Shown piece after piece: positions 1-64,000 of a DNA stretch of 64,000 nt; position 1 is the stretch's first letter, and each line of letters opens with the position of its first letter. The notes beneath the pieces are model-generated. The model ran no database searches. It saw only the letters and a list, made by a program, of their open reading frames with translations, and was not told the DNA's origin. The position numbers and the translations under genes are program-made. Source of the stretch: Callorhinchus milii (Eukaryota); assembly GCF_018977255.1 (NCBI RefSeq), contig NW_024704742.1, positions 136,216,001 through 136,280,000 of the forward strand. The letters are read 5' to 3'.

Positions 1-59
1 GGGACGCAACCCGTGTGGAGGACGCTATATAAATGCGAGTTTATACAACTCACTACAAC

Positions 60-795
60 TCACCAAGCCATTCAGGAACCTCGGTGTTTTGTTCGACCCT
101 CAACTGTCTTTTCTCCCCCACATTCAAGCCATGACCCGCTCTGCCTTCCCTCACCTCCGTAACGTCGCTCGACTCCACCACTACCTCACCCCTCAGGCCG
201 CTGAAACACTTGTTCATGCCTTCATCACCTCCAGGCTGCAAATGCTCTGCTCGTCAGCCTTCCCAACTCCTCCCTCCACTGCCTGCAGATAATCCAGAAC
301 TAACTCTGCAGCCCATGTCCTCTCCCGCACCAAACTCCATGACCCCATCTCCCCCACTCTCATCTGACTTCATTGGCTCCCTATCCCTCAGAGGATCCAG
401 TTCAAGATCCTGGTCCTCACCTACAAAGCCCTCCATGGCCTCGCCCCACCCTACCTCTGCGACCCCCTACCACCCTCCCACTCCATCTACTCAGCCGGCT
501 CTGGCTGCTCCACGTCCCCTGACCCACCCGCCCCACCATTGGTGGGAGAGCCTTCAGCCACTCTGCCCCCAACCTCTGGAATTCCATCCCCCAATCACTC
601 CGCCTCGCCCCCTCCTCAACCTCCTTCAAGTCCCGCCTCAAAACCCTCCTCTTCGACCATGCCATCGACCACCCCCCTTTCCCTCGCCTCCCTTACCCCT
701 CCAACCCCAGCTCAGGTCTGAAATACTGTACTCTGTCCAGCGCCTTGGGCCGTCCTCCCGGCGTGAAAGGCGCTATACAAATGTAATCTTCTTGT
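60..795 (+). mobile_element. L2-clade LINE, 3' fragment (degenerate ORF2 end plus 3' tail)
   Basis: Frameshifted translation gives [43 protein letters not shown]; ends in the family tail GTGAAAGGCGCTATACAAATGTAAT seen in many copies across the window. Confidence 0.85.
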
Positions 796-825
796 TGAGT
801 TGTTATAACATATTTTGATATTATA

Positions 826-953
826 GGGCTACAAGGAAAGATTTGCAGGGCTATGGAGTAAGAGCAGGAGAGTGGGTTTAGTTGGTAGCTCTTTCCAGAG
901 CCGGCTTGATGGGCCGAATGGCCTCCTTTTGTGCTGTAAGATTCTATGATTCT
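826..953 (+). mobile_element. CR1-type LINE 3' end
   Basis: GATGGGCCGAATGGCCTCCT..GTGCTGTAAGATTCTATGATTCT tail, typical of CR1-like LINEs; reverse copies at ~14380 and ~59090. Confidence 0.7.
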
Positions 954-1022
954 ACATCAAATGCAAGTGATTATAATTCTATACTAAAATAGCTTTGTTT
1001 TTCTCTGCTTCTGTTTCTAAAG

Positions 1023-2263
1023 GTTGCAAAATCAAAGCACTGAGGGCCAAAACCAACACATACATCAAGACGCCTGTGCGCGGTGAGGAGCCTGTGTTTG
1101 TGGTTACAGGGAGGAAGGAGGACGTGGCTATGGCCAAGAGGGAGATCATCTCAGCAGCCGAACACTTCTCCATGATCCGAGCATCTCGCAACAAGAGCGG
1201 GGCATTGCCTGGGGCCACGACTGGCTTAGCCGGCCTTGCCCTGCCCGGGGCGCCCAGCCTGCCAGGCCAGACCACCATCCAGGTGCGTGTTCCCTACCGT
1301 GTAGTGGGGCTGGTGGTGGGTCCCAAAGGAGCCACCATCAAACGCATCCAGCAGCAGACGCACACCTACATCGTCACCCCCAGCCGCGACAAGGAGCCCG
1401 TATTCGAGGTGACTGGCATGCCCGAAAACGTGGACCGGGCCCGGGAGGAGATCGAGGCTCACATCGCCGTGCGCACCGGCAACTACATCGAGGTCAACGA
1501 GGAGAACGACTTCCACTCCAATGGCACGGACGTGAGCTTCGACAGCGTGGGGCTGGAGGCCGCCTGGGCCGAGATGAATGCTAACGGCCCGGCCCGTAAC
1601 CGCCTCCTCTCGAGCTACAGGAACGACAGCTCCAGCTCTTTGGGCAGCGGCTCCACCGACTCGTACCTCGCCAACCGCATGGCGGACTTCAGCCCCACCA
1701 GCCCATTCAGCGCCACCGGATTCTGGTTTGGGGAGTCGGTGCCCACCGTCAGCTCGGAGGATCTGCCCTTCGACCCTAGCCCTCTCTCCACCGCGCCCCC
1801 GCAGCCTGTCATTTGGTGCCCCTTCGAGCAGGCCGGCTTCTCCAGCGAGCCTGCAGTGTCCGGGGGGTCTGTGGCCCGGGACAGCCAGCCCACCACCCCG
1901 CGCCTCTCGCCCACCTTCCTGGAGAGCGTAGAGCAGCTGCCACTGGCCCACAGGCCATGCAGTGACCCGCTCCGCCTCTCCGGCTACATCTCCGGCTTCT
2001 CCAACGGCAACAGCTACTCCTCCTCGTCCGACAGCAGCCACAGCGCCTCAGGCTCTCCCACAGACTCGTCAGGCTCCGGGCACGGCCCGCGGGGCAAGCG
2101 GGACTGTATGGTCTGCTTCGAGAGCGAGGTGATCGCGGCCCTGGTGCCCTGCGGCCACAACCGCTTCTGTATGGAGTGTGCCAACCGCATCTGTGACGAG
2201 GAGCAGCCAAAGTGTCCCATGTGCAATACCCTGGTCACTCAAGCCATTCGCATCTACTGCTAG
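1023..2263 (+). CDS. MEX3C: MEX3C RNA-binding E3 ubiquitin ligase, last coding exon (rest of KH1, KH2, linker, C-terminal RING)
   Basis: Acceptor tttctaaAG at 1021-1022 (phase 1). [24 protein letters not shown] (KH1), [14 protein letters not shown] (KH2 GxxG), linker [17 protein letters not shown] and TTPRLSPTF as in MEX3C, RING CMVC..CGH..C..C..CPMC; stop TAG 2261-2263; tail-to-tail synteny with SMAD4. Upstream exon is outside the window. Confidence 0.95.
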
Positions 2264-4615
2264 TCGGCAGGACCTACGCAAGTTACAGGATGATTTGGAG
2301 AGGTGTGGGGGGGGAGGAGGAGGGAGAGTGCGCGTAGAGACCTGTCTGTAAACCTCCTAAATGTGACTGTTATATATAGGATTAGGCTGCAGGGTTTGTT
2401 TCTGTTGGAAAACTTTGGGAATTATTGAGTCTCTTTGTTACGGGCGGGCGGGACGGCAACTCTTTTTGTTTCCATCGGTCTCCGAGTAAACCACACTCAG
2501 CATCAGCAGAGAGGGATCCACATTGCGGGAGCCTCGTGAGTAACTATCAGAGGCTTATTTGATGGAATTCGTACAAATTTTTGCATTGTGCCCTCTCTCT
2601 CTTCCACCTTCTTAAATCCCCCCCTCCTCTCCCCTTTCCCCTCCCAGAACTTAAATCCCACTCCCCCAGCTCTCTCTATTCCAGAGGGGCCCAGATCTGG
2701 AGAAAGGCCCCATCCGAAATATTGCTGTGCTGAAAACAAAATAATAATAACAAATAAAATCAGTGAGAGGCTGCCAGCGTTTCCTCCACATACCCCTGCG
2801 CTGTGTGTTGGGAGAATAGCAAATTCACTTTGTATCAGGAGCAAAATTTAAAGCTGGCGAGTGTTTTAGTCCTCTTCCTCCACCTTGCACCGCCCCCCAC
2901 CCCCGCCCCGCCCCCAGTTGACATCTTCCCCACAATTAAACGGTTCAGAAAGTTAGATGCTGAAAAAACTATAGCAGAACATGTGGTGAATGTCTCTCAC
3001 TCGGGGAAGTTTATTGCAGGAGTCGGGTCAGTGACGAGACGCCCACAGCCTGGGTTTGCTCCGTGCTGTTTGCCAAGACGGTTTGAAGTTGAGGTTTGTG
3101 GTTTCTGCCCCTTTGTGAATGTTAAGAAACAGAGGAGGAAGGACATTGCATTCCCCCTACGCTCTGTAATGAGGTGTGAGCACAGCCATTTTAATTTGTA
3201 CTTTGGTCTCTCCCTCCCTACCCCTCTCCACCCTCCTCCACCACTGATCTCTGAAGGGATGTGGAAGAGCAGATGAACCCACGTCTCTTTCCGCAACCCC
3301 TTGTTGCCACTTTTCTTGCTCCTTTCCCCACACAACCCTTGGCCAGGCAGCAAGCGCTCTGATCTGTGCCTCTCTGCCCACCCAAAACTGGAAACTCGCT
3401 GAGTCGGTGGCTGTCGTGTCACCTCACAGCCCCACGTGCGGGTTTGTTTCGGCCTCGTCGTTGGTTAGCAGCACTGAGGGGTATTTCAGTTGTTTACTGC
3501 TACGATAGCTGTGAAGTCAAACCAGGGGAAGCTGATGCTGGAATCTCTTCAGGTCACACTGCAGGCTGGGGGGGGGTGTGGGGAGGGGGGAGGCGGGTGT
3601 CTGTCCGTTTCTGCGCTTCCTGAACTGGGTTTTTCCTTTTTTTAAAAAAAATACAACACTTGAGAGCTTGGAACGTGCAGCGTCCAAACACTGAACAAAC
3701 ACTGAGCTGAGCCAAGAGGGATTCAGCCATCACAGCGGCCACACAGCTGGAGCTGGCTCCGGCCTTGCAAACGGACAGAGGAACCGTTTAAAACGTTTAC
3801 ATACCCTCCCCTCCCCTCCCCACAGCCTGGCCAATAACCATGTGTGATATATATTTCTATTCTGTCTATATAAATATATATATATTATATATATTCAAAA
3901 CTACATATAAACCGTGTACCGTGCGTGCGAGCGAGTGGCGCGATGTGGAATTACAATCTGATGTAAGCACTTGTCGGTCGTCAGGATCAGCAGTGACGAC
4001 TGCTTACATCAGCTGCTGTGAAAACGCATTTGATTCATTAGAGCGGGTTTGGCTGAGCGGCTGCTGGTGAGTGATTGCGGGGGTGGAGAGAGGAGGGTGT
4101 TGGATGCTCTTGTCTTTACAGGTTGCCCCTCATGGCACTGGTTGTGAGCTGCTGATAGACAAAGCCAAGACTGTGAATGTGCCTGCGGGGCTCCTGGGCG
4201 TGTGTCGAAGGTGTTGTGTAGCTCAAGCGAAGCAAAAAGGGAGTGTAGCCGAGTGGCGTCTCTGCTGCTGCTGGTGGTTTTGTAAACTACTAAACGTTTG
4301 TGGATCAGCCACGTTCGGGTTTTCTGAATGAAACCCTCTGTGTGAGGCGAGCTCCGCTCAGCTTTGTGGATTTACTGTTGCATTTTTTTTTCTTTGGGTG
4401 TGCTTTGAGACCAGGGGTGTGTCTGAGGTTTAACCAGCGAAAACCGTGCAGCTTGACATTGCTAACAGTGACTGACCGAGCAAGCTTCCTGCTCATCATT
4501 GTCTTAATATTTAAGACGGTGCAGAAAATTGGCTTCCATTTTGAAATTGACTATGACTAGTTTTCCAAAATTCCTCCCGGCCGAGTAATGAGCAATTTCA
4601 AGTCCTGTGAGGGGG

Positions 4616-4640
4616 GAGAGAGAGAGAGAGAGAGAGAGAG
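4616..4640 (+). repeat. (GA)n microsatellite
   Basis: Perfect GA run. Confidence 0.9.
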
Positions 4641-6467
4641 GATTGTTGCTTGAAATCTGAAACTCCGACATTAAAGTGTCAGCCTGAAACCAATCAATCT
4701 TTTAACCCACAAGGACTGAGTCTTACCGGCTCCCAGGGGAGGAGTGGGCTGATCTCGGTGTATTTTCACAACGGTGTGTTAACTGCACGCCAGCTGGTAG
4801 CTGTTCAGTAGCCCTTGGAGATGGCAAAAAGCATCTGGTTTCCAAAGGCAAGTAGGAAGGAGCTTCCAACAGCTTTCCCCTTCTCCCAAGTCCTCGAACC
4901 GCACCAGACCTTAGTTCTTTCAACCTCTCACATAACATCAGTCCCGCTTCAGGAATGATGCTTTCACTTGAAATGGGTTTGCAAACAAATGATGTGCCTC
5001 AATGTGATCCCCTTTGTTGGGAATCTCCCAATACTCATCCCCGCACAGTCCTGATCCAAACAGAAGGTGACGCAGAGGGGAGCACATGAGCCGTTTTCTC
5101 TCGCTGAGCCGTGATCTTCACCAGTTTTCTTTTCCCAGTTAGACCCAAGACCCTTCTGCGTTCCTGTAAAGTAACTGGCTCTAATTTTCCCAACTACCCT
5201 GTTTAACTTCACACTCGGAAAGGCCGTCATTGTCAGCATGGAGACCAATCCTAATTTAGAAACAACCATAATCCGGATGTTTTCTCTGCAAAACTGAGAG
5301 CAGCTCAGGCAGAGAGTGAGGTCCCGCTTCCAGTGGGATCCGGGGATAATTTCTGGGGTGAAACTGGGCTGTGGGGGTGTGGGGGGGGGTGAGGTGGCTG
5401 TGTTGCGTAGCCTGGTGCTGTGTGAGCTTGTGTCGTGGGGCCTGTGGGTCGCTGTAGCGTTGTACTGGGACCCTGTACTGGGACGGTCTGGTCTGGCCGG
5501 GGGTCAGGTCATCGGTTGAGCTGTTCCTATCAAGTAGTTGCTGAAATCTGCTGTTTTAGTAGGAAGTAGTCACAAGTTTCCCGCCCTACACAGCAAGACG
5601 GAGAGCAAGTAGTTGGTGGGTGGGGGAAGGTGGGATTTAATCGCAAGTTAATTGTCCTCAAGCTACGATAATGTAAAGGCTACGGGAATAGATGGGGGGG
5701 GGGTGGAACAGTGGAATATTCCCACGCTGTGTCTCGAGGTGCGTAACTTCCTCCCCAAAAACCAGACTGCTTGTGCCCGAGCAGGACGTGTAAATAGAGC
5801 TCGCGAGAGAGAATTTTACTTTTTTATTTTGACTTGAAAAGTTACATTTCGTACAGGGGTGGGGTTGGCGCTGTGGGGAGAGAGGGGGGATTCAAATAAA
5901 GTTTACACAACAAATAAAGGCTTTTATTTCTATGCTTTTTTTTTTTCCTTTTCCCCCCCCCCCCCCCCTTTCCTGGGGTATCTGCAAATTTGCCTTGAGC
6001 GGCGACTTTCTTATCTGACTTATAATGTGTATCGCGTAAACCTTACCGCTGATTGCTTCTAGAATAGTCTATGTCAGTATTAAAAGATAACACAAGCTGC
6101 CATCTCGGGACTAGATGATGGTCACTGAGCATGTGATTTTGTAGCGTCCTGCATTGTACACTGCGATGAGAGGCCAGGGGAGTAAGTAGGTCGTGTGATG
6201 GGAATATGTTTCTAACCCACAATCTGAGAATGGCAATTTACGAGTAGTTTAGGAATTTGCTAATTTTACTACACCCCGTTTGTTATGTATGTGTAGGGAA
6301 GTGATAAGGATTATAAATTCAACCTATTGAGTCGAAACAAAAAGTTTAAAACCATATATTTTATGATAAAATGGCCTTTAACTTAACGTGGCCAAAGCAC
6401 TGATATTATATATTTGCTGTAAAGAGAATTATAAGAGTTTTATTTTTCTGATATTAAAAAGTTACTT

Positions 6468-6489
6468 AATAAAGACCGTTTCCATTAAA
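6468..6489 (+). terminator. MEX3C polyadenylation signals (AATAAA 6468-6473, ATTAAA 6484-6489)
   Basis: Hexamers after an AU-rich block and followed by TGTTGTC; repeats resume ~80 nt downstream. Confidence 0.65.
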
Positions 6490-6569
6490 GTGAACTGTTG
6501 TCATCCTGCTTCTTGGTACCAATGCATGAAGTAACGTGGACGTGTGTTTTAGCCTCTACGGAATTCTTC

Positions 6570-6715
6570 AGGTGAGACGTTAAACCCAGGTCCCATCTGC
6601 TTGTTCGGGTGGACGTCAAAGATCCCGTGACGCTATTCGAAAAGAGAAGGGAGTCGTCTCTCTCTCCTGGTGACCAGGTCAACAATCCCCCAAATTAAAT
6701 TAGTCATTCACTTCA
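6570..6715 (+). mobile_element. Old Deu-type SINE (SacSINE1-like) body fragment
   Basis: GAGACGTTAAACCC..GGTGGACGTCAAAGATCCC..CTATTCGAA core; related degenerate copies at ~7660-7910, 19190-19350, 29730-30095 (+) and 44850-45190, 61830-62215, 62780-63000 (-). Confidence 0.65.
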
Positions 6716-9039
6716 AGGTATATGAGGGACATTGCTGTGCATAAACGGGCTGCTGCATTTTGCCCACAAAATAGTCCATCCACTTTCCAATATATATCCA
6801 TTGAAGTGCCTTCATATACTGCATTATCACATCTATAAACAACATGATAAGCACATAGTTGTCTAATAGAAAGAACCTGAATATTTTCTGTGTCTTGTCA
6901 CAGAAGTACCTTAATGGCTGGTGGCAATTTGCACAGAGCAAAGATGTCGCAAACAGCCATAAGAAGAAATGAGGTAATTTTATCTGGAGAATCGTTGGCC
7001 GGGGTACTAGGGATATGATCCCTTTTTCCAAGTGTCTGGATGTTTTGACGTGCACCTGAACACCAGGCGCCCAGGAGGACGTCTGAGCAATAAATGATCT
7101 CACGGAGACGGTCACAAGTCATTCAGCAAAGCTGTGAGGTGATTTTGTTCAGGAAGGTTATTAAACCAGTGGGAAAGGAGTAGTGTAGATTCACTGGGAT
7201 CTTACTGAGAAATCTGGGTATCAATTTTGAAGTGAAACTTGGAAGTTGGACTTTTTTTGTAATATGCAAGAAGCTTAAATGTGGAATTCTCTGCCCCAAA
7301 GCACTGTTGAATCAGAGTCTCAAACAGTCGTAGATTGATCCAATTAGTTATGGTGCTAACTCCCCACTGGAGCTGTGCCATCTGATTCCCTCGCTTTGTC
7401 CCTCGTCTGTGCTGGATCTCTCTCACTGCAATAAGACAAAACAGAGGTGGTTCCCACACCTGAGCCAATCTGTGGGTTTTGGAAACTCGCCTCTGCCCAG
7501 ACATAGTAACAGTCAAAACATGACTGCAACCGAAAACACTGACAGCAATTAGCTAAACAAATTCAGCAGAAACGCATCAAGATTACCAGAGACCTTGTTT
7601 ATTTGCTCAGTTGTCAGCTCGATTACCCCACAGCCAGAAGAATGTGGGTTCCCTCCATCGCAGTGAGAGATTAAACCGAGGTCCCATCTGCCTGTTCAGA
7701 TAGATGTTAAAGTTCCCACTGCCACGGCTCAAAAAGAAGGGGGAGTTTCTCCCAGTGAGCTGCCTAACAATCTTGCTCATTAACTTTGTGGGACATTACT
7801 GCGTCCAAATTGGCTGCTTTGTTTGCCTACAAAATCTACAAACATTACACTTCATAATATATCCTGTGAAATGCTTTGCGACACCCGCCTGATTTTAAAG
7901 TGCAAGGATTATCTGGGGACTTTAACACTGCACCTGTGCGGTGTTCTCAGAGGTACCGCATTAATTCGTTCTCACCTTCAAGGCCTTCCGTGGCTTTTCC
8001 CCCCTCCTTCAGGAGGTTTGAGGTGTTCTAACGTGAACAGTGCAATGTGAAAAGTAAGTATTATAAAGCGAAGACGGTGTTACTGGGTGGAATTTCATGA
8101 CTTGTGATTGGAAAGGTGAGGTGGGGAGTGATGAGAAGGAGCACAACTAACTGTTGAAAGTGTTGCTTACTACGCCCCCGGCTGGAAGACCGCGGGAGGT
8201 TTACTGGTAAGTGAACTTGCTCCACCCGGCTTCAGAACGATTGGGAAATCATGACATGATGGAGAAATATGGTCACTTTATTGCTCGTAATGTCAGTTTC
8301 TTGCTCACATTGTGACATTAAATGGTTATTTGCACTGATGCCATCATAATTATAAAAATAATAACCCTTGCATTTGATATAGTGGCTTATCAAGTCTTCG
8401 AGACATCTCAAAACGCTTCACAGAATATACTGCAAAATTTATTGACTATTTCGTGGGCAAATCATGGTGAATGCAAAGCAAGAACTGTTCCCACTCTTCT
8501 TACTCCAGAGCAATCCTTTGATGGACTCAATGTTGTAAACGAACCGTCAAATTGAAGCTATATCTACTCGGAGAGTATTCAGACGAGGTAGAGAGATGGC
8601 AGAAACATGTGGAAGTTTGTCTGGTATTCATACTCTTAAGGCATGGTGACAGGTTTCCACATGTCTACCCACCCGACCAAGAAAAAATCACAGCAAAATA
8701 GCGACAGGTGGAGGCCATTCAGCCCACTGAAACCTGTTCCATTCATGTATTAGATGCTGACAGATTTTTTTGCTGCACCTCTCAAGCCAATTGTCTGGCT
8801 ATATATCGTTTAAAAATCCCTACTGGTTTTGCCTGTGCAGTTTTCTGGGGCAGCACAAAACTTGTGTGAAGAACTGCTTTCTCACCTCATTCGGTTCAGT
8901 TTTTTTAAAAAAAGTTTCCAATTTTTTAAAAATATTCTCACTATTTGTCCGCTTGCGGTGTGGTGCCAGCGCCCATCAAACCACAGCCAGCAAGACGCCA
9001 AATAATGCATTGTTCATATACAATCACATCGGGAAGATG

Positions 9040-9290
9040 TTCCAAAGCCCTGGACAGTCAGGGATTTGGACCCGAGCTGGGGGTTGGATCAGGGGGTGGG
9101 GGGGGGGGGGGGCTGGGATGGTGGGGGTAGGAAGATGAACGAGGGCAAGTTTGAAGAGCAGAGTCTTGAAATGGTCCTTGAAGGAGGAAAGGGAGGGGAA
9201 AGGTGACGGGACTGTAGGATGAGGTTCCAAAGGGTGGGGCAGAGAGGCTGAAGGTCCGACTGAGTGGGGGACATGTTTGTCAGACCAGAG
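9040..9290 (-). mobile_element. L2 LINE 3' fragment
   Basis: Translates to PTLWNLI..LSSFKDHFKTLLFKLA; family 3'UTR GGGATTTGGACCCGAGCTGGGGTTGGATCAGG. Confidence 0.7.
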
Positions 9291-9462
9291 CCCACTGAGC
9301 CCATTAGGGTTTACGTCTCCCTGTAATATAACCCTAGTGTACACAGCCTTTCTTCAGACCCTTTCACCTCATGGGCTTGTGACGCTGCCCTTTACTTACT
9401 TTAACAATTAGTAACGGACGGTTCAAAGAAATGAATAAGAAACTGCAGTGTTTGGTGAACAT

Positions 9463-9468
9463 TTTATT
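9463..9468 (-). terminator. Likely distal SMAD4 polyadenylation signal (AATAAA on - strand)
   Basis: - strand reads GTATAAATAAAATGTTCACC at the end of a mostly repeat-free stretch; an L2 fragment follows shortly after. Confidence 0.5.
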
Positions 9469-12400
9469 TATACTTGGTTGCTTAAAAGATACATTTACTT
9501 GTTCAATCCAAAACAATTCAATACCACTTGGTCAAAGTGGTGCCACGGCAAACTCGCCTCGTCCAGACAATCATTAGCAAACAGTCGTCAAACCAATGGG
9601 ACTCAAAATACTGTCCTCCAGCTCCAGCAATCACACCACACTGATTCAGGATCCCTCCCTCCCTCCCGCTGTTAACACATCAGACTTGTAAGGCTTTCAG
9701 TTCAGTGACCATTTTGTGGAGAAAGAAAGAAAAACATTTTGCATTTTTATCTTTATGACAGCGAACAGCTTCACAACTTGACTTTGTGCAGGCAAACGAG
9801 GCAGCCGTCGTACCATCCCGCAAACAGCTGTGAAGTGAAATGGCCGATCAGTTGGATCTGAGAGGTCCGTAACTGGACAAGTCAATAGCGACGAGGCAAA
9901 TGCACCATTCAGGAATCACTCTTTAGGGGAGGGAAACGTATTTTGCCACATTCGGAAAGCAAATGCTCAATTAGCTCTTACAATTCTGGTCTGTTGTCGG
10001 GACACATGATCGAGTTAAAAGGTCACCCAAGTCTTGTCCCTTGCACAGAACTTGGAGATCACTACCCACCTCTGAATGGGATAGTGTGGCTGAAAGTCCC
10101 ATTCACTTTGGAATGGATTCATTTGCAATTGAGAATCACTGTGGCCAAACATTTGGGCCAAACATAGTGAATTAGAAATGTAACTATTTCTCAGTCAGGC
10201 TACAAATCTGCTCTAAGACATTCCCTCCCTCGCCCGCCCGCCCGCCCTCCCTCCCTCCCTCCCTCAAACCCAACGGTTAAACTTGAATATACATTGAGAC
10301 AAAAAAAAAGAAATAACATTGAAGCTCCACTGTACATTTCCTGAATAGTTGGTTACTGTGAGCCGAGCAGGATTACCTCACCCCCGTCTCCTGTCAATGT
10401 CAGATCTTACACACATTTAATAAATATAATTAGCAGTTGCAGCTCTGTTGTAAGACGGCGGAGTTTTTCACTATTACTATCACAGAAGTATTCAAACTCT
10501 ATATTGTTTTCACTCCAAACTATGTCCTCTCAGCTAATCTAAGACTTGGCTCTTGTTGGTTTCGAGGTACAAGTGGGCGCCTGAGAGTTGAATGTGGTTG
10601 AGGATTTGGGAAAAGGGGACACGTCAAAAGAGTTTAAAAAAAAGGTACCCAAAAGTTCTGCCCTCTCTCACTTTTAACAGGTTCCCTTGAGACGTTACAA
10701 CACTGGGATACATGCAGCTCAAGCGATGGCTGAGAGCGACGTCTGGTCCAGATTCAAACTTCTTAAGAGCTGAGAGGAGACACGCTGCAGTGATGGCTGC
10801 CCATTGTAACCCCAGGCAGCTGGGCTTCTTACACGGCCCGACACACACCAGACAGACACGTGTTCTGTAGACAAGTGACGCTTTCACTAGGGATATTCAG
10901 CTAGTAAATTCTAATCAGTAATCCATTCTATCTTATTAAACCCACTACTGTCAAATGGTTTAGAAAGGGAGACATTTGCTTCCTTTGCCTTTATCTCCTT
11001 CCCACCTCTCCTACAGACAAGATTTGCTCCTCCTGGGTAACCACCACAACAACTTGCAGTTATTTAGCGCCCTCCACGCAGGGTAGCGTCTCAGAGCGTA
11101 AAGGAGTCTAACGACGCTCCTGTTGTAGGCTTCCCTGATTTAATCATCAATACACTCAGAGCAATGAGGCTAATCCCCAGTGTTAGAGGGATGAGCTCCA
11201 AGCAAACTGGATAAACTGGGATTCTTCAGCTGTTAGAAAGGATGTGTGGAGGGGATGCGATCTGACAGCAATCAATTATTCACTGACAATGTGCGAGCCT
11301 TGACCAGTTGGATATTTGACTGGGAGAAGAGAATAGCCAAGGTTGACGCAGAAACCAGTAAAAGGCGTTGGTTGTCAGTTAGGAGTGGGAATCCAGGACG
11401 TTTAATTCCATCCCTAAGCCAGGGAGCTAAATCCGCACCAGTCACTAGGAGCCAGTTTCCAGCCAAAGTAGCTGATACAGTATCACTGAACAAATCCGGT
11501 CTTTCAAGTAAAAAGCATTGAAAGATCAACCCTGTTTCCAAACACAGGATTTTGTAGAACAGAGGCATTGAGATTGCAACCCGTGTTAATTATCACATCA
11601 CTGACAAATCTGATCAATGAGGCCAATCAATAAGTAAAGACCACAAGTGACTGGGATTAAGATTCATCCCCCAACTCCTGGTTAAGGTTTTGCCTGTGCT
11701 AACCAAATGGACATGGAGTGTTAGTTAAATCCAATCCACTGCACTAGAATGCAAGCTCACACTGGATTGCTGGTTAACAGAACAGCTAACCTCGGATTAT
11801 TTTAATTGAGCCACTACAATATTCCACTAACCTACATTCATGACCTGATCTGCTAACCAGCAAACCCCGAGAGTAATTTGTCTTCAAAACAACCCATTAA
11901 GAAGAAGTTGGGCTGGAAATGTACCCACATCCGATCTTCAGTTACTGACTGGCCTCATTCACTGCATTTATCAATGATGGGATGATCAACAAAGACACGA
12001 CGAGTCTCAAATTTCTAGAATAAAATGTAATATTAATAACCAAGAAATGCTTTTAATATACAGTTATCTTTACAAAGTTCATCGTGCTTAGCATCTCTCT
12101 CCTTACCTCCCCCCACCCCCCCACACACACACATACAATGTTCCTCACCAGGGAACATGTATAGATGCTAAGCCAATTCCTTCTCACCCCTATAATCGCA
12201 ATGCATGGTTAAAATGAAATGGGGGAAAGGAGAGAAATCACAGACAAAGAGAGAAAGGAACACTGAGCATTGGTATCAGAGGCATAAAATTCCAACTAAC
12301 CATTTAAGACCATTTTGTCTTCAAATTGAAGATCGACCAGAAAATTCTTTAAAAAAATTAATCTTCATTTTGGAAATGTGCGTTTTTCTTTTAAAAAAAA

Positions 12401-13210
12401 GACTGCAAGAAAAGCTTCCGAATTAATGATTGTTATAATGATGATCCTTGCATTTGATATAGCATCTTACCACGTCTTCCAGACGTCTCAAAGCGCTTAA
12501 ATTAAGACACAATTTTAGAATGTTCCACGAATCTGCACAATCTTAAAATTTGAAGAAAACGTGCTTTAAAGGCATGTTTTTACATGAATTTAGGCAAGAG
12601 TTTAGGCCTCGAGGGCATATGGTGAGAGACAAATTTCTGCGCTTTTAGTGTTACTGAGCAGATCTGGATTTACTGTAAAAAAATATAAGGCTCTTTTTTC
12701 CCCCAATGGGAAACAACTGTTTGGTGGGGGGGAAGGGGGGGGTGAGGGGGGAGGTAAAGGGGGAGAAGGGATGGGGGGTGGTCACAATTTGACTACTTTG
12801 GCCGCTGTAGGTAAACCATGGCCGAATGGATCTTGGGTTTAAAAAAAGTTTAAAGTAATACTAACTTTTCAAAAAATAAAAGCACAGTACAGTATATTTA
12901 AGATGAAATATACAATACAAACTCCCCTAAGTGTGTAGGAGTGTAGGAAAAGAGACAGAGGAAAAGAAGCGTTTAGAATAAAGTGCCAATACAGCTGTTC
13001 CTTCGAGCAAAAGAAAAACCTGGGTCTGAAGTGTGGCCTTGGGGAGTAGGGGGATAGGGTTGAAGAGGCCACACTCGGTGTAATGGTTGGCAAAGGACAT
13101 TCTCCTTAGTTTATAAATAGTCGGGGTTTCTACTGTTCTTAATTTATATAATCTCTCCCAGCATCCGGGGGGGAACTACAGTTAATAGTGATAGTGGCTG
13201 TGGATAGCTA

Positions 13211-13805
13211 CACACACACATTGCTAACACCACCGCCCCCATACACACACACGCACACACACACAGTGACACCAGCCACACACACACACACACACAGTGA
13301 CACCAGCCACACACGCACACACACATAGTGACACCTGCCCCACACACACCAGCCACATACACAATGACACGAGCCACACACACACACACACACACACACA
13401 CAGTGAAATCAGCCACACACACAAGTCCCCCCGTACACACCCACAGTGACACCAGCCACACACGGGCACACATGACACGTGCCACACACAGACACACACA
13501 AACATACACATAGTGACACCAGCCACACACAGTGACACCAGCCCCCTGCGCACACACACAATGGCACTAGCCATACCCAAACACACACACAGTGACACCA
13601 GCCACACACACACACAGTGACACTAACCACACACACACACACACACACACACAGTGACACTAATCACACACACACACATACAATGACACCAGCCACACAC
13701 ACACACACAGAGTGACACCAGCCACACACACACACAGAGTGACACCAGCCACACACACATACACACTGTAACACCAGCCGCGTCCCCCCCACACACACAG
13801 TGAGA
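13211..13805. repeat. Compound minisatellite, ~17 units of GTGACACCAGC separated by variable (CA)n
   Basis: Repeated cacaGTGACACCAGCcacac units read directly; source of the VC-repeat ORFs in the track. Confidence 0.95.
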
Positions 13806-14068
13806 CTGACTCAACATTGAGGAGAGAAACAATGTGCAACTCCAATAGCAAAGAGAACAGCTGTTACTTGAAGGATTATTCTGTGTGCCTCACAACAGTT
13901 TGGTTCTGAAATAATCTGCTGAAGATACATAAAATACATCAATTTGTTAACCAGGTTAATAAACACGGTTAAACTCTACAGTCTGATCTCTCGTTCCCCC
14001 CCTTTCCCCCTAACCCTAACGTCCTTCCCTCCCCCCTACCCTACAGGACAGTGGCTGTGAAGCGGAGC

Positions 14069-14302
<234 letters not shown>

Positions 14303-14369
14303 TTAATTGTATTAATTGCACAAAGGGCTGGTTAATTTCCACGGGGCTCACCCATGTGAAATCAAGCAT

Positions 14370-14545
14370 CATCGAACCTTACAGCGAAGAAGGAGGCCAT
14401 TCGGCCCATCGTGCCGGTGCCGGCTGTTTGGAAGAGCTATCCGAATAGACCCACTCCCTTGCTCTTACCTCCAGCACATTTTTCCCTTTCAAATACCTAT
14501 CCAATTCCCTTTTGAAAGCTATTATCGAATCTGCTTCCAAGTGGA
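14370..14545 (-). mobile_element. CR1-type LINE 3' fragment
   Basis: Translates to EADSIIAFKRELDRYLKGKN; tail ATGGGCCGAATGGCCTCCTTC. Confidence 0.75.
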
Positions 14546-15389
14546 GCCACGGGAGAGAATTGACTGTAATTTGGCTGGAACACAGGACACTAACACCAGG
14601 ACTAAAGGGCAACTTCTCAGACTGGCACTAAGTAGGAAGTGTGTTTCTGCACGGTTCTCTATTAGGACCACAACTGTTCACTCTGCAAAGAAATAATGTC
14701 CTCAGATGTTGTGTAAAAATTCAGAGGACACCAAGTTTGGGGGATATAGAAAATAATGAGGACTGAAAAGGGAAGATACAAATAGGCTTACAAGATGGGT
14801 GGGCAGATGGCAGATGAGATTTAATACAGTAAAACTCACATAAGTTTTATCGTATAATCGCCAAAGTTGTACATTCACCCGAGTCCCATTCAGTTTCCAC
14901 TTACGATTTCTTTGCACTATTCGTATTAATCACCACCTAATCCTAACGCCTCTCTCCTACCCGCCATTACTCCACATTTACTGACTGCATCAAATCATGG
15001 GAAGAGTAATCCTGACCTGTCGACCCATACGCAGAAGAACTTCATTTCCCGCGATTCCAATGCTGGTAAAATATGTGACAGTTTGCGACAGTCAGACAGC
15101 ACATGCGGCGATGGTCTACACCCGCACCTACTGGCTGAAAACTTTCATTTATTGAGTGCTTTTCACATTGGGAGGAAGTCCCAAGGTGCTGGGCAGTCAG
15201 GGTTTTCACCAAAGGGGATTAGGGGAAAGATACCCGAAGGCACGGTTAAAGAGGTCGCAAGGCAAGGTCTTGAAAATAACAAGGGAGCATAAACACGACA
15301 GCCACTAACAGATCTAACAGTAAGTTTAGGAGGAACGTCTTTGCGCAGAGGATCAGCGCGATGCTCCTCATTACTGCACAATCAGGTTA

Positions 15390-15740
<351 letters not shown>

Positions 15741-15758
15741 TCAACACAAACTCACTCA

Positions 15759-16025
<267 letters not shown>

Positions 16026-16049
16026 TTACATATAGCATATAGTATACAC

Positions 16050-16430
16050 AACAACAACATTACATTTGCATAGCACCTTTCATGTCAGGAGGACATCCCA
16101 AGACGCTGGATAATCAGTATGGGACCCGAGCTCGGGGTCGGGATCAGGGTGGGTGGAGGGCAGGGAGGAAGGAGAGTGACCGAAGGCACGGTCGAAGAGG
16201 AGGGTCTTGAGGTGGGTCTTGAAGGTGGCGATGGGGGAGCAAGGCTATGGAGCGCTTTGAAGGTGAGGATGAGTATCTTGAACTGTATCCTCTATGCGAT
16301 GGGAAGCCAGTGGAGTCGGGGGAGGATGGAGGTGATGGGGGTTGTGAAGCCTGGTGCAGGAGAGGACACGGCCTGCTGAGTTCTGGATGATCTGCAACCT
16401 GTGGAGGGAGGAGTTGGGGAGCCCGACAAG
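16050..16430 (-). mobile_element. L2 LINE 3' fragment with internal deletion
   Basis: LPNSSLHRLQIIQNSAGRVLS..LHWLPIA motifs plus family tail. Confidence 0.8.
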
Positions 16431-16704
16431 CAGATAGCACACCTATAAAAAATGTCAATGCACTCAATAGCCAATAATTAGTCCTGCCTCTGCTCCCTGA
16501 GTGTAGATAGGGCCCTTATATACATATTTTAATAACAATGCATGATTGTTACTAATATTGACAATAATTCGAGAGATGATGCTTCCCAGCTTTGTTGCAC
16601 ATTAAAGAGGAATTGCGTACTGTCTGTATTTGAACGCGGTAGCAAATGAAAGACAATTTGAAATGAATCCTGGTCCGTTTCCCCTCTTTTCTCCTCATTG
16701 CTTA

Positions 16705-17001
<297 letters not shown>

Positions 17002-17074
17002 TCAATCACTGTACTACACCCATCCTAAATACCATCTCATCGTTCTCTCGACTGTTTCACGCTTACCTTTCCAC

Positions 17075-18245
17075 TTTGTTTCTACAAAGCTTTTCCTCTA
17101 GCCCTCACACCGTCACGTGCGGCATTCCTCAGAGCTCTGTCCTTGGTCCTCTGCTCTTTAATATTTATATGCTCCCGCTCAGTGATATCATCCGGAGGCA
17201 TGGGGTTAACTTTCATATGTACACAGATGACGCCCAACTCACTTCTCTGCCTGCACCCTCGACTCTGCTGTCCTGACAGAATGTCTGTCAGACATCAAGT
17301 CCTGGATGAGAGCTACTTTTCTCAAGTTGAATGTAGATAAGACCGAGGCTCTCCTGATTGGCTCCTGTCTGCGCCTCCTCACCTCAGGCTTTGGCAGCAT
17401 CACTATTTATACAACAACTTGCAATTATATAGCACAGGGGGATGGGGGGGTGTGGGGGGTAGGTGGCTGTAAGCACGGTTGAAGAGGAAAGTTTTCAGGT
17501 GGGACTTGAAAGAGAGGAGGGGACAAGGCTGAGGGAGAGTATTCCAGAGTTTTGGGGCATAGTGGCTGAAAGAACGATCTCCGTTGGTGGGATACAGGGT
17601 GCGAGGGACGAGCAGGAGGCCGGTGCCAGTCGAGCTGAATCACCGGGTGGTGGATTGGGGTGTGAGGAGGTGTTGTCAACTGTGCTTTAAACCCCACATC
17701 CGTATCATGACCTGTTCTGCCTTCCCCCACCTCTGCAACATTGCCCACCTCTGTCACTACTTCTCCTCTCAGACCATCGAGACCTTCATCCATGCTTTCA
17801 TTTCGCTCAGGCTTAACTACTAACTCCCTGCTTGCTGGACTTCCTAACTCTTCCCTCCATAAGTTACAGATTATTCAATACTCTGTAGCTTGTGTCCGCT
17901 CCAACACCAAGCTCTGTGAGCCGATCACCCCAATCCTCACTCGGCTTCACTGACTCCTCATCCCCCAGAGGATAGAGCTCAAAATCCTCGTTCTCACTTT
18001 CTACGCCCTCCACAGTCTTGCTGGTCCCTACTCTGCAACCTACTAACACCTAGCAACCTTCCGACTCTCTCCGCTTGGCAGGCTGCGGTCTGCAGTCATC
18101 CTCCCACACCCAGCCCCATTACTCTCCACTCCTCAATTCCAACTCACAGCTCAGGAGCAAACCCTCGACTGTCCAGTGCCTTGGGGTATCCTCCTGACGT
18201 GAAAGTCACTGTGTAAATGCTGTGCAAGTTTGTTGTTGTTGTTGC
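17075..18245 (+). mobile_element. L2 LINE fragment (RT to 3' tail) interrupted at ~17410-17640 by an oppositely oriented L2 3' piece
   Basis: [31 protein letters not shown] motifs; later LPNSSLHKLQIIQYS; tail at ~18200. Confidence 0.8.
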
Positions 18246-18454
18246 TGGTGGGCTGTGCAGCAAGTGATGGCCATGGTAACTTTGCAGCTCTTTTACTCAG
18301 TTATTTTTGTAGTTAAAAAGATTACTTAAAAAGAACAAACCAAAAGTTTAACATAACCCTTGATATTATCCGTCAATTAAAACAAAACAAAAAGGCATCC
18401 CTAGTTATGAGGAGTTATGTATTTGTCAGATTTTTTTTTTACAACTGTACTGAC

Positions 18455-18505
18455 CTGGATGATTGGAAATGGGAGGCTGGTAGGCAAGTTCGTTGTGCAC
18501 TGCCC
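18455..18505 (-). CDS. SMAD4: SMAD4 51-nt coding exon (end of SMAD4 activation domain/linker)
   Basis: (W)AVHNELAYQPPISNHP; ttcccAG / GTcagt; absent from the ORF track, found by manual translation. Confidence 0.95.
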
Positions 18506-19771
18506 CTGGGAAGAAAGTTGGGAGAGAATTTCAAGTATTAAATAAATTTAGGAACATAGGAAAACAGGAACAGAGGAGGCCAATCAGCCCTGTTCCACCT
18601 GCATCAACCTTTGGCAATCTTTTAATCCTAATGTCCTGCCCTTTCACGATACCCTTCTCTTGAGGGTATGGTGAAAGATACGAACATAAGAATTTGCTCG
18701 GTGAAAGAAGACCAAGGTCCAACCAGTTCGCCTTCCACCATCTTGCCAGTCGCTTGCACATATCATATCCCAAACTATATACTGTATTCAATGAGAATAA
18801 CAGAACGTTGCAGCACAGGAGCAGAACATTTGACCTACCAAGTTTCCATTCACTCCCCACACGCGTTCATCTTCATCTTTCACAATCACTAATCTAATTG
18901 GGCTTTCAAAGGAATTTAGATTCTGCTTCAACAATGGCTTGTGGCAAAACATCCCATATTCTGAGTAAAGAAATGTTTTTCTAACTTTAATTTTTTTGTT
19001 AATATCTTAAAATTTGTGCCTACTTGTTACTAACTTATCAACTAATTACTATTTACTTATATTATTTATATTACCACATGTCAAGCGACTGCCAGGATGG
19101 TGGAAGGTGAACTGAATGGACCTTGGTCTTCTTTCGTCTCGCAAATACCTATGTTCCTATTTTCTCTATCATAACCCTTCATAAGTGTCAGCCTGATTTA
19201 ATTGGTAGTGCTCTCACCTCCGAGTCAGACGGTTGTGGGTTTAAGGTTCATACTTGGGACTTTGAACTCACAGTCCAAGCTGTCACTGCAATCCAATGCT
19301 GGGAGAAGTGTTGGATTGTCAAAGATGCCATTCTTCAGGTGGACATTAAAGATTCCACTGAAACCCGGTGACTCAGCTAATAATCCTCCAGATAAAACAT
19401 TGTTCACTCACTTTCTGACTATTTGGAGGATGTTGAAAGCCTCCATTGGTTTGTCCATTTAAGCAACTTGATTCTACAGTGCATATAAAGTCTAACTTCA
19501 CATCTCTCTTCAGTAAATTGTATTCAAGGATTTCCAATGGTTGATAAGTTGACCTGGACTGTAAGCTCAAAGCCCCAACACGAGGCTTGAACCCACAACC
19601 TTCTGATTTGGAAGGTGAGCGATAGCAAGTGAACCAGGCTGACTCTTAAAAAGAGTTTTGATAAGAGTAAATAGTAATTGATTTTTCCATTGGCTCATAA
19701 GTCAATGTCAAGTCTGTTTTATGACAGAATCCCATCCTCCCAGGTACCACCTTCGAGGTAGTGAGACTTAC

Positions 19772-19885
19772 AGTAGTGGCCAGTGTGATGTATAGCCGTG
19801 TGGTGTTGAAGATGCCCATTCTGGTGGTGGGGCAGGTTTGGGGTGTATGGTGCTGTTCTGCTTGCTGTCCAAGTTGTAGAGCTGC
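19772..19885 (-). CDS. SMAD4: SMAD4 coding exon 7 (linker/SAD)
   Basis: [37 protein letters not shown]; ttaacAG / GTaagt; 114 nt. Confidence 0.95.
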
Positions 19886-21777
19886 CTGTTAAAGTAAAAA
19901 CGGGGACGTACAAATTGTAAAATTCATCTCAAACAGAAGACTTCCACCAACATCCCTCACTTTGATGAGCGCAGAAGCCGCTCCTTTTAAAAATAATTGG
20001 TAAAATAACAATGATAATCCTTAAATTTGTCCCCTTGTATATATATTTTTTTGGTCAGCGAGGTGTCTGACACATGTGGAAACCCTTCACCACGCTTGAG
20101 AGTATCCAAAAATATTTAAAAAATGCACTGTATATGTATAATATACATTATACAAATAAAAAGTTTAAAAAAACACAATAATTATTTGGCTACTCAATCC
20201 ACAGCGGTTTGTGGGACACTACTGTGTGCAACTGGCTGCCGCATTTAGCCCACAAAATACACAGTTGATTCACTTTACGATATATTCTGTGAAGTGCTTT
20301 GAGACATCTCAATATAAGGCAAATGGAAATTATTATTATTACATAGTTAATTACTCCTTTGTGTATTTATTTCGATTTACACTCTACTTTCTTCTTGTTC
20401 TACTTTATACTTTTTTTTAATAACTCTGTTCTAGTCTGATCTGTATAAACTCGTATAATCGCCGAAGTCGCACATCTGCCCAAATCCTGTTGAATTACCT
20501 ATTATTCATATGTTTCACATAACTCATACTTTGCATAACTCATATCAAATATATATATAAAAAATAAAATGCAGACAATTCATTTCATAGTATATTCCGT
20601 GAAGCGCTTTGACGTGAAATGACGTGAAAAGGCGCTATATTAAATGCAAGGATTTATTAGTAGCATTATTTTTAAACGTATGAGTCCCAACCGATAAGAC
20701 TTATGTAACGTTTACTGTACTCCGAAATTGTAATCTAGTCAATCTCGCCCCAACTAGAGGAGAAGTAGGGAATGTTCTTAATGCATCAACTGACAATGTA
20801 ATATTTGAGCAACTAAAGGGATGAATCCTCAGGGAATGACACACTAACAAAAGCTGTAATAATTTCATCGCATATACCATTCTTAACACTGTAACAGGAA
20901 ACATTTATTACATTTTAAAAGTTTATTGTCCTGGAATTTGTAGTAAATTTTCTCCACAGCAAGGTTTCATTCCCACTGCAGTGACATCTCTCAAATAGGA
21001 ATTTGGCTAAAAATCAGATTTCAGGCTCTTTTATCAAGAAAAAATAAATAAATTTAGGTCTAAGCTGTCCCCATTATGATCCAATACCCCCAGTAAGTCT
21101 CAAACTTCTCAATAAACAAACTTCGCAGCCAGAAATAGCATCAAATTTTGAAACCTGGATAAAGCAATGAATTGAACAACAATATAATGCCCCATTGGGC
21201 GGCGGAAACACGATGCCGAGCCAGGGGGAGTTGACCGTTGGTACGGTCAAAGTGGAAGGTCTCCAGGCGCGACCTACAGATGGAGGAGGGATAGAGGAAG
21301 AACGTTCCAGAGTTTCGGGGCATAGTGGCTGAAAGCACGGCTATCAATAGCCAGGCGAGCGGCGGCAGCGGTTAATGGGTTGGGGTGGGTAAGCAGGTCG
21401 GCAAGATAGGGAAGTGCCAACTTTATACAGTCCAAATACATCTTCTCACTCTCTTCTCTCCTCTGTGAGTTTATAATGGCTGAGTTACAAGAGCTGATCG
21501 TTGGTCTACACTGAAGTAACTAATCTAAATCAGGGGGATATGATGCAGATATATTTATACTAATGGCTTAAGAGGAGCAGCGGAGAAATAAGAACCTTGT
21601 TAAAGGGAAGTATAAAAGCAGCTGCCTGGGAATATTAAAGGATGAAACAGGAGGAGCCCATGAGCCCATCAAGCCTGTTCTGCCATTTTATTACATCCTG
21701 AGCAGATATTTTTAAAAATCCCATTTACCTGCTTTTCTCGGTATCGCTGAATACACTTTATTTTGCAACTCCTTTAC

Positions 21778-22156
21778 ATAATAATCCTTACATTTGATAT
21801 AGCACCTTATCACATCTTCGAGACGTCTCAAAGCGCTTCACAGAATGTAATGTAAAGTGGATTGACTGTGTATTTTGTGGGCGAAACGCGGCAGTCGATT
21901 GCACACAGTGTCCCACAAACAGTCGTGGATTGAGTGACCAAATTATTAATTTAAATGTATTTATTATTTTGAAGTGATTGTTACCCCAGAAAAGCGATCC
22001 ACCAATCGACTAACATCCGGGTTCCTACTTACTGCTGGTAAACAGAGGCATGTGGACTAGGGAAACTTGCCCAACGTTTCACCTTGCTCAGAAATCGCAC
22101 CCAGGTCCTCTCGCTTGCAAGGTGAGTGCTCTAACCACTAAGCTACAGGACTCCAC
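21778..22156 (-). mobile_element. tRNA-headed Deu-type SINE, near full-length
   Basis: Head GTGGAGTCCTGTAGCTTAGTGGTTAGAGCAC, Deu core and L2-like tail ending (ATT)n on the - strand. Confidence 0.85.
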
Positions 22157-23320
22157 TATCTAAATCACGTACACCAATCAATTTTTCATTTAGGTCAGCG
22201 AGTTCCATACTTGTGTATCAGACTCCTACAACATAAAAGGAGGCCTCAATAATAATTACAATTAAATCATATTTAACATTAATTAGTTACTATGAACCGA
22301 TATTAAAATCTTAAACAATTAATTAGAAATTAAAATAGCTAACAAATTTTGTTTTAAATACTAGGCAAAGGATTGTAGAATGTAATGAGCTTGCCATCTC
22401 TAACAATCTTTGAACCTCCTTAAACACGACTTTCTAATTGCATAACACAAAGAAATGCTCAAGTACCAGAGCTCAGCCCATCAACAAATCAAAGACTGCA
22501 TTTCCTACATCATAACAAGTTACATTATTCAATCCAAACAGTCATGAACTAGACAATACAAATTGACATTTCTATAGACATTTCATGTCAGGAAGACATC
22601 CCAAGGCACTGAATAATCCTGGCTTGGCACCCGAGCTGGGATGGGGCGGATTCAGACAACAGAAAACCGACTAAGTGGTCAAAAACCTGTAGCAATACAA
22701 ATTACCGATGAATTTTCATGGACACATCTGAATAAGTTCCATTCCACACGTGTAAGAAATGACAAAGAGGAGAAGGCTTCAGAGATGCTTCTATTCCATT
22801 TTGTTTGAAAAAGTCATATTTAATGTTAAATATTTCAAATGCATAGCTTATCTTACTGCATTCACACACAGCTTTACACTCACTCCGCACTGGGTAAACG
22901 TTATATCTTGATGTTCTAGAATAAAAAAACGTGAACATTGAAAAGAACAAGATCTTGCCATCTAGTTCATTGTACCATAAAGTTGGTTTAATAAAAATAA
23001 AAATGGTGAGTGAATCACAGCACAAAGAACTTGTAATATAAAAAAAAGGTTTACAAAGCATACAGGAATGGAGTTAACAGGTGAAGGAATTACAGTCTTA
23101 ATTTTGCTCTAGTTTATGAACCTGTTCGAACTCTCAAGGGGCAGCCGAGGTCTGAAAATCCACCTAGTCTTAGCGTGTTGCTATTTCAGATTGTGTAAAA
23201 CTGGGGAAAATTCATAAAACCAATCTCAATTTGGAAGTTGGTTTTCTGCAGTTCTTAAAAATTAAATCGGATGTGAAGCGTTTGCCACAATTCTGTGAAA
23301 TCTTAAATTTTAAGACAAAA

Positions 23321-23770
23321 TAATAATCCTTAATTTGTATAGCACCTTATCGCGTCTTCGAGACGTCTCAAAGCCCTTCACAGAATATATTGTAAAGTGA
23401 ATTGACTGAATACCCTCCACCCCCTCCTGATCCCAACCCCAGCCTAGGTACAGATCCCTGACTGTCCAGCGCCTTGGGACGTCCTTCTGCCATGAAAGGT
23501 GTTATACAAATGTTATTTGGTATTGTGGTATTTTGTGGGTGAAACGTGGCACAAATTATGCACAGTAGTGCCCCAAAAACAGTCGTGGATTGAATTTTTT
23601 TTAAAAAAGGGATTATTACTCCTGGAAAAGCGATCCTCCAAACTGGGTTCCTACTTACTGCTAAGTAAACACAGGCGTGTGGTGTGGAGAAAGGAAACTT
23701 GTCTAATATTTCACCCTGATCGGTAATTGAACCCAGTTCCTCTCACTTGCGAGGCGAGTGCTCTAACCAA
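23321..23770 (-). mobile_element. Same SINE family, interrupted by an L2 3' tail (+, ~23412-23520)
   Basis: SINE tail and body are split around CCCTCCTGATCCCAACCCCAGC..GAAAGGTGTTATACAAATG. Confidence 0.75.
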
Positions 23771-25458
23771 TACCCTACACAAATAATCTCACAGGTTAAG
23801 ACTAGATGGAATTTCAACCCCACTACACTTCTCACCTTTTTGTTCCAGGTATAAAGGAACTAATTATGTCTGATATCTGGATTTGCCACCTTTTAGTAAC
23901 TCATTTGTCAGTGTGAGAAAGGTCTACTTTGCAGTGACAATTCTCCTCCCACTCCGTCTCAATACACTGTTATTTATTCACTTGTATCGGCTTTAAAATC
24001 ACTACCATGTAAAAGCAATATTCAGTGTAGGCAGAAACGGCAACAGATTTCTGTCTAGCAGGCAGGCCGGGTCTCCTTGGACCTGAATTGGCTCCAGTGA
24101 CATGCTTGGCTACAGAATCTCAGAATCGAGCCCATCCTCTGTGACGGTCTCTAGTTTGGTTCCCGAGCCAGGCAGGTCCGCAGTATTCCAGTGCATTGCT
24201 GATAACAGTCCTGGCTCGCCGACAGGACTCGGTAAGACAGACTGCTCACTAGGGGAAGTGAGTCGTCCCACACAGCTCCTGTTAACCCTGCAAGCCAAAG
24301 CCCTAAAGGGTGTGGATAGCCAAACATTGTCTCAATAAGGAAACAGCTTACCTCTGCAGAGATTGTCAGGAGATGCATTATCTGTGGTTTGCCCGGCAAC
24401 CCCACCATCATAGTCACTTAGCCAGATAACTGCTGATAAACACGAGACGTCACCCTTCCATGTTGAAATACAACAGCCAGGTCAGACACCAGCTTGCCCT
24501 TAGTAGCAGGTTACAATGCAGCAGTTCTATGCTCTAACTGCTTTCCCCCATTGTAATAGGAACAGAAATCTTTCCCAATGCAGGTGTCTATCGCACCATT
24601 GAAACCTGAGCAAACTTATAGGGACTGAAAATTCCTTCCAATCCAAAGAAACTGTACAATCAGTCTTGAGATATTAAGTGCAAAGTGAGCAATATCGCTG
24701 GTAAATTTGGGGCAGGGAAGGGACAGAAAGGGTGGGAGAGAGAAGAGAATGAGAGTTATGTCCAGGGCATGCTTCTTACAAACCTTTGCCTAGCTGAGAA
24801 CGGTAAAAACTGTTGGGTTCACAGGTATGATCACTCCCTCAAGGTTGGGAGATTCACAAGTATTCTTAGCACACAAACCAATAACCTCCTCTCTTCTCAC
24901 TTGTTAGTTCGCCTTTTTGTAATAATATAAGTTCCATTTTGTGGCTGACAGCTCCTTAGTCTAGGAGGAACCGCAGTGAGAAGATTTGGTCCTGAATGTC
25001 ATATCTCAGTTACTAGCAGCAGCTACATTCTGTTGAATATGTCTATCACCAGTAAAATAAAGACAGCAGGTAGGCAGGAAAGTCTTTTGAATGCAAGATC
25101 GATGTGAGACAAAACGCTGTTTAAGTTTAACACATTCCCTATCAGTACTATGACAGAATGCAGGGTGAGGGGGTGCTGAATAGTTCATCTCTGACATATT
25201 TGCGAACAGCAGTATATAAGGACTTCAAAGTGTAGTTACGCATTAACAAACAGAAAAAAAAATTCAAAAAAAACCCCTTTTGGGTTTTTTTTTGTGAAAC
25301 AAAAGCCGTTTGGGGTTTCTGTAGTAAATGTACTCAAGAGATGTTAAGCCATAATGCAGTGGGTCCCGACAAGCCACCCTTCCCAGAAAAAACATTAGCA
25401 ACACACACACGCACACAGAAGATAAAAATAGTCTCTTGGTTGCCCGCAGTTTATTTGT

Positions 25459-25964
25459 TCAGTTGTGTTTGGGTTTTTTGAAGGGCCTCCTCTCACTCCA
25501 GCAGAGTTCTGATTCAGAAGAGGCATTTGAGGGGCCGGGAGCGATCAGCTCTTCTTCGACCCACGTGGCTCCGTGCGACATCTCTGTGTTCGTAGGCTGC
25601 TGGCTAGCTCGCAGGTGTGCAAGGAGATCCTGCAGGGTTTGTCCTATTAGTTCCAGGGGGCCGCGGAGAGAGTCAATGGAGCCGCAGATGCTCTCCACGT
25701 GATCGTTCATGTCCTGGCGTAGCCCATAGATCCCCTCTTGCATCCTATGGAAACCATCAATCAACATTGCATTGTGGCACTCCGCCATTTTATATAGAGT
25801 ATCTTCAGGGACCCAAGTCAAAGGCCGGCGTCTACTTGTCCCGTTACCTGAATCCGCCCCCGGAGAATCTGGATGAATGATCTCCTGGGGTTCATCATAC
25901 TCATCATCTTCATCTTCATCTTCGTCTTCTTCAATGGTCACAAGGTTCGATGACGCCATGGTAT
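25459..25964 (-). CDS. Candidate alternative terminal exon of SMAD4 or nested gene: 166-aa ORF (acidic N-terminus, helical middle, basic C-terminus)
   Basis: Acceptor cctgtttttctcgcAG (25966-25965), then AT-ACC-ATG-G (strong Kozak); open to TGA 25461-25459; AATAAA 25455-25450 and a GU-rich element downstream. Confidence 0.55.
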
Positions 25965-28900
25965 CTGCGAGAAAAACAGGCGAAGGGGGAGTCTCAGCAA
26001 AAATCTACTACCCAGGAGGACAAGCACATTCACACGAAAGGATTCAAAGACGGGAAACACAAGCTAAGAGGGCCATGGCTCAGCTCATCTCAAAGGAACG
26101 ACACCCCATCCCCACAGCGATGACCTAAAGATACAGATACAACGGAGGTCACTTTCCTTCCCTAAATCTAATCCTGGCAAAATACCTCCCTCTATTCTAC
26201 AGGAAAAATTGGTCAAGTTGCTGGAAATTAATATAATTCAGGGTTTGTTGGGTTATTAGATGTATTGAAGGAATCTTTTGGAAAATTGGACTTATGCCTA
26301 TAACAGCAACCATGTTACCTTTATAACTCAGTTTAGATTTCATTCTCACTTTGTTGGGCAGATGCCATTAAGACCTCCAGTCTGTATGATGCACCTCCTT
26401 TTATCATAAAGAAGAGCATCCCTAAACTGCATCTTGCCCTGAATTCAGACACTCCTCTCCTAACCCTTTCAAACCTGCTCACTTTCATCCTATCCCTTCC
26501 CCAATGTAACCTTCATGATACCCCATATATGCCGTATGTATCCTTCACGATATGCCAGGGCAACCTTATTGCCATTATGTCCATCCTTTCTAAAGGTATG
26601 GAAGTTGGGATCCACTCTCAAACGATCCAAAAGCGTGGGGCTAGTCCATGGCTTAGCCACAGTGATCTTCTTTCCAGTGGGACGAATCCTCTGTAACTCG
26701 GCTCTTTGGTGATTGCTTTCCATGCCATTCAACATCTGCGTCTCCTTTGATATGGTATGGCACTGCGTATCTGTAAACTTCTTGAGGTCTTCAATGCACA
26801 CTCTATGCCTATAGTGGATGGGTCTACCTGGTTTCCTTTTTCACCAGCTGTAGGTTCCCCAAACTCTCTCCCAATCTGTTACTTCTCCACATCGATGCCT
26901 TGCTCCATTCATGTAATACGTTCTTCGGCTGATGATTCCATTGTACGTTCATCAATTTTTTCCTTGGCACAGAACCTCCATTCTTCCCAGTGTAGTGACT
27001 GAATCGCTTTGCTTTGATCGCATCTGTGCCCTTTGATGGGGTAAACAGGTTATTTACTTCAGATGTGGTAATGTCTCTTACCTCCCACCTATAATGGTTC
27101 TATTCTTCAGCATCTATCAACACTCTACTTCCTCTGTTAAATTGGTATAGCTCCTCCATTCAGTTAGGTCTATTTCATACCAAGTTCATATTTTACTAAC
27201 AATTTTTCTATAAATTACATAATAATCCTTTACTACACCTCACACATGCAAAACCAGACGAGTTATCCAACAACAACAAATTACATCTGTATATTGCCTT
27301 TCACACCAGGAGAATGTCCCAAGGTGCGGGACAGTTAGGGATTCAAAATAAGTAATGCTTGTTTTATTTCTCTCCAACTTTTCTTGTTTTTCCCCTTTAA
27401 ATTGATTCTATAATAGATAATGCTCCTCTGAACTTTCTTCATTTGGTCCTAAATTCCAAGTTTTCCACGCTATAGCCAGTGGTGGTCAACCCATTGTCCC
27501 CAGGCTCAAAGTGGGCTATGGGTGTCAAGAAATAGCCCTCCAAACATTCACACTAGTCCAGGTAAGTTTATGCTAAATCATTATTTGGCTTCCAGGCGCT
27601 ACTGTGGAAACACTACTTCATTGAGCGAGTAGTAAACTCATAGAATAGGCCCCCTGGGGAGACAGTGGAAGCAGAAAATGTCATTTGTTTCAAGAACAAA
27701 TTAGATAGATTTCTGCGAGAAAAAAATCTCAGGATACAGTCGGGCAACTGACAGGATCGTGGAAAGCGAAATAGACGGACCTTGGTCTTCTTTCGCCTAG
27801 CAAATCCTTATGTACTGATTAGTGATATTTTATGGTGTGGCCATATATCAAGAAATATTTATTTGGGTGGTGACCATATCTGTGGGGAGTGTAGGGAGGT
27901 GCTACTGTTTTCTCCTGTCTGAGCAGTTCCACCTTGTGTTGATGCAGATGATTGATTGAGTGGGGATACCCACATCTTCTTGGTGGCATTTGCCAGATGT
28001 TCCTGTGCCACAAACTAGGTGAGATGAAACTGAAGCGCTGATAATGTTAAAGTCCGATAATGTTGTTGTACAAGGGAGTCACAAGAAATGGAAGTCGAGA
28101 GGAATTTTCTCAGCTGTTTGGAACTATTCCATGTAAGGGGTATTCCACCTAACAGCAATCTCCTCCCAATTTTTTGACAGCCATTGAATCTCTGACAATC
28201 ACCCATTAATTCAAAGCTGACCACCACCGCCACCTTTCAATCAATGCAGATTGGGAAGGCATGAAAAGGACCACCTTAGCACCACATTCAATTGCTGCGA
28301 TTTGGTTTTGATGAAGTTTATTCAGTGTGGAAGCAATTGGTAGCCATCAGTTTCAGGATTAGATCAACATTTCTGGATATGTAAGAGAATTTTTTTGTTA
28401 GTAATCTGCACTTAAGTCAGAAAAATAATTCAGTGCACTATACTTACAAGTAATTGTGGACTTAAATAAAACAAAATATGTATTTTGTCAAACAGGGGCT
28501 GAAGATGAAATTCAATATTTATTAGCTAGTAAAAGTCAATAATCTGTAGAAACTAAAAGTGCACACACTATCGCTATAATATTGTATGTACAATTGTCTA
28601 ATGGTTCCATGTTCTTAGCATTGATGGGTGAAATGTTTGTGGTGTGCAGTAGAGTCTTGTTGTCTCCTGGTCCACTAGAGACACTCACACTGCACTGGCT
28701 ATTATTCGAGCAGATCAAGCGTAACTTGCAAGTAGTGTAAAGCTGTCCTTTATTCAATGCTCAAGAGTAATTTCTATTTGCTTACAATAGCCTGCATAAC
28801 AAAATTCCACATGTTCTTAGCCCTAATACCATTGACTTGATATTTAAGATCATCCAGAATTTTGGAGATTTCTTCAATTGTGTCTTTATCTAAAATCCAT

Positions 28901-28978
28901 TTTCTTCTGTTCTTCATTTTCTCTTTCTCATTGTCTCCCTCTTGTTTCCTCTCTCTCTCTAGAGAGGGAGAGGGGAGG

Positions 28979-28980
<2 letters not shown>

Positions 28981-29016
<36 letters not shown>
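28981..29016 (+). repeat. (GA)n microsatellite within a purine-rich tract (28960-29136)
   Basis: Perfect GA run plus GAGAAAA-type repeats. Confidence 0.9.
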
Positions 29017-29019
<3 letters not shown>

Positions 29020-32000
29020 GGGAGGGAAAACAGGAAAGATAGAAAACAAGAGAGCAAGAGAGAAAACAAAAGAGGGAAAATGAGAAAACAGAAGAGAAAA
29101 CGAGAGAGCGAGAGAAAACGAGAGGGAGAGAGAGAGATCTTAAAAAGAATCACCTACCAACTTAATGAATTTAAGAATTCTCCCAAATTCTGATTAATCG
29201 TAAATTTTAATACTAAGGTCTCAAGGCTGAGATGATCAGAATTTTGGATGCTCCAGTGAGTGAACATGTGGACAATCAGCATTACAATTTCTGGGCTGAG
29301 AGAGTTTCCCAGCCAAGCCTGCTGACAGATCCAGGGAAGAAAACAAACCGGGAAGAGTGAATGGATACAGAAGGCAGCAATGGCCAAAAAGATGGAGAGG
29401 ATTCTTGGGAGAGGGTATGGTGAAAAGGAATTAAATGTTCACTAAGACCCAATGAAACAGGCTAGGAGAGCTCGATGACCCTCCCCCCCACCTCCGCAGG
29501 CTAGTGAGCAACAAAACCAAAACATTTAACACAACAGTATGGTACAACAATAAGAAAATAATGATTAAAAATAGCAATCTTGTGGTCAAGCAAGTTAACT
29601 GCCATATGAACTAAATGGCAGATCACATCAGGACATGATGAAATGATGACGCAGTTCAGCCATTCTCATCCAGACCTCAATAAAATGAATGAATGTGAAT
29701 AACTGGATTTGATTTGAATCCAGTTGAAAACTCTTGTTATAACCAACTGTCATTTTCAAGTGTATATAGATTCAACTGGTAGTGCTGCATTGTCAGAGGT
29801 GTCGTCCTTCTGGTAAGAAGTTTAAACCAAGGTTTTGTTCGCCTGTTCAGATGGACATCAATGATCCCACACACTACTGGAAAGGAAGAGGAGGTTTTCT
29901 TGGTGTCCTGGCCACCACTCTTAATCAGTACTTCATGCCCGCTGTGAGTTCTTGCTGCGCACAAAATATCTACTGACCACAAAATGTCTGCTATATTCGC
30001 TCACAAAAAGTTACTTACTAGTTTTGACGAAAATTGTTTTAACTCAGTTTTTAATGTTGATATGAGGCTCCATAAAAATGCAAGTTCCTTCCTCCAAGCG
30101 CCTAACTCAGGATTATTACGGATATGAGCAAGTCACGTCAGGCATGGCAAAACTCTGCATGAAACATAATCTATTTGTGCAACAGAGCTCAGTGTTGGTA
30201 GTGTTGTATAAAATGCACAGAAAAGTATATATCTAGACTTTGAAATCTAATAATAATAATCCTTGCATTTGATAGAGCACATTTTATTATGTCTTCAAGA
30301 CGTCTCAATGTGCTTCACAGGATTGAACTGTAAAGTGAATTGACTGTGTATTTTGTGGCAACCAATTGTGCGCAGCAATAAAGTTCAAAAAAAGAGATTC
30401 GCAGCGAATTGCTGTCATGTGTAGTGACTTGTATTTGTAGGTCCCCGCAGCAAAATCCCACACGATCTACAAGGCAAATGCTAGCAGTCAAGTTGATGAT
30501 AACCCTAAGAATAATCCTTGCATTTGATACAGCGCATCTACTGACAACAGTAAGCCACTCTTGTCCTAGCATTGTTTAACTTTCTTTACACATTTGCTTT
30601 CTAAAACTTTTGCGACATAACCCACTTGTCGACACACCACTCATGCTGCATTGAAGGGAACAAAAGCTGAACATGTGAGATAAATGGCAGCTGCAGTCAC
30701 AAAAGACTTATATCATATAAAACACTCAACAACCCATCTACCTGTTGTTCTGTTCATCAAAAGGCTTGCAAAGAGCTTGTGGAACATGCTATCCACCTAA
30801 TGAGGGCTCAAACCTGTACTTTTGAACATTAATGATCAACTAGTGAGCTGAAGGAATGGAATATCAGAATTAAGTTGATTCCTTGTGGAAGTCTCGCTTC
30901 CCGATCCAGGCAGATAGTCTAACGCACTGCTGATGTCAGACCTGCCAGTCTTGGGCAGGGCAGACCCGTCCCTCGAGAAATGGATTCTTATCACTCTAGG
31001 GGCAACCTCCATCTAATAATCCACGGAATTAGGTGAGCAGAGTGCTTCCCTCCGGGGAGAGAACGCACATTCAATTTGAGTCACGGAAATTTCCATGTGT
31101 ATGTAGCATACATGGAACGCTCAGTCTGACTTAGATACTCTTGAGCCTGGTGATGGGTTTCCACATCAGACATTAACATCATGCTGCTGCTCAAAAAAGG
31201 TAATACTATTGAAAAGAGTTTCTCCCAGTGCCCAGGCCCACAACAATAAATGACGATAAAGTGGGCATTCATTGTGGGACTTTACTAGTGCATGCTTGCC
31301 TCCCATTAGAGACACTACACTTGACAAAAGTATTACTTATAAAGCTCTCAAATATTTTGTCAAAACAAAGACAATAAAAATATAATTTCTTTCTTTTTTG
31401 CTACAGCCACTTTGTAAAAATTACATGAAGAACAAGACTATTTGAGCATTTTTTGAGATGGAGTATCATTTTCCTATTTCGCATCCATGTCAAAATAATT
31501 TAATTTTCCATTTGATATAGCACTTTACCACATCTCAAAGTGCTTCACAGAATATACTGCAAAGTTAATTGACTGTATAATTAATAATAATAATATTAGA
31601 TGGGCGAAACGCAATAGTCAATGGCATAGCAGTGTCCCACAAAAAGTCGTGGATTGAGTGACTAAATTATTATAATTTTATTTATTTATTTTAAAAAATG
31701 GATTATTACTCTCAGAAAAGCGATCAGCCAATCGACCAAAAAACGGGTTCCCACTTACTGCTAGGTGAACAGAGGCATGTGGAGTAGGATACTTGCCCAC
31801 TCCCAGAGTGAGGGAGGCGAGAGGATAAAGGACAACACTGAGCTAACCAGGTTCTTGGGTGAACGTGACAATCAGGTCAGAGTAGCCAACAGTGGGAGTT
31901 TTTCTCCTCATTGTTGCCTCCAAAGACAGAATGAAGATCCACCTTGAGAGCTGTAATTAGTGAACAATAATAATTTTCTATTTTCCTGTCCCATTTAAAG

Positions 32001-32993
32001 TATCTCCTTTGTGCCTTCTGCTGAAAGCAGCTATAGGAGTAAAATAGGTCATCAAAAAAATCCCATTATTTTTTAAGACATTTTCAGGCACCGAATAATG
32101 TGCAATATTGGAAGATTTGATATGAAGATTCAACAGCTTATAGGAACATAGAATGAATGACCAACTCTTGTTTCTATTAATCATGGCTGATCTGAACCTC
32201 AAATATCTTTAAATATATTTATTTATAAATTATATAATTGTTTATAAATATTTTTAAATACATATAAATATGAAAATGTTTTATTTAATACAAATATTTT
32301 TAAATAAAAAAAGTAAAGCTTTTAACTGATCTGTATATCAATGATTTTTCTTACATTTGAGTGTAGTTTGGCTTAATACAACCTACTGCCTCCTTGTCTA
32401 TTATGTGTTTGGCATTTACCAGACAATAAAAAAAAGTAAACAACCGACTTTGAGTCACCCGCAGCTGAACACTTGCCACTGACACTTCGTTCACTGACAT
32501 TTCAACCTAAATAGCTTCCACTATTATTCCATAGGTAGTGTAATTATTAATAATAATAATCCTTGCATTATCACTTCGTTGAGACGTCTCAAAGCGTTTC
32601 ACAGAATATACTGCAAAGTGAATTAAATGAGTATTTTATGGGCGCAATTAGGTTAGGGGTAAACAGTAAAAATGCTGTGTAGACATGAATTGCATCTCAT
32701 GACTGTGTATCTAAGGTGTGACAACATGAAGTTATTCTGCTCAGTAATTTTAAACTGGAAGGGTATGACTGCTCTCCTCTGTCAGTGCCACTCACAGCTC
32801 AAACGGAAACCCAAGTTTAGGAAAAAAAAGGCATTGAAGGGCATCAAGTGCTTAGTAAGCAATTACAATGGAAGAGAAATTACAGAGCTAGTTAAGTATT
32901 TCAGTGAAATGTTTCCTTAAGATCTCAAAATCTACAGCCATTTAACCTGTGCCTGTGAGGACTCTGAAAGATAATTGAGGACAGCTTCCTTAC

Positions 32994-33113
32994 TGCGATG
33001 GTAGTTTGCCGGCTGCGCTGGAAAGCCATTCTGCTGTGCTGCTTGCTGAGGGCCGGTAGCAATCTGTATTAGTCCTTCGGTGTGGTTCACAGGTAACATG
33101 CTGCTGGGCTGAC
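32994..33113 (-). CDS. SMAD4: SMAD4 coding exon 6 (linker)
   Basis: [39 protein letters not shown]; tccccAG / GTaagg; 120 nt, phase 1-1. Confidence 0.93.
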
Positions 33114-34640
33114 CTGGGGAGGTGGGACAAGCACAGTGCATTAGGAATGCTAGGATAACTCATTCCTAAGTTACTGAATTACTTAAAAATGTTTAAACTA
33201 AAATACACAGATTCAAATCAAACTGTGAAACTCAGAAGACAAATGTGTGAATACAGGAAATTACACCGGGGCTGCAACAAGCAAGATAAAGATTCCCTGA
33301 AATAGGCTGTAATATTACAGCAAATATAAGTGATTATTGTTCATTAAATATGCACCTGAGCTGATTAACAGATGAAGTTCAATGGAGATAATTGGTACTG
33401 AATGAAGAAGTGAAAACAGAAGGTACATGCACTTCATGAATGGGATATAAACTACCAAGGGGAACCTGAAAGAGATCTAAGGTTGTTCACTCATTTCTCT
33501 CTCTATGTTGAAATCCTGTGATGTAGTAACAAGGCAAACAGGATGTCAGTCAGTACTGCCAAATTAATTTACATGCCTAGAGTCACACACAAGTTGTGCA
33601 GTGCTCTTGTTAGGCTGCACTTGGGAGCTTTGCATAAAATACTTTCTAACTAACCTCCCTCTTAATTCTTCTTTGCCCCTCATTTCGGAGGGAACCAATA
33701 GTAATAACACTACATAGCCTCTCATACCCTTCTATAGAAATGCCTTAAGAGAACTCCTAATTCGAGGCTTATTCTATCTAGAGGGGCCTTGAGTAACCAT
33801 AATCATAAAGTAACAATAATCGGTTGTATTATTCCTAAATATTATCCTAAACGTAGATCAAGAAGGAGTGGAGTTCCTGAAACTCAATTCCTTATTGGCC
33901 TAAATACGCAGTTGATCAAATTATGTGGTAAACTTGTTTATATTTTTATTCTATGCAGTTTTAGCTGGTTATACCAGCAGTTCCCCAATGCACATTCTTG
34001 GTTCCTCAAGCAATGGTTTTCTCCAAGCTGTGGTTATACATTCCAGAATTAGGTAAGCGTGGTGCAACCCTCCAGGGAGACAGTGGATTCCAGACACAAG
34101 GAAATGACTATGACAGGTGGAATGTAAATGCGGAACTCAGTCTGGTCTGTATATGTCTGGTCTGCATGTCAGACAACTGGCTAACCAAAAAAGTGCAGTC
34201 AACATCAGGGTCACGATATCAATTGCAAGTATTAATACTTGCCATTTGATATAGTGAATTATTACACTGAAACATCTTAAGCGTTTCAGTTTGTGGTAAT
34301 TGGTTTTGTACAAACACTGCGCAAACCATGTGTAAATGCAAGTGTGCATTGTTTGGTGTGCACACATGTGCAAGGAGGGAATTAAAAATGGTTTTAGGGA
34401 TTTAATTAACATTCAGACATGCTCCTTAAAAGTGTTCGCTCAGATTCTACTTTGGGTTACTGCAGACCTTGCAGTCATGTGTACAAGCTTAATCATAGTC
34501 CCTTCATGCTTTCCACTGGATATCAAGCCTACGATTCTCATCCCTGAATTTCTTTTTCTCTGTAATATTCTTCTCACTTCCCCCTTCATCACCCCCCCCA
34601 GCAATGCTCATCTAAATTCAAAATTGTATCCTCAATATCT

Positions 34641-34967
34641 GTGGAGTCCTGTAGCTCAGTGGTTAGAGCACTTGCTTTGCAAGTGAGATACCTGAGTTCA
34701 ATTCCAGGCAGAGGGCGAAACCTTGGGCAAGTTTCCTTACTCCACACAGAGCCTAATAATAATCCCTCCAAAAAAACAAAACAATAATAAATTGGTCATT
34801 TTCAATCTACGACTGTTTGTGGGACATTGCTGTGTGCAATTGGCTGCCGCGTTCGCCCACAAATATACAGTCAATTCACTTTACAGTATGTTCTGTGAAG
34901 CCCTTTGGAACGTCCTCCCGACGTGAAAAGCGCTATATCAAATGCAAGGATTATTATTATTATTATT
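34641..34967 (+). mobile_element. Young tRNA-headed Deu-type SINE, full-length
   Basis: tRNA-like A/B boxes (TAGCTCAGTGG..GTTCAATTCC), Deu core GTGGGACATTGCTGTGTGCAATTGGCTGCCGCGTT, L2-like tail and (ATT)n. Confidence 0.92.
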
Positions 34968-35518
34968 TAGTGGAAATAAACAATTCCTGCTTCTATTCTA
35001 TCAGGTCTACTTCTGCCTGGTTGAGGCCATACTTAGGTCTCAATCACCAACCTGTTTTACTCCCAAGTAACTGTCAACGGTTTGGGTTGGTTGGCATCAA
35101 TTGGCAACAATTAGCACAACCCACTTGAGAAATGTTGCCTCATGTTAAATCTACTGTTGAGAATTAAAACTCATCAACTCTGGTAACACACAGTTACAAG
35201 ACAGAATCTCCCAGGTAAGGCCTCTAGAACTTGCTACACCTTCGACTGCGCATTCAGTCACCCTCCTACCCTTACCCTCCCTGCCCTCCTGATCCCAATC
35301 CCCTGCTCGGGTCCAAATCCCTGACCTCCCATTACCTTGAGTCGCCCTCCCGATGTGAAAGGCGCTATACAAATGTAATTTGTTGCTGTTACCAGAAGTG
35401 CTGTGTTTTAACTGCAATATCAACACTGTAGTAGTTAAGTTATGCAAAGAAATTCGATGTTTCCTAGATTTTCTGCAGGTACAAGCTGGAGGTTAAAACT
35501 GAGCGAGCAATCACTTAC

Positions 35519-35722
35519 TGGTGGTGGCAACGGGAAGGCTGGGGAAATTGGGGATGCTGAGGCTGCTGGTATCTGGTGTTAGCATGGCCGGTCCACTGTA
35601 GGTTTCTGCTACCGGCCTGGCGCTAGGCGGATGCTGGATTGTCTGCAACGAGTGTCCTTCAGTGCTCAACAGAGATTGCTGTCCCTCAACTTGTACATAT
35701 TCATTTGCAAATTCATCTTTTA
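35519..35722 (-). CDS. SMAD4: SMAD4 coding exon 5 (linker)
   Basis: (V)[67 protein letters not shown]; cttttAG / GTaagt; 204 nt. Confidence 0.9.
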
Positions 35723-37212
35723 CTAAAAGAAAAGGACGGGAGATGCCACAATTAAAAATTGGAAACAACTATGTTCATAATGTGGTATACGATACCGATA
35801 CGAAATTGAGGGAATCATGTTGACACTGCTTAATACCAAAGTGGATGCATTTGTGTGTGTGGGGGGGCAGGGAAAACGGACATGGCAACGCAGAATGACG
35901 TAAAGAGTTTGGCAGAGTGGGCAGGTAGGTGGCAAATGCAATTCCATGTCGATAAACAAAACAGTGCATTTCGGTAGAACAAATGAGGAAAGAAAATGAA
36001 ATGAATCACAAATAAGACTTTAAATGGATTAGAGCAACCTTGTTGTGCAGATAAGCAAATATACAGGCCAATAAAGATGCAAGCACAGGTATATAATGTA
36101 ACGTGATGAAAGTAATCCTTGGTTTTGTATCCAGAAGATAATACTAAACATGTACAAAACCTTAAGATAGCCTCCAGCTATAATATTATGTATAGTTTTC
36201 ACCACTTAGTTATCGGAAGGTTACAAAAGTACCCTTTCTTTGAAGGGGTTACCTGACAGTGGCTTTTAAGATTATGACAAGCTAAACGATAGAGGTTTCT
36301 TTCCTTCACAAGCTGCAGACTATCCAGAAATCTCTAGCTCATTTTCTTTTCCACACAAGATCCGCGAGCCGAGCCTATCTATGTCCAGTTCCACTGGCAT
36401 CTCACTTCCAGTTGGTTCAAGTTAAAAATCCTAACCTTTAAACCTCTGAATGTCTTTCCCCAACCTACCCCTGTGACATCCTCAAAACCAGTAGCTACTT
36501 CCTCTCAGTATCACCCCCACCCAACCGTTAGTGGCTTTCAGTGTATGTATCCCCCACCCTCTTGAACTCCATTCCAGAAAATTTCAATTCACCCCTTCAC
36601 TTGCCTCCTAAATTCTGCACTTCCAGATATCCTCCCCCCCACCCCACCTCCCACCCCGAACTTGGTGTCAACCATAAGATTATCCAGCACCTGGAGTCAG
36701 CTGAGCGGAAGCAAGGTGGGGAATAAACAGTCAAAGAGTTAGGGGGGGTGCCAGGGTGTAACAAGAATTTGTAGACGAGTATGAGGTTTTAATATTAAAA
36801 AGTATGGAGAATGAGCAAGAGTGGCATTAGACTAGATTGGATGGAGAAAAGTGCTGGTTCAATTTGATAGGATGAATGGCCTCTTTCTGTGCTGAAATAT
36901 TGAATGGTTTTAGACCACAGCAATGAGGAAATCAAACTACAGAAAGATTAGCATTAGTTGCTTCTATTTTCTTCCACAGGCAGACATGAAAGTTAACACA
37001 GGCCTCTTCAACACTGCACCCAAATTAATTAACGCACTGTATATAAGGTTTCCCAGCTCTCAATTCACTCAATTTAATTTAAACAATTCCAGAATACGTA
37101 TTGTATTCCAAAATACAATACATAGTCAATACATATTCATTCACGTCAGTCACCATATAAGTTGTCACAAAATCTATTCAGCAATCCCCAAAGAGATTGA
37201 TTGACTGTTTAC

Positions 37213-37242
37213 CTGAACTCTGCAGCGTCAATCCTGAAAGAT
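37213..37242 (-). CDS. SMAD4: SMAD4 30-nt micro-exon carrying the nuclear export signal
   Basis: (D)LSGLTLQSS; caatgaAG / GTaaac; absent from the ORF track. Confidence 0.93.
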
Positions 37243-39060
37243 CTTCATTGAAAAAAGAAAAATCAAATATTAAAATCAATTTTCTTCATCCAAATATTGT
37301 AATGTCAAATGCTGCTGTTAAAGCTCCACTTTTTAGGAACAAGTATTAAGTGAGTAACTGAATTTGACTTACATTTGATAAATATTAGCAGCAACAATCA
37401 CAGAGATTAATAGTAATATCACAATTACTTACAATTTTACTCCTAAAAGGTTTCTGTCAAACTACAGACAGACTGGAAGTAAAGAGCAGAATAGCACACA
37501 AATACCACATTAATACAAAATAATTTTCAGAGCTTGGGCGAAACTCACAAATATTTTGTAAGCAAAAGCCCTACAACTACTGTATTTATTGTGAAAATAA
37601 TAATGGGAATAATAATACTTGAATTTGCTATCGTACCTTGTTGAGAGGTCTCAAAAATTAAAAATCAGTTAAAACCAGACTTTTGTGTTCCTTACACACG
37701 AAACACCAAAGCAGCTTACGATATAACAATCTTGTTAATATGCCTGTTGTACTGTCAGGGACCAGAAAGCAATTAAACTGCAATTAGCAGGCTACTTATT
37801 CATCAGAGAAGTCAATTAACGTGACATAAATTTGAATACTGGTTACATGAAAACGAGAGTACAAGTCACAGTTTCTTATTACATACAACCCAGCTATGCT
37901 AATATTCTGCTTTTATTAATGCACTACATTCTGTGGATCTAATCAGCGTTAACTCACTTGTATATGATTCTGAATCTGCTTCAAAGATTTACAATTCTGT
38001 GAATGAGCTCTATAACCCAATAAGGAAGAACAGAAAATTGTTCAAAATCCAATATCAAGATTATTACATTGGCCATTCTATTGAACAAATCCATTCCATC
38101 ATTACGAGTTTGCTGTTACAATTTAAAAGGTTCATTTGTGCTACATGTCACAGTAATTTATTGACCTCATCTTTTTTAAATTTCTGGATTCAGATTAATA
38201 ATTAAAAATGTCTAAAATAGAGAGGAAAGTGATCTGAATCCATCTTGTTTGGCAGGCGTCAAACATGGCTGTCTTTGCTAGTTATTGGGCACAATTAAAT
38301 TCATTCAGCGAGAGGCATTTCAATTCATTAATACACTCTTAATGAATAATTAGTTTGATATATTTTATAAATGTAAATAATGTACCATGTAAAGATAGTG
38401 TAGATGCATTCAAAAGGAAGCTAGACCTTAACATAAATGAAGGCTCGTGTAGAGTATAAACACTGACTGGTTGGGCCGATTAACCCGTTTCCAAGCTATA
38501 CATTCTTTGTAAATCTTAGTAAATGTTTATTCCAGTGACTTAACCTGTTCAATTCCCATTGCAAATGTAAAGCTAGTGAAGGAGCACCATTGTGCCCAGC
38601 TTTTGTTTTAGAAAGGAGAGAAATCAGCCAGTTCTAGCAACTGATCACTTGCAACTGACCCACCTCTTCCCACTGAATAGCTCCCTGCTCTTTCCTCATA
38701 ATCCTTTGTGTTGTGCTTCTTCCAATACACAAACAAATTAGTTTATAGACTTTGTGAGACTGATTTGGAAATCCAGACGATATTCCCGAGAAAGAACATC
38801 TAACACTCCTCTCCTCTAAAAATAAATGCACATTTTCAATCATTTATAACTCATGATATTTTGTCACATGAAAATGAACAAAAACCAATGTGATAATGTG
38901 ATAAAAAGTAGTAGTTTGTTCATAGGGACTCACAAAGTTTGTTCCAGCAATGGGGAACCACCACTATGTAGCAAAACACCACAGCCAACTCTGATGCTGA
39001 CCTACACCTGGATAGGATATCCCAGTGTTAAACTTGCCACGTTTTCAATCCCAATATCTA

Positions 39061-39414
<354 letters not shown>

Positions 39415-39677
39415 TTAATGTAGTTATTAATACTGGGGGCCCGGTTAGTTTTGATGAACAAAGCGGTTATGTAGTTAGACTCATTTACAACAAAGCCTTG
39501 AAAGAACGAACTGACATTTTTACGGCGTCACATCACGTTCAAAAGTCTCACAAAGAGATTTAAATGCCAAGGTCAAGTTTCGTTCACCACTTGGATAGTT
39601 TTAACATGGGTGTCCGATGTTAGGAGGATTGATTAAATATATCTAATTTGCATTAATGCCAAACATCTACAGATTAT

Positions 39678-39895
39678 GTCGCTGGGAACACTCAGCAGGT
39701 CAGACAGCATCTATGGAGAAAGGAAAGCAAGTCAATGCTTTGGATCCATGACCCTTCGTCAGAACACGAAAGGGTCGTGGACCCAAAACGTTGACCGACT
39801 TTCCTCTCTCCGTAGATGCTGCCTGACCTGCTGAGTGTTCCCAGCGACTTCTGTTTTTATTTCAGATTTCCAGCATTTGCAGTATTTTGTATTTT
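39678..39895. mobile_element. Palindromic Penelope-like terminal element (~82-bp inverted arms)
   Basis: 39678-39759 is the near-perfect reverse complement of 39766-39848; contains CTGACGA..stem..(G)AAA-like motifs. Confidence 0.7.
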
Positions 39896-40145
39896 GTATC
39901 AATTTGTCACTGTTCAGCAAAGAAAAAATTACTGTCAGATTGATTACCCATCATCGTAGGCAAACAGCAGCCATTTTATTTGCAGTAAATCTCAGAAAAG
40001 AGCGAGGAGATGAATGACCTTCTGTATGAAATATTTTGCAATCAAAATACCATCTGAACCTTGGACTTTAGCTTAAAGTCTCATATGCAGGATAGTGAGA
40101 CATTAATACAAATGTAATCTTTTTGTGGACATCTGTCACACTGGT

Positions 40146-41875
40146 ACAACAATAAAATTACATTTGTAAAGCGCTTTTCATGTCGGGAGGACGTCTCAGG
40201 GCGCTGAACAGACAGAATTACGGACCCGAGCTGGGGGTCAGGGTGGGGGAGGGTGGAGGGCAGGGGAGGAAACAGCGAGATCGAAAGCACGGTCGAAGTG
40301 AAGGGTCTTGAAGGTGGCGAGGGAGGGGGCGAGATGGAGGACTGTGGGATGGCGTTCAAGAGGGCGGGTGCAGAGTGGCAGAAGGCCTGCCCGCCAATAG
40401 TGGAGCAAGCCAGGCGGGGGACATGAAGCAGGCCAGAGCCCACTGAGCAGAGGGAGCGAACGGAGTGGTAGGGGGTTAGGAGTTCGGACAGGTAGGGGGG
40501 AGCAAGTCTGTAGAGGGCTTTGAAGGTGAGGACCAGGATCTTGGAACTGTATCCTCTGTGTAATGGGAAGCCAGTGGATTTGGGCAAGGATGGGGGTGAT
40601 AGGGTCCCGCAGATGTGGGGTAGAAAGAATAGTTGAGGGTCAAACAAGACCCCAAGGTTCCGGACTGGCTTAGCAAGGTGGGGTGTGCAACCATGGATGG
40701 TGATACTCTCAGCGTCTGAGGTGAGGAGGCACTGACGGGAACCAATAGGAGAGCCTCGGTCTTGTTGACGTTCAACTGAAGAAAATTAGCTCTCATCCAG
40801 GACTTGATGCCTGACAGACATTCTGTCAGCACAGCAGTGGTCCTGGAGTTAAGGGTGGAGGCAGAGAGGTACAGTTGGGTGTCATCCGCATACATGTGGA
40901 GTTGACCCCATGTCTATGGATGATGTCACCAAGAGGGAGCATACAGATACTGAAGAGGAGGGGACCAAGGACAGAGCCCTGTGGAACGCCGTACGAGACG
41001 GTCCGGGGGTTAAAGGAGAAGCCGTTTGAGGAGATGAAGTGCAGGTGGTGTGAGAGGTACCAATCAAGGCAAGGACAGCGCTATGGAGGTTGAGGTGAGA
41101 GGAAGTGGATGAGGATAGAGTGGTCAACGGTGTCGAAAGCAGCAGAGAGGTCAAGGAGGACGAGGAGGCAGAGGGAGCCCTGGTCGCAGATGGACAGAAT
41201 GTCATTTGTCACTTTAACCAGAGCGGTTGCTGTGCTGTGGGCGGCACGGAAACCCGATTGGAGGGGTTCGAGAAAGGAGCGGCGGGAGAGGAAGGAGCAA
41301 AGCTGAGAAGCGACAACTGGTTCCATGACCTTGGAGAGGAAAGGGAGGTTGGAGATGGGGCAGTAGCTAGGGAGTAAAGAATGGTCCAGGGAGGTTTTTT
41401 AAGGATTGGAGTGATGACAGCGGTTTTTAATGGGGTGGGAAAAGTACCAAAGGACAGGGAGAGGTCGACGATATCAGTGAGTAGAGGCTCAAGGAGGTGG
41501 AGCTGGGAGGTGAGGAGAGGGGTCGGGATGGGGTCGAGGGAGCAGGTGATGGGTTTCATACGGGTTATGGCGGTGATGAGAGAGGAGGGAGACAGGTTCA
41601 AAGATGCGGAGGGAGGCATGGGTGGTGGTCGGGGTGGGAGGAGGAGATGGGGACGGGATAGCAGATGCAGTGGCAGAGGCAGCTGAGCGAATTCCCTCAA
41701 CTTTGGATTCAAGGAAGTCCAGCATCGCCTCGCAGTTGTCATTTGAGGTGAGGATGAGTAAGGCGTGAGAGGGTGGGTGGAGGAGCCGGTTCATTATAAT
41801 AATAATAATCCTTGCATTTTCGTTATGGAGAAGAGGAGCCTGGGGTTGTCCTTAGACTCCAAAATTGTCTCGGGT
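40146..41875 (-). mobile_element. L2 LINE, long fragment with degenerate RT domain
   Basis: [38 protein letters not shown] and [11 protein letters not shown] motifs; 3' tail at ~40150. Confidence 0.92.
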
Positions 41876-44800
41876 GTAGAAGGAGTAGAAGATACAGACT
41901 GCTTTGAGATGTTTGGAGGATGCATTAAAGGGAGATGGTGTAGGCAGCATCGAGAGCTAAGCAGATATGTATTCTAATGGTAAATTGGGTTGGTAGAGTA
42001 TGTGAGATGGCGAGTGAAGACTTTTGAAAATAAACAAACAAGAATCAGACATTGAACCAAGGTACGGTCGACTTTTGTCACCAACAAAAACAACAGTCAT
42101 TCTCATTTACAATATATCCTGTGAAGTACTTTGGGACACCTTACTGACATGAACGATGCCATAACAAAGATAAAGATTAATAATATTATATTAAAAATCC
42201 TATGGTACTAAGAAAAGAGAAGGTAGTTTCTCCCAATGTCCTGATCAGCAAGGGTACAGTCAATTGCGCACAGCAGTTTCCCACAAATAGTTGAGGATTC
42301 AGTGACCAATTTTTTATTATTAGATATAATTTGTATTATATATTATTAGACATACCAAATGCAAAGATTAATACCACAAATGGATTCCAAATTTTCAACA
42401 ACAACTTGCATTTATATAGCTTCCCTCACGCAGGGCAGGGTACCACTGCACTCCCCTGACACTAAAAGACAAATCAATATTTTTGTGTAAAATTATTGTA
42501 AAAAATGCTGGTGAAGCTAAATACTGAGTTAGACAATCAACATATTGTCAGGCCTGATATCATGAACCCAAAACTGTAAGGCACTTGATTCTCAACCACT
42601 ATTCATCTTCAAATAGAATCAAAAAGGCACCACATCAAAGAGACTTGCACTGATGAAGAAATATGCTTTCAATAAAACTACAAATTAAAAACAGATACAG
42701 AACTTTTAACTGAATGTAAGGCATTAATTCAGTCTTGGCTTCTGAAGCCCAAATTCCTCACAATCTTAGCATTTCAAATGATAACATATTTTATCTTCTT
42801 CTACAGCTGACAATTGACCCTTTTAAAAAAAATTGGGTCATTCAATCCAGGACTGTTTGTGGGACACCGCTGTGCGCAATTGGCTGCAGCATTTTGCCAA
42901 CAAATACACAGACAATCCACTTTACAGTAAATTCTGTGAAGCGCTTTGAGACGGCTCAACAATGTGATAGGGCACTACATCAAACGCAGGGATTATTATT
43001 ATTATATTGTCATTCAGAATTCTATGTTCCTTTATTCAATTTGGAGAATACAGCACTGATTCAGAAGATAGGGAAGAAACTGTAAGTGTTAGGGCAGTCC
43101 CTGGAGTGGAGGAAAATTTGATTCAGCTGCTCAAGATTATGAAGGGAATCAACAAAATAATGAAAATAATAAGAGGGGTCTCCTTAGAGCTCAATTGACT
43201 CCAAGGTGGTAAGGGAATGTCAGATTCGAGCCAACCTTCTGGTGTGGTCTCGGTGGTCCAGTTTCTAAGTCAGATGAGTCAGAGTACTCGAGGGCACTGC
43301 AAATGGCAGTCCTGACTAATCGGTAGGACTTGAAAGGGCAGATCAGTCCCTGGAGGTGGGAAATCCTTCCACTAAGCTTCCATTAACCTTGCAAGCCCAA
43401 GACCTAATGGGTAGGGTAGTCATAGCTGGACAAGCATTGGGAAAGCTTGCCAGACAGTGCTCTCAATAGCATGCTATGTAGTTTTGGCTGATTCGACTCC
43501 AGCAACACACTCTGGGGTCACCAAGCCTTGGCTCTCTCCAACCTGCACTTAATACTTTCCGGAATTAAGTAAGCAGGAAGTATCCCTCCAGCGAGAGAGT
43601 GTGGGAGAGTCCATTCCAACAATCTATCTCTGGGATTTCCATGTGTAGGCAGGATGCATCCAATTCTCAGTTTGGATTGCATACTCTTATGAAAGGTGAT
43701 GAGTTTCCACATGTGTCAGAGACCTTACCCTCCCCCAAAAATTAACTTGATAAGATGTGGGAAAATGGGAGACGATAATGAGTAGCGCCACCAAATTATT
43801 TGTGGTGGTACTGGTTCGGTGGAGCAAATCGACTTTCTCCAATTTCTTAAATTATTATGGAAACAACAACTTACTATTTATATTAAACCTTCTTGAAGGG
43901 TGCTATATAAATACATAGCACCCGTCAAGCAGATTCAAGATTCAAATAAACATTTATAATAATGAATAAACATGTGTGAGCTGTTGATTAAAACATGTTT
44001 TTCTATCCTGATCTCTCAATATATTTTTTCACCACCCTCTTTCTAACCTACTTTAGCAAATTCCTGAACTTCTCCCAGTCCTTCCTTCCAGTTTTTTATC
44101 CAAATTCTTAAATTCCTACTTTTTCCTCCTTTTCATAAATTTGGGGGTCTGCAAATTCTCCTCATATTGGACATTTTTGAAAACACATGGATCTGACTGC
44201 CTATTTCTTGCATTACTACTCGATTGAATTAAAAATGCCAAGAAGCACATTTGAAAAAGTAATATAAAGAGTAATAAATTAATAAAACCTCAAACCTGTG
44301 TATGTCGGATGTCAAATGACCAACGAGTGGTGATTTTCCTGGTCTGGGAGGGTGGGAGTCCTATTTGCTCCAAAGTGACATGCTCGACAACAGAATGTTG
44401 ATGAATGTCAACACTGTGTGACAGTCTCTATGAGTACTACAGGGTACTCCTTGTGACAGACCAGCCAGTCTGATTGTCGGCAGGAGTTTAAGTGGCAAAC
44501 TAGTCACTGGGGACCTCTCCTGTTAGCTCTGCAACCCAAAGCCCTAAGTATAGTCCAAACTGGCTAAGCATCAGGGAGCTTGTCCAGACAGTGACACGCT
44601 ATACGGTTAACAGAAGTACCGCAACTCACACTTCTGATAACTTGGTGGTCTCCAACTTGTGCCTAATACCTTAAAGAATTAGGTAAGCAGGTGGTATCAC
44701 TCCAGCGAGAGAGAGAGAGCGCACACAGGGAAACTTCCATTCAGTCTGTTTGGATACTCTTAAGCACGGCGGCTGATACGAGGCTGAACAAAGGAAATAA

Positions 44801-45297
44801 CAGATTTGTTCATATACACATGGAGTTTCCTGAGCAGTTCACGTACAAAACATGAACTCGTACTTTTATAGCCCCTTTTAATGTCAAAATGTCTCAAAGT
44901 ACTTCATAGTAATTAATGTCTGTTTATGGAAGTGACTCAATAGTATAAGCACAGCAAGAACGCACAAAAAAGGTACAAGGAGCATGATCTATTTATCAGG
45001 ATTGCTGGCCAGAAAACGAGGAGAAACTCACTTCTCTTCCAAAATTGTCATGGGATTTTTAAACATTCATCTGACAAGCACACAGATGGGGACCTTAGTT
45101 TAACATCTCACCTGAAAGATGACACCTCAAATGATGCAGTGCTCCCAAGTTGTCAGCCAAGACTGTCAGCTCAAGCCCCAACACGGTCAAGAATGCACAT
45201 CTATCAAATCACTAGGAATGTTAGCTGTTGAGATAACCCCACTGTTGGGGTTATCAGATGGCTGAACTATTTAATCTGTCAACAAATTATTTTCTCA

Positions 45298-45630
<333 letters not shown>

Positions 45631-46149
45631 TCAGCAATAAATGTGCCAAAGCTCAATGCTTCGGGTTCCAGTCTCAGGCAGATCCACAGCACAAGCAGAC
45701 GATCCAGCTAGGGTGCAGTATTCCTCGAAGCGACCTTTATAAGCAAACAGGAGACAGAAAATATAAATTGCAACCATTAAACTCATTCAAACATCCTTCA
45801 GAATCATATAAATTCTACTATTTATTTACAATGAGTCACAGGAACCCTTCATAATCTCTCTCTCTCTTTTATAGAAGCATGAAGTTACAGAACAGAAAGT
45901 TAACAGTTTTTGTGCAAATATTTTCTCTTAACTTCCAAGTTAGTTCTTGTTAATTTAATTTCTAAGGGCCATCTTTCTATAAAGCACTCTTTGTAAAGAA
46001 ACATTTCCCGTTGTCCGTCCTAAATCCACAATCCTGAATATGTAGCCACTTGTTCACCTTATATCTTATTTGAAAATACTGTTCAGGGTTTACTCTTATG
46101 TGTACTATACTCCAAGTAAGTCCTGACAAGAGTTTCAGCAGGTCATGTG

Positions 46150-46400
46150 TGGAGTGCCCCCACACTCTGGAACTCCATCCCATGGACCCTTCGCCTCGCT
46201 TCCTCCCTTGCCTCCTTCAAGGCCGGTCTCAAGACCCTTCTCTTCGATCGTGCTTTCGGTCGCTCTCCTATCTCTCTGCCTTCCCTCACCCCTACACCAT
46301 CCCTCCCCCATGTTCGGGCCCCGACACCTGACTGTTCAGCGCTTTGGGATGTCCTCCCGACGTAAAAGGCGCTCTATAAATGTAATTTTGTTGTTGTTGT
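46150..46400 (+). mobile_element. L2 LINE 3' end
   Basis: [27 protein letters not shown] plus tail GTAAAAGGCGCTCTATAAATGTAAT(TTG)n. Confidence 0.85.
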
Positions 46401-49162
46401 CACCAGTGCGGGGCATTTGATCACAACTGATTTGACAATGTAGACCTACATTCTTGCCACATTTAATCTCATATCATTTAGATATGATTAGCAACAAGTC
46501 ACCTAACACCTCTAATAAGCTTTTCTCAACCCGCTCCCTCGCAAGTTCTATCTTCGGTTTATTTCCAACCTTGTATTTTTCGGTACTGAACATCATCTGT
46601 CAGTGATCAGCCCAAGTGCATACCCTGTCGATCTCTCCTTATAATATCTTAGTTGGCTCCTCAGTGTCTAGTTCCCCCTCTCCCAGCATGACATAAGCTA
46701 TGAATTTAACTACCTTCAAGCAAATCTGCAAAACTAGGTCTATGTATAGCAGGAACCAGAGGGGCCCCAACATGAACCCCAGAGGCAGTCTATTCAAAAC
46801 CTCCACCACATTTCAACATAGCTCACTTTACGACTATTCTGTTTCCTTTCCTTAAGACAGTTGTTATTCCCATGTCCAGATCTCAGCCTGGAGCCTAAAT
46901 GACAGTTTTTAAAGGAATCTCCTTTTTTTTTTGTTGCTTTTTTCTTAATTTATTTTCAACACACAAAAGGGCTGGTAGGACATGGAATGCTGTACAAAAA
47001 CAGTTGTCAATCAGAATCGAAAAGGAATTTATACTTTTGAAGAAAGTGGAAATTTCCCCATCACAGGAATGAAATGCGCACTCTCCCTGGAGGGACACAT
47101 TATGGGTACCAAATAGTTGGTATTAGACTTAGATGCATACCCTTAGAGTGTATACTGAAATACTGCCGGAGTTCAACCCGCAAAAACTGCATAACTTGCT
47201 GTACTGAGCTGTCTGGCAAGCTTCCAGCTGATTGTCAAGCTACGACCACCTTAAAATGTTAACTTCAGTGGAAGTATTACTTTTTAGAAGGATTGTCGAT
47301 GCATTTTTAACCATACTTGGGATAGGGGGAGAATAGGTTTTCTGGAAGGCCGAGGTTCATGCAGGTTAAAGGAACTTCAGAACCCTTGTGAGATTATTAT
47401 TAATAATATTTATAATATTTAATAATCATAATAATCATTTAATATAAATGCAAGGGTTTATAAGTAGTATAAGTAGTACACAAGTAAGAATCCAGACTGA
47501 CAACCGGGTTCCTACTTACTGCGTGTGGAATAAGGAAACTTGCCTCATGTTTCGCACTGCCCGGGAATCAAACCCAGGTGATATCTCCAAGTCTGCACTA
47601 AGGCCCAACTACTGAGCATTAAATAGACTTAGCAAATGCAAAAAATGCAACATTCCTAAGGTGGTTTAAGTTTGGCTGATAACTATTAAATGCATGTGTC
47701 CCAGCTTGAAAATCTCTCCACCAGAGATGGAGAAGGAAAAGTATCTGTGCGTGATTATTGATTGAAGGTTTCCAGTCAATGAGGAGGTGCTGTCAAACAA
47801 ACTAGATCAAATGCTGGGCTGCATCTTAAGGAACTGGCTGAAAGTTGAAAGAGATTATTCTAACTTTGCAGAGATCAGTGGCGAGGTCACATAGTGCCAT
47901 GTTTGAGTACTAAATCTTCAAAAGGACAAGCAGTGGTTGGAGTTCAGAGAAGAGTATCAAGGATGATTATGGCAAGCTGAGTTATCATTGGAAAAGGGTA
48001 CTGAGGTGGAAAGAATCTATGTTTTTCAACCTACAAAGAGGCAGGATATTGAATTAGACAATGAGATCAGACCAGAGTGCACAATTGGGATTAAATTAAG
48101 AGACTCAATTGGGAATAAATAGAAACATCTTCTTCACTTGAACAGATTCCCAATGCTAGCAATTGATGCATTAACTCCTTCAAAAATCTGAATAAATAGT
48201 TGCTTTGAACATTGTAGGAATAGATGTAGACTGAGATTGACAAATACAGATTAGATCACCATGTGATTGACACAATGTGTTGTTGGGGTCAGGAAAATGT
48301 GGGCTGATGGGATGTTTGTGGAGATGAAGAAACTTGGCCTGAATATAAAGCTTTTGCTTTAGTAACGGGAAACTTTCAAATGAAGCTCGGAATTCTTTTT
48401 AAAAAGTAGGGTATTACAGTTCATAATAAGAGCAAGTGTGGTCTGTTGAACAAACAAGTTTGGTGAGATAAAAGGCCTTTTCTGATTTCTTACTTCCTCA
48501 AGCACAATAAAGATTACCAAGCAACATAATTCCCCACAGACTTTCTTGCTCTTCCAACGTCCTTGGGGTAAAGGCACCACCAGCTGAGCACTTGGCCAGG
48601 AACGGGAGAAAATTGCAGGTTCAAACCTCTAGAGGTACTTGATCTTAAAGGGGCATCAAATGAGGCACATTTGGCATCTTGGCCTGATGCTCAAGTGAGA
48701 GGCAACAGCGAGTTCACACATGGACTATAGTGGAGATAAGATTTTGCAAATTGCCTGCAAACACTCTGCCAAATTTCACGGATGAATAATTGTGACTTAG
48801 GGAGATCACATCAGTGCAACCTTCCTCCACTAGAAGGAAAAAGATGTCTTCCAATAAAGGGAAGTTAATTTTGGAAGAAAAAAAAATCATGCTGGCAGCT
48901 AACTGACGACTCAGATCCCAAATGGCAAGCTCTGAAGAACTAACTTTCTAATTTAAACATGTTTTAAAATATTTTGAAAAACGTATCCAAAGAAAATGCA
49001 TTGCATTGAAAGTAGACTCTCTCTTAATTATGGCTCAACTTTAAATGAACCTCCTGTTATTTAAAAGACTCCCAATCGTCAAAGTCCACTCTTTCATTCT
49101 ATTTCTCAGTCAGAGGGATGGCCAGTTGATGGCTACAAACCGAATGCTACCTCGAAGAGTCC

Positions 49163-51217
49163 CCAACAACAACAAAATGACATTTGTAAAGCGCCTTTCA
49201 CGTCGGGAGGAGGTTCCAAGGTGCTGGACAGACAGAGTTACGGACCTGAGCTGGGGGAGGATGGAGGGCAGGGGGGGAAGCAGGAGTCGATGAGGAGGGT
49301 CTTGAAGGTGGCGAGGGGCAGAGGGATTACAGGATGGAGTTCCAAAGGTAGGAACAAAGTGTCAGAAAGCCCACCCGCCGATTGTGGGGCGAGCAAGACA
49401 GGGGACATAAAGCAAGCCGGAGCCCGCTGAGCGGAGGAAGAGAACAGGGTTAGGAGGTCGGAGAGGTAGGGGGGAGCAAGACCATGGAGGACTTTGAAGG
49501 CGAGGACCAGGATCTGGAACTGTATCCTCTGTGTGATGGGAAGCCAGTAGAGTTGGACAAGGATGGGGGTGATAGGGTTGTGCTGCCTGGTGCAGGAGAG
49601 GACACAGGCTGCAGAGTTCTGGATGATCTGCAGCCTGTGGAGGGAGGAGTTGTGGAGGCCGACAAGCAGTGAGTTTGCATAGTCGAGCATCAATGTAATG
49701 AAAGCTTGTATGAGGGTTTCAGCGTCCTGCGGTGTGAGACAGTGTCAGAGCCGGGCAACATTGTGGAGCTGGGGAAAGTCAGAGCGGGTTATGGCACAGA
49801 TGTGGGGTAGAAAGGATAGTTGAGGGTCAAACAAGACCGCAAGGCTCTGGCTTAGCAAGATGGATGGTGATGCTGTCAGCGCCTGAGGTGAGGAGGCGCT
49901 GACAGGAGCCAATCAGGAGAGCCTCGGTCTTGTTGACGTTCAACTGAAGGAAATTAGCTCTCATCCAGGACTTGATGTCTGACAGATATTCTGTCAGCAC
50001 AGCAGTGGTGCTGGAGTCAAGGGTGGAGGCAGAGAGGTAGAGTTGGGTATCATCCACATACCATAATAATAATAGTTGACCCCATGCCTGCAGATGATGC
50101 ACCAAGAGGGAGCATATAGGTACTGAAGAGGAGGGGACCAAGGACAGAGCCCTGAGGAACGCCGCACAAGACGGTCCAGGGGCTAGAGGAGAAGCCGTTT
50201 TGAGGAGATGAAGTGCAGGCGCCGTGAGAGGTATGATCTGAACCAATCAAGGATAACGCGATGGAGGTTGAGGCGAGGGGAGATGCGGTGGATGAGGATA
50301 GAGTGGTCGACAGTGTCGAAAGCAGCAGAGAGGTCAAGGAGAATGCATAGGCGGAGGGAGCCCTGGTCACAGATGGACAGAATGTCATTTGTCATCTGAA
50401 CTCTGGGCGTCCTCCCGTAATGACCTATCCTCCTCGGTCGCCCTTCTCCAGGACTCCCTCTCCTCCACTCTCAATTCCCTTGCTCCCCTCTCTTCCCCAA
50501 CTGTCTCCTCCTCACGCAAATCACCTTGATAAACCAGCCAGCTCCATTCCCTTAAAGCTCAGGCGGGTTCTGCTGAGCGCACCTGGCTTAAATCAAACCT
50601 AACTGTCCATCAGCAGATTTGGCTGGACCATGTCAAATCCTACAGCTCCGCCCTCGCCTCTGCTAAATCGTCATTTTTCCAAGACAAACTTGGAGGCCAA
50701 GGACAACCCAAGGCTCCCTCTCCATCACGAACCGACCATCCTCTCACACCTCACCCACCCTCACCTCAAATGCCAACTGCAAGGCGACGCTGGACTTCCT
50801 CAAATTCAAAGTCAAGGGAATCCGCTCAGCTGCCTCTGTACCTGCTATCCCCTCCCCATCGCCTCCTCCCACCCCGGCCCCTACCTATCCCTCCCTCCAC
50901 ACCTTTGAACCTGTCTCCCCCTCCTCTCTCATCACCACCATCAGCCGTATGAAACCCACCACCTGCTCCCTCGACCCCATCCCTACCCTCTCCTTACCTC
51001 CCAGCTCCACCTCCCTGCTCGTCTACTCACTGACATCGTAAACCTCTCCCTGTCCACTGATACTGTTTAAAAACTGTTGTCATCACTCCTATCCTTAAAA
51101 TACCCTTCCTGGATCCTTCTCTACTCCCTAAATACCATCCCATCTCCAACCTCCTCTTCCTCTTCAAGAACCTGGAACAAATTGTTGCTTCTCAGCTTCG
51201 CTCCTTCCTCTCCTGCC
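49163..51217. mobile_element. L2 LINE with inverted 5' part (49163-50393 on -, 50395-51217 on +)
   Basis: - segment runs from [10 protein letters not shown] through YVDDTQL to the tail; + segment encodes the ORF2 region immediately upstream of it. Confidence 0.85.
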
Positions 51218-53153
51218 ACTGGTAACCAATTGGGTACAGCAGTGGCCCACAAACAATCGCAGATTAGACATAATCTAATGCAGCAATAAATAATTAAATT
51301 AAGGAAAGATAAATAAATTCATAAATAATAACTCAGGACTTGAATACTTTACCTAGCAACTTCCAAAGGTTCATATATAATGTAAGCGTACACAAACCAA
51401 CATTATCATGGCTGCCAAATCTACTTCCAGTAAGTGGTAAGAAAAAACAATCTATTCAGTGGTTACAGTACTCGCCTCGTAAGCGAAAGACCCGTGTTCG
51501 ATTCCCGGCAGGACGAAACATTGGGCAAGTTACACTCTTCTGTTTACCTAGCAGTAAGTAGGAACCTGGTTGTTAGTCGATTGGCGGATACAGTTAAATC
51601 ACTTTACAGTATATTCTGTGAAGCGCTTTGAGACATCTCAAAGACGTGATAAGCCACAATATCAAATGCATGGACTATTATTATTTCCTCATTGCAGTCA
51701 ACGTTTGTTTTCTCTAGTCATGATCTTGCTTTCCTCATGAACTTACATTTTATACTGATACAACAACTTTCATGTGGGGAGATTATCTCAAAGCACTTTA
51801 CACAACTGACTGGGAGCCTGAGCCTGGGGGAGTGGGGAGGAACAGCTAAGGAGGGGATGGGAATGTCTGAACGTACTGGTTCAAGATGGTGACAAGACCA
51901 AGAAGATTAACTTTAAAGAAGTTGACCAAGTAAAAGAATTTGGGGAGAGTTTAAAGAGTGTGGGGTCTGAAGTGATATTGTCTGAAGACTCACTGACAGA
52001 GAGTAGAATGGAGGGCAAATGGATCGAGAGGCAGATTAGAGTCATAGGGTTTAGTCAGGCAAAAGACCTGGAGAGGTACGGAGAGACAGGATCCACATAC
52101 GTTAAGGATTGTGTATGAGTTGATGCAATGTAATGCATTTTGGTTCAGTTAAAAAGAACAATTTTCCAAAATGTTCTGTAGTTCGCATCATACCTGAGCT
52201 AACAACAACAGCAAGTTGTATTTGCATATTGCCCTTTACACTGGGCAGCGTCTCAGAGCGCTTAACAGTGGCGGAGCCTGACGCCGAGCTGGGGGAGGGA
52301 GACCGTAAGCACGGTCGAAGAGGAAGGTCTTCAGTCGTGATCTAAGAGGAGAAGAATGAGGCAAGGCTCTCTGTGATGGGGAGCCAGTGGAGCCTGGCAA
52401 ATGTTATGGGGGTGATGTAGTTTAGTATGGGTGAGAATATGGGCATCTACTAGTGTCTGGAACCTCACAAACAAAAGAAATAGGCATTTGCAGACGCAGG
52501 TTTATCCAACCCCTATATTCCTACTGGTGCCCGAAAACAACATGAATTGAGAAGCAGAGAACCCATGGCAACAAATCCCACAGCTGTTTTCACACCAGCA
52601 GCTGCAATTTAAACAAAACTGGTTTGTTCGTTTGGTAAAAAAAATTCTAGTTTTCTTTTTTACAAAAAAGATATTTAGTTTTGCCCACTGCTTCAATGCA
52701 GATCAGGAATGCAGTGCAGTCTACAGATAACTTCTGGAAACAATGCAGCTACAGGGGTTCAGTAATAACCAGAACATCTTGTGTCAAATGCAGTATATGA
52801 GAGTAAACCTGCGGAGTCACTTTTCTCCAAATCTGTCTACAATAGCAGCCTGCGTTATGTAGTGCCCTTCACTTAGAGATGGCGTCTGGGAGCACTCTAC
52901 AGTCTGACGCCAAGCAGGGGAGAGGGGGAAGTTAACATAAGAAAGGTCAAAGAGACAAGTCTTAAAGACTGATAGAGAGCGTGAGACAGAGGAGTGAAAG
53001 AGGGAGGTCCAGAGGTTAGCAGCATATAATCGGAAAGCACAGCCACCATCAGTGGTGGCGGGAAACCTACAGTAAATACGAGTACGTTGAGTGAAGAGTT
53101 CAAGCAAAGAAGTGGGGTAGGAGTAGACTAGAGAGACGGGGCAGTGCAAGAGG

Positions 53154-53479
53154 ATAATAATAATAATAATAATCCTTGCATTTGATATAGCGCTTTTCAC
53201 GTCGAGAGGACGTCCCAAAGCGCTTCACAGAACACACTGTAAAGTGAATTGACTGTATATTTGTGGGTGAACGCGGCAGCCAATTGCGCACAGCAATGTC
53301 CCACAAACAGTCGTGGATTGAAAATGACCAATTTATTATTGTTTTGTTTTGGAGGGATTATTATTAGGCTCTGTGTGGAGTAAGGAAACTTGCCCAAGGT
53401 TTCACCCTCTGCCTGGAATTGAACGCAAGTCTCTCTCTTGCAAAGCGAGTGCTCTAACCACTGAGCTACAGGACTCCAC
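53154..53479 (-). mobile_element. Young tRNA-headed Deu-type SINE, full-length
   Basis: Near-identical reverse complement of 34641-34967. Confidence 0.92.
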
Positions 53480-55877
53480 AAGTAAAAGTAATATGCAGGT
53501 GAGGATCTTGAAATTGAAATGTTGAGAGACAGTGGAATCTGGCAAGGACTGGGGTTCGGGCATAGACATAGATGGAGTTTTGAATAAGTTTTTGATAAAA
53601 TTAGTCATTCACTTTATGACTGTGCTACCTTATTCACCTAGAAATACAGTTGAGGTCATATAATGTTAAGTCGCCTCATGTTAAAATCAGCATAATATTA
53701 TACTAGGGCCATGCTTGGTAGGTTTTGTTAAGCGCTCTGGGACGCTACCCTATGTGAGGGGAGCTAGATAAATGCAAGTTATTGTACACATTTGAGTTTG
53801 CATTATGTTATACCATCACTCTGACATATGAAATCAGAAACAGAGAGACAAGTGGATAGTCCAATGAGAAGAGGCTGTTACAGTACAGTAGTTTAGTGCC
53901 CATAGTGGATTTTTTTGTGGATTCAATTTTGAAGATAAAAAACTAAATTACTGATTTATTTTTTTAAAACTGTAGTGAAATTAATGAGTTTTTTTTTTAA
54001 AGAACTTATCCTTGAAATTGTAAATGCCTTCAGAACAGTCTGGACAGGTTTGTAAGTGTTTATAAGGGAAGCTGCCCTATTGTTATCGTATGTCTACTGT
54101 TATAATTGTGTCCCGTCCAACGAAGTATAACTTTAAGCAGACTCGACTGTACCAACAATAACTTGCATTTATATAGCCCCCTTCACGCCAGACGTTGCGT
54201 TGGAGTGCTTACCCGGTCACTACTACAAAGTAAAATCACAGTAAATCCTGCTCCATCATTTGGCTCGGCAAAATACTAAACAATGCATTTCTACACTAAC
54301 GTGACACTTTTACTCCTCACTCAAGGTTGTACACAGTACTACCTTGTATATCTAGCCCACAAAATACACTCAAATATTTTTCCTTTCGGGTACCAAATCA
54401 CAGAAATTACAATAAGAGTATTGCACGCATTAAGCCAAAACTGATGCTAGCTCCTCCTCTAGACATACATGTTCTCATCCCAACTATTTATTTGATCAAT
54501 AAGTTAATCCTCCATTTTTTCTCCTCACAGAGTATCTGAGATCCATAAATAAATCACTCTACCACTCAAGTATGGATATCCATCTCCGGAAGAAATCTAT
54601 GTTTCTGATTCCCTCCAGCAAGACAAAGAGCGTTTAAATTAAGGGTCTTCGTGTAGCAGACACGAGTAAAGATTTCAAATACCCAATTACAAAGTCCAAA
54701 CAAGATCAAATACTCATCATGTGTCACTGTACAGATAAACAAAGATGACAAATACTCACACAGACACACACACACACACACAGATGACACACACAAAATT
54801 CATAAGACTGAAATATACCATTTGGAAAATGACATAGAATTAGCTGCATCACAAGACATGTTTATATCGGTTATGTTTATATTGGTTTATGCTGATATGG
54901 GGGGAAAAAAAACTTTTTCCAAAAAAGAAACTATTCTGAGAACGGACATTTTAAGAGCAAAAACAAGATCCACATTTGCAACTAAACGGTTGTCAGAGCT
55001 CAGAAGGTTTTCAACCTCTTAATTTGCTGTTGGGAAATGCAAGATTCCTGGACGCCAGAAGACGACTCCAAGTGGATTTGACAGTGAAAAATATGCATTT
55101 CCCCCCAACCACAAGCGACGACCACTCTTTTTCGAAACACGTACTTTTTTGTGACCCCCCCCAAAAAAAATAGCTCACACGTCAGGGGCTCTGTTAAATA
55201 TCTCACACACACACACACACAGATCCCACTGTTCCAAAATAAATCAGAAAGGCTCACTCGCTGTCTGTCTGTCTGTCATCATTGAGAGGCCGTTTAACTT
55301 GAGCACAACACCGAAATTGGTGGGTCCTCTCCTAATCCCGAACGGGATCAGGAAAATACAAACATAAACAAACCTCAAGCACAGGACACACACACACACA
55401 CACACACACAACAGATGGGTGGATTCAGTGCTACAGGAAAGGCTTCTTCTCACAACCCACAGCCACAGCCACACAGACGCCCCTTATACCCCCTCTATCC
55501 TTTATTTTTTTAAAAATATATATATATATATAATAAAATGCGTCCCGCGGAGAAGCGAACTGAGATCGTGAGGGGGGGAAGGGGGTGGTGGGGTGAGGGT
55601 GAGGGGGGGAGGGGTGGGGGGGGAGTGGGGGAGAAGGTAAAGCAACTTCACACAGAACTGCGCCCGGTCTCTATAACTTGCTCTCGAGACGCCTTCGAGG
55701 CCTCTTTTTATAGGGACTGATTTATTGATTGGACACAACACACACAAAAAAAATCAAAGGCCCGACCCAGACCTCGGGCTCGCCCGGGCTGCGCTTCCCG
55801 GCCCCTGACACAAACTGTTCGGCGGGGAGGGGGGGGGGTTGGGGAGAGACAATGGGTTCGCCAACGGCCTCCTTTAC

Positions 55878-56140
55878 CTTCTGCCTTTCGCCTCCTGGCG
55901 GGCGCTGTACCACAAGTCCCTCCACCAACTCGAGCGCCAGGCTTCCCCCCGGGGCCCTAGGCCATCCCTCCTCCCACAGGTTTGTGCGTCTATTGTTTGT
56001 AATGGTTGCCGCCGCCGCCTCCTCCTTCCTTCCCTCCCTCCTCCTTCTCCTCCTCCTCCTCGGAGCCCCCGACGCCGCCGCCCTCTCTCTTCCTCTTCCT
56101 CTCTCTCTCTCTCTCTCCGACGCCGTTGCGCTATTTTTTT
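55878..56140 (-). other. SMAD4: Probable SMAD4 non-coding exon 1 (5' end approximate)
   Basis: Purine/GGC-rich leader ending in donor GCAGAAG/GTAAAG at 55878/55877 inside the CpG island. Confidence 0.6.
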
Positions 56141-56224
56141 TGTTAAAAGAGGATTAAAACATGGCGGAGGGTGCGGCGCATGCGCCCCAGGCCGACGTCG
56201 CCGAAATGCCTGAGAGCCGAGCGC

Positions 56225-56396
56225 GTTCGGCTGTCTCCGGCACAGGGTTCGGCTATTTCCGGCACGGGGTTCGGCTATTTCCGGCACAGGGTTCGGCTAT
56301 CTCCGGCACAGGGGTCAGCTATCTCCGGCACAGGGTTCGGCTATCTCCGGCACGGGGTTCGGCTATTTCCGGCACAGGGCTCGGCTATCTCCGGCA
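56225..56396. repeat. 22-bp tandem repeat, ~7.8 copies of GTTCGGCTATYTCCGGCACRGG
   Basis: Units start at 56225, 56247, 56269, 56291, 56313, 56335, 56357, 56379. Confidence 0.95.
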
Positions 56397-58041
56397 ACCG
56401 AGGGCCAGATCCCCAGGTTAAATGCATCTCCATCACTACACCCATGTCACCAATGGGAGAAAATAATAATCATAATAATAATAATAATAATTTACTGTTT
56501 GTGGGACCGCCGCGGGGCGCAACCGGCTGCCGCGTTTCACCCACCCGCGAAATATCCTTTTACACAAATAGAATTTTTTGGGGTTGTTGTTTGGGGTATA
56601 TTCCCAGCAGCGCTTTGAAAGATCTCTCAACGACGCGATAAGGGGCTTTTATCAAATTCAAGGATTATTATTATCTCCGAAGGACATTGCCCTACACAAG
56701 TTCATACTGTGGCACAATCCTACAATTCCCCCCCCACCCGCCCTCTTAATTATTTGTTTGAAAACTAGCCTCATCTTTACACAGAGGATAGTCAACAAAT
56801 TAGTTGCTCGGCTGGAACTCTTTGAGTAATAGCTCAAGGCTATTATTCTGGAATAATATATTCAAAAGCTCTCCATGGCTCAGCCCTCTCTTGTGATCTG
56901 GTCACTTTGGAACGAACAAACGCTCCCTGAAAATCATCTTTTTATGAGCTTGATGTAAAGTAAAACTCATGAAAGTTTTTATCTACTGCTGTACTACACG
57001 CGAAAAATCTAACTCTCAGAGCGCAAAACTGAAACGTGCATTTCAAAATATTTCATAAAATAAATGGTTTAAAAATCATTCCAGTAACTGCAAGTTTTCA
57101 TACCTAACGCAGGTTTGTAGGTAATATGAACAACTTTACTTTTTATTTCAGATTTCTAGCATTTTTTGCATTTTCTTTTATCTACTTTGCTCATAATCCG
57201 CCCCAATTAAGCCACATACCCTATAGTTTTTCTGAGCCTTTTCCTTTTCTCGTACATAGAAATGGAAGTTGAGCCAGTTCCAACATTAACATTAATCCAA
57301 TTAAATTAAAATTAACATTTTAATCCAATTTCATTTCTTTATTTCCATATCCCTTAATATTCTTACTTCCCAAGTCAATTTCTGGCTTTGCACAAGCACC
57401 TACTGTACTGGTACATAAACAATTCAATCCCATTAACAGAAGACAACTCCAATCTGCGCTGTAAATTACTATGATTTTATCTCACCATTTGTCATCTATA
57501 ACAACAATAAAAGTATATTTATAAAGTGCTTTTCATGTCGGGAGGACGTCCCAAGCACTGAACAGTCGGTGATCAGGACCCGACTGTGAGGGGAGCAGCG
57601 TTGGGATGAGGGTGGCTGAAGGCAAGGTCAAAAAGGAGGGTCTTGAGTCGTGCCTTGAAGGAGACAAGGGAGAGAGCAAGGCAACGGGTGGGGGCAGAGA
57701 GGATGAAGTCCGGCCGCCAATGGTAGGGCAGATCGCGGGGGAGACATGGAGCAGCCCGGAGCCTGCTGAATGAAGGGAGCGGACAGGTTGATAGGGCGTC
57801 AGTAGACCAGAGATGTAGGAGGGCGCAAAGCCGTGGAAGGCCTTGAAAGTGAGAACGAAGATTTTGAATTCTATCCTCTGAGGGATGGGGAGCCAGTGGA
57901 GCCGGGCGAGGATGAGGGTGATGGGATCATGGAGCCTGGTGTGGGAGAGGACATGAGCTGCGAAGTTCTGGATCATCTGCAGCTTGTGGAGAAGTGTAGG
58001 GGAGGCCGTCAAGGAGGGAGTTTCCGTAGTCGAGCCTTGAA

Positions 58042-58371
58042 GTGGAGTCCTGTAGCTCAGTGGTTAGAGCACTCGCTTTGCAAGTGAGAGACCGGAGTTC
58101 AATTCCAGGCAGAGGGCGAAACCTCGGGCAAGTTTCCTTACTCCACACAGAGCCTAATAATAATCCCTCCAAAACCCAAAACCAAAATAAATTGGTCATT
58201 TTCAATCTACGACTGTTTGTAGGACATTGCTGTGCGCAATTGGCTGCCGCGTTCGCCCACAAATATACAGTCAATTCACTTTACAGTGTGTTTTGTGAAG
58301 CACTTTGGGACGTCCTCCCGACGTGAAAAGCGCTATATCAAATGCAAGGATTATTATTATTATTATTATTA
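58042..58371 (+). mobile_element. Young tRNA-headed Deu-type SINE, full-length
   Basis: Same family as 34641-34967. Confidence 0.92.
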
Positions 58372-58753
58372 TAAATGTGTGTATGAGTATTTCGGCGGCC
58401 TGAGGGGTGAGGCAGTGGCGGAGTTGGATAATATTGAGGAGGTGAGGGAAGGCAGAGCTGATCATGGTACGGATGTGGGATAGAAGGACAGTTCAGGGTC
58501 AAACAAGACACCAAGGTTACAGACTGGCTCAGTAAGGTGGAGTTTGCATCCTTGGATGGTGATGCTGTCCGTGCCTGAGGTGTGAAGGCGCCATTGGTAG
58601 CTAATCAGGAGAGCCTCGGTCTTATTGACGTTCAACTGTAGAAAGTTAGCTTTCATCCAGGACTTGATGTCTCACAGACATTCTGTCAGTACAGCAGTGG
58701 CCCTTGAGTCGAGGATGGAGACAGAGAGATGGAATTGGGTGTTATCCGCACAC

Positions 58754-59072
58754 ATAATAATAATCCTTGCATTTGATATAGCGCTTTTCACGTCTTCTAA
58801 ACGTCCCAAAGCGCTTCACAGAACACACTGTAAAGTGAATTGACTGTATATTTGTGGGCGAACGCGGCAGCCAATTGCGCACAGCAATGTCCCACAAACA
58901 GTCGTAGATTGAAGATGACCAATTTATTATTGTTTTTGGCTTTGGAGGGATTATTATTAGGCTCTGTGTGGAGTAAGGAAACTTGCCCAAGGTTTCGCCC
59001 TCTGCCTGGAATTGAACTCAGGTCTCTCGCTTGCGAAGCGAGTGCTCTAACCACTGAGCTACAGGACTCCAC
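58754..59072 (-). mobile_element. Young tRNA-headed Deu-type SINE, full-length
   Basis: Same family, inverted relative to 58042-58371. Confidence 0.92.
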
Positions 59073-59087
59073 TGTGGAATTTAACCG

Positions 59088-59325
59088 TAGAATCATAGAA
59101 TTATACAGCACAGAAGGAGGCCATTCGGCCCATCGTGTCTGTGCCGGCTCTTTGAAAAGAACTATCTAATTCAATTCCACTACCCACTTTCTCCCCATGG
59201 CCCTGCAAACTTGTCCTCTCCAAATAATTACCTACTTCTCTCTTAAAAGTTTTTATCGAATCAGGCAATGCATTACAGATCCCAACAACTCGCTGCGTGA
59301 AAAAAATTCTCCTCACCTCCCCTCT
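59088..59325 (-). mobile_element. CR1-type LINE 3' end
   Basis: RRIFFTQRVVGICNALPDSIKTFKREV; tail GATGGGCCGAATGGCCTCCTTCTGTGCTGTATAATTCTATGATTCTA. Confidence 0.8.
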
Positions 59326-59869
59326 GGGCGAAGGACAGAACCTGAGAACGACGCCCGAGATGGTGCGGGGCTTAGAGGAGAAGCTGTCCGTGGAGATGAA
59401 GTGGAGACCGTGTGAGAGGTAGGATCTTTACCAGTCAAAGACAGAACCATGAAGATTGATGTGAGAGGAGAGGTGGTGGAAGAGGTCAGAGTGTGAAAGG
59501 GAGGGAGAGTTGAAGGGGTAAGCAACCAGAATCTCAGGGTTGTGCTTGCACACAGAACAGAGGTTGTTCGGCAAATCCATCACCCAATTTGTGTTTGGTC
59601 TCCCCAATGTAGAGGAGACCGCATTGTGAGAAATGAATACAGTATACTACATTGGTGGTAATTCCATTATACTACTTGTGACTTTCTACTTTAACTTACT
59701 TTCTGTCTTGCAACACATTATCAACATGACTATGTTTAATTACAATCCCCTGCAACCTGGGCCATAATCTTAAAACACTTAGTTGGGGTTTAGATGAACA
59801 AGTTAGAAAGCCACAAAGCACTCTGTATTCTGTCCATTGTCAACAGGTTGAAAACTACAAAACCACTGA

Positions 59870-60455
59870 TAACAACAATAAGATTACATTTGTATTACGC
59901 CTTTCACATTGGGAGGACAGTATACAGTATTTCAGACCCGAATTGGGGTCAGTGGGGGAGAAGGGAGGGGAGGGGAAGGGGGGTGACCGATGGCATGGTC
60001 GAAGAGGAGGTTTTTGAGGGGGGACTTGAAGGAGGCTAAGGAGGGGGTGAGGTGGAGTGACTGGGGGATAGAATTCCAGAGGTTGGGGGCAGAGTGGCTG
60101 AAGGCTCTCCCGCCAATGGTGGGGCGGGTGGGTCGGGGGACGTGGAGCAGGCTGGAGCCGGCTGAGCGGAGGGAGCGGGCGGGTTGGTAGGGGGTTAGGA
60201 GGTCCCAGAGGTAGGGTGGGGCGAGGCCATGGAGGGCTTTGTAGGTGAGGACCAGGATCTTGAACTGGATCCTCTGAAGGATAGGCAGCCGATGGAGTCG
60301 GGCGAGAATGGGGGCAATGGGGTCGCGGAGTTTGGTGCGGGAGAGGACACGGGCTGCAGAGTTCTGGATTATCCGGAGCCTGCGGAGGGAGGAGTTGGGA
60401 AGGCCGTCAAGCAGAACGTTTGCATAGTCGAGCCTGCGGTGATGAAGGCATGAAC
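59870..60455 (-). mobile_element. L2 LINE 3' fragment, ORF still open
   Basis: [76 protein letters not shown]. Confidence 0.92.
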
Positions 60456-61102
60456 AAGAGTTTGAAACATTGTTAGTGTTTGTGAAGGGGAAAAAATCAC
60501 TGGCTTTTATGGTTAATGGCAATCAACCTATATGTAAAGGGAGCTAACAATTGAGAGGAGAGACCATAGAGATTATATACAAAATATACAGTTAATTCAC
60601 TTCACAGTGTATTCTGTGAAGGGCTTTGAGAAGTCTCGAATACGTGATAAGGCGCTATATCAAATGCAAGGATTCTTATTATTAAAGGGCAGAATAGAGC
60701 AATTTGAAATGACAACATATAAACTCTACGTGTACTCCATGTTCACTGGTGTTTTCAATAGCTGCTTAACCCACTTGAAAATGAGAGGCATTGATGTGAC
60801 TTCAACAGCCAACAATAGTTTCACATCAATACTTATTTAGGAGATTTTTCAAAGGAAATAATCAAATGGTGTGTATAGAGGTGAAAGTCACCTTTCATTG
60901 CTGTGAAGGAGTATTGAAGCATTTTCCACTCAATTTAACAAAGTGTGTGTGTGTTTTTAAATCAGACACTTCAAGTAAATGGAATCCCATTTTCAACATT
61001 CATACAATTTATGATCCTCAGTTATAGACACAAACTGTTATTCATGGGCCAAATTCTGCGCTGTATTTTCTTCAATAATATACCATTTGGTTCAGCATCT
61101 CA

Positions 61103-61825
61103 CCAACAACAACAAGATTCCATTTATAGAGCGCCCTTCACGTCGGGAGGACGTCCCAAGGCGCTGTACAGTTGGGTCAGGACCCGAGCAGGGGGGAAAT
61201 GGTCAGGGTGAGGGGAGGGAGCGAGGAGGGGGTAGGGAGTCGAGAGGGGAGCTGAAGGCTGAAGGTCAAAGAGAAAAGTCTTGAGACCGGCCTTGAAGGA
61301 GGAAAGGGAGGAGGCGGCGAAGGCACTGGGGGATGGAGTTCCAGAGCCTGGGGGCTGAGAGGCTGAAGGCCTGGCCACCGATGGTAGGGCGGTTGGGGCG
61401 GGGGATGTGGAGCAGACCGGAGCCAGAGGAACGGAGGGTACGGGCAGGTAAGTAGGGGGATAGTAGGTCGGAGAGGTAGGAGGGAGCGAGGCCGTGAATG
61501 GCCTTGTAGGTGAGGATGAGGATCTTGAATTCGATCCTCTGGGGGATGGGGAGCCAGTGGAGGGGAGCGAGGGTGGGAGTGATGTGGTCGCGAAGACTGG
61601 TGCGGGACAGTACACGAGCTGCAGAGTTCTGAATGACCTGCAGTGTGGAGGGAGGTAGCGGGAAGGCCGGCGAGGAGAGAGTTCCCATAGTCCAGCCTTG
61701 AGGTGATAAAGGCGTGGACCAGAGTTTCAGCCGCGTGAGGGGTGAGGTAGTGCCGTAGTCTGGCGATATTCCGGAGGTGATGGAAGGCGGTGCCAGTTGT
61801 GGCGCGGATATGAGGGAGAAAGGAC
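61103..61825 (-). mobile_element. L2 LINE 3' fragment
   Basis: [48 protein letters not shown] plus tail. Confidence 0.9.
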
Positions 61826-63555
61826 AGTGTTGAGGCATCTCAAAGCACTTCAAAGGATTTATTGTAAAATGGTGTGATTGTGTATTTTGTGGGAGAACAT
61901 AACAGCCAATTTATGTACCGTAATGGCCCACAAGCAGCTATGGAGTGAGAAACCAATATTATTTCAGGGATTGTTGGCCACTACACAAAGATAAACTTCC
62001 CTATTTTTTGAATAGTGCCATGGGATCTTAGTGCCATGGAATCTTGCCATCCACCCAAACAGGCAGATGGGACCTTGCTTTAACATCTCACCTGAAGGAC
62101 AGCATCTCGACAATACAACACATTCTCGGATTGATCAGCCTAGACTATATGGATCCCAGGTCTGCCCATCTCTCCAACTCGGTTGTGAATGCTACCAACT
62201 GAACCAGACTGACAGTTGTTAATATATCTGGGACCTGCTCACTCCATACACACCTGTCCGTTCCCTGCGTTCAGCTGGCTCAGGCCTGCTCCATGTCTCC
62301 TGCCACGTCTGCCCCACCATCGGTGGTTGGCCTTTCTACTCCCACCCTTTGCAGCTTCATCCCATTGTCCCTTCCCCTCCTTCAAGACCGTCCTCTTCGA
62401 CCACGCCTTCGGTCACCCTCCACCCGTCCTGATCCCAACCCCAGCTCAAGTCCAAATCCATGACTGTCCAGTGCCTTGGGACGTCCTCCCGATGTGAAAG
62501 GCCCTGTACAAGTGTAATTTGTTGTTTTGATTTAATACTATTTCAATATCTGATTATCTTCATCTTCAAAAGTCTTAACTTTTTTTCGCCAATTTACTTC
62601 TCCTAACATCTGCTGTGGAGAAGTTCCAAGGTTACCAACCACCCAAGTTGACTTGAGCATTCCCTTTTATATAAAGTCTCAGATAATTCTCTAATTCTCA
62701 TTTTAAAGCTATTATGGATTCAACCAATCATTGTTATAAGGACATTGCATAACACACTGCGGCAAATCAATTTTCACCTGAAAAAATATAGTGGCAAACA
62801 GCCATGGAGTGATGACCAATATCCGGAGGATTGTCGGCCAGGACACCAGGAATAGCTCCCTTCACTTTTCAATGCCACAGGATCTTTAATGTCATGAAGG
62901 GCCGTCAGGAAATCAGTTTCATGACTCATCCAAGAACAGCACCTCCCATAACCCAGCAAAACTGATGTGTCATCTGACATACAAGGTTTGAATCGCCAAT
63001 CTTTTGACACAAGTAGTATCAGTTGACACCATAATCTGCATTTGCTTCTTCTTGAACATCCCAGTAAAACCATTTACCTTCAGCGAATATTAGCCTCTTC
63101 CTACCAACTCGTCCGCAGTCTGCGTTTTCTCATTTTTTCCCTGCTACTTCAGTCCTGCCCGAAATCTTAACTAGTCTTTCTGTTTTGGATGCCGATCGAC
63201 TTCAAGCGTTTGTTGCGTTCTGTCAACATCTCTAATTTTGCTTCACTCTTGGTGATTTTGTTCCTATCTTCTAGTCATGCAATCCTGGTTTGAGTTAAAT
63301 AAATTCCCCAAATATGCGATGAATTAGATGCATCTGCAAAAGTGGGAGGATGGTTAAGACATTTTAAGATTCTCGGCTCTAAAATATACTTTCATTTCTG
63401 AAAATAAAGTGAATCCATTAAAGTTTAGAAATGCATACAATACAAAAATTATATTTGTTTAGCACCTTTCACGACGGAAGGACGTCCCAAGACGCTGGAC
63501 CTGAGCCTGTATATACAGGACCCTTCACCCAGGGCAGCGACTTGGAGCGCTTAAC

Positions 63556-63875
63556 AATAATAATAATCCTTGCATTTGATATAGCGCTTTTCACGTCAGG
63601 AGGACGTCCCAAAGCGCTTCACAGAACACACTGTAAAGTGAATTGACTGTATATTTGTGGGCGAACGCGGCAGCCAATTGCGCACACTGATGCCCCAGGA
63701 ACAGTCGTGGATTCAAAATTACCAATTTCTTATTGATTTTTGTTTTGGAGGGTTTATTATTAGACTCTGTGTGGAGTAAGGAAACTTGCCCAAGGTTTCG
63801 CCCTCTGCCTGGAATTGAACTCAGGTCTCTCGTTTGCAAAGCGAGTGTTCTAATCACTGAGCTACAGGACTCCAC
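63556..63875 (-). mobile_element. Young tRNA-headed Deu-type SINE, full-length, with target-site duplication TTAAC(A)
   Basis: Same family; flanks gcgcTTAAC|aataat.. and ..ctccac|TTAACagtggcgg. Confidence 0.9.
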
Positions 63876-64000
63876 TTAACAGTGGCGGAGCTTTACACTG
63901 AGCCTGGGGTGGAGGCGAGCGTATTCCCGTTAACTATTTTAGGACAATAAAATCGCAACACATAATATTCTTGATAAAAATGATCCCCCTTCCCCTAAAC

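Follow-up and report, generated by a model that had tools for sequence, protein, structure and literature searches.

The hidden exon described here, in intron 6 of the SMAD4 gene of Callorhinchus milii, is probably an ancient alternative last exon of that gene, and its use would give rise to a protein that keeps the MH1 domain and the NES, lacks SAD and MH2, and ends in a coiled-coil tail. That the exon is real coding sequence of cartilaginous fishes is indicated by its single-copy state and by the conservation of its protein in sharks. TGF-beta and BMP signalling converge on SMAD4, where the loss of MH2 ordinarily amounts to a loss of function. A natural MH2-less SMAD4 isoform with a conserved replacement tail, if true, would imply that MH1 can be rewired as a signal-independent factor. 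Cartilaginous fishes would then have a brake on BMP/TGF-beta output that is specific to their lineage and open to experiment.

Anatomy of an exon in SMAD4 intron 6

All coordinates refer to the window, that is, the whole stretch of 64,000 nucleotides that was analysed. The exon map of the host gene is fixed because the translation of exons 2–8, on the minus strand, corresponds to the first 311 amino acids of C. milii SMAD4 (RefSeq XP_007904971.1). The features relevant here, in the direction of transcription, are:

45322..45561, minus strand: coding part of SMAD4 exon 2, with the ATG at 45561; MH1 begins here
39105..39279, minus strand: SMAD4 exon 3, remainder of MH1; donor in phase 1
37213..37242, minus strand: SMAD4 exon 4 (30 nt), whose boundary with exon 3 falls in the leucine-rich NES region; donor in phase 1
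35519..35722, minus strand: SMAD4 exon 5, linker; donor in phase 1
32994..33113, minus strand: SMAD4 exon 6, linker; donor GCA/GTAAGG in phase 1; proposed upstream partner of the hidden exon
25965..25991, minus strand: polypyrimidine tract and CAG 3' splice acceptor, with AG at 25966-25965, 5 nt upstream of the ATG
25459..25964, minus strand: hidden coding exon, given here as far as its stop codon; 506 nt from the acceptor to the end of the TGA; phase-1 frame; 166-aa ORF
25891..25935, minus strand: acidic run (residues 9–23), inside a conserved N-terminal block
25600..25806, minus strand: predicted 69-residue amphipathic helix (residues 52–120), with hydrophobic residues spaced by 3–4 and one stutter; coiled-coil-like
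25491..25499, minus strand: internal donor-like site GGA/GTGAGA, with exon end at 25497; its use would turn the exon into an in-frame cassette of 468 nt; without a counterpart in shark protein P0001
25462..25491, minus strand: basic C-terminal end; F160, K161 and the terminal Asn conserved
25450..25455, minus strand: AATAAA polyadenylation signal, 3 nt past the TGA
25400..25430, minus strand: tract rich in U and GU past the AATAAA, resembling a downstream element; GU tract at 25417-25400
19772..19885, minus strand: SMAD4 exon 7, canonical competing acceptor in phase 1; SAD and MH2 are encoded from this exon onwards

The anatomy of a last exon that a first-pass annotation had read from the DNA (acceptor, 506-nt frame, TGA, AATAAA and downstream element) is thus present in all its elements. 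The acceptor has 18 pyrimidines among the 21 positions from -24 to -4, compared with 15–18 of 21 in the SMAD4 acceptors of exons 3–8, and the ORF opens with an ATG at 25959 in an ACC-ATG-G context and closes with the TGA at 25461-25459. Among 13 acceptor-like sites in the intron, this is the one followed by such a frame. The in-frame splice from exon 6 that the same annotation had proposed also holds in translation: SMAD4 exons 2–6 followed by the hidden exon encode 424 amino acids with a single terminal stop. This predicted product keeps MH1 and the NES (exons 2–4) and lacks MH2 and SAD, encoded downstream of exon 6; MH1 was found in P0005. The NES has been located at the exon 3/4 boundary under a different exon numbering in the accessible part of a study of human SMAD4 (PMC6218760). 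As deduced from its sequence, the 424-aa product would count as a SMAD4 isoform but would not work as a co-SMAD. Because exons 3, 4, 5 and 6 each have a phase-1 donor, the phase match is not specific to exon 6.

The length of the ORF is weak evidence by itself: when intron 6 was simulated with a Markov model, 21 of 300 runs had a stop-free frame of at least 168 codons. An acceptor followed by an ORF of at least 150 codons was obtained in 62 of 9066 simulations (30 of these in phase 1), and none of the 9066 combined these with an AATAAA at most 60 nt from the stop, although the thresholds of this test were set after the locus had been seen.

Structure prediction returned one long helix over residues 52–120 (pLDDT 90–98), with hydrophobic positions at 70, 73, 77, 80, 84, 88, 91, 95, 98, 102, 105, 109, 112 and 116, bearing out the heptad-like helix suggested in the first-pass annotation. 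Foldseek retrieved no match in PDB for the hidden-exon model, and the best VIA-align hits (top Z 6.2) were unrelated long helices. Sequence matches in PDB, all of them due to the SMAD4 residues in the alignment, were limited to MH1 entries of SMAD proteins and a single SMAD4 peptide (5uwu_D, at exon 4). Atlas feature scores ranged from 0.79 to 0.81 and provide leads only; CCDC184/DUF4677, with 0.81, a score reached by shuffled proteins one third of the time, did not recur with P0001 and had no Pfam match. The basic C-terminal end is presumably NLS-like, to judge from its pattern.

Conservation and gene models in sharks

The reading frame is intact in sharks, its retention in other chondrichthyans having been put forward as a point to verify, and over the full ORF its protein is 59% and 63% identical to the shark proteins P0001 and P0002, respectively. 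Identity reaches 77% over residues 1–30 and 72–76% over residues 49–120, which include the helix, and falls to 15–20% in the spacer (residues 121–140). Such conservation follows protein structure and therefore points to selection on the protein; in the helix it is as high as in the linker exons of SMAD4 itself (71–82% identity for exons 5–7 in three elasmobranchs). The stop position and the last residue are the same in all three sequences of the alignment (A1). Met1 and Ala2 are invariant and conservation starts almost at the Met, from which three unnamed proteins (P0001, P0003 and P0004) have been called on contigs of 2.1–4.4 kb.

We found no relatives of the hidden exon outside cartilaginous fishes, nor any in the metagenome and viral contigs searched. 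A search for homologues of similar length (91–291 aa) yielded two matches among 269 candidates, none of the 269 being a named stand-alone protein. Profile comparison with 1.84 billion representatives gave three matches at E<=0.001: P0001, P0006 and P0007. P0006 (a trimeric autotransporter adhesin by Pfam) and P0007 were rejected as relatives, being repeat-rich, matched over 22–37 positions and of generic coiled-coil likeness.

Two shark gene models join SMAD4 exon 6 to the hidden exon through the same N-T-M junction, which requires the AG to be at the same -5 position: RefSeq XP_048448591.1 from the whale shark Rhincodon typus (LOC109911226) and GenBank GCC31183.1 from the bamboo shark Chiloscyllium punctatum. 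Both are automatic predictions, named “uncharacterized” or “hypothetical”, and, both species being carpet sharks, they constitute one observation, not two. XP_048448591.1 is partial, with SMAD4 exon 4 as its first exon, and its contig is 25 kb long, so that the gene predictor may have had no choice but to stop there. In GCC31183.1 the hidden exon is internal and exon 7 is skipped. The fused isoform was absent from the 74 matches of a homologue search at 353–1124 aa and from the 1624 candidates of a search for longer proteins, a weak search by the tool's own note. Likewise, none of the 31 listed members (37 exist) of the SMAD4 cluster, from 19 cartilaginous fish species, bears the tail. The SMAD4 fusion advanced in the first-pass annotation finds support in the frame conserved in sharks and in the junction shared by the two models, whereas these models are predictions and none of the annotated SMAD4 isoforms examined carries the tail. 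Annotated SMAD4 isoform sets without the fusion do contain other truncated last-exon isoforms.

Origin of the exon and alternative readings

The first-pass annotation had likened the tail to that of Harbinger Myb/SANT partner proteins, an origin for which we found no support in domain content, protein similarity or a nearby transposase. The hidden-exon ORF and three flanking frames match no Pfam family at E<=5, and the ORF, modelled as one long helix, shows no Myb/SANT (trihelix) domain; no similarity to transposon proteins was detected among the 1.84 billion representatives. Against 3021 ORFs from 25 loci around the genome's nine Myb_DNA-bind_5 matches (flanks of 10–60 kb, mostly on the downstream side), the best E value was 2.8, to be read knowing that such tails diverge fast. 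DDE_Tnp_4, the Harbinger-type transposase domain, has at least 11 matches across the genome, and those found all lie more than 24 Mb away from the window. An inverted pair (I2, 23454-23531 and 27265-27342) brackets the exon, but we discarded it as terminal inverted repeats, both arms lying in repeats: one is a repeat fragment with 1771 candidates in the genome and the other is located inside a dispersed repeat. The flanking repeats at ~27600-27820 and ~24060-24310 are likewise high-copy fragments unrelated to the exon. A transposon origin some 400 My old could have been erased.

How the exon is used admits several readings. It might belong to a stand-alone gene nested in SMAD4 on the same strand, with its own ATG and coding for a small acidic, coiled-coil and basic nuclear protein of 166 aa, in which case the fit to the SMAD4 frame would be incidental and the acceptor would be joined to a non-coding first exon, supplied either by a promoter in the intron or by the 5' leader of SMAD4. 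We consider this a reasonable but distinctly less probable explanation. It agrees with the ACC-ATG-G context, the invariant Met1 and Ala2 with conservation setting in almost at the Met, the three proteins called from that Met on short contigs and the absence of a fusion among the annotated SMAD4 proteins examined. However, the near-length search found no named protein of this kind, there is no CpG-rich, promoter-like stretch directly upstream of the exon (CpG o/e 0.33–0.47, versus 0.97 near 56–57 kb), in both shark models that contain it the exon is joined to coding exons of SMAD4 and, as we infer, a strong acceptor followed by AATAAA in a same-strand intron would face the host donors on each transcript. 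Even so read, the exon would still represent an ancient, mostly unannotated gene nested in SMAD4.

The internal donor-like site offers an improbable variant in which a symmetric 468-nt exon ending at 25497 would insert 156 aa in the linker of a SMAD4 of ~700 aa that keeps MH2 and gains a coiled coil. Exons 2–6, the cassette and exons 7–8 do translate without a stop, and GCC31183.1 leaves the hidden exon at the equivalent place. Yet P0001, P0003 and P0004 have at the matching position an Asn, whose codons give no GT (as deduced from the proteins), what follows this donor, namely the basic tail, the stop and AATAAA, is kept, and no long isoform of this kind appeared in the 353–1124 aa search. 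It is more improbable still that the exon serves as an intronic termination switch that lowers full-length SMAD4, with the truncated protein as a by-product; the AATAAA right behind the stop, the GU tract and the removal of SAD and MH2 by any use of the exon would suit this role, but conservation patterned by protein structure (helix versus spacer) does not. Finally, a functionless recent or inactive transposon passenger, or a chance frame, can hardly be credited. Frames of this length do arise in the simulations when length alone is considered, and the exon is unannotated in C. milii. Nevertheless, conservation of an intact frame in sharks largely refutes this reading, and the 1-kb flank downstream is unique. 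The genome search, moreover, showed a single copy, not the many near-identical ones by which the first-pass annotation would have recognized a recent passenger.

A possible MH2-less isoform and its parallels

If the hidden exon is an alternative last exon of SMAD4, as we favor, the spliceosome would take the acceptor at 25965 in place of exon 7, and cleavage past AATAAA would yield the 424-aa protein: MH1 for DNA binding, the NES, part of the linker, an acidic block, the 69-residue coiled-coil-type helix and the basic tail. Use of this junction in vivo would probably be at a low level or in few tissues, and each use would come at the expense of one message for full-length SMAD4. The kept ATG may also give a solo product of 166 aa, as in PGBD3. 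MH2 is responsible for trimer formation and autoinhibition, and SAD corresponds to human residues 275–322, according to the available portion of PMC11063908. The shortened protein would therefore escape MH1–MH2 autoinhibition, would not join R-SMAD trimers and would lose the recruitment of p300 by the SAD route, while its helix would most likely self-associate to make MH1 multivalent. Such a protein might occupy SMAD-binding elements without ligand and there compete with signal-activated complexes. Taken as a whole, this mechanism is tentative. More speculative, and in our opinion rather unlikely, is that cartilaginous fishes have for ~400 My kept a second SMAD4 product in which a constitutive coiled coil takes the place of signal-dependent MH2 trimerisation, giving a ligand-independent multivalent MH1 transcription factor that splicing and polyadenylation in the intron would turn on.

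The chimaera and shark lineages split ~400 My ago, which sets the hidden exon, common to both, apart from the system that it most resembles. CSB-PGBD3 is an “exon trap” in intron 5 of ERCC6 with an acceptor 7 nt before the first Met (PMC2268245). As far as that source was available, the likeness extends to a same-strand intronic ORF in the host frame, an acceptor close to the Met (5 nt here), a poly(A) signal past the stop, the replacement of a C-terminal functional domain of the host and the possibility of fused and solo products. By contrast, PGBD3 is a piggyBac transposase with terminal repeats, ~43 My old, whose fusion was detected by RT-PCR and western blot (PMC2268245), whereas no transposon origin was detected for the orphan exon in SMAD4, and its fusion appears in gene models only.

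Our literature search, which covered few subscription journals, retrieved no paper on the hidden exon and none that treats SMAD4, Harbinger and domestication together. Harbinger Myb-like-derived genes (NAIF1, MSANTD1-4) are an old vertebrate domestication present in cartilaginous fish; the term “SMAD” is absent from the main text of the work describing them, as far as accessible (PMC9392472). They carry a Myb/SANT domain, unlike the hidden exon, which has neither such a domain nor detected similarity. Human SMAD4 splice variants, in the part of PMC6218760 at hand, are linker-exon deletions or internal rearrangements; they share alternative splicing around phase-1 linker exons, but those described there add no foreign conserved last exon. 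In Xenopus dm-W, a newly gained last exon raises DNA binding and transrepression (PMC9250109). This combination of a transcription-factor DNA-binding domain with a gained last exon is similar to the one proposed for SMAD4, and its effect is our working model here, although dm-W is a separate duplicated gene with a hAT-derived exon, 17–18 My old, whereas the hidden exon would define an isoform of an intact gene.

A coding exon in SMAD4 intron 6

The segment at 25964-25459 on the minus strand is, with little room for doubt, a real, ancient and unannotated coding exon within intron 6 of SMAD4. Mapping of the host gene with TBLASTN and by eye recovered exons 2-8, whose translation matches residues 1-311 of Callorhinchus milii SMAD4 (RefSeq XP_007904971.1); the intron between exons 6 and 7 spans 13,108 nt and contains the hidden exon. 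The signals on which the first-pass annotation had based its proposal of a last exon are all present on the minus strand.

Features of the hidden exon and the flanking SMAD4 exons
33113-32994, minus: SMAD4 exon 6
25966-25965, minus: 3' acceptor AG, preceded by a tract in which 18 of 21 positions are pyrimidines
25959, minus: ATG of the hidden ORF
25461-25459, minus: TGA
25455-25450, minus: AATAAA
25417-25400, minus: GU tract
19885-19772, minus: SMAD4 exon 7

The length of the frame by itself is unremarkable: of 300 intron sequences simulated with a Markov model, 21 contain a stop-free frame of at least 168 codons. The same is not true of the combination of acceptor, frame and AATAAA. Only one of the 13 acceptor-like sites of the intron, that of the hidden exon, opens a phase-1 frame of at least 150 codons. 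With thresholds chosen once the locus was known, an acceptor followed by such a frame occurred in 62 of 9066 simulations in any phase, in 30 in phase 1, and in none with AATAAA at most 60 nt from the stop. As had been claimed, exons 2-6 joined to the hidden exon encode 424 aa with one stop, at the end. The phase match is less telling than it appears, because the donors of exons 3, 4, 5 and 6 are all phase 1.

Exon 5 of C. milii SMAD4 starts (35722, minus) about 7 codons later than its elasmobranch counterpart, so that the RefSeq protein, at 545 aa, is shorter than those of sharks and rays (552-554 aa); at this boundary the Ensembl-type models for C. milii disagree. Around 56000-56400 (minus), the sequence is CpG-rich (o/e 0.97 at 56001-57000) and holds tandemly repeated units of ~20 nt and a GA/GGC-rich tract; this is probably where the promoter and first exon of SMAD4 lie. 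A KH-domain-like open frame of 428 codons at 977-2260 (plus), which converges on the 3' end of SMAD4, presumably represents a MEX3-type coding sequence. It fits the conserved neighbour of SMAD4 loci, MEX3C, named in the accessible part of PMC5979292.

Conservation and origin

The hidden ORF is single-copy in DNA and protein searches of the genome, so that the many near-identical copies which the first-pass annotation had named as refuting its reading did not turn up, and the 1 kb downstream is also unique. High-copy repeat fragments, ~80% identical to many sites in the genome, lie at some distance on either side of the exon (27600-27820 and 24060-24310), and several SINE-like copies lie elsewhere in intron 6.

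A search of 91-291-aa proteins found two relatives among 269 candidates. P0001, an unnamed 161-aa protein with two one-residue variants, is 59% identical to the hidden ORF, and whale-shark XP_048448591.1 63%. Identity reaches 77% in residues 1-30, 72-76% in 49-120, 15-20% in 121-140 and 58-65% in 141-166, with 71-82% for SMAD4 exons 5-7 against three elasmobranchs; such a regional distribution is the mark of selection acting on a protein. In a profile search of 1.84 billion representatives the hits were P0001 and two repeat-rich coiled proteins matched over short stretches, with no relatives outside cartilaginous fishes.

The Harbinger Myb/SANT origin suggested for the tail, the part encoded by the hidden exon, found no support. 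No Pfam family was detected in the ORF, and comparison with 3021 ORFs, taken from 25 loci surrounding the genome's 9 Myb_DNA-bind_5 matches, showed no similarity (best E 2.8); none of the 11 DDE_Tnp_4 matches listed for the genome, a lower bound, lies near the window, and no specific terminal repeats surround the exon. The accessible portion of PMC9392472, on Harbinger Myb-like-derived genes, does not mention SMAD. An origin so old may be erased, and orphan is therefore the most fitting label for the exon. Two similar Myb/SANT (PF13873) exons, L008 and L009, lie on opposite strands ~30 kb apart at 135.78-135.81 Mb of contig C1 (genome G000), 410-440 kb past the SMAD4 3' end, with a third relative, L007, at 95.28 Mb; they possibly form a small Harbinger-derived gene family and show no similarity to the hidden exon.

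Proposed joining to SMAD4

Judged from sequence comparison, the hidden exon would on balance serve as an alternative last exon yielding a SMAD4 without MH2. In XP_048448591.1, a partial model on a 25-kb contig, the N-terminal 125 residues correspond to SMAD4 exons 4-6 and continue into the hidden exon via N-T-M. Bamboo-shark GCC31183.1 has MH1, the same N-T-M junction, most of the exon and then exon 8 onward with MH2. Carpet sharks therefore share with the chimaera the acceptor at -5 from the ATG and the SMAD4 frame. It counts against the fusion that both models are automatic and from one shark order. IAD and MH2 are related folds, as a weak IRF-3 Pfam match on MH2 echoes.

The conserved frame and the junction in two shark models support the fusion claim in part. 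No fused isoform appeared in 74 matches to the linker plus tail (353-1124-aa proteins), in 1624 longer candidates (a weak search), or in the 31 members listed, of 37, in nine SMAD4 clusters that cover 19 species of cartilaginous fish; among 103 proteins compared, only P0001-P0005, of which P0005 carries MH1, have the tail. As these clusters do contain other truncated last-exon isoforms, any fusion that is made probably occurs rarely or in certain tissues only. P0090, P0091, P0096, P0098 and P0012 are other C-terminally truncated RefSeq isoforms from sharks and rays, ending within MH2 and unrelated to the hidden exon.

This absence from annotation favours a stand-alone 166-aa protein little, because no named protein of that kind occurs among the 269 candidates either; as both shark models with the exon join SMAD4 exons to it, we consider this reading rather unlikely, and fused and solo products can coexist. 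Use as an in-frame cassette is improbable: a donor-like site within the exon (GGA|GTGAGA, 25499-25491, minus) would, by splicing after 25497, give a 468-nt cassette into exon 7, and the bamboo-shark model leaves the exon at the equivalent place, but P0001 lacks the site. Still less credible is an exon acting as a termination switch only, and an exon without function is the least credible of all. A second donor-like site (CAG|GTAACG, after 25848; 117 nt) also preserves the frame.

The putative product

AlphaFold2, run on a 5-row alignment of the hidden ORF, predicts a single helix over residues 52-120 (pLDDT 90-98) with low-confidence flanks (mean pLDDT 70, pTM 0.34). Its hydrophobic residues follow a 3-4 spacing with one stutter, bearing out the heptad-like helix noticed earlier. 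Fold searches returned generic long helices only. A lone helix of this type needs a partner, which makes a coiled coil its likely state. We take the basic C-terminal end to resemble a nuclear localisation signal.

The 424-aa product retains MH1 and the NES region (position as in the available text of PMC6218760) and lacks SAD and MH2. According to the accessible part of PMC11063908, MH2 mediates trimer formation and autoinhibition of MH1, SAD (human 275-322) binds p300, and trimeric complexes by themselves have poor DNA binding, clustered motifs being rare. In our preferred model, the MH2-less product would be an MH1 protein that acts independently of ligand, gains multivalency from the coiled coil and competes for SMAD-binding elements, and use of the exon would also lower full-length SMAD4. 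The acidic block could make the product an activator instead.

We found no literature on the hidden exon, most subscription journals and supplements lying outside the search. Its layout is like that of CSB-PGBD3 in the available text of PMC2268245 (an in-frame acceptor precedes the first Met by a few bases, and a poly(A) site follows the stop). With no transposon origin detected, it is not shown to belong with the transposase-capture fusions of bioRxiv 10.1101/2020.05.07.082677. Variants of human SMAD4 in the accessible part of PMC6218760 are linker deletions or rearrangements. Functionally, the fusion may resemble dm-W, as described in the portion available of PMC9250109.
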